Shown: positions 1 to 64,000 of the stretch, one piece after another
Layout of the letters: each line of letters starts with the position of its first letter
Position numbering within the stretch: position 1 is the stretch's first letter
Origin: Malacoraja senta
Lineage: Eukaryota
Assembly: GCA_038087875.1 (NCBI GenBank)
Contig: CM075991.1
Coordinates: forward strand, 11,348,001 to 11,412,000
Length of the DNA: 64,000 nt
Direction: 5' to 3'
Position numbers and translations under genes: made by a program
The notes under the pieces: model-generated
What the model was told of the DNA's origin: nothing
Seen by the model: only the letters and a program-made list of their open reading frames with translations
Databases searched by the model: none

Positions 1-521
1 TCAGATTCCTGTCCCGCCGCTGCCACCTCGTCCCGAGTCTTCCTGACCTTGCCCCGGGCCGCCGGCCTGGGAATAACATCCAGCACCTCAGAGTAGGTGG
101 ACTGTAGGTCAGGCTGCATGCCTCTGGCTTGACCTCCATGGCCCTTGGACCCTGGGTTGACCTTCCAGGGCAAGGTGGAAGCCGACCGGACACTGGGCTC
201 AGGGGCCACCTCCAGCGAGAGGCATCTCAGGGCTGGGAGAGTCGCATTGGCCATCTCGCCCTTGGCCTTGGCTGGCTGTTGGCCCTCAGTCTCGCTCAGC
301 TCCCCTTCTTCCTCGGCCTCCTGGGCTGAGCCGGGCCTGGAGGCCACCAGCGGCTCGTTGTCCCCATCGCCGGCCGACAGCTTCTCCTCCCTGAAGCCCT
401 GCCGGACAGACTTGATGGCCGACTCGATGATCTGGAAGATGCCATTGGCATGGTTGGTGTCAAACTCGAAGCTGCCCTCTCCGGACGCGCAGCGCCGGCC
501 CGCCTCGAAAGAGAAGGTCAC
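1..521 (-). CDS. DOK2: DOK-family adaptor, last coding exon (end of PTB domain + tail), runs off window
   Basis: AG acceptor at 522-523; open frame [36 protein letters not shown]...TYSEV; typical DOK1/2 PTB C-terminus; DOK2 chosen from adjacency to XPO7. Confidence 0.85.
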
Positions 522-639
522 CTGGAAACAGAGCACAGAGGAAACGTGTTCAGGGTGCTGCCCCAGGGACGAGATACATCCTTGACCAGTCTGTGACGGC
601 CACAACATTGAACCTACTGCTCACCATAGTGGGTGGGGT

Positions 640-692
640 GGGGTGGGAGATCGCAACCTTCACGTGGTCCACCCTGTTTCGACCAATGCAAT
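640..692 (+). ncRNA. Second copy of the HDV-like ribozyme (downstream part lost at a CR1 insertion)
   Basis: GGGGTGG-GA-GATCGCA-ACC-TTCACGT-GGT-CCACCCT-GT-TTCG-ACCAA-TGCAAT. Confidence 0.75.
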
Positions 693-1167
693 AGACAATA
701 GGTGCAGGAGTAGGCCATTCGGCCCTTTGAGCCAGCACCGCCATTCACTCTGATCATGGCTGATCATCCACAATCAGTAACCTGTGCCTGCCTTCTCCCC
801 ATATCCCTTGATTCCACTAGCCCCTAGAGCTCTATCTAACTCTCTCTTAAATCCATCCAGTGACTTGGCCTCCACTGCCCTCTGTGGCAGGGAATTCCAC
901 AGATTCACAACTCTCTGGGTGAAACAGTGTTTTCTCATCTCAGTCTTAAATGACCTCCCCTTTATTCTAAGACTGTGGCCCCTGGTTCTGGACTCCCCCA
1001 ACATTAGGAACATTTTTCCTGCATCTAGCCTGTCCAATCCTTCTATAATTTTATACGTTTCTATAAGATCCCCCTCATCCTTCTCAACTCCAGTGAATAC
1101 AAGCCTAGTCTTTCCAATCTTTCCTCATATGACAGTCCCGCCATCCCAGGGGATTAACCTCGTGGAC
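693..1167 (-). mobile_element. CR1 LINE 3' fragment
   Basis: Translates as ...ESRTRGHSLRIKG...FTQRVVNLWNSLP...; (CTATTGT)n tail. Confidence 0.9.
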
Positions 1168-1194
1168 CTTGTGGCGGAATTGGCAGCCGTTTAC

Positions 1195-1367
1195 CTTGTC
1201 CCGTCCAAAGCGCCTGAGGAACCTGTAGGGCCAGGTGAAGAGCAACTTGTTGCGCTCCAGCTCCTTCAGCTCGAGGCTGTCCTCCTCCACGACGAGCAGG
1301 AACGATCCCTGGAGGCCACAACGATCCGCTGCTTCCGTCTTCCTCACGGTCACCCGGAACTCCTTCA
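1195..1367 (-). CDS. DOK2: DOK-family exon (IRS-type PTB domain)
   Basis: (V)KEFRVTVRKTEAADRCGLQG...FTWPYRFLRRFGRDK; AG/GT boundaries; phase matches both neighbouring exons. Confidence 0.88.
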
Positions 1368-1582
1368 CTGCACAACACACAACGTATACTGGTCAAAGAT
1401 CCAGCTCTACTTTAGACTTTAGAGACACATTGCCCCAAAACAGGCCCTTCGGCCCACCGAGTCCGGGCCGACCAGCCATCACCCCCGTACCGTAGCACTG
1501 GCCCCATAGCAGAAGCGTCCACGTCGCGGGGCTGGAAACTGGAAGTATCCCGAACTAATTCTGCTACCACCATCATCTATTG

Positions 1583-2221
1583 CAGGGGTGGGGAACTTTT
1601 TCCTGTTGGAATGCCGCATTAAGTTAGCTGTAATCTAACAAGGCCGCATCCAACAAACTTCAATTAGGTATACAGTGCTATCTCTGCCTCAGAGGGCGGT
1701 GGAGGCCGGTTCTCTGGATGCTTTCAAGAGAGAGCTAGATAGGGCTCTTAAAAATAGCGGAGTCAGGGGATATGGGGAGAAGGCAGGAACGGGGTACTGA
1801 TTGGGGATGATCAGCCATGATCACATTGAATGGCTGGAAGGGCCAAATAGCCTACTCCTGCACCTATTGTCTATTGTCTATTGTCTATTTCACGACATTT
1901 ATCTTGAAGGTTGTTGAAGAAATCTATCCCTCGTTTTCTACCCTTAAGAGTGCCCAAAGCGAGTAACTCTTCGTAGCAATAAAATAGCCCTCATGACTTA
2001 CTACTGTTTTAATTGTGGCCCTCAGTCGGGGAGGATTATTTCGTTGAATCTTCTTTTACTCTTTGGTATTTTAAATACGTTCATTTTAAGATAAAAAATA
2101 AAAATAATAAAAGACGAACAAAAACATATTAATAAAAATAAAAGGATTTGTTCTACAAAATTTGGATTCATTCAAAAGGCCGGACTTAATGGCCTAGAAG
2201 GCCGCAGGTTCCCCACCCCTG
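1583..2221. mobile_element. hAT (Charlie-like) non-autonomous DNA transposon with nested CR1 fragment (~1679-1889)
   Basis: Terminal inverted repeats (TIRs) CAGGGGTGGGGAAC / GTTCCCCACCCCTG; 8-bp TSD ATCTATTG/GTCTATTG (7/8). Confidence 0.85.
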
Positions 2222-2554
2222 GTCTATTGCAACAAGCAATGGCTCCCACTGATTGTCGCCGGAAGCTTGCGTCCTTTTCAGAACAGACGATGATAGCGAG
2301 GTCAACATTTGTAACATGGAAGATGGATATGAATGAAGACACTAGGACTATCCTACCCACTAGGGACGATTTACAATTTTACCGAAGCCATTTAGCCTAC
2401 CAGCCTGCACGTCTTTGGAGTGCGGGAGGAAACCGGAGCCCCTCGGAGAAAACGTGCAAAGTCCGTACACCCCTTAGTAGGATCGAACCCAATCTCTGGC
2501 ACCATAAGGCAGCAACTCTACCATTGCACCAGCATGCCGCCCTAAAATAAGACA

Positions 2555-3295
2555 GGCAACATTCTGTCCTGGGCCTCCACCATGGCCAGATTGAGGCCCA
2601 GCGCAAATTGGAGGAACAGCACCTCATATTTCGCTTGGGTGATTTACACCCCAGCGGTATGAACATTGACTTCTAGAATTTCAGGTAGTCTGTGTTTTCT
2701 CCGTCCTTCCCCTCTCCTTCCCAGCTCTCCCACAAGCCTACTGCCTCCACCTCTTCCTTTCCTCCCCCCCCCCCACCCGACATCAGTCTGAAGAAGGGTC
2801 TCGAACCGAAACGTCGCCTATTCCTTCGCTCCATAGATGCTGCCTGACCCGCTGAGTTACTCCAGCACTCTGTGAAACGTCACCTATCCATGTTCTCCAC
2901 AGATGCTGCCTGACCCGCTGAGTTACTCTGGCACAGTGTACTTCTGTGCTTTGTAAGCTATACGGAACCACACTATAAATGATAAGGTAGACCAAAATGC
3001 TGGAGAAACTCTGCGGGTGCGGCAGCATCTATGGAGCAAAGGAAATAGGCAACGTTTCGGGCCGAAACCCGGAAGGGTTTCGGGCCGAAACGTTGCCTAT
3101 TTCCTTCAGGGTTTCGGCCCGAAAGGTTGCCCAATTCCTTCGCTCCACAGATGCTGCCTGACCTGCTGAGTTACTCCAGCACTCTGTGAAACGTCACCTA
3201 TCCATGTTCTCCACAGATGCTGCCTGACCCGCTGAGTTACTCCAGCACTTTGTGCCACATCTGTGTATTAACCAGCATCTGCAGTTCTTTGTTTC
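2555..3295 (+). mobile_element. Penelope-like element 3' fragment (GIY-YIG C-terminus + pseudo-LTR repeats)
   Basis: EAQRKLEEQHLIFRLG..HPSGMNIDF followed by CTGAAGAAGGGTCTCGAACCGAAACGTC and tandem/inverted terminal repeats. Confidence 0.75.
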
Positions 3296-3904
3296 TGATC
3301 TTTTAAATAATGGACCATCATCCTTTCTTTCCCTTAATTCAAACAGTATCATTTTTTTTAATCAGGGGATCTCTGCTGATCAAAAAGTTGCATTGCCTTT
3401 GCATTTTCTAGAAATTTTCCGAGATGCCTAATCTTGCTATGAGTGTGAGGCTGCTGCACCAGCGTGTATTGTTGATAAGATCTCAAATGCTTCCTCTTTT
3501 AAATGATACACACAGGCAAGGATCCTGCCTGTGTGCTGCGGTTTTCAAAATAGGCCTATCTGAAGGCAGAAAGCAGAAGTTCCACATGTTAACCCCAGAG
3601 CAGCAAAGAGTCAAAGGGTTCCTCTTGTCCCTCACTACAAAATGTGGGGCGCGCTGTGCATCAGACTTAGCGCAAGTCCGATGTCCGTGTCACCCACATG
3701 GCTCCCAGACGCTGACTGACTGAGAAATTCAGCACAAGGGCAAGTTGATCGCTTCCAACGGTCCTCTACCTCTTCCTCATCCTCTGTGATGTCCCTATCC
3801 TTGCTTTCCCAATGCTCCCCTCCATCGAGAGAAAGTTGGGGCAACTCATCCACAGACCAAAAATAGAGTCAGATCCTGCTTTGCTTGTGAGAGTCCTTTG
3901 AGTT

Positions 3905-4245
3905 CTTCAGTTTTGTTTATTGTCACGTGTACCGATGTACAGTGGAAAGCTTTTGTTGCGTGCTATCCAGTCAGCGGAAAGACAAGACATGATTACAATC
4001 GAGCCATTTCCAGTGTACAGATACATGATAAGGGAATAACGTTTAATGCAAGGTAAAGCCAGCAAAGTCTGATCAAGGATAGTCTGAGGGTCACCAATGA
4101 GGTAGATAGTAGTTCAGGACCGCTCTCTGGTTGTGGTAGGATGGTTCAGTTGCCTGATAACAGCTGGGAAGAAACTGCCCCTGAATCTGGAGGTGTGCGT
4201 TTGTACCTCTTGCCCGATGGGAGAGGGGAGAAGAGGGATGTGACT
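3905..4245 (-). mobile_element. Rex1/Babar-like LINE 3' fragment
   Basis: SPLPSG..SRFRGSFFPAVIRQLN motif plus GACAATAAA 3' UTR. Confidence 0.7.
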
Positions 4246-4267
4246 CCCCGCCAACCGCTGGGTCACA

Positions 4268-4305
4268 GTGAGTGTGCGTGTGCGTGAGTGTGAGTGTGTG
4301 CGTGG

Positions 4306-4336
<31 letters not shown>

Positions 4337-4397
4337 GGTGTGAGTGTGCGTGGGTGTGCGTGTTGGTGTGTGAGTGTGTGTGTGTTGGTGTGTGAGT

Positions 4398-4484
<87 letters not shown>

Positions 4485-4591
4485 TGTGTGTGAGTGTGTG
4501 TGTGAGTGTGTGTGAGTGTGTGTGTGTGTGTGTGAGTGCGTGGGTACGTGGGTGCGTGGGTGCGTGGTTGTGCGTGTGTGCGTGTGTGCGT

Positions 4592-4630
<39 letters not shown>
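4268..4630. repeat. (TG)n microsatellite
   Basis: Directly visible. Confidence 0.98.
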
Positions 4631-4633
<3 letters not shown>

Positions 4634-4956
4634 CTGGAGGTTGCTAATCTGTGACGGAGAGTTACTTCCCCCTGGACTGTGGTCCGTGTGTACACTAACC
4701 GTGGTGGTGGATGTACAGACTGTGCAGATGCTGCTTGACTCGCAGCCAGAGCAGGAAGCTGAGAAAGCCACCGTCAAAAACCTTTTCCATGACGTGAGTG
4801 AGTGTCGCTGAGTGCAGGAGGTGGCTTCACTCTGCGTCCGGCATAGACAATAGACAATAGACAATAGACAATAGATGCAGGAGTAGGCCATTTGGCCCTT
4901 CGAGCCAGCAGCGCCATTCAATGTGATCATGGCTGATCATCCCCAATTCCTGCCTT

Positions 4957-5078
4957 CTCCCCATATCCCTGACTCCGCTATTCCCCATATCCCCTGACTC
5001 CGCTATTCCCCATATCCCCCGACTCCGCTATTCCCCATATCCCCTGACTCCGCTATTCCCCATATCCCCTGACTCCGC
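4957..5078. repeat. ~25-bp tandem repeat (x5) derived from CR1 3' end
   Basis: TCCCCATATCCCCTGACTCCGCTAT units. Confidence 0.9.
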
Positions 5079-5247
5079 ATGTAGCTAGAATACCCACAGG
5101 ATGCACAGAGCACCCTCTGCCCCCTCGCCCACAGCCTCCCCTCACACACCCCTCCCCTCTACCTCTTCACCCTCTGGCTCCTCCTCACCCACTCATTCCC
5201 CTTCCCCTCCATCTTCTCTGCCTCTCACCCTCAGCTTCCCTATCTAG

Positions 5248-5766
5248 AATAGAATACCGTTTATTGTCATTTGAACCTAAGTTCAAACTAAATTACGTTT
5301 CTGCAGTCGTACAAACAAGAAAAAAACCAAGGACTCTCACACAAATAACACAATTTACATAAACATCCATCAAGGGTGAATCTCCAAACACTTCCTCACT
5401 GTGATGGAAGGCAAAGTCTTGTCTCTCCCCTGTTCTTTATTCTTCTCCCAATGTTAAAGTCCCCGGCCGTTAAGGGGCGATGTAAGGCCCCGCTCCGGGT
5501 CGTTTTCAACCCCGCGATTGGAGCCCCAGGTTGTTCCGGTTGGAGGCCGCTCCACAATGCTAGGCCCCAACAACAACGGAAACCCGACAGGGAAAAGGTC
5601 GGGTCCCCCGTACAGGGAAGAGATTTAAACACCGCCCCCCCCCCACACATAAACACAGCTAAAAATAATATATAAACTACAACCAAAATAAGCATTTAAC
5701 AGTACAAAAAGAAACAAAGACAGCGGACAGCAGAGGCCGCTGCCGTGCGGCACCGCCACTTCCAAA
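5248..5766 (-). mobile_element. Non-coding SINE-like retroposon with GC-rich body and (TTCTA)n tail
   Basis: AATGACAATAAA + microsatellite tail; shares a hairpin core with the 11.4, 23.9 and 35.7 kb elements. Confidence 0.6.
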
Positions 5767-5929
5767 CTAGTGATCCCCTCTTCCCCTCCCCCACTGAAGC
5801 CCTCTGCCTGTTACCCACTCATCCCCTCTGCTTCCCCACCCACTCATCGCCTCTCCCCCCCACATCCCCCCCTGCCTCTTACCCACTCATATGATAGGAG
5901 AAGAATTAGGCCATTCGGCCAGAGGATTA

Positions 5930-6565
5930 GGCCAGAGGATTTGAGTAGAGGAGCAGGGAGGTTCTACTGCAGTTGTACAGGGTCTTGGTGAGACCACACC
6001 TGGAGTATTGCGTACAGTTTTGGTCTCCAAATCTGAGGAAAGACATTCTTGCCATAGAGGGAGTACAGAGAAGGTTCACCAGACTGATTCCTGGGATGTC
6101 AGGACTTTCATATGAAGAAAGACTGGATAGACTTGGCTTATACTCGCTAGAATTTAGGAGATTGAGAGGGGATCTTATAGAAACGTACAAAATTCTTATG
6201 GGGTTGGACAGGCTAGATGCAGGAAGATTGTTCCCGATGTTGGGGAAGTCCAGGACAAGGGGTCACAGCTTAAGGATAAGGGGGAAATCCTTTAAGATCG
6301 AGATGAGGAAAAACTTTTTCACACAGAGAGTGGTGAATCTCTGGAACTCTCTGCCACAGAGGGTAGTTGAGGCCAGTTCATTGGCTATATTTAAGAGGGA
6401 GTTAGATGTGGCCCTTGTGGCTAAGGGGATCAGGGGGTATGGAGAGAAGGCAGGTACGGGATACTGAGTTGGATGATCAGCCATGATCATATTGAATGGC
6501 GGTGCAGGCTCGAAGGGCCGAATGGCCTACTCCTGCACCTATTTTCTATGTATCTATGTATCTAT
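5930..6565 (+). mobile_element. CR1 LINE 3' fragment
   Basis: LVRPHLEYCVQFWSP...RVVNLWNSLP; (ATCTATGT)n tail. Confidence 0.92.
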
Positions 6566-7601
6566 GGCCCATCAAGTCAACTCTGCCATTCTCCTGCCTT
6601 CTCCCCATAACCCCTGACACCCGCACTAATCAAGAATCTATCTATCCCTGCCTTAAAAATATCCACTGACTAGTTCTCCACGGCTTTCTGCGGCAAAGAT
6701 TTCCACAGATTCACCCACTCTGCCTCTCACCCTCAGATCCTTCGGCCCACAATGTCCACGCCGAAAACATGATGCTACGGACATGACCAATATCCCTCCA
6801 TTCCCTGCATATCCATGTGCCTGTCCAAACTCCTCCAAAACACCACTATCGTATCTGCCTCCACCACCACCTCTGGCAGTGCATTCCAGGCACCTACCAC
6901 CCTCTGTGTTAAAAAAAAATCTTGCACTGCTCATCTACTAGAAATGTTGCCCCTCTCACCTTAAAGCTATGCCCTCTAGTGCTGGATATTTCTACCCTGG
7001 GGAAAAGGGACTGAGTGTTGACCATGTCTATGCCCATCTAAAGGACAACTAGAAAGGGCAGTTCAATGCGGCCTCATCCAGCAATACCCACAGCTTCTTC
7101 TTCTTCTTCTTCTTCTTCTTCGTGTGGCGTGCACAGCCTAAAGTTGGCGGACAACTTGTTCTATTTGATACCCACAGCTCTTGAATGTGTTAAAAAAAAT
7201 AAAAAATTAAAAATAAAAAATAGCTACAACAAATGGGCCCTGTATCTGCTCACAATCTCCACTTCTACTTCACCAGATATCGCACTTCAGCAGCAGCTCA
7301 AATTTTCCAACCACACAGCGAGTAAAAGGTGTGGTCAGCGGCAGAGTTGCTGACGTGCAGCCCTCACAGCGCCAGAGAACCCGGTTCGATCCCGGCTACG
7401 GGTGCTGTGAGAGTTTGGGCGTTCTCCCCGTGACCGCGTGGGTTTGTAAATTTAAAATTGCCCCTAATGTGTGCAGGACAATGCTAGTGTGCGGGGGGGT
7501 CGGCGGTCGGCACGGACACGGTGGGCCGAAGGGCCTGTTTCCGCCCCGTATAACTGAAACTAAAAGACTGGTGTCTGCCACAGCGCAAGCATGGTGCACC
7601 T

Positions 7602-7970
7602 TAGACAACAGACAATGGGTGCAGGAGGAGGCCATTCGGCCCTTCGAGCCAGCACCGCCATTCAATGTTATCATGGCTGATCATCCCCAATCAGTACCCC
7701 GTTCCTGCCTTCTCCCCATATCCCCTGACTCCGCTATCTTTAAGAGCCCCATCTAGCTCTCTCTTGAAAGCATCCAGAGAACCTGCCTCCACCGCCCTCT
7801 GAGGCAGAGAATTCCACAGATTCACAAGTCTGGGTAAAAAAGTGTTTCCTCATCCCCGTTCTAAATTGCCAACCCCTTATTCTTAAACTGTGGCCTCTGG
7901 TTCTGGACTCCCCCAACATCGGGAACATGTTTCCTACCTCTAGCGTGTCCAAACCCTTAATATGTTTCAA
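7602..7970 (-). mobile_element. CR1 LINE 3' fragment
   Basis: Same CR1 family sequence. Confidence 0.88.
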
Positions 7971-8551
7971 TAAGTTCCTTGTGTCCAAGCGAGGGGTGGG
8001 GGTGTCCCCTCCCTCCCTACTAATGGAAGGTGGCAACAAGTGAGGACCACAGGTCATTGTGGAGCGTGCGTGCTTGCTCTGTGAGTGTACGTGGTGGTGG
8101 TGGAGGCTCAGAGACATGCCGCAGGGTGGTGTGGCCCCAGCTCCTAACCGTTTCCCACTCTGCCTCCGGTCTTCCCGTTCTCTACCCACATTCTGAGCTG
8201 ACTTTCGGAGACGCACTCACGTTGACCGATCACCGACCATTTGTCCGTACGTGCGTATACACACACACACTCTCTGAACTTTTTTTCCTCTCTCTCGTCA
8301 TCATATTAGTTTACAGTGTACGATGTTTATATAATCATGTTTTAGAAAGACCTGCAGATGCTGGTGAAATCGATGAGGGACACAAAAAGCAACTCAGCGG
8401 GTGAGGCAGCATCTATGGAGAGAAGGAATTGGCGACGTTTCAGGTGGAGACCCTTCTTCAGACTGATGTGCTTCTGCAAGGGAGAATTTCACTGTTCTGT
8501 CTGGGACATATGACGATAAAACACTCTGGACTCTTCTCCCTTGACTCTCGT

Positions 8552-8809
8552 GTTTAAGAAGGAACTGCAGATGCTGGAAAATCGAAGGTAGACAAAAGTG
8601 CTGGAGAAACTCAGCGGGTGCAGCAGCATCTATGGAGCGAAGGAAATAGGCAACGTTTCGGGCCGAAACCCGGAAGGGTTTCGGCCCGAAACATTGCCTA
8701 TTTCCTCCAGTCTGAAGAAGGGTTTCGTCCCGAAACGTTGCCTATTTCCTTCGCTCCATGGATGCTGCTGCACCCGCTGAGTTTCACCAGCACTTTTGTC
8801 ATACCTTCT
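8552..8809. mobile_element. Foldback Penelope-derived element
   Basis: Inverted pseudo-LTR arms; 12-bp TSD CTTGACTCTCGT (8540-8551, 8810-8821). Confidence 0.8.
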
Positions 8810-9770
8810 CTTGACTCTCGTTCTCCAACCTCCCCCCCCCCCCCCCCCCGCCTGGCCCCCTCCTCTCCGAGCCCTCACCCCCCTCCAGCTTCTCAGACAG
8901 TCAGCGATTTCCCATGAAGCAGAGAGAGGGAGGTTTACGACAACCCACGCCCAGCTTCGTCACTCTTTCCACAGGGGAAGCTCGGCTCATTGCAGAGTGG
9001 AAGTATCTCAAGACCGTCTCCTAGAACAAGATGCCTATCTGGTTTCTATTTTTTCGAGAAGAGCTTTTTCACAAAACGCAGCAGAAATATGTTGCAGCTT
9101 TTGCTGGGTCACCAGAGAGGGAACTGACCCCAAAGTAACCAAAATCTCCTTACCCTCCAATCCCATTGATGGCACTTGCCTTGGAGATGAGACCCTTGGA
9201 GATAGATTAGAGATAGAGCACAGAAACAGGCCCTTCGGCCCACTGAGTCCATGTTGACCAGCGATGGAACAAGCTGCCAGAGGTGGTAGTTGAGGCAAGG
9301 ACATGGATAGCACCAACATTTAAGAAACAGTTAGACAGGGTACAAGGATAGGACGGGTTTGGAGGAATATGGACCAAATGGTGGCAGGTGGGACTAGTGT
9401 AGCTGGGGCATGTTGGCCGGTGTGGGCAAGTTGAGCCGAAGGGCCTGTTTCAACGCTGTATCACTCTATGACGCGATGACTCCATGGCTGTCAGATACTA
9501 ATGAGCCAAAGCTAGTCTTAATCCAAAGATATACACAAACAGGGAGTAACTCAGCGGATCAGACAGCATCTCTGGAGAAAGGAATAGTTGAAGTTTTGTG
9601 TCGAGACACATAGATACATAGGCATAGACAATAGGTGCAGGAGTAGGCCGTTCGGCCCTTCGAGCCAGCACCGCCATTCAATGTGATCAGGGCTGATCAT
9701 CCCCAATCAGTACCCCGTTCCTGCCTTCTCCCCATATCCCTTGATTCCTCTAACCCTAAGAGCTCTATCT

Positions 9771-9824
9771 GGGGTGGGAGATTGCAACCTTCACGTGGAC
9801 CGCCCTGTTTCGACGAATGCAATC
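9771..9824 (+). ncRNA. Minimal HDV/CPEB3-like ribozyme fold at 5' end of a short retroposon
   Basis: P1 GGGGTGG/CCGCCCT, P2 GATTGCA/TGCAATC, P3 ACC/GGA, L3 TTCACGT, TTCG stub for P4, J4/2 ACGAA. Confidence 0.8.
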
Positions 9825-9916
9825 AACCTGGCGTGCACAATCAAGTAAGATCAAATAGAACAAGTTGTCCTACAACTTTAGGCTGAGCACGCCATACGCA
9901 AGAAGAAGAAAAAAGA
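9771..9916 (+). mobile_element. 146-bp non-autonomous retroposon with (AAG)n tail, nested in CR1
   Basis: 10-bp TSD AGCTCTATCT at 9761-9770 and 9917-9926; a 3' fragment of the same family is at ~7095-7170 (-). Confidence 0.85.
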
Positions 9917-11114
9917 AGCTCTATCTAACTCAAAAGAGAGCATCCAGAGAACCTGCCTCCACCGCCCTCTGAGGCAGAGAATTCCACAGACTCACCACTC
10001 TCTGTGAGAAAAAGTGTTTCCTCGTCTCCGTTCTAAATGGCCTACTCCTTATTCTTAAACTGTGTGGTCCCTGGTTCTGGACTCCCCCAACATCGGGAAC
10101 ATGTTTCCTTTATCTAGCGTGTCCTATCCCTTAATAATTTGATATGTTTCTATAAGATCCCCCCTCATCCTTCTAAATTCCAGCACCAGAGACCTGGGTT
10201 AGATCCTGACTTCTTCCGACTGAGAGTCAGGGGAAAGGGAAACAAGAGATATAGACATTGATGTAGAGAGATATAGACCAAAATGAATGAAGGATACTCC
10301 TTAAGAATAAGGAGTAAGCCATTTAGAACGGAGACGAGGAAACACTTTTTCTCACAGAGAGTTGTGAGTCTGTGGAATTCTCAGCCTCAGAGGGCGGTGG
10401 AGGCCGGTTCTCTGGATGCTTTCAAGAGAGAGCTAGATAGGGCTCTTAAAGATAGCGGAGTCAGGGGATATGGGGAGAAGGCAGGAACGGGGTACTGATT
10501 GGGGATGATCAGCCATGATCACATTGAATGGCGGTGCTGGCTCAAAGGGGCGAATGGCCTGCTCCTGCACCTATTATCTATTGATATGCAAAAAAGTTAC
10601 GATGATAAAAGAAACAGGCCATTGTTAGCTGTGGGCTGGGTGAAAACCAGTTACAGACAATGAGACTCAACAAGACGACTTTGAGTAGGAAGGAACTGCA
10701 GATGCTGGTTTACAACTGAAGGTAGCATCAAATGCTGGAGTAACTCAGCGGGACAGGCAGCATCTCTGGACCTGGGTGGGGAAGGGATGGAGAAAGAGGG
10801 GGATGAAAGAGTTACTTGCTTCCTGCTAGTTGGTAGACAAAAAATGCTGGAGAAACTCAGCGGGTGAGGCAGCATCTATGGAGGGACCCGAAACGTCGCC
10901 TATTCCTTCCCTCCATAGATGCTGCCTCACCGACTGAGTTTCTCCAGCATTTTTTGTCTGCCTTCGATTTTTTTCCAACATCTGCAGTTCCTTCTTAAAC
11001 TTTGCATCCTGCTGAGTTACTCCAGCTTTTTTGTGTCTGTCCAGTCTACGGTTTAGACCAGCACCTGCAGTTCCTTGCTCAACATCTCAGCCCATGTCTT
11101 TTTGAATATTTACA

Positions 11115-11566
11115 CAGAGTGGGAGATGACCACCAGTACGCAGAGAGGGTATCCGGAGCGGGGTCCCTCGCCGGGGACCCCTGGAGGGGAGCTCCTACCG
11201 CCGGCCCTGCGGTCTGCGGTGCTTCCGGCTGCAGCGCGGCGGGGACGTTAGATCTTCGACCGCCGGCCTGCGGCCTACACCAACCTGAAGCCGCGGTCAC
11301 CGGTGGGGAGGCACCGATTCAGGACTTCCCTGGACTTTACCTTGTCTACTCATCTGGACGCCCACAGCGACGGCTGCGCAAGGTTGAGGTCCCGACCACG
11401 GGGGAAAATGGAGGAGGACTGGCCAAATTTTGTGCCTTCCACCACAGTGATGAATGCTGTGATGGATATTTGTGTTCAATTTTTATTGTGTCTTTGTGTG
11501 TTCTTTTTTCGTTGTACCGCTGCTGGCAAATTCATTTCACTGACGAATAAAACTGATTGATTGATT
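11115..11566 (+). mobile_element. GC-rich SINE-like retroposon with (TGAT)n tail
   Basis: AATAAA + (TGAT)3 tail; hairpin core at 11433-11467. Confidence 0.6.
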
Positions 11567-11573
11567 GCCTTAC

Positions 11574-11694
11574 CGGCCTTGCGGGTGCTGTACAGCGAGT
11601 TCTCCTCCATTGTCACCATGTTACTCTTCTTCACCTTCTTTGACCGCTGGGAACCGTCGGCCTTATTCGGCCCCGGCCGATCACCCCAGAACAT
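11574..11694 (-). CDS. DOK2: DOK-family exon (PH-PTB linker with MEENSLYS tyrosine motif)
   Basis: MFWGDRPG...MEENSLYSTRKA; ttccag acceptor, gtaag donor; 121 nt, phase fits. Confidence 0.85.
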
Positions 11695-11721
11695 CTGGAA
11701 GGAGAAAAGCACCGGTGAAAT

Positions 11722-12078
11722 TTCAGTTTAGTTTAGAGATACAGAGTGGAAACAGGCCCTTCGGCCCACCGAGTCCGCACTGACTAACGATCCCTGACCT
11801 ATCCTACACACACTAGGGACAAGTACATTTATACCAAGCCAATTAGCCTACAAACCCACACACTAACACTATCCTACACACACTAGGGACAATTTACAAT
11901 TTTTACCAAGCCAATTAGCCTACAAAGCCGTACGTCTTTGGAGTGTGGGAGGAAACTGGAGAAAACCCACGCAGGGAGAACGTACAAACTCCGTACAGAC
12001 AGCACCCGTAGTCAGGATCGAACCCAGGTCTCTGGCATTGTTAGGCAGCAGCTCTACCGCTGCACCACTGTGCCGCCC
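11722..12078 (-). mobile_element. HE1-like tRNA-derived V-SINE
   Basis: B-box GGTTCGATCC, V-domain TTTCCTCCCACACTCCAAAGAC, (CTAAA)n tail. Confidence 0.85.
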
Positions 12079-12738
12079 CTTTCTATGGATGAAAGATGAC
12101 TCTTCTTCACCACGTGACTATGTATCACACATCTGCCATCCTTGGCACTGTTGCTTCCTGCCCCTGTTGCATCCACTGACGTGATTAGCCGGCATCCCAC
12201 GGCATTGCCCCTCGTGGTCATGGTCCTGGTTGCAACCACACATTTTCCCAAGACAACAACCACTGGTCAACCTGTCAACATCTGGGACAAACAGCGATTG
12301 TAACCTGTTGTTCTTCGTCTCTTTCCAAAAATCGCTGTTGACAACTGAACTAGATTGTGACACTTTGAAATGTGAAGATTGTGTGTGTGATGCCACTTGG
12401 ACATGTAACGTCAAATATCTTTCAAATACCATCAAATACAGGAGATGAGGAAGAATTTGAGGGCGGTGGAGGCAGGTTCTCTGGATGCTTTCAAGAGGGA
12501 GCTAGATAGGGCTCTTAAAAATAGCGGAGTCAGGGGATATGGGGAGAAGGCAGGAACGGGGTACTGATTGGGGATGATCAGCCAAGATCACATTGAATGG
12601 CGGTGCTGGCTCGAAGGGCCAGGGGTTATGGGGAGAAGGGCTTAAAGGGCTGAATGACCTACTCCTGCACCTATTGACTATTGTCTATTGTCTTTCAAGA
12701 GCCAGTCTCTGACGCATGAGGGGATCACACTAACTTAC

Positions 12739-13038
12739 CGGAAAGGCCATTTCACACAGGGTCTGATTCCAGTCATCGTACTCAGCTGATTCTGCGGCAA
12801 ACACAAAGAGTTTCTCGATGGTTTCCACGTGGAAGGCTCGGCAGTCGGAGGGGCAACTGTCGCCCGGAGACTCTGTGATGCGGATGCAGTCGCTCAGCTT
12901 GATCACCTTCTTGTTCTCCGTTTTCCTGGTGCTTTGCCTCTCGCTCAGGCTCACGCCCTCCTTGAACTCAAAGTACTCCAGGCGGGCGACAGAACAGGTG
13001 GTCTCTCCGTACAACAACACCCAGACCTTCTTCCATTT
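12739..13038 (-). CDS. DOK2: DOK-family exon (PH domain)
   Basis: KWKKVWVLLYG...VARLEYFE...KKVIKLSDCI...WNQTLCEMAFP; 300 nt, cag/gtaagt boundaries. Confidence 0.88.
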
Positions 13039-13099
13039 CTGCACGGCAAGAGAGACAAAGACCCGTCAAGCACAAGAAACAGACCCTTCTGCCCATCAT

Positions 13100-13806
13100 G
13101 TCCTTGTTCATCCCACACTGAAAGTAAGCATGCAGGTACAGCAGGCAGTGAAGAAAGCCAATGGCATGTTGGCCTTCATAACAAGAGGAGTCGAGTATAG
13201 GAGCAAAGAGGTCCTTCTGCAGTTGTACGGGGCCCTGATGAGACCACACCTGGAGTATTGTGTGCAGTTTTGGTCTCCAAATCTGAGTAAGGACATTCTT
13301 GCTATTGAGGGAGTGCAGCGTAGTTTCACCAGGTTAATTCCCGGGATGGCGGGACTGTCATATGTTGATAGTATGGAGCGGCTGGGCTTGTACACTCTGG
13401 AATTTAGAAGGATGAGTGGGAGTCTTATTGAAACATATAAGATTATTAAGGGTTTGGACACGCTAGAGGTGGGAAACATGTTCCCGATGTTGGGGGAGTC
13501 CAGTACCAGGGGCCACAGTTTAAGAATAAGGGGTAAGCCATTTAGAACGGAGATGAGGAAAAACTTTTTCACACAGAGGGTTGTGAATCTGTGGAATTCT
13601 CTGCCTCAGAAGTCGGTGGAGGCCAATTCTCTGGATGCTTTCAAGGGAGAGTTCGATAGAGCTCTTAAAGATAGCGGAGTCAGGGGATATGGGGAGAAGG
13701 CAGGAACGGGGTATTGATTGGGGATGATCAGCCATGATCACATTGAATGGCGGTGCTGGCTCGGAGGGCCAAATGGCCTACTCCTGCACCTATTGTCTAT
13801 TGTCTA
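13100..13806 (+). mobile_element. CR1 LINE 3' fragment (RT C-terminal region)
   Basis: QVQQAVKKANGMLAFI...RPHLEYCVQFWSP. Confidence 0.93.
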
Positions 13807-14391
13807 CGTCCATGCCAATCCTTTTGTCCACCGACACTGACCCCATTTGGCTACAGCAGGTCCACACCATTCAATGTAGGAAGGAACTGCAGATGCTGGT
13901 TTGAACAAAAGATAGACACGAAAAGCTGGAGCAACTTAGCGGGACAGGCAGCATCTCTGGAGAGAAGGAATGGGACGACCCGACCCGAAACATCACGCAT
14001 TCCTTCTCTCCAGAGATGCTGCCTGTCCCGCTGAGTTACTCCAGCTTTTTGTGTCTGTCTGCAATTCCTCCCTCCACAGCACTGTTTGCATGGCAATTTC
14101 CACGAGCTGTCGCCCTGATTAGGAAGCAAACTCAGAGGAACGGTGAAGAAGAACTGTTGACAAGAGCCAAGAGCAAGAGTTGGCTGCCCAAATGCTTCAC
14201 CCAGCCATCTCCGTGACTCAGTTCGGGAGAGTCATTATGGGTTGGGAATGAACCTACTGCACTGTGGTGATCAATCACAACGAATGTCGAGAAGACCACA
14301 GCCGTTAGCACTCTTTTATCGAGAGCCTTCAAGGTTTGCACAAGATAACAAGGCAATTAAAGGTGAAGAAGGCCATCCATCCACTTCCATT

Positions 14392-14519
<128 letters not shown>

Positions 14520-14977
14520 AGCCAAATACCAATCCAACTCAATCTGTCTGAAGAAGAGTCTCGACCAGAGACGTCCCCCCATTCCTTCTCTCCAGAGATG
14601 CTGCCTGTCCCGCTGAGTTACTCCAGCATTTTATGTCTAACCCCAACCCAACTCAATCCACAAGTTGGCTGACGACACCAGCCGCAGTGGGCCAGATGTC
14701 AAATAAAGATGAGACGGAGTACAGGAAGGAGATTGAGAACCTCGTAACCTGATGCCAAGACAACGCCCTCTGCCTCAAAGATGGACACAAAATGCTGGAG
14801 TAACAGGCAGCATCTCTGGAGAGAAGGAATGGGTGACGTTTCAGGTCGAGACCCTTCTGCAGACCTGAAACATCACCCATTCCTTCTGTCCCGCTGGTTT
14901 ACTCCAGCATTTTGTGTTCATCTCCGATGTAAACCAGCATCTACAGTTCCTTCCTACATATCCTCCCCCTCAATGTC

Positions 14978-15513
<536 letters not shown>

Positions 15514-16167
15514 TGAACTTTTTTCTCTCACGTTTATCATATACTTTACTATGTACTATCTTTCCATGTTCTGTTGTGCTGCAGCAAGTAAGAATTTCAT
15601 TGTCCTATCTGGGACACATGACAATGAAACTCTCTTGACTCTTGACAACAAGTGTTCTCTCATGAGGAGACGTTAGAAGAAGCGGTCAAAAGCTCAGACG
15701 GAGGTTTTAGAGCATTTTACACAAGGCGCGAGAGAGAGAGTGAGAGAGCCGGAGAGGTGGAGCGGTGGCCAGACGGCCAGACGGCCAGGGCCCCAACTAC
15801 CTGGAGACACAACCACCACAGGCCAAGGCAACGCAAGTCCAAGATGTGGCGGTGAGCAGAGACGGACGCTGCGGCGGGCGCAGGAGGTGCTGCACGGGTG
15901 GGGAAAGATGCACAGGTGCTGCATGGGTGGGGAAGGTGAGTCCATGAGGGGAGCTGAAGAGAAGGAAGTGTGGGATAAAACTGAGGAACTGTACACTCAG
16001 CAGGAACCTGCAGGGTTCAGTGAACTCGGGGAGGGGGTGGAAGAGGAAGATGAAGTCAGGTCAGTGCCCGACAGATGCCAGATGTATGGAGAGTGCAGGG
16101 GGCCAGGGGTGCCCGGAATGGACAAGGACACAGGCAGAAAAACAGTCCGTTTTCGCAAATTCCTAGA

Positions 16168-16195
16168 CTGAAGAAGGGTCTCGACCCGAAACGTC
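16168..16195 (+). ncRNA. Minimal hammerhead-ribozyme-like core in Penelope pseudo-LTR (representative copy)
   Basis: CTGAAGA-A-GGGT(CTCG)ACCC-GAAA-C-GTC. Confidence 0.55.
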
Positions 16196-17027
16196 ACCCG
16201 TTCCTTCTCTCCAGAGATGCTGCCTGTCCCCGCTGAGTTACTCCAGCGTTTCTTGTGTCTGTCTTCAGTTTAAACCAGCACCTGCAGTTCCTTCCTACAC
16301 ATTCAGAACAGAGACGCCTGGGCCTGGCTCAACCTGGCACCTTCAGATGTGGGAGATACGTCACCATGAAGCCCACCATCAGTGACAGCCGGCAGGTGTG
16401 GTGTATCTGTCCATCCTCCCCCCCCCCTCCCCACCCCCCAAGCACCAACTGTAGCTCGACACCTGTACCAGCGCAGGAAGCGGGGGGGGGGGAGGGGGGG
16501 GAAAGAGGGTCAGGTGAAGAGTGCGCCTGTCGCCTCCACTGTGGAACATGTCCCACAGAGGCTTCACATTTAGGTTGGTTTAGAGATACAGCGTGGAAAC
16601 AGGCCCTTCGGCCCACCGAGTCCGCACCTATCAATAGACAACAGACAATAGACAATAGACAATAGGTGCAGGAGTAGGCCATTTGGCCCTTCGAGCCAGC
16701 ACCGCCATTAAAGTTAATAATATAATTATATACCACAAAGCATTCAGGGGTGGCAATAGACAATAAACTATAGGTGCAGGAGTAGGCCATTCAGCGCTTC
16801 GAGCCATTCAATGTGATCATGGCTGATCATCCCCAATCAGTACCCCGTTCCTGCCTTCTCCCCATATCCCCTGACTCCACTGTTTTTAAGAGCCCTATCT
16901 AGCTCTCTCTTGAAAGCCTGATCTATTCCTCCTGCAAGTAAAGACAACAGTCCTGTTGGATACACTGCACACAATGTCTCACCAGAAACCACGTTACCAA
17001 ATTGTCTTCCTCATCCAAGGTCAACTT

Positions 17028-17842
17028 TAGTTTAGTTTAGATTGGAAGCTTGGAAACGGGCCCTTCGGCCCAGCGAGTCCGTACCGACCAGCGATCCCCA
17101 GCACATTAACACTATCCAACACTCCCAGGGCCAATTTTTACATTAACGGGGCTGTCCCACTTGGGCGACCTAATTGGCGAGTTTAGAAGAGTTTGAAAAA
17201 ATGACATGTAGAAGACCTCCTTCAACTATGTAGAAGACCAGCTACGACTAGCTACGACTAACTTCGGGAAAATTGGACACCGAATAGTGGAGAGTGAAGA
17301 CGACCTCCTTCGACCTCCCTTCGACTTTGATGAAGACTAACTACGACTACCTTCGACTACCCTCGATTACCTACGACTAACATGCCGACCTACTACAACC
17401 TACTACGAGTAAAAAAAGTATCGATTTTTTCCATGGCGACCTTTATTTACTCGCGGGCATTTTCTAACATATTTTTTTAAACGCCGCGACCTAGCTGAGG
17501 CCTCGAGTACGAGGAGACCACTCTCGAGCACGAAGGAGAGTTACGAAGACCTCCTACGACCTCGTGTCGACCATGCTGCGGGTATGAGGCGAGGGCAAAC
17601 TCGCCAGAACTCGCGGATTAGGTCGCCCAAGTGGGACAGGCCCCTTTACACTTAGCCAATTAACCTAAAAACCTGTACGTCTTTGGAGTGTGGGAGGAAA
17701 CTGAAGAACTCGGAGAAAACCCACGCAGGTCACGGGGAGAACGTACAAACTCCGTACAGACAAGCACCCGTAGTCGGGATCGAACCCGGGTCTCTGGCAC
17801 TGTAAGGCAGTAACTCTCCCGCTGCGTCACCGTGCCGCCCCC
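17028..17842 (-). mobile_element. HE1-like SINE interrupted by a MITE
   Basis: SINE halves flank 17147-17645. Confidence 0.8.
17147..17645. mobile_element. PIF/Harbinger-type MITE (family A)
   Basis: TIRs GGGGCTGTCCCACTTGGGCGACCTAAT / ATTAGGTCGCCCAAGTGGGACAGGCCC; internal CTACGA repeats. Confidence 0.8.
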
Positions 17843-18178
17843 ATAGCTTGTACCAGCGGAGACGGTATCGTGGCCGGGGTGCAGAGCCCAGCCTATCCAT
17901 GATGCAAGCTGTCCACCTCGTCCCCAGTCAACCCCAGCCCGCTGAACACTGACAGGGTGGTGGGTGTATGGAATGAGCTGCTCGAGGAGGTAGTTGAGAC
18001 CTGAGCTATAGGGAAAGGTTGGGCAGTCTAGGACTTTACTCCTCAGAGTGCAGGAAGCTGAGGGGTGATCGTAATCGAGGTGTATAAAACCATAACTAGG
18101 AAGGAACTGCAGATGCTTTCTGTTGAGCAAGACCGAGAGAATCCTTGTAGACATGCTGAATCTTCTCAGAAGGACTAA

Positions 18179-18374
18179 AGGGCCTGTCCCACTTGGGCGT
18201 CACCCAAATGGCGCGCGAAGATTTTGTACATCCCGAAATCCTGGGGCACCGCGCGCGACCGCGCGTCACTGCCTACGTCACCACGCACCATGCGAGCGTA
18301 ATGTGCACCATGCGCGCATCGTGCGTCGTGACGTGTAAATGACCTGCAAATGACACCGAAGTGGGACAGGCCCT
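18179..18374. mobile_element. PIF/Harbinger-type MITE (family B), nested in a Rex1-like fragment
   Basis: AGGGCCTGTCCCACTT TIRs, TAA TSD on both sides. Confidence 0.85.
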
Positions 18375-18714
18375 TAAGAAAGTAAATGCACTGATGCACT
18401 TTCTTGATTGCCGCATCAGTGTGAAGGGGCCAGGAAAGGTTGCTAGTGTTATGCACGCCCAGGAACTTGAAGTTGTTGACCATCTCTACAAAATTTCCGT
18501 TGATGAGATCAGTGTTGTGTTCACCCCCTCACTTCTTTTGGTCAACAACCAACTCATCAACTCTTTTGGCTCGTTGATGTTAAGAGCTAGGCTGTGCACT
18601 GACACAATGACGCAAGGTTCTCGATTGCTTTCCTGTACTTTGTCACTATCGTTGTTGTCGATCTGGTCAACAACAATGGTGTCATCGAACAACTCAAACA
18701 ATGGGCGGCGGTGG

Positions 18715-19190
18715 GAAGGAACTGCAGATGCTGGTTTGCACGGAAGATGGACACAGAATGCTGGAGTAACTCAGCGGGACAGGCAGCATCTCTGGAGAGA
18801 AGGAACGGGTGACGTTCCGGGTCGAGGCCCTTCTTCCGACTGAGAGTCAGGGGAGAGGGAGACAGAGAGATATGGGGACAATGGTCAAGGAAAATGGAGA
18901 ATGGTTCATTGTTAGCTGAGGGGAAGGTGACTCCGAGGCATACAATCAGTACAATTTAATCAGGACAGTAAAATTAGTCGGAGATCTGGGATGGGGAGGG
19001 CGGGAGAGAGAGGGAAAGCAAGGGTTCTTTGAAGTTAGAGTAATCAATGTTCATACCGCTGGGTTGTAAGCTGCCCAAGTGAAATATGAGGTGCCGTTCC
19101 TCCAATTTGCGCTGGGCCTCACTCTGACAGTGGAGGAGGCCCAGGACAGAAAGGTCAGTGTGGGAATGGGAGGGGGAGTTAAAGTGTTTA
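18715..19190 (-). mobile_element. Penelope-like element 3' fragment
   Basis: Reverse strand encodes LSVLGLLHCQSEAQRKLEERHLIF..GSLQPSGMNID, followed by pseudo-LTR. Confidence 0.75.
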
Positions 19191-19761
19191 CTTTATGACA
19201 ATGAGTCGTGTGGTCCTTTGTTTTCACACACAGTCACGGGTGCACAACCCTGACGGTCACTGCAACCGAGGGTCAGGTGGAGGGAATATCACGACCAACT
19301 CAAACCCCTTCTGAAGACAGACACAAAATGCTGGCGCAACCCAAGCGGGACAGACAGCATCTCTGGAGGGAAGGAGCCCCCTCCTTTCAGCTGCCCGCAG
19401 CCGATGATGCAGTAATTCTCCCCTAAAGCTCCTCTTCTAAGAATAAGGGGTAAGACATTTAGAACGGAGACGAGGAAACACTTTTTCTCACAGAGAGTGG
19501 TGAGTCTGTGGAATTCTCTGCCTCAGAGGGCGGTGGAGGCAGGTTCTCTGGATGCTTTCAAGAGAGAGTTAGATAGGGCTCTTAAAGATAGCGGAGTCAG
19601 GGGATATGGGGAGAAGGCAGGAACGGGGTACTGATTAGGGATGATCAGCCTTGATCACATTGAATGGCAGTGCTGGCTCGAAGGGCCGAATGGCCTACTC
19701 CTGCACTTATTGTCTATTGTCTTCACTCTTCCCCACTAAAATGCTCCTTCGAACCAACTTC

Positions 19762-19961
19762 NNNNNNNNNNNNNNNNNNNNNNNNNNNNNNNNNNNNNNN
19801 NNNNNNNNNNNNNNNNNNNNNNNNNNNNNNNNNNNNNNNNNNNNNNNNNNNNNNNNNNNNNNNNNNNNNNNNNNNNNNNNNNNNNNNNNNNNNNNNNNNN
19901 NNNNNNNNNNNNNNNNNNNNNNNNNNNNNNNNNNNNNNNNNNNNNNNNNNNNNNNNNNNNN
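19762..19961. other. Assembly gap (200 N)
   Basis: Run of N. Confidence 1.
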
Positions 19962-20139
19962 ACACCTCCTCTCCTGGCTCCTGCCCCTGGAAAGATGGAT
20001 GAACTTGCTGTAACGTAGCGAGCTGTGCGATGTGTTGGAGGCGTGGTCTGTGGGGGGCAGGGCACGTGTTGAGCGGAAATGCCAGACTCACCACTCGAGC
20101 CGTGTAAGCTTCCTGCCAAGAACCTAGCAGAACCCAGAG

Positions 20140-20728
20140 GCCCTTCTGCAGTTGCACAGGGCTCTAGTGAGACCACACCTGGAGTATTGTGTGCAGGTTT
20201 TGGTCTCCAAATTTGAGGAAGGATATTCTTGCTATTGAGGGAGTGCAGCGTAGGTTCACCAGGTTAATTCCCGGGATGGCGGGACTGTCAGATGTTGATA
20301 GAATGGAGCGTCTGGGCTTGTATACTCTGGAATTTAGAAGGATGAAAGGGAATCTTATTTGAAACATATGATTATTAAGGGGTTGGACACGCTAGAGGCA
20401 GGGAACATGTACCCAATGTTGGGGGAGTCCAGAACCAGAGGCCACAGTTTAAGAATAAGGGGTTGGCAATTTAGAACGGGGATGAGGAAAACTTTTTTAC
20501 CCAGAGTTGTGAATCTGTGGAATTCTCTGCCTCAGGAGGCTGTGGAGGCCAATTCTCTGGAAGCTTTCAAGAGAGAGTTAGATAGAGCTCTTAAAGATAA
20601 CGGAGTCAGGAGATATGGGGAGAAGGCAGGAACGGGGTACTGATTGTGGATGATCAGCTATGATCACAGTGAATGGCGGTGCTGGCTCGAAGGGCCGAAT
20701 GGCCTGCACCTGCACCTATTGTCTAATG
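20140..20728 (+). mobile_element. CR1 LINE 3' fragment
   Basis: Same CR1 family sequence, frameshifted. Confidence 0.9.
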
Positions 20729-20928
20729 TCCATCTCTCCAGAGATGCTGCCTGACCCGCTGAGTTACTCCAGCATTTTGTGTGCTACGTCCGATGCCTTG
20801 CGCTCTGTGGGGGAGTGAGCTCTCGTAGGAGATGTCAAGCCAAGAGCCTGACCTCACTCTCAAACAGGCACGGATGCTGGCACTGAAAATGGAAGATATC
20901 TCGGTAAACCAGAAGACCCAGTCCTTGG

Positions 20929-21165
20929 TAGACAAAAGTGCTGGAGAAACTCAGCGGGTGCAGCAGCATCTATGGAGCGAAGGAAATAGGCAACGTTTCG
21001 GGCCGAAACCCTGAAGGAAATAGGCGACGTTTCGGGACGAAACCCGGAAGGGTTTCGGGCCGAAACGTTGCCTATTTCCTTCGCTCCATAGATGCTGCTG
21101 CACCCGCTGAGTTCCTCCAGCATTTTTGTCTACCTTCGATTTTCCAGCATCTGCAGTTCCTTCTT
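20929..21165. mobile_element. Foldback Penelope-derived element
   Basis: 15-bp TSD AGACCCAGTCCTTGG (20914-20928, 21166-21180). Confidence 0.85.
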
Positions 21166-21466
21166 AGACCCAGTCCTTGGCAAGGTGTGCTTGTGGGAGA
21201 GGGCTGAACACAATATAATGCCTTATTCCCCCTCATTACATCAAGGAAGAGACATAGATTTTGACGTGATGTGTTTTGCAACAATCTCTAAGCGAGGAAA
21301 AGTGTGATATACATGCATGCCTCTTGATCTCAACGTGCTGCGTAACACTGCCCTCTAGAGAACATGACTGCCATTACCGCCAGCTATTGATAAATTCTGA
21401 TTCATAAACATAATAATGTCCCAGCCCGAAATGTCACTTATCCATAAGGTAGACACAGCACGGTGA

Positions 21467-21625
<159 letters not shown>

Positions 21626-21761
21626 GGGGCCCGGACATTGAACTGATGGCTGTGGGTCTCCGCTTATGCAGTGTGCCCTAGGGATTCTCACACGCCGCGC
21701 GTGGTGGCTGTTTATGTTTAAACTTTATGTAGTTTTGTATCTTGTTGCTTTTTTGGTATGA

Positions 21762-22336
21762 CCGTGTCGGTATGTCAAGGAGGACTCTCTCTAACTTCTA
21801 CAGGTGCACAGTAGAGAGCATGCTGACCGGTTGTATCGTGGCTTGGTTCGGCAACTTGAGCGCCCTGGAGCGGAAAAGGCTACAAAAAGTAGTAAACACT
21901 GCCCAGTCCATCATCGGCTCTGACCTCCCCACCATCGAGGGGATCTATCGCAGTCGCTGCCTCAAAAAGGCTGGCAGCATCATCAAGGACCCACACCATC
22001 CTGGCCACACACTCATCTCCCTGCTACCTTCAGGTAGAAGGTACAGGAGCCTGAAGACTGCAACGACCAGGTTCAGGAATAGCTACTTCCCCACAGCCAT
22101 CAAGCTATTAAACTCGGCTCGGACAAAACTCTGAACATTAATAACCCATTATCTGTTATTTGCACTTTATCAGTTTATTTATTCATGTGTGTATATATTT
22201 ATACAATGGTATATGGACACACTGATCTGTTTTGTAGTAAATGCCTACTATGTTCTGTTGTGCTGAAGCAAAGCAAGAATTTCATTGTCCTATCAGGGAC
22301 ACACGACAATAAACTCACTTGAACTCTTGAACTCTT
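21762..22336 (+). mobile_element. Rex1/Babar-like LINE 3' fragment
   Basis: NFYRCTVESMLTGCIVAWFG...LLPSGRRYRSLK...RFRNSYFPTAI; (CTTGAA)-type tail. Confidence 0.85.
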
Positions 22337-22477
22337 AAAACAAATTTCACTGTACCTCGGTACACGTGACAATAAAGGAGCATTGAACCATTGAAAATGC
22401 CGGGGTAACTCAGCGGGACAGCACCATCTCTGGATGGGTGGAATGGGTGACATTTTGGGTCGAGACCCTTCTTCAGA

Positions 22478-22880
22478 TAGTAGTTCAGCACTGCTCTCTG
22501 GTTGTGGTAGGATGCTTCAGTTGTCTGATAACAGCTGGGAAGAAACTGTCCCTGAATCTGGAGGTGTGTGCGTCGTCACACTTCTGTACGTTTTGCCCGA
22601 TGGGAGAGGGGAGAAGAGGGAGTGGCCGGGGTGCGACTCGTCCTTGATGATGCTGCTGGCCTTGCCGAGGCAGCGTGAGGTGTAGATGGAGTCAATGGAA
22701 GGGAGGTTGGTTTGTGTGATGGTCTGGGCTGCGTCCACAATTCTCTGCAATTTCTTGCGGTCTTGGACGGAGCTGATCCCAAACCGTGCTGCGATGCTTC
22801 CCGATAAAATGCTTTCTTCTGTGGTGCATCTGTAGGAGTTGGTGAGAGTTGTTGGGGATATGCCGAACTTCCTTGTGCTT
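22478..22880 (-). mobile_element. Rex1/Babar-like LINE fragment
   Basis: QRIVDAAQTITQTNLPSIDSIYTSRCLGKASSIIKDESHPGHSLFSPLPSG. Confidence 0.8.
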
Positions 22881-22994
22881 TAGAAATTCAACCTACTTTA
22901 TTGTTATCTTTTGGTTAAATGCACTTTCTTTCAGCTCTCTTTGCTTAAATTCACTCTCTTTTTCTCTCTAGGAGTAACTTAAATCCAGAATTTC

Positions 22995-23720
22995 CTCATC
23001 AGCAGCGGCCACGTGACGCGGGCTCTGCGTCCACAGAGCGGCTTCAACCACGTGACGGGGGGAGGGAGGGAGACCGACGGTGACAGCGCCTCCCTGCGGC
23101 GAGAACCGGAGCTGCACGTTGGGGAGTGGAGTAGTGCGCATGTCCATGAAGATGGTTGCGCCGGGAGCGGAGTGCCGGCGGGTAGACGGTGCGCAGGCGC
23201 GTTGCCGTGACCGGCGCGGAACGCAGAGCAGCGCGCATGCGTAAAAGCGCCCGGCGGCGAAGCGGCGGCGCCCCGTCTGGGCAGCGCGCATGCGTACGGA
23301 CGCGGACCAGCCGAGGAGGGCGGGAACTGCGCAGGCGCGGTACCGAGGCGAGCATGAATGGAGGAAAATGGCGGATCATGTGCAGGTAATAGTGATGGAG
23401 CTCAGAGCTTCGAGCGGGCTGCGTGAACCGGGAGGCCTGGGGGTGATGCTGGGGTGGCGCCGCGTCCGCAGCGGCCTCCTTTACCATCTGCAGGGCACGG
23501 ATGTGCGGCCAGAGCGGCGGTGGTGGAGCAGCGAGGCCCGGGCACCGAGGGTTGCCAGGGGTAACGGGGCAGAGCTGAGCTGGGGATGGCTCCAGAGGCT
23601 CAGACAGCTGATGTAAATAAACACAGGCTGCATGGTGGCTGCCGGAGCTCCCTCGCCCCTTCCCCAGGCCTGTGCCCCGCTGCACCACCCACCGTTTGTG
23701 GAGAGGGCGACTGCCTTTGG
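22995..23720. promoter_or_regulatory. CpG island / XPO7 promoter between the divergent genes
   Basis: CpG-dense; two CACGTGAC E-boxes (23010, 23049); several GCGCA(T/G)GCG NRF1-like motifs (~23190-23340); YY1-like AAAATGGCGG over the XPO7 start codon. Confidence 0.8.
23368..23385 (+). CDS. XPO7: Exportin-7 coding exon 1 (MADHVQ)
   Basis: AAAATGGCGGATCATGTGCAG|gtaat; MADHVQ N-terminus matches XPO7 rather than RANBP17. Confidence 0.93.
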
Positions 23721-24824
23721 GGGGAGGGGGTCTAATTCAGCCCTGGACCCTGACAGTCATGACTGCCGCTGTAGGCTCTGGACACTGTCTGCTCCCCACA
23801 CACTAATCCTGGGCAACAAGCTGGGGCAGAGAGTGGCCCAGTGCCCTCCAGTTGGCCGTGCAAAAGCACCCTACCACTCGCAATTCAGCATCACTCCAAA
23901 CTAACTTGACTTGGGTAAATAGGACTTTAAGACTTTTGCCTTCCATCACAGTGAGGAGGACCTGGTGTTAAATGTGTTTATTGTGTGTTTTGTTATTTTA
24001 TTCTATGTTATGACTGCAAGGCACGAAATTTCGTTCAGACTGAAAAGTCTGAATGACAATAAAGGATACTTTACTTTTTACTTTACTTTAATAGTGCAGA
24101 ATACGATTCTTTTGTGAGAAAACACTCCAACGTTGGCACCCGAAGAAGCTTTTATTAACATTTTAGATATTTTTAGTTGCCTAGACTTTTTCGTGTCGGA
24201 TTTTTATTTAATATAACAGAATATACACTTGTGTCTTTAAGAGAAAGTCACCGATTTCATCTGTGTATGAATTGCTGATTTGTGGCACAGTTGGAAGTTT
24301 CACATTGCTTCATTGCAGAGAATGGCCTTATAATAAATATGGCACACAGGGAACTATAGACTTTGAAATAAATGGTTTGCACTTTTTGTATCTTACATGA
24401 AATAATAACAAAAGCTGTGTCCTGTTGGTATATGCATCTCAAGAACGTAGAATTTATGCCACAGCCAAACCAAACCCAGGTTAACAGAACAATGGAAAGT
24501 TCTGCACAGTTTGGGTAACCCACCCAACATCTGTTGACCTTGGAATGAGTGTGATGTAGATTTTATTCTAATAACACCGGACATACTTGAATTTACTGTA
24601 ATATAGATGGTTGAATCAATCAAAGTTTTCAGGATATTGCAGGGCATGACATTTAGGTGGAAACCACATTTCCAAACCAGTGGGCAGAGTCTAAAAAATG
24701 ATAAGCCGCCTTTAAGGAGCGAAGTCTGAGTCTGGATTTATTGCAACAAGTTTCATTCTTGGGAAAGTGAACAGAATGGTGGAAGCCCATTCATTAAAAC
24801 TCCAGCAAAAGTTCAACAATCCAT

Positions 24825-25021
<197 letters not shown>

Positions 25022-26920
25022 CAGTGGCTTGCAAAAGTTTTCATACCCCTTGAACTTTTCCACATTTTATCACGTTACAACCACAAACGTAAATGTATTT
25101 TTATTGGGATTTTATGTGATAGACCAACACAAAGTGGTGCATAATTGTGAAGTGGAAGGAAAATGATACATGGTTTTCAAATTTTTTTACAAATAAAAAA
25201 CTGAAAAGTGTTGCGTGCAAAAGTATTCAGCCCCCTGAGTCAATACTTTGTAGAACCACCTTTCGCTGCAATTATAGCTGCAAGTCTTTTGGGGTATGTC
25301 TCTACCAGCTTTGCACATCTAGAGACAGAAATGTTTGCCCATTCTTCTTTACAAAATAGCTCAAGCTCAGTCAGATTGGATGGAGAGCGTCTGTGAACAG
25401 CAATTTTCAAGTCTTGCCAGAGATTCTCAATTGGATTTAGGTCTGGACTTTGACTGGGCCATTCTAACACATGAATATGCTTTGATCTAAACCATTCCAT
25501 TGTAGCTCTGGCTGTATGTTTAGGGTCGTTGTCCTGCTGGAAGGTGAACCTCCGCCCCAGTCAAGTCAAGTCAAGTGAGTTTATTGTCATGTGTCCCTGG
25601 TAGGACAATGAAATTCTTGCTTTGCTTGAGCACAACAGAACATAGTAGGCATTTACTAAAAGGCATTCTATAAATATATACACAATGGTCAATATACTGA
25701 TAAAGTGCAAATAACAGTATTGGCTAGTAAAGTTCAGTGTTATGTCCGAGCCAGGTTTAATAGCCTGATGGCTGTGGGGAAGTAGCTGTTCCTGAACCTG
25801 GTCGTTGCAGTCTTCAGGCTCCTGTACCTTCTACCTGAAAAGTGTTGCGTGTCTCAAGTCTTTTGCAGACTCTAACAGGTTTTCTTCCAAGATTGCCCTG
25901 TATTTGGCTCCATCCATCTTCCCATCAACTCTGACCAGCTTCCCTGTCCCTGCTGAAGAAAAGCATACCCACAGCCTGATGCTGCCACCACCATGTTTCA
26001 CAGTGGGGATGGTGTGTTCAGGGTGATGTGCAGTGTTAGTTTTCCGCCACACATAGCGTTTTGCATTTAGGCCAAAAACTTCAATTTTGGTCTCATCTGA
26101 CCAGAGCACCTTCCTCCACATGTTTGCTGTGTCCCCCACATGGCTTGTGGCAAACTGCAAACGGGACGTCTTATGGCTTTTTTTCAACAATGGCTTTCTT
26201 CTTGCCACTCTTCCATAAAGGCCCCATTTGTGGAGTGCACGACTAATAGTTGTCCTGTGGACAGATTCTCCCACCTGAGCTGTGGATCTCTGCAGCTCCT
26301 CCAGAGTTACCATGGGCCTCTTGGCTGCTTCTCTGATCAATGCTCTCCTGTCAGTTTAGGTGGACGGCCATGTCTTGGTAGGTTTGCAGTTGTGCCATAC
26401 TCTTTCCATTTTCGGATGATGGATTGAACAATGCTCCGTGAGATGTTCAAAGCTTGGGATATTTGTTTATAACCTAACCCTGCTTTAAACTTCTCCACAA
26501 ATTTATCCCTGACCTGTCTGTTGTGTTCCTTGGGCTTCATGATGCTGTTTGTTCACTAATGTTCTCTAACAAACCTCTGAGGCCTTCACAGAACAGCTGT
26601 ATTTATACTGAGATTAGATTACACACAAGTGGACTCTATTTACTAATTAGGTGACTTCTGAAGGCAATTGGTTGCACTGGATTTTATTTAGGGGTATCAG
26701 AGTAAAGGGGGCTGAATACCTTTGCACGCGACACTTTTCGGTTTTTTTATTTGTAAAAAAATTTGAAAACCATGTATCATTTTCCTTCCACTTCACAATT
26801 ATGCGCCACTTTGTGTTGGTCTATCACATAAAATCCCAATAAAATACATTTACGTTTGTGGTTGTAACGTGATAAAATGTGGAAAAGTTCAAGGGGTATG
26901 AATACTTTTGCAAGCCACTG
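25022..26920 (-). mobile_element. Tc1 (Passport-like, DD34E) transposon, full length but inactivated
   Basis: TA TSD; ~210-bp TIRs starting CAGTGGCTTGCAAAAG; transposase 26540 to 25240 (WSDETK, QQDND-34aa-E) with a frameshift and an insertion. Confidence 0.95.
25561..25839 (-). mobile_element. Rex1/Babar 3' fragment inserted in the Tc1 transposase
   Basis: Matches reverse complement of 22030-22330; (CTTGA)n tail. Confidence 0.88.
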
Positions 26921-27148
26921 TATATATGTGTGTATATATATATATATGTGTGTATATATATGTGTGTGTGTATATATATGTGTGTATATATATATATGTG
27001 TGTATATATATATGTGTGTGTATATATATGTGTGTGTATGTATATATGTGTGTGTATATATATATTTGTATATATATGTGTGTATATATGTGTGTGCATA
27101 TATGTGTGTGTATATATATATATATATGTGTGTGTATATATATGTGTG

Positions 27149-27201
<53 letters not shown>

Positions 27202-27238
27202 GTGTGTGTGTGTATATATGTGTGTGTGTGTGTGTATA

Positions 27239-27273
<35 letters not shown>
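26921..27273. repeat. (TA)/(TG) microsatellite right of Tc1
   Basis: Directly visible. Confidence 0.97.
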
Positions 27274-27275
<2 letters not shown>

Positions 27276-28389
27276 AGAAGGTGATAGGAATCTGGAGCTC
27301 TCTTTCACAAATATGTAATAGTCATTTTCAATTTTTGAGATTTACCAAAATAGCACAGGATTTAGTCATACAACATGGAAACAGGCCCTTCAACCCAACT
27401 AGTCCATACCGATCAGGTTGGCCTAGCTCAGCTAATTCCACATGCCTGCATTTTCCCCATATCCCTCCAAACCTTTCTTATCCCTGTACCCGTCCAAGTA
27501 TGTTTTAAATGTTATTGTACCTGCCTCAACTATTTCCTCTGGCAGCTTGTTCCATATACCCACTACCCACTGAGTGGAAAAAGGTGCCCCTCAGGTTCTT
27601 ATTAAATCTTAGACCTTCTTACCTTAAACGTATGTGCTCATGTTTTTGATTCTGGTCATTTGTTAAAAGACACCTGTATAAGATCACCCCTCAACTTCCT
27701 GTCCTCTAAGGATAAAGTCCTAGCCTGTCCAACATCTCCCTATAGATCAGCCCCTAAAGTCCTGACAACATCCTCATAAATCTTCTCTGCACTCTTTCCA
27801 GCTAAATGACACCCTTCCTATAGTGGGGTGACCAAACCTGAGCACAATACTCCAAGTGCGGCCTCACCATTGTCTTGCCCAACTGTAACGTCCCATCCCA
27901 ACTTCTATGCTGAGTACCCTGGCTGATGAAGACCAATGTATCAAAAGCCTTTTTGACCATCCTATCCACCTGTGACGTCACTTTCAGGAAAGATGCACCT
28001 GCACTCCTAGATCCCTCGGCTCCACAACACTCCCCAGACCCGACCATTCACTGTGAAGTCCTTCTGCCGTGGTTTAACTTCCCAATATACACGTACCTGC
28101 ATTAAGCTCCCGATCATTCCTCAGCCCACTTGCCCAACTGATCAAGAGGCTACTGCAATTTTTGAATTTCACTATGTACGATACCACCCACTTTAGTGTA
28201 ATCTGCAAGTTTACTAATCATGCTTTGTACATTCATATCCAAATCATTGGGGAAGTTGTGTATATGACATTGGACCATGGCTCTGTCATGGTCTCGTTGA
28301 ATGGTGGAACAAACTCGAAGATTAAATAGTCGAGGCTTTTCCTCTGCCCAACCTTTTCAATAGGCTTTTAGCTGATGAACTAGTTCTGA

Positions 28390-28700
28390 GGTATTGTTAT
28401 GTGATGTGTCAGTTATTTTGCGCATTGTGAGTTTGAACAACAGTGAGATAAAAGACCAGATAATCTGGCTTGTTGATGTTGATTTAGTGATAAATATGGC
28501 CATGTATGGGGAAATTACTTTCCTTGCCTCTGAATATCACCATGGGATGGATACATACTCACATGAGGCCAAATGGAGCCGTAGATTTAGATCTTGCCCT
28601 AAAGACATTGCTCCAGCATTTCCAGGACTGTAAATCGAGATAATGTGCATAATTTTTCTGACTGAGCCAAAACTCGTACCTCACGATTTCTCAGAGGTGT
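28390..28700 (-). mobile_element. Degenerate DeuSINE (SacSINE1/AmnSINE1-like)
   Basis: GACCAGATAATCTG..TGATGTTGATT..GATAAATATGGCCA..CCATGGGAT collinear with the recalled consensus. Confidence 0.6.
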
Positions 28701-31700
28701 GTAGAGAAACTGATTGACCTTTGAATAGACTTGATTTAAAGGACATGTTGTGAAGAGAATAAGTAGATCTAGTACAATTCTTTCAAAATTTCCTGTGGGT
28801 GTGAAGTTCAGCCACGGGGCTAACATGTGGAGGTGTTTAAATGTGGCTCAGATTGGTGGCAAATATCAAGGCACTGTGGTCTTGAATCTAAGATGGACAC
28901 AAAATGCCGGAGTAACTCAGCGGGACAGGCAGCATCTCTGGAGAGAAAGAATGGGTGACGTTTCAGTTCAAGTACCTTCTTCAGACTCAGAGTCTGAAGA
29001 AGGGTTTTGACTCAAAATGTCACCCACCCTGCCTGTCCCGCTGAGTTACTCCAGTATTTTGTGTCTATATTTGATTTAAACCAGCATCTGCATTTCCTTC
29101 CTGCACATGCATTCTTGGATCTATCAGCTCGAAGGTATTAAAGATGATCGATTGGCATGACAGTCTTTTTTAACCTGATAAACAAAGAGAATATGTACCA
29201 AAGATATGGCCTTAAGTGTTACACTATATTTTTATCTCCCATATTTTTAAAAGCAATTCAATGCCTCTCATACAGGTACAGATTATCTATCTTATCAAAT
29301 TTGAAAGCCCATCATCAAATTTGGTGGGTATAATGAAAATTTTTTTTTGCATTGTTTGGCAGGTCAACTTCTGAGAGAAACCAGGACATTGTTTGATTTT
29401 CAAGATGGCATTCTGTCTTTTTGCAATTACTCAAGGATTTGTAATAATTGGATGTCAAATTCCCTCTGTAGATGGGGTTGTTGGTGTTTTGTTTAAATTT
29501 CAGTGAATACTGTTCCACCATCCTATCTGCTTTTCATGATAGAGACTTGTTGCAGTAATTCGGGTCCATATTGTTAATAGACTGAGTTAACGTTATTCTT
29601 TCCTGGCTTTGGAGAACACATTTAAAAGTTCAAGGAAAATGTTGGCACCTGCCAAACTGGCACAGGGTGCTCAGTCCTCGTTTGTTTCTCGGCAATGATC
29701 CCTGGGCAAGCATCACATCATGTATGGGGTGCAATTAAGCAAGTCAGATGCATTCAGGTATTCACCGACATGATAGGTTGAATTGCAGAACAAGTTCCTC
29801 AAAATAAGACGCATTGAATTTTCAGCGTAGTAAGAGACCATTCATCCCGCAGATCTGTGTTAGTTTAGGCTTCGGGTTGCTATAATATCATTCATTTCCT
29901 TCCTTGCTCGCACTTGACGAACTTTCACTTACTGTATCTCTGAGGAAAAACGTTTTCACCCAGAGAGTTGAGGAAAATCTTTTTTACCCAGAGAGTGGAG
30001 GAAAAACATTTTCATCCAGATAGTTGTGAATCTGTGGAATTCTCTGCCACAGAAGGCAGTGGAGACCAATTCACTGGATTATTCAAGAGAGAGTTGGATA
30101 CAGCTCTTAGGGCTAACGGAATCAAGGGATATGGGGAGAAAGCAGGACGGGGTACTGATTCTGGATGATCAGCCATGAGTGCTGGCTCAAAGGGCCGAAT
30201 GGCCTACTCCTGCACCTATTTTCTATGTTTCTGTTTTTCATAATTATTCCCAATATTTCCAGATTGCACAATCTCATTCCTCAGTGCATCAAGAAGTTTC
30301 TGCTGAAATCCTTGCAGAATTTACTGGTAACTTGCAAGGTGTCGATTGGGTGGCTTTTGCAATTTAGATGATAACCCTCAGAAGTACATGAGGAGGATTT
30401 TGATGGACTTCGACAAGATTGATGGCTTAGAGTGACGCTGCCATTTCTAAATCTGGCATCGGCCCCCCTCCTGGTCCAGAAAACTATTAAGCCATCGTGT
30501 CGTTTGAATTCTTTAGTGAGTTATTTTTCTGCTTAAATTTTTCAGAGGTTGCCATTCAAACAAGCTTTCGGTATTTTGCTGAAAACTTACAGGTTTCCGG
30601 GTGTGATTTGGACTGCCTCCACCTCACTCCCACAGTGATTAATTGGAACGTACTGAAATAATCTAGTTACCTTTGCATTGATGGGGCAAGCTTTGTAAAG
30701 GTTATGACAGAATTAGTCACAGCTTGTTCACATCTTAGACCTTAACCCAAGATCTGAGAGAAAACTGGTTGTTTCAAAAAAATGCTCATCGGCTGTTCAA
30801 GCTTAATGGTGAACGTATTTTTAAAAATGCATTCTCTTTTACATACATTGTTATTTGCATTAGCAGGAATTACTGAAGCAATGTTGCAAAGGATGTTGGT
30901 AGCCTCCTGCAGTCTCCTGATCTTTTCTATTTGATGGAACTCTGCCATGCTCTATCTTGAGCTAAAACAAAAAATCCTTTAGCAAGACATATATATACAC
31001 AAAAATGATGCACAAGAGACTGCAGATGCTGGAATCATGAGAAAAAAAAAAGAATAGACAAACTTTTACAAGGATGTTGCCAGGACCTAAGGGCCTGAGC
31101 TTCAAGAAGAGGTTTGTCAGGCTTTGACTTTATTCCTTGGTGCAGGAGGCTGAGGGGTCATTTCATGAATGTTTATAATCGTGAGGAGGTTAGATAGGGT
31201 GAATACCCAGAGTAGTCGGAAGAACCAGAGGACATAGGTTTAAGGTAAGAGGAAAAGATTTAATAGGAACATGAGGGACACGAGAATTATCCCAGGAATT
31301 ATGTGTTAACATGTGATGAGTGTTTGACAACACTGGCCCTGTACTCGCTGGAGTTTAGAAGGATGAGGGGAAACCTCATTGAAACTTATTGAATCGTGAA
31401 ATGTCTGGATAGAGTGAATGTGGAGAGGATGGCTCCACTAGTGGGAGAGTCTAGGACGAGAGGCCGTAGCCTCAGAATAAAAGGACGTACCTTTAGGAAG
31501 GAGGTGATGAGGAGTTTCTTCAGTCAGAGTGTGATGAATCTGTGGAATGCATTGCCACAGGCGGTTGTGGAGGCCATCAATGGTTATTTTTAAGGAGGAG
31601 ATTGACAAAAGATTGAGAATGGGGTTGAGAGGGAAAGATAAATTGGCTATGATTGAATGGCAGAGTTGACTTAATGGGCCGAATGGCTTAATTCTGCTCC

Positions 31701-34469
31701 TATATCTTAAGAACATGTTTTTCACGCAGGATGGTGGGTGTATGGAATGAGATGCCAGGGGACATAGTTGACGCAGGTACTGTAACAACATTCAAAAGAC
31801 ATTTCGACGGGTTCAACGATAAGCAAGGTTTAGAGGGATATGGGTCAAATGCAGACAGGTGGGACCAGCATAGATGGAGCATCTTAGTTGGTACAGGCAT
31901 GTTGGGCCGAATGGCCTGATTCCGTGCTGTATGACTACGCTGGAGGAACTTATCCGGTCAGGAAGCATCTGTCGGGGGGAAATGGTAGGTTAGCAATTCG
32001 GAATGGGACTATTCTTCAGTCTGAAGACTGAAACCAATTCTCTTTTTGTGCTCAAGATTTCAACATCTGCAGTCCCTTGTGTCCACGAGTGATGAGGAGA
32101 CGCAGGTTGACATTGGGCTGAGTCAGGATGTCACGCAGTCTTCAGTCCAGAAGCCATAAAATTATGACTCCGTCTGAAGAAGGGTCTCGACCCGAAACAT
32201 CACCCATTCCTTCTCTCCAGAGATGCTGCCTGTCCCGCTGAGTTACTCCAGCTTTTTGTGTCTATCTTCGGTTTAAACCAGCATCTTCAGTTCCTTTCTA
32301 CACTGTAGTAAAATTATGCTTGTTTTTTAAATTCCAGAGTAATTATTTGAACTTAAATTCTGCAGCTGCCATTGTGTGGTTCAAACTTGTCTCTCGTAAC
32401 GATCCAGAACTGTGGCAGCTTACCTGTAACGTAACTGTTACACTGACCTTTAGTTTAGTTCAGAGATACAGTGCGGAAACAGGCCCTTCGGTCCACCGAG
32501 TCCACGCCGACCAGCTATCCCCATACACTAACACCGTCCCACACACACTAGGGACGATTTACAATTTTACCAAGCCAATTAGCCTACAAACCTGTACGTC
32601 TTTGGTATGTGGGAAGAAACCGGAGCACCCGGAGAAAATCCACGCAGCTCACGGGGAAAAGGTACAGACTCCGTACATACAGACCCTGTCCTGCAACTTT
32701 TCCTACAATTGTCAGCTTCACACGCAGATCTCTGATGCTATAAGGCAATAGCAGCACCACTATGCTACTCTGTAAGGCCAGGACACCAGGTACAACTCTC
32801 TTGCTCCTTATAATGTCACAGAATATTATACACCATCTGGATGTAGCTGCATTATTACCCATCCTTCAATACCCTTAAGAAGATGGGAGACAGTTGCCAT
32901 CTAATCTACTGAAGTCGACTGATCCCTCTAGTAGTAATGATGGAGGGGCAGGCTCCATGGTAATATCATTGGGTAGTGAATTCCAGGATACAGACACAGC
33001 AGTGAGGAAAGATTGGCAATATAAATCCATGTCTGGATGGTGTGTACTTGGAGGCATCTGCAAGCCACGGGGTTCCCATGCACCTGTCTGTGGTTCTCTT
33101 GGCAGACCTGCCTTGGGTTTCATCTCTTCTGTTCCAGTTCCCTGTAGCCTTAAATTCCCTGATGCCTCAAAATATTTACATTCTCTTATAAATATCCCAA
33201 TAATCTAGTAGTGTAGGAAAGAACTGCAGATGCTGGTTTAAATCGAAGGTAGACACAAAATGTTGGAGGTCTGAAGAAGGGTCTCGACCCGAAACATCAC
33301 CCATCCCTTCTCTCCAGAGATGCTGCCCGTCCCGCTGAGTTACTCCAGCATTTTGTGTCTACTCCCAATAATGTAGATTCCGCAACCCTTCAGGGTAGAG
33401 AATTCCAGAGATACACTACCTTCAGTTTTAAATGACCACCCCCTCATCTTATAACTATGGCCGTTCATTCAAGATTCTCCTTCGAATGGATATGTCGACA
33501 TCTACCCCTCAAAATCTTATGTATTTCAATAAGATAACCTCTCATTCTTCTAAACTCCAAAAATATAGATCTAATTTCTGTATCCACCAATTAATCTCTT
33601 GGATGCTCCCAGTGGCATTATATCCATAAATGAGAGGAGCGAATTGTGTACAGTTTCTACTCTTAACAACTGACCTTGACGATAGCAACTTTTCACTTAG
33701 TGAACCTGTTGAATGAATCATGTACAAGTACTTGTTGAGAAATTGATTTCTTAGTGTATCAATTACACAACATTGAGAGTTTTATGTTGAAACTAAACAA
33801 AGAAATGCTAAGTTTATTCAGTTTTGGTCCTGAATCCAAAAGTTGCAATGGATAATGGCCAAAAGAATTTCTAACTTGAACGTTCTTTAAAAGTTCTACT
33901 GCAAGAATTGGACTTTTACCAATTGGAAGAATTCCAAGAACTTGCAAATTGCCGGGTTCCACAGGACGTAGTTGAATTTTCAAAATGATGATGGGATTGA
34001 ACTGTTTTCCGATTGCATAGATGGGTTTGAGAGCTCAGTTGATGGGATCAATCAAAATCGTAGGTGTTTAAGCAAAACATTTTTATCTTCCCACATAAGT
34101 AACTGGGCATTACTTTGCCAAATAGTTAAAATTAAGAATATACGACTCTCTGGAGCCGCATAATTACTTCAATCCATCAAAATAGAATCCAGAAGGTAGA
34201 AACAAAGAACAGTACATGCTGGTTTACAAAGAGGGGCAGGAAATGCTCAGTCCCATTGACTGAGTCTTCTCAAATCATCTATGTAACCAGAAAGAAGAAT
34301 CCATGTGTTTTCTCAACATTGAAATCCTTTCTTTTTCCACTTTCTTTTTTCTTTCAACCAGAAAATTATATTCTTAGCGGCCAGGGTATTGTAAACATGC
34401 ATGGAGAGCAAAGATTTGATCAAAATCCTCCGACCCCATCAAAACGATATCAGGCAGCCTTGGAAGCCT

Positions 34470-35260
34470 AACCTCCTTAGTCAAACCGCACGTCAAAAAC
34501 CTTGGTGTGATATTTGACTCTGCATTAAAGTTTGACAAGCAAGTCAACTCTGTGGTAAAAGCTGGTTTCTTCCAGCTTCGTACAATAGCTAAAAATCAAA
34601 TAATTCCGCAAATTCGATGACCATGAAAAAAATCATCCACGCATTCATCTTTTCCCGCCTTGACTACTGCAACTCACTATACACTGGCATCAGCCAATCA
34701 TCCCTGTCCCGTCTGCAATTGGTCCAAAATGCCGCAGCAAGACTTCTGACGGGTACCCGTAAAAGGGACCACATCACCCCGATCCTGGCCTCTCTCCACT
34801 GGCTCCCAGTATGGTACAGAATCAACTTCAAGCTCCTCTTAGTCGTTTACAAAACCCTTAACGAGCTTGTCCCCCCCACCCCATATCAAAAATGTTTTAA
34901 CCAACCATTCTACCTCCAGATCCCTCAGGTCGGCCGACTTGGGGCTACTGACTATCCCGCGGTCTAGGTTTAAGCTCAGGGGTGACCGCGCTTTTGCGGT
35001 TGCGGCACCTAAACTGTGGAATAGCATCCCGCTCCTCATCAGGACTGCTTTAAGTCACGACTCAAACCCTATTTCTACTCCCTAGCGTTTTTGAGCCCCT
35101 CTGAGGGGGCGCAGTGAACAGTTTATGTATGTATTGTTAGGTCTGTCTACCGTTGTATGTATCACATTAGTACCTGCACTGATGTGAAGCACTTTGGTCA
35201 ACGTGAGTTGTTTTTAAACGTGCTATACAAAGAAATTTATTATTATTATTATTATTATTA
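34470..35260 (+). mobile_element. L2 LINE 3' fragment
   Basis: IHAFIFSRLDYCNSL..LQLVQNAAARLL..HITPILASLHWLP; (TAT)n tail. Confidence 0.9.
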
Positions 35261-35681
35261 AAAAATAGTTTGTCTATCAGAAGGTGTTAATCTATGGATT
35301 CACCATGCAGACGACAGAAACGGACTCATGCAGTTGTTGGAGCCTGAGGTTAAATTGAATGCACATGTTCTGCTCTATAAAAGTTCCAGACTGTTGGATC
35401 CAAGGAATGGAGGGAAGTTACTGCAAAAATAAGGAAGTCAATTATATTGAAGAAAGACACAAAAAGCTGGAGTAACTGAGCGGGCCTGGCAGCATCTCTG
35501 GAGAGAAGGAATGGGTGACGTTTCGGGTCGAGACCCTTATTTTTCTGTCTCCATATCCAGGTCTTATTTTTTTTCAATAAATTATGATTAATAGCAGGCT
35601 TCCCAAATGTGTCTAGTTTAGTTTAAAGAAACAGATTCCCACCGAGTCCACGCCGACCAACGATCAACGACCCCCGCACAT

Positions 35682-36046
35682 CTTTGGGTGAACTGGTGTT
35701 GGGGACTGGACATTGTGCCTTCCCCCACAGTGGTAATCATTGTGGGGGGATGATTTTGTGTGTAATGTGTAGTGTCTATGTTAGTCTTTGTCCAAGATGG
35801 CGGTCGGAAGGGAGAGTGGACGCTGGCGCGCTTTAGCAGCCGCTGCTCTCTCTTCCATATTGTGTTTTTGATTTTTGTTTTTGGATTTAATTCTATCTTT
35901 AATTTGTGTTCTGGTGATGTCTTTGCTATTTATTTCATTCCGCTTATATGTTTCTACACTATTTGTTAAACTTTGTAAGGTGTCCTTGAGACTTTGTGAA
36001 AGGCGCCCATAAATAAAATCTATTATTATTATTATTATTATTATTA
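35682..36046 (+). mobile_element. Non-coding retroposon with L2-type 3' tail, nested in an HE1-like SINE (35613-36277, -)
   Basis: TGTAAGGTGTCCTTGAG..AAAGGCGCCC-ATAAATAAAA-(TAT)n; SINE sequence resumes on both sides. Confidence 0.7.
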
Positions 36047-36609
36047 ACACTATCCTACACACATTAGGGTCAATTTTTACAATTTTACGAAACTAATTAA
36101 CCTACAAACGTGTGCGTCTTTGGAGTGTGGGAGGAAACCTGAGCACCCAGGCAAAACTCACGCAAGTGACGGGGAGAATGTACAAACTCTGTACAGACAG
36201 CACCGGTAGTCAGGATCGAACCCGGGTCTCTGGCGCTGTAAGGCAGCAACTCTACCGCTGTGTCACCATGCCGCCCTGTACAACACGGAAATAGGCCACT
36301 CAACCAAACTTACCTGTGACGACCAAGATGCCCCATCTACTAGTCCCATCTTATTTGGCCCATCTTCCTCAACCTTTCCTATGCATGTATCTTTCCAAAT
36401 GTATTTTAATTCAACAGAAGATCTACGTCAGTATCGCCACCCTGCTCTAGGTAGGTTATCACTAAGATGGAAAGAGTGCAGAAAAGATTTATGTGGATGT
36501 TGCTAGGACTGGAGGGCTAGAGTTATAGGGAGGCGTTGGGAAGACTAGGATACGATATGAGGGTAACAGACAGGGTGAATGCACAGTCTTTTACACAGAG
36601 TTGGGGAAT

Positions 36610-37340
36610 CACAGTTGTTGGACGAATTATGGATGATCACGAGTCAGAGTATAGGAGAGAGATCGATCGACTGACTGAATGGTGCCAGAACATCAACCTT
36701 GCTCTCCATGTCGGTAATACCAAGGAGCTAATTGTAGATTTTAGAAGCGGAAGGCCGAGGATCTACATCGACGGGACTTTGGTGGAGAGAGTCAAAAGCC
36801 TTGTATTCCTGGGCGTGAAGATCTGTCCTGGACCCAGCACATTGATGCAACACCTCTACCTCCCTGGAAGATTGAGGAGATTCGGTATGTTGATGGATAC
36901 TGTCTTGAACTTCTACAAATGTATGGTAGTGAGCATATTGTCTGGTTGCACCAAGTCCTGGTTTGGCAATTCAACAAAGAAGAAGGTGTAGAGTGGTGAA
37001 CACTGCCCAGTCCATCACGGCTACTAAACTCCCCACCGTCAAAGGGATCTACGGGAGTCCCTGCCTCAAAAACGCAGCCGGCGTCATCAGAGACCAATGT
37101 CACCCTGGCCATGCTTTTAGTTTACTCCTGCCATCGGGAAGAAGGTACAGGAGCCTGAAAACTGTAACGTCTAGGTTCAGGAACAGCTTCTTCCCAATAA
37201 CCATCAGGCAATTAAATACCACAACCTCCAACAAAGCTCCAACTGCATTCACCTGGGGACCATTGCTTTCGTCTTTGCACTATTGTTTGTTTTTTATATG
37301 AAGAACTTTTTTGTTGTTTATTTCGTGTTTGCTGGGTACT
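36610..37340 (+). mobile_element. Rex1/Babar-like LINE fragment (3' UTR appears to resume at ~41220-41298)
   Basis: ESEYRREIDRLTEWCQNINLAL..TKELIVDFR; LLPSGRRYRSLK. Confidence 0.8.
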
Positions 37341-40300
37341 ATAATAATAATAATACATTTTATTTGTATAGCGCTTTTCAAGGACTCAAAGTCGCTTTAC
37401 ATGGAGAGTCAAGAACAAAACAAAATAGAGCAGTAAGACAGAGATGCAAAGGGGAGGGGGACATGGGACTAAGGGTATGCAGAGGTGAAGAGATGGGTCT
37501 TGAGGCGGGACTGGAGGATGGTGAGGGACTCAGAATTTCGGATCAATTGTGGGAGGGAGTTCCAGAGCCTGGGAGCTGCCCTGGAGAAGGCTCTGTTTCC
37601 AAAAGTGCAGAGGTTGGATTTCGGAATGGAGAGGAGACCGGCTGATGTGGATCTGATGGACCGTGAGGGTTGGTAGGGGGAGAGGAGGTCAGTGAGATAA
37701 GGGGGGGCCAAGTGGTTGAGGGCTTTGTAGGTGAGGACCAGGATTTTGTAGATGATCCGGTGGGAAATGGGAAGCCAGTGAAGTTCTTTGAGAACTGGGG
37801 TGATGTGGTGCCAGGATTTGGTGTGGGTGATGAGTCGGGCGGCTGCATTCTGGACCAGTTGGAGTCGGTTGATGTTGCTGGAATTAATGCCAAAGAGAAG
37901 AGAGTTACAGTAGTCCAGTCGGGAGGAGATGAAGGCATGGATGAGTCAGCAGCGGGGGGTGTGTGAGAGGGTCTGATTTTGGCAATGTTGCGGAGGTGAA
38001 AAAATGATGTTTTGACAACATGGCGGATGTGAGGCTCAAGGGAGAGGGTTGAGTCAAAGATCACGCCAAGGTTGCGGGCCTGAGGAGATGGGGAGACAGT
38101 GGTGCCGTCAATAGTGAGAGTGGGGTTGTTAATTTTGGTAAGTCTTGATTTGGAGCCAATGAGGAGAAATTCTGTTTTGTTACTGTTTAATTTAAGGAAG
38201 TTGAGTTGCATCCAAGATTTGATGGCTGACAGGCAGGAGTTGATATGGGAGAGAGGGGGGTGGTGGGGGGACTTGGTGCTGAGATAGATCTGGGTGTCAT
38301 CAGCATAGCAATGGAAGTCCAGGTTGAAGTGACGGAGTATATGACCAAGGGGGAGGATGTAGATGATGAAGAGGAGGGGACCGAGAAGGGAGCCTTGGGG
38401 AACGCCTTGAGTGACAGTGGCTGTGGCAGAGGTGTGGTTATGGAGAGAGATGAAGTGGGATCGGTTGGAAAGGTAGGAACGGAGCCAGCTGAGTGCAGAA
38501 CCTTCAATGCCAAGGTCCCTAAGTCTGGTGAGCAGGATGTTATGGTTCACGGTATCAAAGGCTGCACTCAGGTCGAGGAGGATGAGGATGTTGAGGGAAC
38601 CAGTGTCAGCAGAGGTGAGGAGGTCGTTGAGGACTTTGAGGAGAGCAGGGTCTGTGCTATGGAGGGGGCGAAAGCCAGATTAGAGGTGTTCGAATAGGTT
38701 ACACGCGAGGAGGTGGGAATGAAGTTGTGACGCGACGATACGCTCCAGGGTTTTTGAAAGAAAGGGGAGGTTTGAGATAGGGCGGTAGTTAATGAGAGAG
38801 GAGGGATCAAGACCAGGTTTCTTTAAGATTGGTGTGACAGCAGCAGTTTTGAAAGCAGAGGGGACAATTCCTTGGGACAATGAGGAGTTGAAGAGATTAG
38901 TGAGGTAGGGGCAGAGAGCGGGGAGGCAGGACTTCAGCAGGGGAGTGCGGAGAGGGTCGAGGGAGCAGGTAGTGGGTTTGGAAGAGCTGATGAGTTTGGA
39001 GATTTCAGTAGGGGTGACCGGGTCAAACTGGGAGAGGAAGCAGTGTGGAGGAGGGGTAAGGAGGTCAGTGGAGATGTTGAAAGGAGGGGCCTTGGTAGGT
39101 GGTGGAGTAGATGCTGGGGAGTCGGGTACAGGGGATAAAGATTGATAGATGGTGCTGATTTTGTCAGCGAGAAAGTGGAGGAATGAGTTGCAGAGATCCG
39201 GAGTGGAGGTAGGGAGAGTGTTGGCTCGAGGCTTGAGGAGGTTGGACACTGTGGAGAAGAGGGTTCTGTGGTTTAGGCAGGGGTCGGTGAATATGGAGGA
39301 GAGGTAGGCAGATTTAGCAGCAATGAGGGCATCTTTGTAGGCAGTGAGGTGGAGTTTGTAAGCTTCATGGTGGACTGTGAGAGATGATTTCTTTATGAGT
39401 CGTTCAAGTCGGCGACCAGTCTGTTTCAGCTTACGAAGTGCAGGTGTGTACCAGGGTGAAGATTTATTAAACGTTACGGTTCTTGTTTTGAGGGGGGCCA
39501 GAGTGTTAAGGGAGGTAGACAAGGTGGAATTGAGATGGTTTGTGAGATCATCAGGTGAGATGTGGGTTGAGTCCAGGGGGAGAGTGGTGGAGAGCAGGTC
39601 AGAGAGATGGTGGGGGTCGATGGATTTTAGATTACGGAAGGTGATTTCTCGGAGGAAGCGGGGGCGAGGTGTCGGAGAAGGGATGGTGAACCGTATAAGC
39701 TTATGATCAGAGAGGGGGAAGAGGCATGGATGGAGGTCGAGTACCGGTTGATTTGTGGAGCAGACCAGGTCAAGGATGTGACCTTTGTCATGAGTGGGAA
39801 AGGTGACGTGCTGAGTGAGAGAGAAGTTGTCAAGTAAAAAAGCGAATTCAGATGCGAGCTTGCAGGTGGGGGAGTCCATATGAATATTTAAGTCACCAAG
39901 TAGCAGCAGACGTGGGGAGAGAGATAAGGCAAGTGTGAGGAGTTCAGTGAAGTCAGATAGGAAGGAGGGGTTTGGTTTAGGTGGCCGGTAAATGAGGATG
40001 ACTGTCATGGAGGAAAGGGCTTTGAAGGCAAGGAATTCAAATGATGCTACTGGGGAGAGGGGGAGTTCAGCGATCGGAAAGTTCTGGTTGAAAATAATAG
40101 CGAGGCCACCTCCATGGCGGGAGGGGCGGGGTTTGGAGATATAATTAAATCCAGATGGGGATGCTTGATTGAGGGAGAAAAAGACATTGGGTTGTTGCCA
40201 GGTTTCAGTGAGCAGAAGGAAGTCAAGAGTGTTGTCAAGGATTAGTTCATGGAGGGCAAGGGCTTTGTTGTTGAGCGACCGGGTGTTGAGGAGGGCAAAG

Positions 40301-41219
40301 TTGGCATTGTGAGAGGGTGGAGGGATGGGGGCAGGCTGGAGAGATCTGAGGTTGTCCCAGTTGACAGTGCATGTGGCCAGCTGGGATGGGGGGTGACGCG
40401 GTTGAGGGGGGGCAGAGCGTGGTAGTGAGCAGATGGATGGAATGGAATGTCCGTGGCCGAAGCAAACAAGCTTGCGTCGAGAGCCTCTGTGGATGTAACG
40501 GGGTCGACGCAGAAGTCCAAACTGTTTAATGACTGGGATGCAGGATGGGATGTAATTGTTGAAGAGACCAGTCAGCCGCAGAGCCGAGTATTTGAGCATG
40601 ATGAGGAGCCCGAGCAACTGCAGGAAGCAGCAGAGAGGTTGTCCAGCAGCGAGGGCGCAGAGAGGCCGTCCAGCGGTGCGGGTGGAGAGAGTATCCAGCG
40701 GTGAGGGAGCAGAGAGGCCGTCCAATGGAGTGGGTGCAGCGAGGTGACCAGCAGTGCAGGTGCAGAGAGGCCGTCCAGCAACGCAGGTGCAGGGGCCGTC
40801 CAGCGGGGCAGGTGCAGAGAGGCTGTCCAGGGTGCGGGTGCAGATGCCGTCCAGCGTTGCTGGTGCAGGGAGGTGTCCAGCGTCGGTGGTGCACAGACAG
40901 GTAACAGACAGGTTACAAAAGAGGGGGGGGGGGAATGGCGGGCTGAGAAGCGGCAAACAGTCAACGCCAGCGTCCTCTCCGGGCAGCGTGCAGGGTTCTA
41001 GCGGCTAGCGATGTAGGCCGCTGTCAGCTGAAGATCGTTCCACGGCCACGGCCAGAAACGCCGCAGACCACCGCAATCGGAGCGACCCTCCAGTGGTCCT
41101 CGTCGGGTGGTAGGTCCAGGCCTCGTCCGAGGTGGAAATTTACCGCAGTCGGCAATTGAAGCCGACTCGCTATAAGGAGTCGTTGTCATTCGAATCTGCT
41201 TCCACCGCTGCCATTTTGC
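37341..41219 (-). mobile_element. Full-length L2-clade LINE (APE endonuclease + RT), near intact
   Basis: ORF from ~40599 (LLNTRSL, LTETW, GDLN, SDH; QGVPQGS, YADD) to 37469; one TAA at 38680 and one frameshift at ~37946; L2 3' tail + (TAT)n. Confidence 0.93.
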
Positions 41220-41299
41220 CAATGTGTGAATGTTTACATATCTGGTGTGCTGCTGCAAGTAAGGATTTCATTGTTATGTTTGGAACATTTGGCAATAAC

Positions 41300-41731
41300 C
41301 TCCTCAGCAGAGAAGGTTATTGGCTGCAACCTTCCCTCCATTGATGAATTGTACACTGCAAGGGCCAGGAAGCGAGCGGGCAAGATCATCTCTGACCCCT
41401 CTCACCCTGGCCACAAACTCTTTGAATCACTTCCCTCTGGAAGGCGACTCCGGACTGTCAAAGCTGCCACAGCCAGACATAAAAACAGTTTTTATCCACG
41501 AGTAGTTGCTCTACTCAACAGCCAAAAATCTGTAGCCTCCCTTTGATCTGGTATTTTGTTGGTTCACGTGCTTGATCAATGGTGTTTATCATTAATGTTT
41601 TATTATTATTAATGTTTAGTGTTTTCTGAGTCATTCGTAACTGTCACTGCATGTCATGTTGTTACTTGTGGGTGGAGCACCAAGGCAAATTCCTTGTATG
41701 TGAATACCTGGCCAATAAACTTACTTACTTA
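41300..41731 (+). mobile_element. Rex1/Babar-like 3' fragment (second subfamily; another copy ~43860-44170)
   Basis: SAEKVIGCNLPSIDELY..DPSHPGHKLFESLPSGRRLR; (CTTA)n tail. Confidence 0.8.
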
Positions 41732-43049
41732 AAACACTTTTGACTCCTAGAGGGCACAGGTTTATGGTGAGTGGGGAAAGATTTAATAGGAACCTGAGAA
41801 TCAACGTTTTGACCAAGAGGGCAGTGATTATATGGAACGAGCTGCCAGAGGAAGAGGTTGAGTCAGATACAATAACAACATTTATCAGATATTTGGACAG
41901 GTACATACAGTAGATTGGAAAGGTTGAGAGGGAAATGGGCCAAGTGCAGGCAAATGGCTTGTTTAGATGGGGCATCTTGGTCGGTATGGACGACTTGGGC
42001 CAAAGGGGCTGTCCCGTGCTCTATGACTATGAATCTATCTGTTCCAGTATCTGGTCACAGGACCAACACACCCATTTGTTTTGCAATTTGGGGAAAGTTA
42101 ACGGATAAATTCAGTCTTACAGCAAAATTCAATGCTTCTATTCAAGTGGAATTTTAACTATTGTTGGATGTAACTGTACTTTAAAATTGGTACAAAGCTC
42201 CCAACTAATGCGCAAGCATGTCTATTACTCAGATAAAATGCAGATTTTATTGAAAAAATGGATTTACAAAGAGAAGTTTACAATAAAATTGCTAGACTAT
42301 GTCATTTGAGAGCCGGCAACCTTTCCTCAATTGGTCTTATATTGATCATGACCTAAATTGTTTGTCCCACGTGTAAACATTAGCTCTCTCAGCAAGCTAA
42401 TGTAACGTAACAGTGGCATCATGATTCGGCAGATCACTGCTGGAGATTGATCCTATGCCACTACAAGAGTGCATTCTGAAACTGAAATTTCATTAACTCC
42501 TACAGAGCATGCAAAATCTCATTACAGACATGCAGAGAGCACTGAAATCTCATTGCCTTATGCTGCAGACACCAACTGTAGGCAGTGCACACTGAAATCT
42601 TAATATAGGCAAGCCTTGCACCAAATCTCACAACCTCATGTTTGAATCGTGTGTGTCTCATGCTAAGGTGGGCGATTAGGGATGGGACCTAAATGTTGCC
42701 TTGCCAGTAATGTCTAAAGCACCAAAACAAAAAAAACTTGCAACGCAATCTTCACTCGATGTTCCAAAGCATTTGGCAATCAGTAAATTCCATTTTTGTG
42801 ATGTTTAGGCAGATGTAGAAGCCTAAACTGTTCAATCAGCCTATCTGTATACGGCAGCTTTTGCTGAGAGAGAACTAAATTTTGCCACGCCGATGTGTTA
42901 ACTCTTCTTCAGAGCTGAAGGAATGATCGTTGCAATTATCTGTCCATTTAGGATATTTGTTTATTATTTCATCTGAACTTCCAACTGCAGAACTTGATTT
43001 TTTTTCTGCACCATGCACACCCTCCAAAAAAGTATCAGTACTGTACTGG

Positions 43050-43568
43050 GCCTACGCGATCTCCCATTTACTACACACTTTAACGCCCCCTCCCATTCCC
43101 ATACTGACCTTTCTGTCCTGGGCCTCCTCCACTGTCAGAGTGAGGCCCAGCACAAATTGGAGGAACAGCACCTTATATTTTGCCTGGGCAGCTTACAACC
43201 CAGCAGAATTAATATTGATTTCTCTAACTTCAAGTAAGCCTTGCTTTCCCTCTCTCTCCGTCCCTCCCCACCCTAGTTCTTCTACTAGTTTCACTGTCCT
43301 CCTTATTAATTTCACTGTATGCCTCGTTGTCACCTTCCCCTCAGCCAACAATTATACATTTCCTTGATAATCGTCTGATGTGTCCTTTTCACACCTTATG
43401 TGGTCTTTGTGCCCTTACATATCTGTATTTTTCTCTCCCCTGGCTCTCAGTCTGAAGAAGGGTCTCAACTAAAATTTCTTTGCAGAGATGCTGCCTGTCC
43501 CACTGAGTTACTGCAGTATTTTGTGTCCATCTTCGGTGTAAACCAGCGTCTGCAGTTCCTTTCCACAT
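43050..43568 (+). mobile_element. Penelope-like element 3' fragment
   Basis: HFNAPSHSHTDLSVLGLLHCQSEAQHKLEEQHLIFCLGSLQPSRINIDFSNFK then pseudo-LTR. Confidence 0.78.
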
Positions 43569-44403
43569 GAGTTGTCTTTGGTCTGGGTTGTCAGCCGATA
43601 GCTCCAAGGAAGAAGAATGGTAACGGCTACCAGTATTTAGGAAAATTCCTGACCACGAGGTGGCTCAGATACTAAAACATGCCTTTGGGTTGCTCTTACC
43701 TGCGGTTTAATAAGGTGGAGATAATGGAAAGTCATTAATGCACATCACAGCTCTTCCATAATTTATTTTGTATCAGCGGAGCAAATTACTGCTGGCACAG
43801 AAAATACAAGCTCTTTTCTGATTATGTGCAACAATCCAACACATTTATGTCCAGCAATCCAAACTCTTTGAATCACTTCCCTCTGGAAGGCGACTCCGGA
43901 CTGTCAACGCTGCCACATCCAGACATACTCGTGCTTTTTTCCCACGAGTAGTAGCTCGACTCAATAACCAAAAATTTGTAGCCTCCTTTTGCTCTGGTAT
44001 TTTATTTAATTCACATGTTTAATCAATAATGTTTTATTATTAATGTTTAATGTTTTATGTGTCATTCGTAACTGTCACTGTATGTCATGATGTCACTTGC
44101 GGGCAGAGCACCAAGGCAAATTCCTTGTATGTGAATATACTTGGCCAATAAACTTATTCATTAATTCATTTCATATAAATCCTAGCACATTTCATATATC
44201 GAAGATAGACACAAAATCCTTGAGTAACTCAGCGGGACAGACAGCATCTCTGGATAGAAGGAATGGATGACGTTTTGGGTCGAGACCTTTTCTTCAGACA
44301 CTTCATATCCTTCACACTTCATATAAATCGTTTAATTTATGTTAGCCTAATCCTGGTTATAGTCTACATTGTCCTTTAGTAACCATCATATTTATTGTTG
44401 CAG

Positions 44404-44550
44404 AGTTTAGCCCAGCTAGAGATACTTTGTAAACAGCTGTATGAAACCACTGACACGGCCACGCGACTACAGGCGGAGAAGGCCCTGGTTGAATTCACCA
44501 ACAGCCCAGACTGCCTGAGTAAATGCCAACTACTCCTAGAGAGAGGAAGT
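44404..44550 (+). CDS. XPO7: Exportin-7 exon 2
   Basis: [49 protein letters not shown]; cag/gtaagt. Confidence 0.96.
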
Positions 44551-45299
44551 GTAAGTACCATTGACGCTTGACTACATATTCCAGCAGTTTGTAGATAGTT
44601 TAAATAGTATGTAGTATAATAGTATATTGTAGATAGTTTAAATAATTCCAGATGTTGGGGGAGTCCAGAACCGGGGCCACAGTTTAAGAATAAGGGGTAA
44701 ACCATTTAGAACAGAGATGAGGAAAAACATTTTCACACAATCTGTGTGAATCTGTGGAATTCTCTGCCTCAGAAGGCAGTGAAGGCCATTTTTCTGGATG
44801 CTTTCAAGAGAGAGTTAGATAGAGCTCTTAAAGATAGCGGAGTCAAGGGATATGGGGAGAAGGCAGAAACGGGGTACTGATTGGGGATGATCAGCCATGA
44901 TCACAGTGAATGCGGTGCTGGCTCGAAGGGCCGAATGGCCTACTCCTGCACCTATTGTCTATTGTGTACAAAAGTACAAAATAACGTGTTTTGTTGTGAA
45001 ATGATCATTCACTCAACCTTCATAAGATTTTTCCTTGTTTTATCACCTTTCTTGGTTGGCATTAATATGGAGAACTTCTCAGGAGAACATAGATAGGTGA
45101 CATTTTGGGTCGAGACCCTTCGTCTGACTGATTGTAGGTGGGGGGAGCTGGAAAAGGTTTTCCAGCTTTTTTCGAGTCTTATACAAATATAGCCAGCAGT
45201 ATTTCATACATTGCTAGTTCATTGACAATAATGTAACGCTCTAAGAAATGATTCTTTAAAAAAAAATCTTTCTGAAATCTTCCTCTGGTTGTTTTCCAG

Positions 45300-45393
45300 T
45301 CATCGTATTCACAGTTGCTGGCAGCAACCTGCCTTACAAAGCTTGTCTCGCGAACAAATAACCCTTTGCCTTTAGAACAACGTACAGACATAC
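45300..45393 (+). CDS. XPO7: Exportin-7 exon 3
   Basis: [31 protein letters not shown]; canonical splice sites. Confidence 0.96.
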
Positions 45394-45689
45394 GTAAGTA
45401 AAGATTGTGACTTTATTTTTTCTACTTAAGAGACACCATGAAATCATACGATCTGTTCAAAATATTCCACATGAGTTAAGATTGGTTTCCTGCAGATAGT
45501 GGTAATTTGCAAATATTTATGTTCTCCAGAATTACCTTACTGATGAGCTCTTGCTGCTGATTCGGGGATTCCAGGGATCATTTTAAAGTACTGACAGATT
45601 TTTAGGTTCAGGGCATACTGTAAAAATACTGAAAAATGCGCTGTTAAGGGAGGGCTGGGCTCCAGGGTGTAGTTTCTGTCAGGTGAGAA

Positions 45690-45905
45690 GTCACGGTGGA
45701 GCAGCGGTAGAGTTGCTGCCTTACAGCAAAAAATGCAGCGCCAGAGACCCGGGTTCGATCCCGACTACGGGTGCTGTCTGTATGGAGTTTGTACTTTCTC
45801 CCCGTGATCTGCGTGGGTTTTCTCCGAGATCTTCGGTTTCCTCCCACACTCCAAAGACGTACAGGTTTGTAGTTAATTGGCTTGATAAAAATGTAAAATT
45901 GTCCA
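45690..45905 (+). mobile_element. HE1-like V-SINE (further copies ~2340, 7330, 32450, 48295, 52840, 59090)
   Basis: A-box GGTGGAGCAGCGG, B-box GGTTCGATCCC, V-domain. Confidence 0.85.
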
Positions 45906-47429
45906 AGTTGGCGATATGCAGAGTACTGCCCTGCCGACTACAAAATTCAGAAGGTATAGAATGGTTTGGTATGTCCGTCATGCCATATTTGTTGAATAAG
46001 ACACAGAACCAATTTCTTGCTAATTTCCCTTGGGAAAGGGAATTTTTTTTGCCTTCAAAAGTTGAGGACAGAGTTGGTGAGCGGACATTTTGAGAGAAGG
46101 CATTTTTTTTTAAATCGGCAGGAGAGAAGGCTGTGTTTTGATTGAAATAATGTTACGTATTGTGTGCAGCTCTGCACGCTCTGCTGTAGAAAGCATGCCT
46201 TTAAGCTGGAATGGGTGCAGGAAACCTCCACCAGGATGTAACCAAGTCCCGAGGGCTTGAGTTATTGGGAAAGGCTGGACCCTTTCCTGCCTTGAAAGGC
46301 TGGATATTTTCCCAGAGCATAGAAGGTTGAGAGGTTACTTACATAGAGGCGCATAGGTAAAGAAGATGGGCACCCTCTTTCCCAGGGTAAGGATGTCTAA
46401 AACTTGAGACCATAGGTTTAAGGTGAGAGGGGAAAGATTTGAAAGAGACCTGAAGGGAAGCTATTTCACACAGAGGGTGGTGGGTATATGGAGCGATCTT
46501 CCAGAGGAAGCAGTGGAGGTAGTTACAATTACAATGTTCAAAAGACATTTGGAGAGATATGTAGATAGAAGCAGTCCAGAGAGATATGGACCAAACACAG
46601 GCAGATGGGACTAGCTCAGATAGACATTTTGGCCTGCAAGGATGTGTTGAACCGATGAGCCTATTTCCGTGCTTATAACTCTCTGCCCCCATTTGCCCTT
46701 CTAATTTATTGTAAAGTGCTCTCCAATGCTTCATATACTCCCCTGTTTTTATTTCTCTATTCCTGCGATTTGCTTTTTATTTTGTTCATCCAAATCTTGA
46801 TATCATTTGTCATCCAAGATTCCTCGGACTTGCTGGCCATACATTTCACGCCTTGTGATCAAGTTAGGCCTGAAGTAAGAATTCCACCCTCTCTAGCTTT
46901 TCAACTATGACTCTCGGTAAATATTGTGAAAGTTATTACTGTCCTATTACTCTTGTATTTATGTGATCTATCAACATATTTGCACTCTTTCTCCTGCTGA
47001 CTGTTATTAGGCCTGCAGTATAACCCTAGTGACATGATGGCCTCCATCTTGTCCCTCAACTCTACCTATATGGCCTCCTTTGAGAACCTTCCAGGATGCC
47101 CTCCCTCTGGTATAATGGGCACCTTGATCAATTTACAGTGACACCTCTTTCACATTATCCTTGTCACGCCTGATAATTCCACACCTTGGAATGTTGCAAT
47201 GCCAGTTCTGCCGTCCTATCAAACATGTTTATGTGATAGCACAATATCATCATCCATGTGCTGATAAATGTTTGGAGTTCACCAGCCTGTATTGTAATGC
47301 CATTCACTTCAAATAAGATATTATTCGATGGTTTAGTCAGCAGTATGTTTTGTTTAGTTTTGAAGTCAGAAACAGTGCAATAATCCAGTTTGAAGTTCCA
47401 TTGCAAAACTTTGGGAACACTTCTGTATC

Positions 47430-47680
47430 AGTATTGTCATTGTTCAGATGAGACATTAAATTGAGACCCCTTCGGGTTTTTTTGTAGAGTTCTCTATTGC
47501 GCCTATTCAAGATTTAGTGTCCCTTTTATTGTTGGCCAAGAATTGTGCTCATGACATTTAATTGCGTCGATATTGTCTCCCATATTTCAAAGGTACACAT
47601 ACAATAAGGTGGAGAATAAAGTACTTCACTGTCTGTAAGGTGATTTGGGACATCCTCAGGTTGGGACAGGCTCTGAAGTT
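47430..47680 (+). mobile_element. Degenerate DeuSINE (SacSINE1/AmnSINE1-like)
   Basis: GATGAGACATTAAATTGAGACCCC and tail AAAGTACTTCACTGTCTGTAAGGTGATTTGGGACATCCT. Confidence 0.6.
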
Positions 47681-48840
47681 TGTACTTCCACGACAATACC
47701 AAATGCTGCAGGCAGCATCATGGGGGAAATACAGTCAATGGTTCATTCCAAGGACCCTTTATCAAAAAATTGAGATAACAAGTGTATGCTTTAATTTGGA
47801 GAGAGAGAGAAGGAGGGGTGGGGTGGAGAGAACAGAGGGACTGTCTGGTAAATTGCAAATTAGGTAGCAATTCACTTGCACTTTGTTTTTAATGCATTGT
47901 TTATGAAATTCAGAATGCAGTCTCTATAATGGACAAACCTAACGCAGGTTGACTGAGTGTTTATACTGATACCTCTGTCCATTTCACACATGCGACCCTG
48001 AGTTTCCTGTCACTCTCGTTCCTGTCTCCCTTTGACCTCTCTACCCCCCACCTCATACATTGCTCCAATTATGTTTAAATATATCTCGGAACAGCCAGCC
48101 TCTCATCTTCCATCTGGGCCTGTGGTGACCTTAAGAACATAATAAACAATTTCAGATAACCATCCTCCACTGTTGTGGCTGTACCTCTCTGTTTTAATTA
48201 TTTTCCTTTTTTATCTCTACCGTTTTTAATTACCAACTTTTCTAGCTGCTACTTGACGACCATGGTCTGTACTCTAATGCAGGATGCGGTTCTGTTTAGT
48301 TTAGTGTTACAGCACAAAAACAGGCCCTTCGGCCCACCGACCAGCGATCCCCGCACATTAACACTATCCTACACACACTATGGACAATTTACACTTACAC
48401 CAAGCCAATTAACCTACAAACCAGTATGTCTTTGTAGTGTGGGACGAAACCGAAGATCTCGGAGAAAACCCACGAGGTCACGGGGAGAACGTACAAACTC
48501 CGTATAGGCAGCACCTGCCGTCGGGATTGAACCTGGGTCTCCGGCGCTGTGAGGCAACAACTCTACCGCTGCGTCTCCGTGGCCGCCCTCTACCATGTTC
48601 ATTTTGCACTTGTTGTCAGTTCTGGTGAAGGGTCTTTGACCTGAAATATTGTCTCTGTTTTGTTTCTATGGATGTTCCTTGACCTGGTGAAGAGTTAAAA
48701 TGTTCTGTTTTTGTTTCACTTTCGAGCAACTGCAGTTTTTCTGTTCCCCGGTCTTTCATTAAATTGGATGATAAAGCCGCAATGGTTTTCATGTATGGTG
48801 CATAATTTAATTTATTTTCGCTTTCTTTTCTTGGCCTTAG

Positions 48841-49007
48841 GAAACTATGTCTTGAACTACTTGGCGACCAGACCAAAACTAGCAAGCTTTGTAACGCAAG
48901 CACTCATCCAACTCTTTGCCCGAATCACCAAACTGGGCTGGTTTGACTGCCAGAAGGAGGAGTATGTCTTTAGGAATGTCATTGCCGATGTCACAAGATT
49001 TTTGCAG
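48841..49007 (+). CDS. XPO7: Exportin-7 exon 4
   Basis: (R)[55 protein letters not shown]. Confidence 0.96.
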
Positions 49008-49359
49008 GTAGGGGTTGCCACAGTTAAGCATCATTATTGGGAATCTACTCTGTCTTCATAAATTGACAGTAGCCAAATTTATTGTCATAATGTCTCTTCA
49101 TCATTTCTTTTGGTGACAGTTTACAGGGAGAAGGTAGGAGAATGGAGTTGAGAGGGAAAGATAGATCAGGCATGATTGAATGGCAGAGTAGACTCAATGG
49201 GTGGAATGACCTAACTCTGCTCTTCTAACTTATGGTCTTATTTGTTTCCACTACCTCTGAAGCCTACATTGCTGGTCATGTAATCGAATTCTAGGAATGC
49301 ATTGTGCCTGATTCACCTGCTCGCCAATCCAACTAATCCCCAAACTAACATGCCTTTGG

Positions 49360-50108
49360 GGTCAAGTTGGGAAAAGGGGAAGTACAACGGGATCTGGGGG
49401 TCCTTGTTCATCAGTCTATGAAAGTAAGCATGCAGGTACAGCAGGCAGTGAAGAAAGCGAATGGCATGTTGGCCTTTATAACAAGAGGAGTCGAATATAG
49501 GAGCAAAGAGGTCCTTCTGCAGTTGTACAGGGCCCTAGTGAGACCACACCTGGAGTATTGTGTGCAGTTTTGGTCCCCTAATCTGAGGAAGGACATTCTT
49601 GCTATTGAGGGAGTGCAGCGTAGGTTTACAAGGTTAATTCCCGGGATGGGGGGACTGTCATATGCTGAGAGAATGGAGCGGCAGGGCTTGTATACTCTGG
49701 AGTTTAGAAGGATGAGAGGGTATCTCATTGAAACATATAAGATCGTTAAGGGTTTGGACACGCTAGAGGCAGGAAACATGTTCCCGATGTTGGGTAAGTC
49801 CAGAACCAGGGGCCACAGTTTAAGAATAAGGAGTAAGCCATTTAGAACAGAGACGAGGAAACACTTTTTCTCACAGAGAGTTGTGAGTCTGTGGAATTCT
49901 CTGCCTCAGAGGGCGGTGGAGGCAGGTTCTCTGGATGCTTTCAAGAGAGAGCTAGATCGGGCTCTTAAAAATAGCAGAGTCAGGGGATGGAGAGAAGGCA
50001 GGAATGGGGTACTGATTGGGGATGATCAGCCATGATCACATTGAATGGCGGTGCTGGCTCGAAGGGCCGAATGGCCTACTCCTGCACCTATTGTCTATTG
50101 TCTATTGG
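49360..50108 (+). mobile_element. CR1 LINE 3' fragment
   Basis: 222-aa ORF EVQRDLGVLVHQSMKVSMQVQQAVKKANG... Confidence 0.93.
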
Positions 50109-50532
50109 AATGTCGGAGGGATCCGGAGCACCCAGAAGAAACCTGTACAGTCTACTGGAGAATGTGCATCTCCACACTGCAGGTACCTGTCAGACATGTG
50201 TAGCTCCACACTGACAACGATCCAGGTTGGATCAATACCTGGGTTGTTGGAGCTGTGAGACTAAGTTTATCACTGTGTCATTGTGCTTGATGCCTGATTC
50301 CATTTTTGAGTCCAAATGGCCAGGAAACCCAGTCTGATCTTTTGCGTCATGCTTATGTCCTGCAGAGCAAAATTCTCCCCTCTGCTGCTCAGTGTAGATT
50401 TTGAAGGAGGCAGAGATGTTGGATTAATGAGGCTTAAATGTCATGGATAAATTGTTGATAATTACGCTTATTATTGCTTCAGGGAAATCAGGAGGAGAAA
50501 GTAACCAATGTTGTTTCTGTGCTTGTCCACAG

Positions 50533-50598
50533 GACAGTGTTGAGCACTGTATTATAGGAGTCATGATTCTTTCCCAGTTAACGAATGAAATAAACCAG
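50533..50598 (+). CDS. XPO7: Exportin-7 exon 5
   Basis: [22 protein letters not shown]; cag/gtgagt. Confidence 0.95.
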
Positions 50599-53495
50599 GT
50601 GAGTGCCACAGGGACCTCCAATGTCCTCTCGTCTCATTAAATTCCATTTCCCTCTTCCATCCTGTTTGTATGTTTTTTGTCATGTTCTACTTGCAGCAGA
50701 TTTTTGAGGCAGAATCATGTTATTTAAATAGTAGTAACACTTCTACTTGCTGTCACGACAGCACTTTTCCAAGCTCACTTCTGTGTCTTGATATACTGTT
50801 CGGACTTTTCCCATTGCTGGGCTGGCTGGATCTGTATAATCCCTGAGGCTCAGGTGTACTGTGGGTTCGTTGCAGGATCACACATACATTCTTCCTGTGG
50901 GGTGATACGGGCTCTTTTATGTTCATTTTCACCATTTTTGTTTTTACTTCCTTGCCTTTTGAGGTTTTTGCTCAACTGTTCAAACCTGAGCCATAAGTTG
51001 ACCTTGGATGAGGAAGACAATTTGGTAACGTGGTTTCTGGTGAGACATTGTGTGCAGTGTATCCAACAGGACTTTGTCGTATTTTCTTGCGGGAGGAATA
51101 GATCAGGCTTGAGCCAAATAGTTTACTATTTCCACATTATTTCAGCAAGTTTAGCTGATATTTGTCCATGATGGCACGAGTGGTGGAATTAGTTCCTTAC
51201 TGAATATTATATTCAGTAATAGAATTATAAAGATGAATTGCAGAGTTCGACCCTGCATTTTCCTGCGGTCTTGGGCAGAACAGTTGCTCTACCAGCTGAC
51301 ACATCCCAATGGGATGTTTTCTGTGGTACATCTGTAGAAAGAGTCATTTGGGATGTGTGAATTTCCTTAGTTTCTATGGAAGTAGAGATTGTGTGCTTTC
51401 AAGATAGTCAAGAGTGTTTAATTGTTATTTGCACCGAAAAGGGGACATTAAAATTCTTGCAGCATCATCATAGGTCTGTAAGCACAGTCCTTGATAGATA
51501 ACTTGATAAGCAAACAAAAATAGTTCAACACATAAAAAAAAAATATGAGTGCAAAACGAAACAAAAGCTCAGTCCCTAGTGCAACCAAGACAGTTGATAG
51601 TGCGTAGTTGAGTTGGTGTTTGTAGTGTTCAATAGCCTGCAACGGTGTTCTTGGCCATAGTGTCCATGTGGTTGGACAAGCACATATTGTTGGTGATATT
51701 TACACCTAAGAACTATGCTCTTGACCATCTCCACTTCAGCACCATCAATGTAGACCTGTACACCACACTGCCTTCTGGTCAATGACATTGAAGGGGTTGT
51801 TATTGCCTTGACAAGTTGCTGCTCAGCTCGCTATCTCCTTCCTGCAGTCTGTCTTGTTGTTCCAGATCCGGCCTACCACAATGAATGGTGTAACCTGTAA
51901 ACTTATAGATGGAGTTAGAGCAGAATTTGCCTGCACTGGTGTGAGTGTATAGGGAGTATAACAAGGAGCTGGGAATGCATCCTTACGAAGCACTAGTGTT
52001 GAGAATTATCGTGGGGAGGTTTTATCACCTATCCCTCCCTGATTGTGGTCTATGGGTCAGGAAGTCAAGGATCCAGTGGCAGAGGGGGATGCTAAACCCT
52101 GGATCCAGGAGATGGAGATGAATGTTTGGTTAGATTAATCTAACATTATGACTCTTAGATAACCTGTTTTGCCTTCAGGTTGTACTATTGAGGATAGTAA
52201 TCAACAAATGGTTACCCTGTCAACTCTCTCGTACCGTTGTAAATGAGAGCTGTGCCTCTGGGAAAGGTCCTTGAGGAAGGAGCCTGCACTGTTTTAATGT
52301 GTAACAAGTTATGTTTGCAAAATGTTACAAAGTGGCAATGTACTGAAATAGTTACAATGTATCAAAAGGAACTGCAGATGCTGGTTCATGATAGACAAAA
52401 AAAGCGTTGGAGTAACTCAGAGGGTCAGGCAGCAGGCATCTCTGGAGAAAATGGATAGGTGACATTTCGGGTCGGGACCCTTGTTCAGACTGGTTATAGT
52501 AGGGAGAGTGGGGGGAAAACTGGAAACGAAGAAAGAAAACAGGATAAATCGGGGCCGGCAACAGTTTACCTCAGGCAAGGAAGTTCCCTGATAAGCTGAC
52601 TGTTGGCTTGAGACAGGTAGGTGTGAGCCCAAGTGGGATACACGGTTGCAACTGTTGAACTAATTAACTAGACAACGTAGAGAAACAAAAATGGGAAAAT
52701 AGCCAAAAATGTGATCTTAAAAAAGGTGGTTCTTAGAGGGAAGATAGAGTTTAAGGGCGGGTCCTTCCTGGCAGCATCATGCACAGATGCCATTAGCAGG
52801 AAACCGAGGACTACACACGGCCAGAATTGGTGGAGCACAGTTTAGTTTAGAGATACAGCGCGGAAACAGGCCCTTCAGCCCACCTAGTCCGCACCAACCA
52901 GTACATTAACGCTATCCTACACACACTAGGGACAATTTACACTTATACCAAGCCAATTAACCTACAAACTTGTACGTCTTTGGAATGTGGGAGGAAACCG
53001 AAGATCTCGGAGAAAATCCAGGGAGAACGTACAAACTCCCTACAGATCGGGATCGAACCCGGATCTCCGGTGCTGCAAGCGCTGTAAAGCAGCAACTCTA
53101 CTGCAGAGCCACCATGCTGCCCCACTGTTATAAAGGTGGCTAGTGTAGGAAGGAACTGCAGATGCTGGTTTACACTGTCTGAAGAAGGGTCTCCACCTGA
53201 AAAGTCACCCATTCCTTCTCTCCAGAGATGCTGCCTGTCCCACTGAGTTACTCCAGCATTTTGTGTCTATTTAGGAAGCTTGGTGGACAGCAGAGTAACT
53301 GCACAGCAGGTGATCAGCAAAGGGCAGTGAGCTCCTTCTCAGATGTTCAACGATAACCCGAGAATGTTTCTGTAGAGAATCAAATCGTTCAGTACACTCG
53401 GTCTATATTGGTACTTGCCTCCACGTGATCCCCCAGTCTCACCCTGGCCTGTTGGTCACTCTGCAGATCCTTCAACAACCTCTTCATCTCCCTGA

Positions 53496-53718
53496 AGGGC
53501 CTGTCCCACTCGGGCGTCATTTGCGCGTAATTTACGAGACACCATTTACGCGTCACGACGCCCAACGGGCGCATCGTGACACACATGGTGCGCATTACGC
53601 ACGCATGGTGCGTGGTGACGTAGGCAGTGACGCGCGGTGCCCCAGGATTTTGGGATGTACAAAATCTTCGCGCGCCATCTGCGTGACGTGCAAATGAGGC
53701 CCAAGTGGGACGGGCCCT
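53496..53718. mobile_element. PIF/Harbinger-type MITE (family B, opposite orientation to 18179)
   Basis: Same TIR; TGA 3-bp TSD on both sides. Confidence 0.85.
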
Positions 53719-53921
53719 TGACTTCCATTTTGTCACCCAATCTGTCCTGATAAACACATTCTAATCAAGGTACTATAGAAGTCTCCATTCTAATTGAAAT
53801 TTGACCCCAAATGTTGTTGGCACTCTGACATTATTAACCTGTGTTGCACCATTTAATGATTTGAGAATTGTTGCAGTAACATTTTAGTTGTGAACGTGGA
53901 TGATTCATTTCTTTCTTCTAG

Positions 53922-54026
53922 GCTGACACTACGCATCCACTGACCAAACATAGGAAAATTGCATCGTCATTTCGAGACGCATCGCTATTTGATATTTTCA
54001 CGCTTTCATGCAATTTACTAAAGCAG
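53922..54026 (+). CDS. XPO7: Exportin-7 exon 6
   Basis: [35 protein letters not shown]. Confidence 0.96.
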
Positions 54027-54094
54027 GTAAGGGTTTTACATTTTACCAACAATTGCAAACATTACTGGCGGAACCCCGAGATGATTCAAGCCTT

Positions 54095-55035
54095 ATTTAT
54101 CTTGATTCATATTTTTATTAGAAGCAAACATATTATAAAGTATAGTAACATATTATAATAGAAAAAAAAAACTTTTCATATACATCAATCATACATTTAA
54201 AATTGTCAATTGTCGATTAATTCTGCTTTTTATATAGATAGAAAAAGAGAGGTAGAAAGAAAAAAGCATTACAAATATCACAAAAAAAAAGAGGTGGAAT
54301 GAGTTACTTATAATACGTCATTGGAGATAAGTCCGTAGGTTATGAAATATAATTTTACATCTAATCCTGAGTTCAAGCTTCAGTTGGGTTTTCGTGCTGG
54401 GCCCATCTATCCCTTCAAATAGTTAATGAATGGAGCCCATATTTTAACAAAAAGTTCTTGTTTGTCCATTAAGACAAGTCTAATTCTTTCTAGATGTAGG
54501 GTCTCCGACATTTCCACAATCCACATTTTAATTGTGGGGGTTATAGGACCTTTCCAAAATTGTAATATTAATTTTTTTTCCCAGTTATTATACTGTAGTC
54601 AAGGAAGTTTCTTTGGCTTGTTGTGAGTGTTAAACTTTGTTCTGATATCCCAAGTATTATTAATTTTGAGTCTGGATCCAATTAAGTATTAACAACTTCA
54701 GAAATTATTTCAAAAATATCAATCCAGAAATTTTTGATTTTTATACAATTTGCAAAAGTATGTGTTAAATTGGCCTCTAGATGTAGGCATTTATCACAGA
54801 TAGGAGAAATATGTGGGAAGATTCTATTTAGTTTTGTTTTGGAGTAATGTAATCTATGTAAGACTTTAAATTGTATTAAAGCATGTCTGGCATTTAACGA
54901 GCATTGATGTATATGTTGTAAACTTTCGTCCCAAATGTCTTTCGTTATAGAATGACCTAACTCATTTTCCCATGTGTGTCTATATAGTTCCATCGGTGGT
55001 ACCTCATTGTTTAAGAGGGTGCTATAAATATAAGC
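54095..55035 (-). mobile_element. L1/Tx1-clade LINE 3' fragment
   Basis: WENELG..IQFKVLHRLHYSKTKL..CDKC..HTFANC (C-terminal zinc knuckle); A-rich 3' end. Confidence 0.85.
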
Positions 55036-55845
55036 TATATTTATAACTGAGCATCATGAACAAAGACATTGTGCCGTTCAATAGATGCACTGTGTAGTTA
55101 CCCGTCCCACGAGGTGAATCGCTACGCAAAAGATGGCAAACAATGTAATGATTCTGTGCGTTAGATTGGGCCTTCATTTAGTCTACACACCAGACTACTA
55201 TTCCAATATCTGGAGTAAAAAAAACGAAGAATTCGAGATTTCCCATCTCAAAATCTTAGGTTTTAAATTGGACAGTGGTGCAGTTTGAAGTGTTTGTACC
55301 AAGAATCTATGGAACGAACTAATGCAATGGGATTGACCCACCCAAAGACAGTGCAAGCAGACGAAATGTGTTGGAAGGAACTGCAGATGTTGGTTTAATC
55401 CGAAGATAGACACAAAATGCAAGGGAGTCTGAAGTAGGGTCTCAACCCCATTCCTTCTCTTCAGAGATGCTGCCTGTCCTGCTGTGTTACTCCAGCATTT
55501 TGTGTCTATCTTCAGTTTAAACCAACATCTGCAGTTCCTTCCTATACAATATCTGCAATGTTGTCCCAGCCACGGGAGAGCCCTCCTTGCTGAACTATCC
55601 CTGAGGATGCTTGCAGCTAGAATTGATAGAATATATGCACCAAAGACAGGAGAATTTGTCAGTAGATCATAGGCAGGGTCACAGGATTTTATCATTTGTG
55701 CAGCTTGGGACCCCATTACAATTTTTTGAAGTTATTTATTTGTTTATTTTATTTTTTTGAAGTCACCTTACTGCCGATGAAAAGATTCATGGCCCTGCAC
55801 CTGCTGTTTCTCTGGGTTATTCTAATGGCATGCACTTTCTTGCAG

Positions 55846-56011
55846 GCATCAGGAAAGAGCTTAAATCTGAACGATGAAAGCCAACACGGTCTTCTAATGC
55901 AGCTCCTTAAACTAGCCCACAGCTGCCTCAACTTCGACTTCATTGGCACGTCAACAGACGAGTCATCGGACGACCTTTGTACTGTCCAGATTCCAACCAG
56001 CTGGAGGTCAG
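55846..56011 (+). CDS. XPO7: Exportin-7 exon 7
   Basis: [23 protein letters not shown]...[14 protein letters not shown]. Confidence 0.96.
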
Positions 56012-57030
56012 GTATGGTCATATTCAGTAGTTTGTGCCACAACATCATTTGTCACGTTAATGCTTAAAGTGGAAGAACAGTCCTTTCTCCTACCCTGTCC
56101 CCTCACCCCTCAATCTGCACCAACCCATGAAGACTCTACCACATACTTTTAGCTTCCATTCCCTCTACACCAATACTTGGCTCTGCTCTCCCCTTAACCC
56201 ACCCTGTTCAATCACTCTCACTATTTAGTTCTCCTTGTCACTCTCTTCCTCCTTCGTCCTGTCTTCTCCCTGCCCCTCCCTGCATGCTTTTGCACTCTTC
56301 CACGTGTTTCTCGGTGTGGTTGGTTGCCCCATGCTCTTGCCATCACTCTGCCCTGCTCATACCCTCCCTCACCCCCACATTCTCCCCGCCAAAGTGTGCT
56401 CGTTTCCCTGTGCTCTCCTAATGCACCGGTTCTCTCCGGCCTGCGTCTCCTCATAAATGTGGAGACGCCCTCCCACCCTCCCCCCCCCCCCCCGCCCCAA
56501 GACTAGCCGACCCCACTGCTCTCATAGGTTTCTTGTCCACTCCCCTCCCCTCTCCCCCAAGCTCCTAGCTTCCATTTCCACATGAATACTATCAGTTGCC
56601 CACCACTTTTTTTGTGTAGCCTTTCAGCAGTTAATTTGATAATGTTTTCATGTCTTTCATATTAAAACCTGAGTGATCCATGTTGGCCATTAGCAAATGC
56701 CTGGTTATCATCAGATTTGTGTTTTATGGCCACAATTACATTTAATGTGTTGAAACTGGATAAATATTAGGTGGAATAGCTTCTTCTCTCTCCCCCGTGT
56801 TTCTTGTTTATATATGATACACCCATTGTCTTTGCTGTGTTGTGGATGCCAGGATCCTCAGCATCAAAGATCTTGATTGCAGTCTTTATTTTCATTACAG
56901 CTGTCGCTTCTAATATATTATTTCAAATGAATAATTTAAATGTAATTCTATTCATGAAATTATGCCAAAAAAGAGTTACAGTGAAATTGCTTTTACGATC
57001 GGTTTTCTTGTTGTACCCCAGAGGTACTAA

Positions 57031-57292
57031 AGGGCCCGTCCCACTTTCACGTCCTAATTCACAACCTTTTTTTACCCGTGGACATTTTTCATCATGTTGA
57101 AAAACCGCCCCGACCTACTTGATGCCACGAGTACCTACGACTACTTGATGCCACGAGTATCACGACCTGCTATGACTTACCTACGACCTCCTACGACCTA
57201 CCTACGACCTCGTGATGACCATGCTGCGAGTATGAGTCAAGGGCAAACTCGGCAGAGGTCGTGAATTAGGTCGTGAAAGTGAGACAGGCCCT
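57031..57292. mobile_element. PIF/Harbinger-type MITE (related to family A)
   Basis: TAA TSD, TIRs, shares GACCATGCTGCG..GGGCAAACTCG with the 17147 element. Confidence 0.82.
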
Positions 57293-57803
57293 TAACGCTC
57301 CTTGCATTAGTCGTGATCTTTTGAATCAGTTACTGTCCAGATTCTGATTTTGATTAACAACATTTTTTAATAATATTGTTTACTAACAATTGTGTGAATT
57401 TTTTCTGAAGTGATTTAATCTATGCAGTAGATTTTAATAATGTTTTGATGCTTTTGATGAATTGATGGAGAGCGTGTCCAAATGTGGAAGCAGATTTTTA
57501 AAATTGTGCTTTCTGTTTTTCTCACTTGAGGTACGTTAATGACCAGTTCTGTCAAGGAATTTATATAACCCCAATGTAATCATCCCGAGAGAAGTCATTC
57601 CCCAGATGAAGAGACCTTTATATTTGTAGTTAGTGCTGCTCAGAGCTAAATGTTTCAATACCAGAATCTTGCACTGATTGCTTATATGTTAGGAAGATTA
57701 AATTGATACCATGTTGGTACCCTATTTAAATGCCAGCTGCAGAGTTAATAACGATCTATTGAAATGTAGATAACCACTAGACCTCGTCATCCAACAACCC
57801 TAA

Positions 57804-58098
57804 AGGGCCTGTCCCACTTACGCAACCTTTGCAGGCGACTGCCGGCACACATCATAGGTCGCCGAAATTTTCAACATGTTGAAAATTCAGCGGCGGCCAG
57901 AAAGACGCTACGACTCTTTGGAGACCTCTCACGACCATAGGCTGTATGGTCGTGAGAGGTCGCCATTGGTCGTGAGAGGTCTCCAAAGAGTCGTAGCGTC
58001 TTTCTGGTCGCCACTGAATTTTCAACGTTGAAAATTTCGGCGACCTATGACGGGTGCTGGCAGTCGCCTGTAAAGGTCGCGTAAGTGGGACAGGCCCT
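57804..58098. mobile_element. Fully palindromic MITE (family C); right arm alone at ~59845-59999
   Basis: Arms are reverse complements over ~135 bp; same TIR. Confidence 0.88.
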
Positions 58099-58899
58099 TT
58101 AGATGACAAAATCTGAGGAATGGGAAGTGGAGTGTTTCACTAACATTACTTAGTCTTCACTTGCTGATCCGCAACAGTGGAGGGGAAGAAAAACCCCAGA
58201 GCTTGGCAATCGTGGGTCTAAAGTCACCCAGGTCCACTATTCATGCATTGGTGTCATCATTAAAATGACTACAATGTGGTCATTTTAGAGCAAAACTAGT
58301 TACTAACATGAAAACTGGAATGTCTGGCTATCAAAAGTTTGACCCAGCAACCTCGTAGATGCCAGTTTCATATTCTGCCAGTCACTTGCTTATGCAATAT
58401 CTCAGCTGCGTTAAATATCTGTCAGGTTCTTGTCTTTCATCCCATGAGCACGTGGTATTATTTCAGTTTCTCCCTGGCAGTGTATTCATTGACAGGGTAA
58501 GTGATTATCAGGTTACATGGCTATGTTGTCAGTCTTTCACACAGAACTATGAATAGTACTGTACAAGGGATTGGCGAGGCTGCATTTGGAATATTGTGTG
58601 CCGTTCTGCTTGCGTCGCTGAAGGAAGGATGATATCGAACTGGAAAGGGGCAGAAAAGATTCACAAGGAAGTTATCGGAACTGGAGGGCTAGAGTGATAA
58701 GGAGAGACTGGAGGTTTATAAAATCATGAGGGCATAAATAAAGCAAATGGTCATAGTCTTTTTTGCCAGTCTTTTTTGGCAGCAATGCATACCTTGCATA
58801 TTTAGCAACAGGCAGGTGGAATTTGTAATGTTTTAGTTCTTTATTTTCACCTTCTTTCTTCAAGGCCGCTGAGTTAAAACCTCCACTTTCTCTCAACAG

Positions 58900-58973
58900 C
58901 TTTCCTGGATTCATCAACCCTGCAGTTGTTTTTCGACTTGTACCATTCCATCCCTCCGTCACTGTCCCCTCTG
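58900..58973 (+). CDS. XPO7: Exportin-7 exon 8
   Basis: (A)[24 protein letters not shown]; cag/gtgagt. Confidence 0.95.
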
Positions 58974-60414
58974 GTGAGTTGTGCTTCTCTCTGTTGGAGG
59001 TGCAGGGACGTGTGAGGGGCAGGAGAGAAGAAATGTTATCTGTGTCGTCGTGGCGATTCTCCCATCCCGCACCCCACACCACAGATTGAGTACTTTAGAC
59101 TGGACTTAAGAGACACAGTGTGGAAACAGGCCCACGGAGACCGTGCCAACCAGCGATCACCCTGTGGCCTAAACACTATCCTACACACTAGGGACAATTT
59201 TACGATTTTACCAAACCCAATTAACCCTCGCAAATCTGTACGTCTTTGGAGTGTGGGAGGAAACCAGAACCCCTGGAGAAAACCCATGCGATCACAGGGG
59301 GAAACTACAAACTCCGTACAGACAGCAACGTGGTCAGGATTGAACCCAGGTCTCTAGCGCTGCACCTCTGTGTCAGCCATTCTCTTCCAAGACTTTTCCA
59401 GTTGTGCATCCCTAGAATGCAAACCAAGACCCCGTTTATGTCTGGTTTTCCATTAATTTAGAGACACAGATACTGGAAGAAATGTGGCTCTGATTTACCC
59501 ACCAGTGGAAGACGAGCTTTACTGAAACTAACCTGGTAAACGAGCAGGTAAATATAAGAGAGCAGAATTAGTTGCTGAATCGCTGAGGACCAGAATGGGC
59601 CAGCTCAGATGGTCAGCAAGGAGGCAGATAGAGAGGGGTGCTGACGGAGCACCAACAAGAATGGGAATTGATCATTCTCAGCAGCCATTCAGCCCCTCCA
59701 TCCTCCTACTAAGGTTCACAACAAAAAAAAACTCAAAGTACTGGAGTAACTCACCAGGACAGGTAGCATCTTTGGAGGACATGGATAGATCAAAACGTCA
59801 CCTATCTGTTACCTCCAGAGATGCTGGAGTGACATAGACTTAGATGCGTGTCACGGGGTCGTAAGTAGTCGCCCAAAGAGTCGTACCTTTTTCTGGTCGC
59901 CGCTGGATTTTCAACATTTTGAACATTTTCAGCGACCTGCTGCGACTATGACGGGTGCCGGCAAGTCGCCGAATAAATCGCGTAAGTGGGGCAGGCCCTT
60001 TAATGTGTTGTGATAACATTTAAATTGATTATAGTGAGGTCTGGTTCATTTCACATTGACTTATTTTGGCTGGTTCCCCATCATTGAATTCATACCTCTG
60101 CTGGAATAAAACATCCAGTCAATGTATTCTCATAATATAATAAATGTTATCATATTACATAAATTCACCGTCACACACATACCAGAACAGGGATCCTGTT
60201 GCTCATTAAGAACAACAACCTGTAAGGTGCTGTGTCTACAAGTATCTGTACCCTGCAGTGAAGTGTCCATTAATGAATGGATCTACAGTATATGCTTGTA
60301 AAACACTATGTATTAATAGTGATCGTCTGGAGGGCTCCATATTTGAATGATTAATGTGTAAGTTTATATTTGAAGGAAGTTGCTGCTCCTGCCATCATTC
60401 CCACACGACAATCA

Positions 60415-60898
60415 TAGAGAAAAACATAGAAACATGGAAAAATAGGTGCAGAAGTAGGCCATTCGGCCCTTTGAGCCAGCACCGCCATTCAATATGATCA
60501 TGGCTGATCACCTAAAATCAGTACCCCGTTCCTGCTTTTCCACCATATCCCTTGATTCCGTTAGCCCTAAGAGCTAAATCTAACTCTCTTTTGAATATAT
60601 CCAGTGAATTGGCCTCCACTGCCTGCTGTGGCAGAGAATTCCACAGATTCACAACTCTCTGGGTGAAGACGTTTTTCCTCATCTCAGTCCTAAATGGCCT
60701 ACCCTCTTGTTCTCAAACTGTGACCCCTGGTTCTCGACTTCCCCCAACATCGAGAACATTTTTCCTACATCTAGCCTGTCCAATCTTTTAAACATGTTAT
60801 ATGTTTCTAAAGATCCCTCTCATCCTTCTAAATTCGTGAATACCAGCCCAGTCGACCCATTATTTCATCATATGGCAGTCCCGCCATTCCTGGAATCG
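60415..60898 (-). mobile_element. CR1 LINE 3' fragment
   Basis: CR1 sequence with (TTTCTATG)n tail. Confidence 0.88.
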
Positions 60899-61278
60899 TG
60901 AAAGATTTTATTCTCATTTTGCTGTAAACCAATTTACCTGAAGGGACTCAATGCTCTGGAAATGGGTATGGTTGGAAAACCAAAATCTAGAGTGCAACTT
61001 TTAAACCATGGTGTGGTAGATTGACGGAGGCAGCATCAGCTCATCAGTCTGGGCTGCTGCTGCAACCTTCTGATTCGTACTTTCCCCATAGCCATGAAAA
61101 TACCCGCTCACAGTCACACTCTCTCGCACAATACATACACACACTCACACAAAACACACACACACACTCACACTGAACATTCCCTCGAGCAAAGGGGAAT
61201 CTCAGGTGCCCACGAGACTTTGAGTTAAAGCACTGATATCAAGCTGTGCTGTCTGACCGTGGCTCTCTTCTCTTGCAG

Positions 61279-61398
61279 GTCTTATCGTGTTTAGTACAGA
61301 TCGCTTCAGTCCGGAGGTCGCTATTTAACAATGCAGAACGTGCAAAATTCCTCTCTCACCTCGTGGATGGCGTGAAGAGAGTTTTAGAAAATCCACAG
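61279..61398 (+). CDS. XPO7: Exportin-7 exon 9
   Basis: [40 protein letters not shown]. Confidence 0.96.
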
Positions 61399-62252
61399 GT
61401 GATGAACGGTTGGCTGATAATTTCTTATACAGATGGTGGAATAAAACCACCAACGTGAATTTTCTTCTAAGTGTGCAATCCTAGAAGTCTGTTTGTGATT
61501 CTTAAATGTGTCCATGGGTCATGGTTTCTGACTGCAAGGCACAGTTTCCCCGCAGATAGTGAGTTCCATTTCACTCACTTGAGGGCAAGGATGGTGTTAT
61601 TACTTCAGGAAGGAAGGAGTGTGAAGCTAGAGGAAGGAATATAGGTGTTGGGGGTCGGGGGTCGGTGGGGGGGAAAGAAATAGGTGTGTCCAGGTGGGGC
61701 ATAGGGGAGAGAAGGGGCGAGTGGGTAGAGGAAAATAAGTGGTGGGGGGGATGGTGAGGGAAGAGGCGGGGAGATTTGTCATTACCTAAAATTGGGATTG
61801 CCGTTGTGAACTATAAGGCATGGAGAAAGCTCCAGAAACAAACTCGACACTCACTGAGTTGTTGATATGGAAGGGAAGAAACAAATCTGGGTTTACATCT
61901 TGGAGGCAGAGGCACTCGTAGATGAACGTAGCTGGGAGTAGAGGTGGCTCATGTGTGTCCCTCAAGTGTGGTTCACAATTATATTTACTCCTGGCAGATT
62001 AATGGGTTCAGTATCACATCCCTGTCCAAATTAAGAATAAGTAATACTGGAAAAATATTAATTTTTGAAAATCTGATATAAAAATAGTAAGTGGCAGAAA
62101 CCTGTTTTATGTTGGGCATTTTCTGTATTTATTTCACATCAACGTCATGACTCCACAATCCTTGGCCCTTGGCCTGCAAAATTGTACATTGACCATTTTT
62201 GCCAACACTTACACTCGGTCTGCTATGGCCTGCTAGATCTCCCAGTCGCTAA

Positions 62253-62536
62253 AGGGCCTGTCCCACTATACGAGTTTACCCGAGTTTAAAAAAAAATCAA
62301 ACTCGTGGTAAGTACGTAGCGGGTACATCGTAGCTCGGGACGTCTCTTAGCGGCTCATAACGCTAACGGCAGGTACTCTGGAAACGCGGTAAGCTCGTGA
62401 AGTTATTTCAACAGTGTGAAAAATGTCCACGAGAGCCCTGAGTACCTACGAATGGCTATTACCGTAATTCTCTGAGTTCGAATCAGGGTAAACTCGGGAG
62501 AACTCTTGAATTACCTCATACAGTGGGACTGGCCCA
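62253..62536. mobile_element. PIF/Harbinger-type MITE (family D)
   Basis: AGGGCCTGTCCCACT ... AGTGGGACTGGCCC. Confidence 0.75.
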
Positions 62537-62544
62537 CAACTATT

Positions 62545-63082
62545 TTAAATCCTCACCCCATTCCCATATTGACCTTTCTGTCCTGGGCCTCCCCCATTGC
62601 TAGAGGTTGCCTCACACTCTGCTTGGGTATCCGACAGCTCAACGATATGAACATTGAATTCTCCAATTTTAGGATATGACAAATCTCCCCGCCTTCTTCC
62701 CTCACCAACCCCCTCCCCCCCCACTTATTTTCCTATACCCACTCCCCTCTTCTCTCCCCTATGCCCCACCTCGACTCACACCTATTTCTTCCCCCTCCAA
62801 CACGTATATTCCTTCCTCTAGCTTCACAATTCACAACTCTTTAATCCCTTTTCTCTCACACCTTCTGTCTTTTCTGTGGCTTTTGTCCAACCATCTTTTC
62901 ATCAAAACCCCCCTTCACTTGTATCAATCTATTACCTGCCACGCTTTGTACTGCCCCTCCTCCTCTCTTCTTGCTTTCTTCTCCACAATCAGTCTGAAGA
63001 AAGATCCCAACCCGAAACGTCACCTCTCCGTGTTCTCCAGAGATGCTGCCTGAGTTACTCCAGCACTTTGTGTCTACCTCAG
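62545..63082 (+). mobile_element. Degenerate Penelope-like 3' fragment
   Basis: DLSVLGL..MNIEFSNFR remnant, then CTGAAGA..CCCGAAACGTC. Confidence 0.65.
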
Positions 63083-63182
63083 GTGCTATAAAAGGTGGTA
63101 CATGTAAGGATTATCTTTACTGCTTAACGGTCTTGGTACTTATGGCAAGTATATATGTGTGAAACAGCAACTCCTTTTGCAG

Positions 63183-63329
63183 AGCTTGTCCGACCCGAAC
63201 AATTACCATGAGTTCTGCAGGTTATTGGCACGACTGAAGAGTAATTACCAACTGGGAGAGCTGGTGAAAGTGGAAAACTACCCTGAAGTCATCCGCCTAG
63301 TAGCCAATTTCACTGTAACTAGCCTTCAG
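63183..63329 (+). CDS. XPO7: Exportin-7 exon 10
   Basis: [49 protein letters not shown]. Confidence 0.96.
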
Positions 63330-63998
63330 GTACGACAACCAGCTACCTTTCTGGAGATGTTTATGAAAATGCATTTTGTTTATAGAATAGATAATCGTCA
63401 GTGGATGTATGTTGGGTGAATGAGCAACCTGTGGTTGTTAATACCTTTAGGAGAGATGTATGCCAGCATTTTGCATTAGTTTGAGATGCTTTGCTGCTCA
63501 ATCGCTACACAACATTTGAGCTGGGAACATTATATGACCTGCCAGTATCCAAAGTCTGTAAACCATACATGTTTCTGAGTCTATGCTGGCAGTAACCTGA
63601 CTTGGGTTGCCAATATCCTCAGGGTGTTAACAGCAGTATGAGTTTGATTGGTACGTACGTTATTTGTTAATGCGAGTTCCCTTCCGCAGTTGACCTTGCA
63701 TTCAAAGATGCAGCATTAAGTTGGTGGGAATTGAGTTAAAGACATATAGTGAGGTGCTAGTCAACACTTTTGGAAATTAAATAAGATTTATAATTTTCTC
63801 ATGTTTAGTTGAGATCTAATCTACATTGTATTTGATTAACCTATTCCCTAAACGAGTGCACAGTCAGACCTGATTCTTATGTGAGGTTGACACCAATAAA
63901 GAGTTGCCAGAAAGATGCATTGGTGGCCAAGAATTTCCCACTCTGGTAATTCTAGGTTAATGTTTTCTTGTGATTTCCTCCTGTTTTTTTTTCTATAG

Positions 63999-64000
63999 CA
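63999..64000 (+). CDS. XPO7: Probable start of exportin-7 exon 11
   Basis: Long polypyrimidine tract + tag, then CA (the next XPO7 residue is expected to be His). Confidence 0.6.

Follow-up and report, generated by a model that had tools for sequence, protein, structure and literature searches.

The 146-bp insert at positions 9771-9916 of the window (the whole 64-kb stretch of DNA that was analysed) is one copy of a young non-autonomous non-LTR retroposon, here called family A, which is present in at least about 1,500 copies in its genome. The first 54 nt of the element look like a minimal HDV-like ribozyme candidate of the CPEB3 type without the P4 helix. Judged by sequence, this head is homologous to the heads of compact LINEs of the same genome that carry a single ORF for endonuclease and reverse transcriptase (RT). 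The reading we favor, with a probability of roughly 0.7, is that family A is a non-autonomous retroposon with a CPEB3-type ribozyme head, which would free itself from read-through RNA by self-cleavage and would be copied by LINEs. The genome searches reported here cover the assembly of the same organism, 1.94 Gb in 6,182 contigs.

The insert sits between perfect 10-bp target-site duplications, AGCTCTATCT, which are read directly off the sequence at 9761-9770 on the left side and at 9917-9926 on the right side, both on the forward strand. The flanking DNA is another high-copy repeat and resumes on either side of the insert. All coordinates and strings that a preliminary description had given for 9771-9916 agree with the sequence, including the perfect 10-bp duplication. 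The element is read on the forward strand and includes the head, which is the P4-less HDV/CPEB3-type ribozyme candidate (9771-9824, delimited by pair counts, family copies and covariation), the 3' domain (9825-9894, delimited by the RNA fold of the natural copy L010) and the 3' end, ATACGC followed by an (AAG)n or A-rich tail (9895-9916). The length of the tail differs among copies; in the window copy it is GCCATACGC and then AAG repeats. The window also contains a 5'-truncated family A copy on the reverse strand at 7096-7169, with 90.6% BLAST identity over element nt 80-143. It spans element nt ~80 to the tail and has its own 12-bp duplications, AGCTGTGGGTAT, at 7168-7179 and 7084-7095. A fragment on the forward strand at 640-692 matches head nt 1-53 (BLAST 92.5% identity) and is interrupted by another repeat. 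In this fragment the U-G pair of P1 is now U-A, and P2 has one mismatch.

A sequence search of the genome gives 778 first-look candidates for the element. The 40 candidates that were scored are all 97-100% identical, and 38 of these begin at query base 1. Exact matches to the 27-nt core at 9800-9826 number 1,469 in the genome, split between the two strands as 737 and 732; the reversed control has none. We read 31 near-full copies in 30 loci, among which L003/L006 and L012/L013 are segmental duplicates, leaving about 29 independent insertions. Pile-up of genomic 5' ends at G1 had been predicted in the preliminary description, and G1 is indeed the first base in 31/31 near-full copies, with unrelated DNA upstream. 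The first ten bases are identical in 29 of the 31. Target duplications of at least 8 bp (one mismatch allowed) flank 27 copies and are decayed in the other four. Family A thus shows the features of a non-autonomous retroposon: dispersed copies, a fixed 3' end, a simple-repeat tail, target-site duplications, 5'-truncated copies and no ORF. An apparent older variant at L003/L006 was considered as a LINE 5' UTR and rejected; it is a normal copy holding a DNA transposon of ~980 bp with terminal inverted repeats.

The same boundaries are seen in sequencing-run contigs. In two runs, unrelated sequence begins at 9771 in 12 contigs and at 9908/9910 in 8 and 18 contigs. Near-identical sequence is found in runs labelled with eight organisms (coded) from twelve studies. 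The comparison of run contigs shows no A-to-T difference at 9799, where the genome copies have T in 30/31. The raw DNA runs X22 and X23, which come from other organisms, do not contain the element, and they are no test of family A.

These boundaries bear on the question whether the insert is a mere piece of a truncated LINE UTR with accidental ends. Such an origin has a precedent in the same genome, since a second family (family B, see below) truly is an internal-deletion derivative of a LINE. For family A, however, both ends are common to 31/31 copies and pattern searches with the head and with the 3' domain gave no recurring longer element. The preliminary description had taken extension of most copies upstream of G1 as the mark of such a fragment; 0/31 copies extend in this way and no longer element has this head. 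We therefore regard an accidental LINE fragment as highly improbable.

The head has the HDV-like layout P1, P2, P3, L3, P3', P1', J4/2, P2', a nested double pseudoknot. P1 pairs GGGGTGG (9771-77) with CCGCCCT (9800-06) and has 7 pairs, among them G1-T and one T-G; G9771 pairs with T9806 at the base of this helix. P2 pairs GATTGCA (9780-86) with TGCAATC (9818-24) in 7 Watson-Crick pairs. P3 of the window copy, ACC (9787-89) with GGA (9797-99), has 2/3 pairs, as A9799 breaks one. J1/2 is at 9778-79, L3 is TTCACGT at 9790-96, and J1/4 is GT at 9807-08. J4/2 is CGAA at 9814-17, immediately before TGCAATC, and C9814 is by its position the candidate catalytic C. The P4 helix is missing and a 5-nt linker, TTCGA (9809-13), is found in place of it. 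P4 is not needed for membership in the HDV-like class, because minimal HDV-like ribozymes lack it (PMC10879173).

Natural family A copies have 7/7 pairs in P1, 7/7 in P2 and 3/3 in P3. The position of A9799 is T in 30/31 copies, which gives a family P3 of ACC/GGT, the consensus that the preliminary description had proposed, and makes GGA a private defect of the window copy. The window copy is probably a poor cleaver, because A9799 breaks P3. L3, J1/4 and J4/2 of family A are letter-identical to the Rfam CPEB3 consensus, so the match of L3, of the GU after P1 and of CGAA to the CPEB3 ribozyme, as given in the preliminary description, holds. P1.1, which pairs L3 with J1/4, could form as in CPEB3.

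From the family A head sequence alone, the ribozyme reading is weak. A search with the Rfam HDV/CPEB3 models, which had been suggested as a check, is negative for this head: no HDV-family model matches the window copy or the natural GGT copy L010 at E up to 10, and the head of neither copy reaches the RF00622 gathering score of 35 bits. P1 and P3, the nested part, do form in the minimum-energy fold of the head, yet the z-score is +0.92 and 168/200 shuffles are as good. We also used a compact descriptor with a 7-bp P1 including G1-U, a 7-bp P2, P3 with at least 2/3 pairs, a 7-nt L3 and C-purine-A before the 3' strand of P2. Its single site in the window is 9771, and at least one site is found in 16/100 dinucleotide shuffles (mean 0.18 per shuffle). 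Given these shuffled windows with a match, topology alone was dropped as evidence. A looser topology descriptor was also dropped, being overwhelmed by (TG)n microsatellites. Since topology and Rfam are weak, the argument rests on the identity of the unpaired core and on the relatives of the head. The likeness is beyond chance when the identity of L3, the position of G1 as the first base of the element, the homologous heads of LINEs and the covariation of the helices are considered.

The matches in 16/100 shuffled windows would also suit an ordinary SINE, in which an unrecognised head derived from a small RNA happens to resemble a pseudoknot. Several observations speak against this explanation. 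The Rfam search of the element for tRNA, 7SL, 5S and snRNA gives no match at E up to 10. The element has no Pol III A or B box within 2 mismatches of the consensus motifs, in agreement with the preliminary description. The Pol III head with A and B boxes, which is the classical mark of a SINE, is therefore missing in family A. Furthermore, L3, GT and CGAA together are the CPEB3 consensus, and homologous heads occur on LINEs of the same genome. A chance look-alike on an ordinary SINE seems to us extremely unlikely.

The window has one Rfam match above threshold, CPEB3_ribozyme at 1489-1565, which scores 37.8 bits where the gathering score is 35. It marks a 3'-truncated copy of family B on the forward strand at 1500-1584. 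Family B is ~195 nt long, has 2,891 first-look candidates and is flanked by target duplications. At each of the 17 other loci that carry the head, the element begins at the same G between unrelated flanks; its tail is ...GGACACGAA(AGAAG)n. A degenerate search for tails of the family B type with a different upstream sequence leads to the 3' end of a LINE, LINE-B. The full-length but old copy of LINE-B (L076) starts with the family B head at 92.7% identity. Its ORF opens directly with the endonuclease domain, followed by RT and a C-terminal Cys/His motif. It ends in ...ACATGAAAGAAAAAG and has a flanking duplication of ~11 bp with two mismatches. Family B consists of the first ~190 nt of LINE-B, with ~24 codons included, and its last ~35 nt; on this comparison of sequences it is an internal-deletion derivative of LINE-B. 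A LINE of the B type was rejected as a live partner, since every copy found is degenerate, with 77-90% amino-acid identity and a longest open frame of 488 aa.

A protein search with LINE-B finds a larger group of LINEs, which are 50-58% identical and whose open frames reach 1,029 aa. LINE-C (L077) has a single ORF of 1,014 aa without stops. Its domains are endonuclease (PF03372, PF14529) and RT (PF00078), and the domain search of this ORF gives no match to RNase H. The 5' part of the LINE-C head is GGGGATC / A / AGGTAGAA / GCG / TTCACGT / CGC / GATCCCT / GT, which continues with an 8-bp P4 hairpin / CGAA / TTCTACC. Four LINE-C heads score 63.8, 52.8, 52.6 and 40.7 bits on the whole RF00622 model (gathering score 35). 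Some LINE-C copies have 4-6 tandem 26-nt repeats of the segment from P1 to P3 at the 5' end. The 3' end of LINE-C is ...AAAGACACGAAAAGAAGAAG in 3/4 copies (the tail is also given as ...ACACGAAAAGAAG). Amphioxus, sea urchins, Anolis, teleosts and insects all have relatives of the LINE-C protein (45-63% identity, ~920-1,000 aa), so this is an old lineage with a wide distribution.

LINE-D has open frames of 986 and 932 aa. Its head (L084:354-449) has P1 with 7/7 pairs and one bulged A, P2 with 7/7 pairs and P3 of ACC/GGT, the latter common to the LINE-D head and family A. L3 is TCCCCGT and the P4 hairpin is long; the Rfam search gives no match for this head. The 3' end is ...GAGATTGCAACGGACTCGAAGAAGAAG in 9/9 copies (the tail is also given as ...ACTCGAAGAAG). 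In a scan of the genome with RF00622, 39 of 59 scored candidates pass 35 bits, the best with 64.2, and the same scan of control genomes gives a match in 0/14. Some of the matches in the genome scan are 61-65 nt long and may be further minimal heads.

The heads can be compared through their helices. Head A has GGGGTGG/CCGCCCT in P1 and GATTGCA/TGCAATC in P2, while head B has GGCCCC/GGGGCT and TAGCAGAA/TTCTGCTA. The corresponding strands are GGGGATC/GATCCCT and GGTAGAA/TTCTACC in head C, and GGG(A)CTGC/GCAGCCT and ATACAGA/TCTGTAT in head D. L3 is T-Y-C-M-C-G-T in all head types. The alignment used for covariation contains two copies of head A, two of head B, LINE-B and two LINE-C heads, with the structure P1/P2/P3. 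In this alignment 95% of the cells pair, and both partners change in 12/18 pairs. The covariation score is 0.659, compared with 0.25 for shuffles (0/500 reach it) and 0.06-0.16 when the partners are slid by 1-3 columns, and the structure was read off the same sequences, which biases the score in its favor against the slid controls. The comparison represents three independent lineages, plus LINE-D, which was counted by hand.

Alternatively, the head could descend from a LINE ribozyme, have lost the ability to cut and be kept as a structural or protein-binding module at the 5' end, or as an internal promoter like Pr77. In that case G1 would be the uniform start because transcription begins, or reverse transcription ends, there. 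The loss of P4, the blindness of the Rfam models to this head and the unremarkable folding of its nested part would be expected of such a relic. J1/4 has A in place of G in 3/31 family A copies, the one in L020 among them, which also fits a relic; if these copies are a propagating subfamily, the G would seem dispensable. In trypanosomes the same 77 nt are promoter and ribozyme at once (PMC3383444). On the other hand, the single-stranded active-site core of the CPEB3 type is kept, with L3 unchanged in 30/31 copies and CGAA in 31/31. All 17 pairs are preserved in 28/31 copies, and the helices are unlike those of every LINE head and still pair, the pattern expected of a working ribozyme. Natural HDV-like ribozymes without P4 are on record (PMC10879173), and a search for promoter motifs, which covered the Pol III boxes, found none. 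We consider a non-cutting relic unlikely and favor the reading of the family A head as a working, minimal ribozyme.

The 3' domain of family A has an 11-bp outer stem (9829-39 / 9884-94) around a 7-bp hairpin (9862-68 / 9872-78). The outer stem of the window copy has one A-A mismatch at 9837/9886. In the natural copy L010 the 3' domain (nt 55-136) folds with -23.9 kcal/mol and a z-score of -3.29, and 2/200 shuffles fold as well. Single-stranded AUACGC(AAG)n comes directly after the stem. A stem-loop followed by a single-stranded end is the usual look of a 3' end recognised by a LINE.

An ending of the CG-A-(AAG)n type is common to family A, family B, LINE-B, LINE-C and LINE-D; family A has ...ACGC(AAG)n and family B has ...ACGAA(AGAAG)n. 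Across 243 kb of sequence, (AAG)n ends are found in families A and B only. The preliminary description proposed that the element borrows the RT of a LINE and suggested a search with the tail for this partner. The proposal is supported in that LINEs with related heads and the same kind of tail are present in the genome. The search itself gave a divided answer: it leads to LINEs with similar tails, but none has the family A head or 3' domain in the genome pattern searches. In these searches, the 3' domain is preceded by non-head sequence in 4 pattern matches, and their strings would suit copies that are truncated or carry small indels. The head is followed by non-family sequence in 50 matches; ~44 of them deviate at only one of the two test positions, and none recurs.

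The likeness between the ends of family A and LINE-D is weak, as the 5' alignment score is reached by 38/500 shuffles and the 3' score by 4/500, so the partner is assigned from the type of tail only. The family A head, at nt 8-18, has an 11-mer, GAGATTGCAAC, in common with the 3' end of LINE-D; 4/500 shuffles reach that alignment score. From the type of tail and from the habit of carrying ribozyme heads, we infer that young, intact LINEs of the LINE-C/LINE-D type may copy family A. An abundant intact L1 with a 1,271-aa ORF2 ends in poly(A) and was for this reason rejected as partner. In a protein search with an intact L1 ORF2, the nearest relatives with a name are teleost proteins at 34-42% identity, which suits a fish-like vertebrate outside the mammals that has no close named relative in the database.

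The proposed cycle would start with a promoterless copy in a transcribed region, which would be read through from upstream. The head would then fold and cut the RNA directly 5' of G1, and the freed RNA would begin with an intact ribozyme. A LINE protein acting in trans would bind this RNA at its 3' stem-loop and its ACGC(AAG)n end, nick the target and reverse-transcribe the RNA. This would produce the 9-15-bp duplications and, at times, 5' truncation. Each full-length daughter would carry the ribozyme anew, because the cut falls upstream of it.

One of the closest known systems is L1Tc/NARTc of Trypanosoma cruzi, where an HDV-like ribozyme (Pr77 or L1TcRz) forms the first ~77 nt of the elements (PMC3185411, PMC3383444 and PMC4035085). 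As in the cycle proposed here, a LINE and a short element are both headed by the ribozyme, the RNA is freed from co-transcripts and every new copy contains the ribozyme. However, L1Tc/NARTc belongs to a trypanosomatid, its ends are of the poly(A) type and its head is also a promoter. Family A differs in its vertebrate host, the (AAG)n tail, the CPEB3-type core and the loss of P4. In addition, its head sequence is shared with no LINE found.

Another relevant case is Drosophila R2 with its SIDEs, which have a 5' HDV-like ribozyme and the 3' end of the LINE and arise as non-autonomous copies by internal deletion (PMC3414825). This origin is also that of family B from LINE-B. Family A did not arise by simple deletion. 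R2 encodes a restriction-like endonuclease and inserts in 28S rDNA only, while the elements described here are of the APE type, dispersed and flanked by ordinary target duplications. HDV-like ribozymes without a P4 domain (PMC10879173) include drz-Mtgn and the theta ribozymes of gut phages. These come from metagenomes or phages, where they lie next to tRNAs, whereas the family A candidate is the head of a vertebrate retroposon and has a CPEB3-type core. Hammerhead retrozymes, Penelope-linked hammerheads and Schistosoma LINE twister variants also place a self-cleaving ribozyme within a non-autonomous retroelement. However, these belong to other ribozyme classes, and the retrozymes also cycle through circular RNA.

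Among LINE clades, the review PMC13708176 describes Vingi elements as compact, single-ORF and APE-type without RNase H. The domain set of LINE-C (single ORF, endonuclease and RT, no RNase H match) fits this account, the comparison being one with the published description. The LINE-C protein has 49% identity to an Anolis protein, and Vingi-1 is an element of Anolis. We found no statement on Vingi elements with ribozyme heads; in PMC13708176, the four mentions of HDV-like ribozymes concern R2 only.

Insects and trypanosomes are known to have ribozyme-terminated LINEs with short parasites, and Ruminski et al. 2011 reportedly also mention chordates. The logic of RNA release is already known from L1Tc/NARTc and R2. 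What appears to be new is that a minimal head with a CPEB3-type core and an (AAG)n tail are combined in an element of a vertebrate. The searchable literature (which leaves aside subscription journals, Repbase and Dfam) gave no earlier account of a high-copy vertebrate retroposon with a P4-less HDV-like head. The same holds in this literature for head types A-D on LINEs and short elements of one genome, and for non-mammalian heads that pass the threshold of the 'Mammalian CPEB3 ribozyme' model.

The CPEB3 ribozyme (RF00622) has the same fold as the family A head, with the same L3 (UUCACGU), J1/4 (GU) and J4/2 (CGAA). It differs in the presence of P4, which is missing in family A, and in the sequences of P1, P2 and P3. 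LINE-C heads match RF00622 over its full length, with up to 63.8-64.2 bits. The CPEB3 ribozyme has a P4 helix, is present as one copy in an intron and is reported from mammals only (PMC8233481). LINE-B has the letters of CPEB3 in P2, and LINE-C has those in P3, L3, J1/4 and J4/2. Common descent of the LINE heads and the CPEB3 ribozyme is a fair hypothesis on these shared letters; convergence on a constrained core may account for them instead. A further step would be to derive the 'mammal-only' CPEB3 ribozyme by exaptation from a head of this lineage of compact ribozyme-headed LINEs and their short derivatives; this is conceivable, and we put it forward tentatively, at somewhat less than even odds.

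The occurrence of head types A, B, C and D in one genome provides natural covariation data for the fold. Family A suggests that loss of P4 does not keep an element with this scaffold from reaching about 1,500 copies, and its minimal head may serve as a compact natural module that defines a 5' end. If the heads are relatives of the CPEB3 ribozyme, a direct test of where that ribozyme came from becomes possible, and if it was indeed exapted from this lineage, the LINE heads would be the missing outgroup for its evolution.

The only above-threshold Rfam match within the window, in the region 1489–1584 on the plus strand, is CPEB3_ribozyme (37.8 bits; match at 1489–1565), and it heads a copy of family B, the second short ribozyme-headed retroposon of this genome. 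Family B is about 195 nt long and gave 2,891 first-look candidates in the genome search. About 85 nt of the window copy is left, the remainder having been lost to another repeat. Related heads are found on compact LINEs. L077 (LINE-C; contig C8 of the source assembly G000, G000:C8:934380-938080, minus strand), L079, L080 and L081 are intact or near-intact elements with an ORF of up to 1,014–1,029 aa, and their 5′ ends score 40.7–63.8 bits on the Rfam 'Mammalian CPEB3 ribozyme' model (RF00622). The 5′ ends of L077 and L079 also carry 4–6 tandem 26-nt repeats of the segment from P1 (GATC) to P3, upstream of the complete predicted ribozyme. These arrays likely arose because GATC is present in both the 5′ and the 3′ strand of P1. 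Some above-threshold RF00622 matches in the genome, including C13:8596080-8596144 and C6:36061494-36061554, span the full model in just 61–65 nt and may be additional heads with a very short P4.

The family-A head shares an 11-mer, GAGATTGCAAC, with the 3′ end of LINE-D. In the window the 11-mer occupies 9778–9788, covering J1/2 and the 5′ strand of P2, and in LINE-D it lies about 10 nt upstream of the tail in 9/9 copies (3′ ends L090–L098). When the family-A head is aligned with the LINE-D 3′ end, the score of the alignment containing GAGATTGCAAC is reached in just four of 500 shuffles. LINE-D-type RT matches recur at intervals of about 10–18 kb on the small G000 contigs C2327, C5921, C5101, C2348 and C2790, a spacing that suggests that these copies are embedded in a tandemly repeated unit.

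The insertion site of the family-A element is itself a very high-copy repeat (window 9690–9770 and 9917–9990), also present at 690–900 and 1680–1760. In sequencing runs X15 and X17, contig depth of this surrounding repeat is far above that of the family-A element. The differences tabulated between the window copy and the run contigs are transitions only, at 9802, 9815, 9829 and 9845. An A-to-T change at 9799 or 9887 is absent from this run-contig table; most genome copies read have T there. The G-to-A change at 9845 is near-fixed in X15 and X17, which indicates an older subfamily in those runs.

Elsewhere in the window, another LINE lies on the minus strand at 37543–40956 with two adjoining ORFs, one of 758 aa with an endonuclease domain and one of 335 aa with an RT domain. 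The run of 200 N at 19762–19961 is probably an assembly gap, since a run of equal length occurs in locus L031.

At L032 (G000:C1310:1-7100, minus strand) and L031, a family-A copy is interrupted in its 3′ hairpin by a DNA transposon of about 980 bp with long terminal inverted repeats. The entire locus is present again on a second contig. At L073 (G000:C750:79900-81300), a 5′-truncated LINE-B copy lies within another RT-bearing element. This pair is found at several loci with a constant spacing of about 4.8 kb, so the host element or the segment around it was copied after LINE-B insertion.
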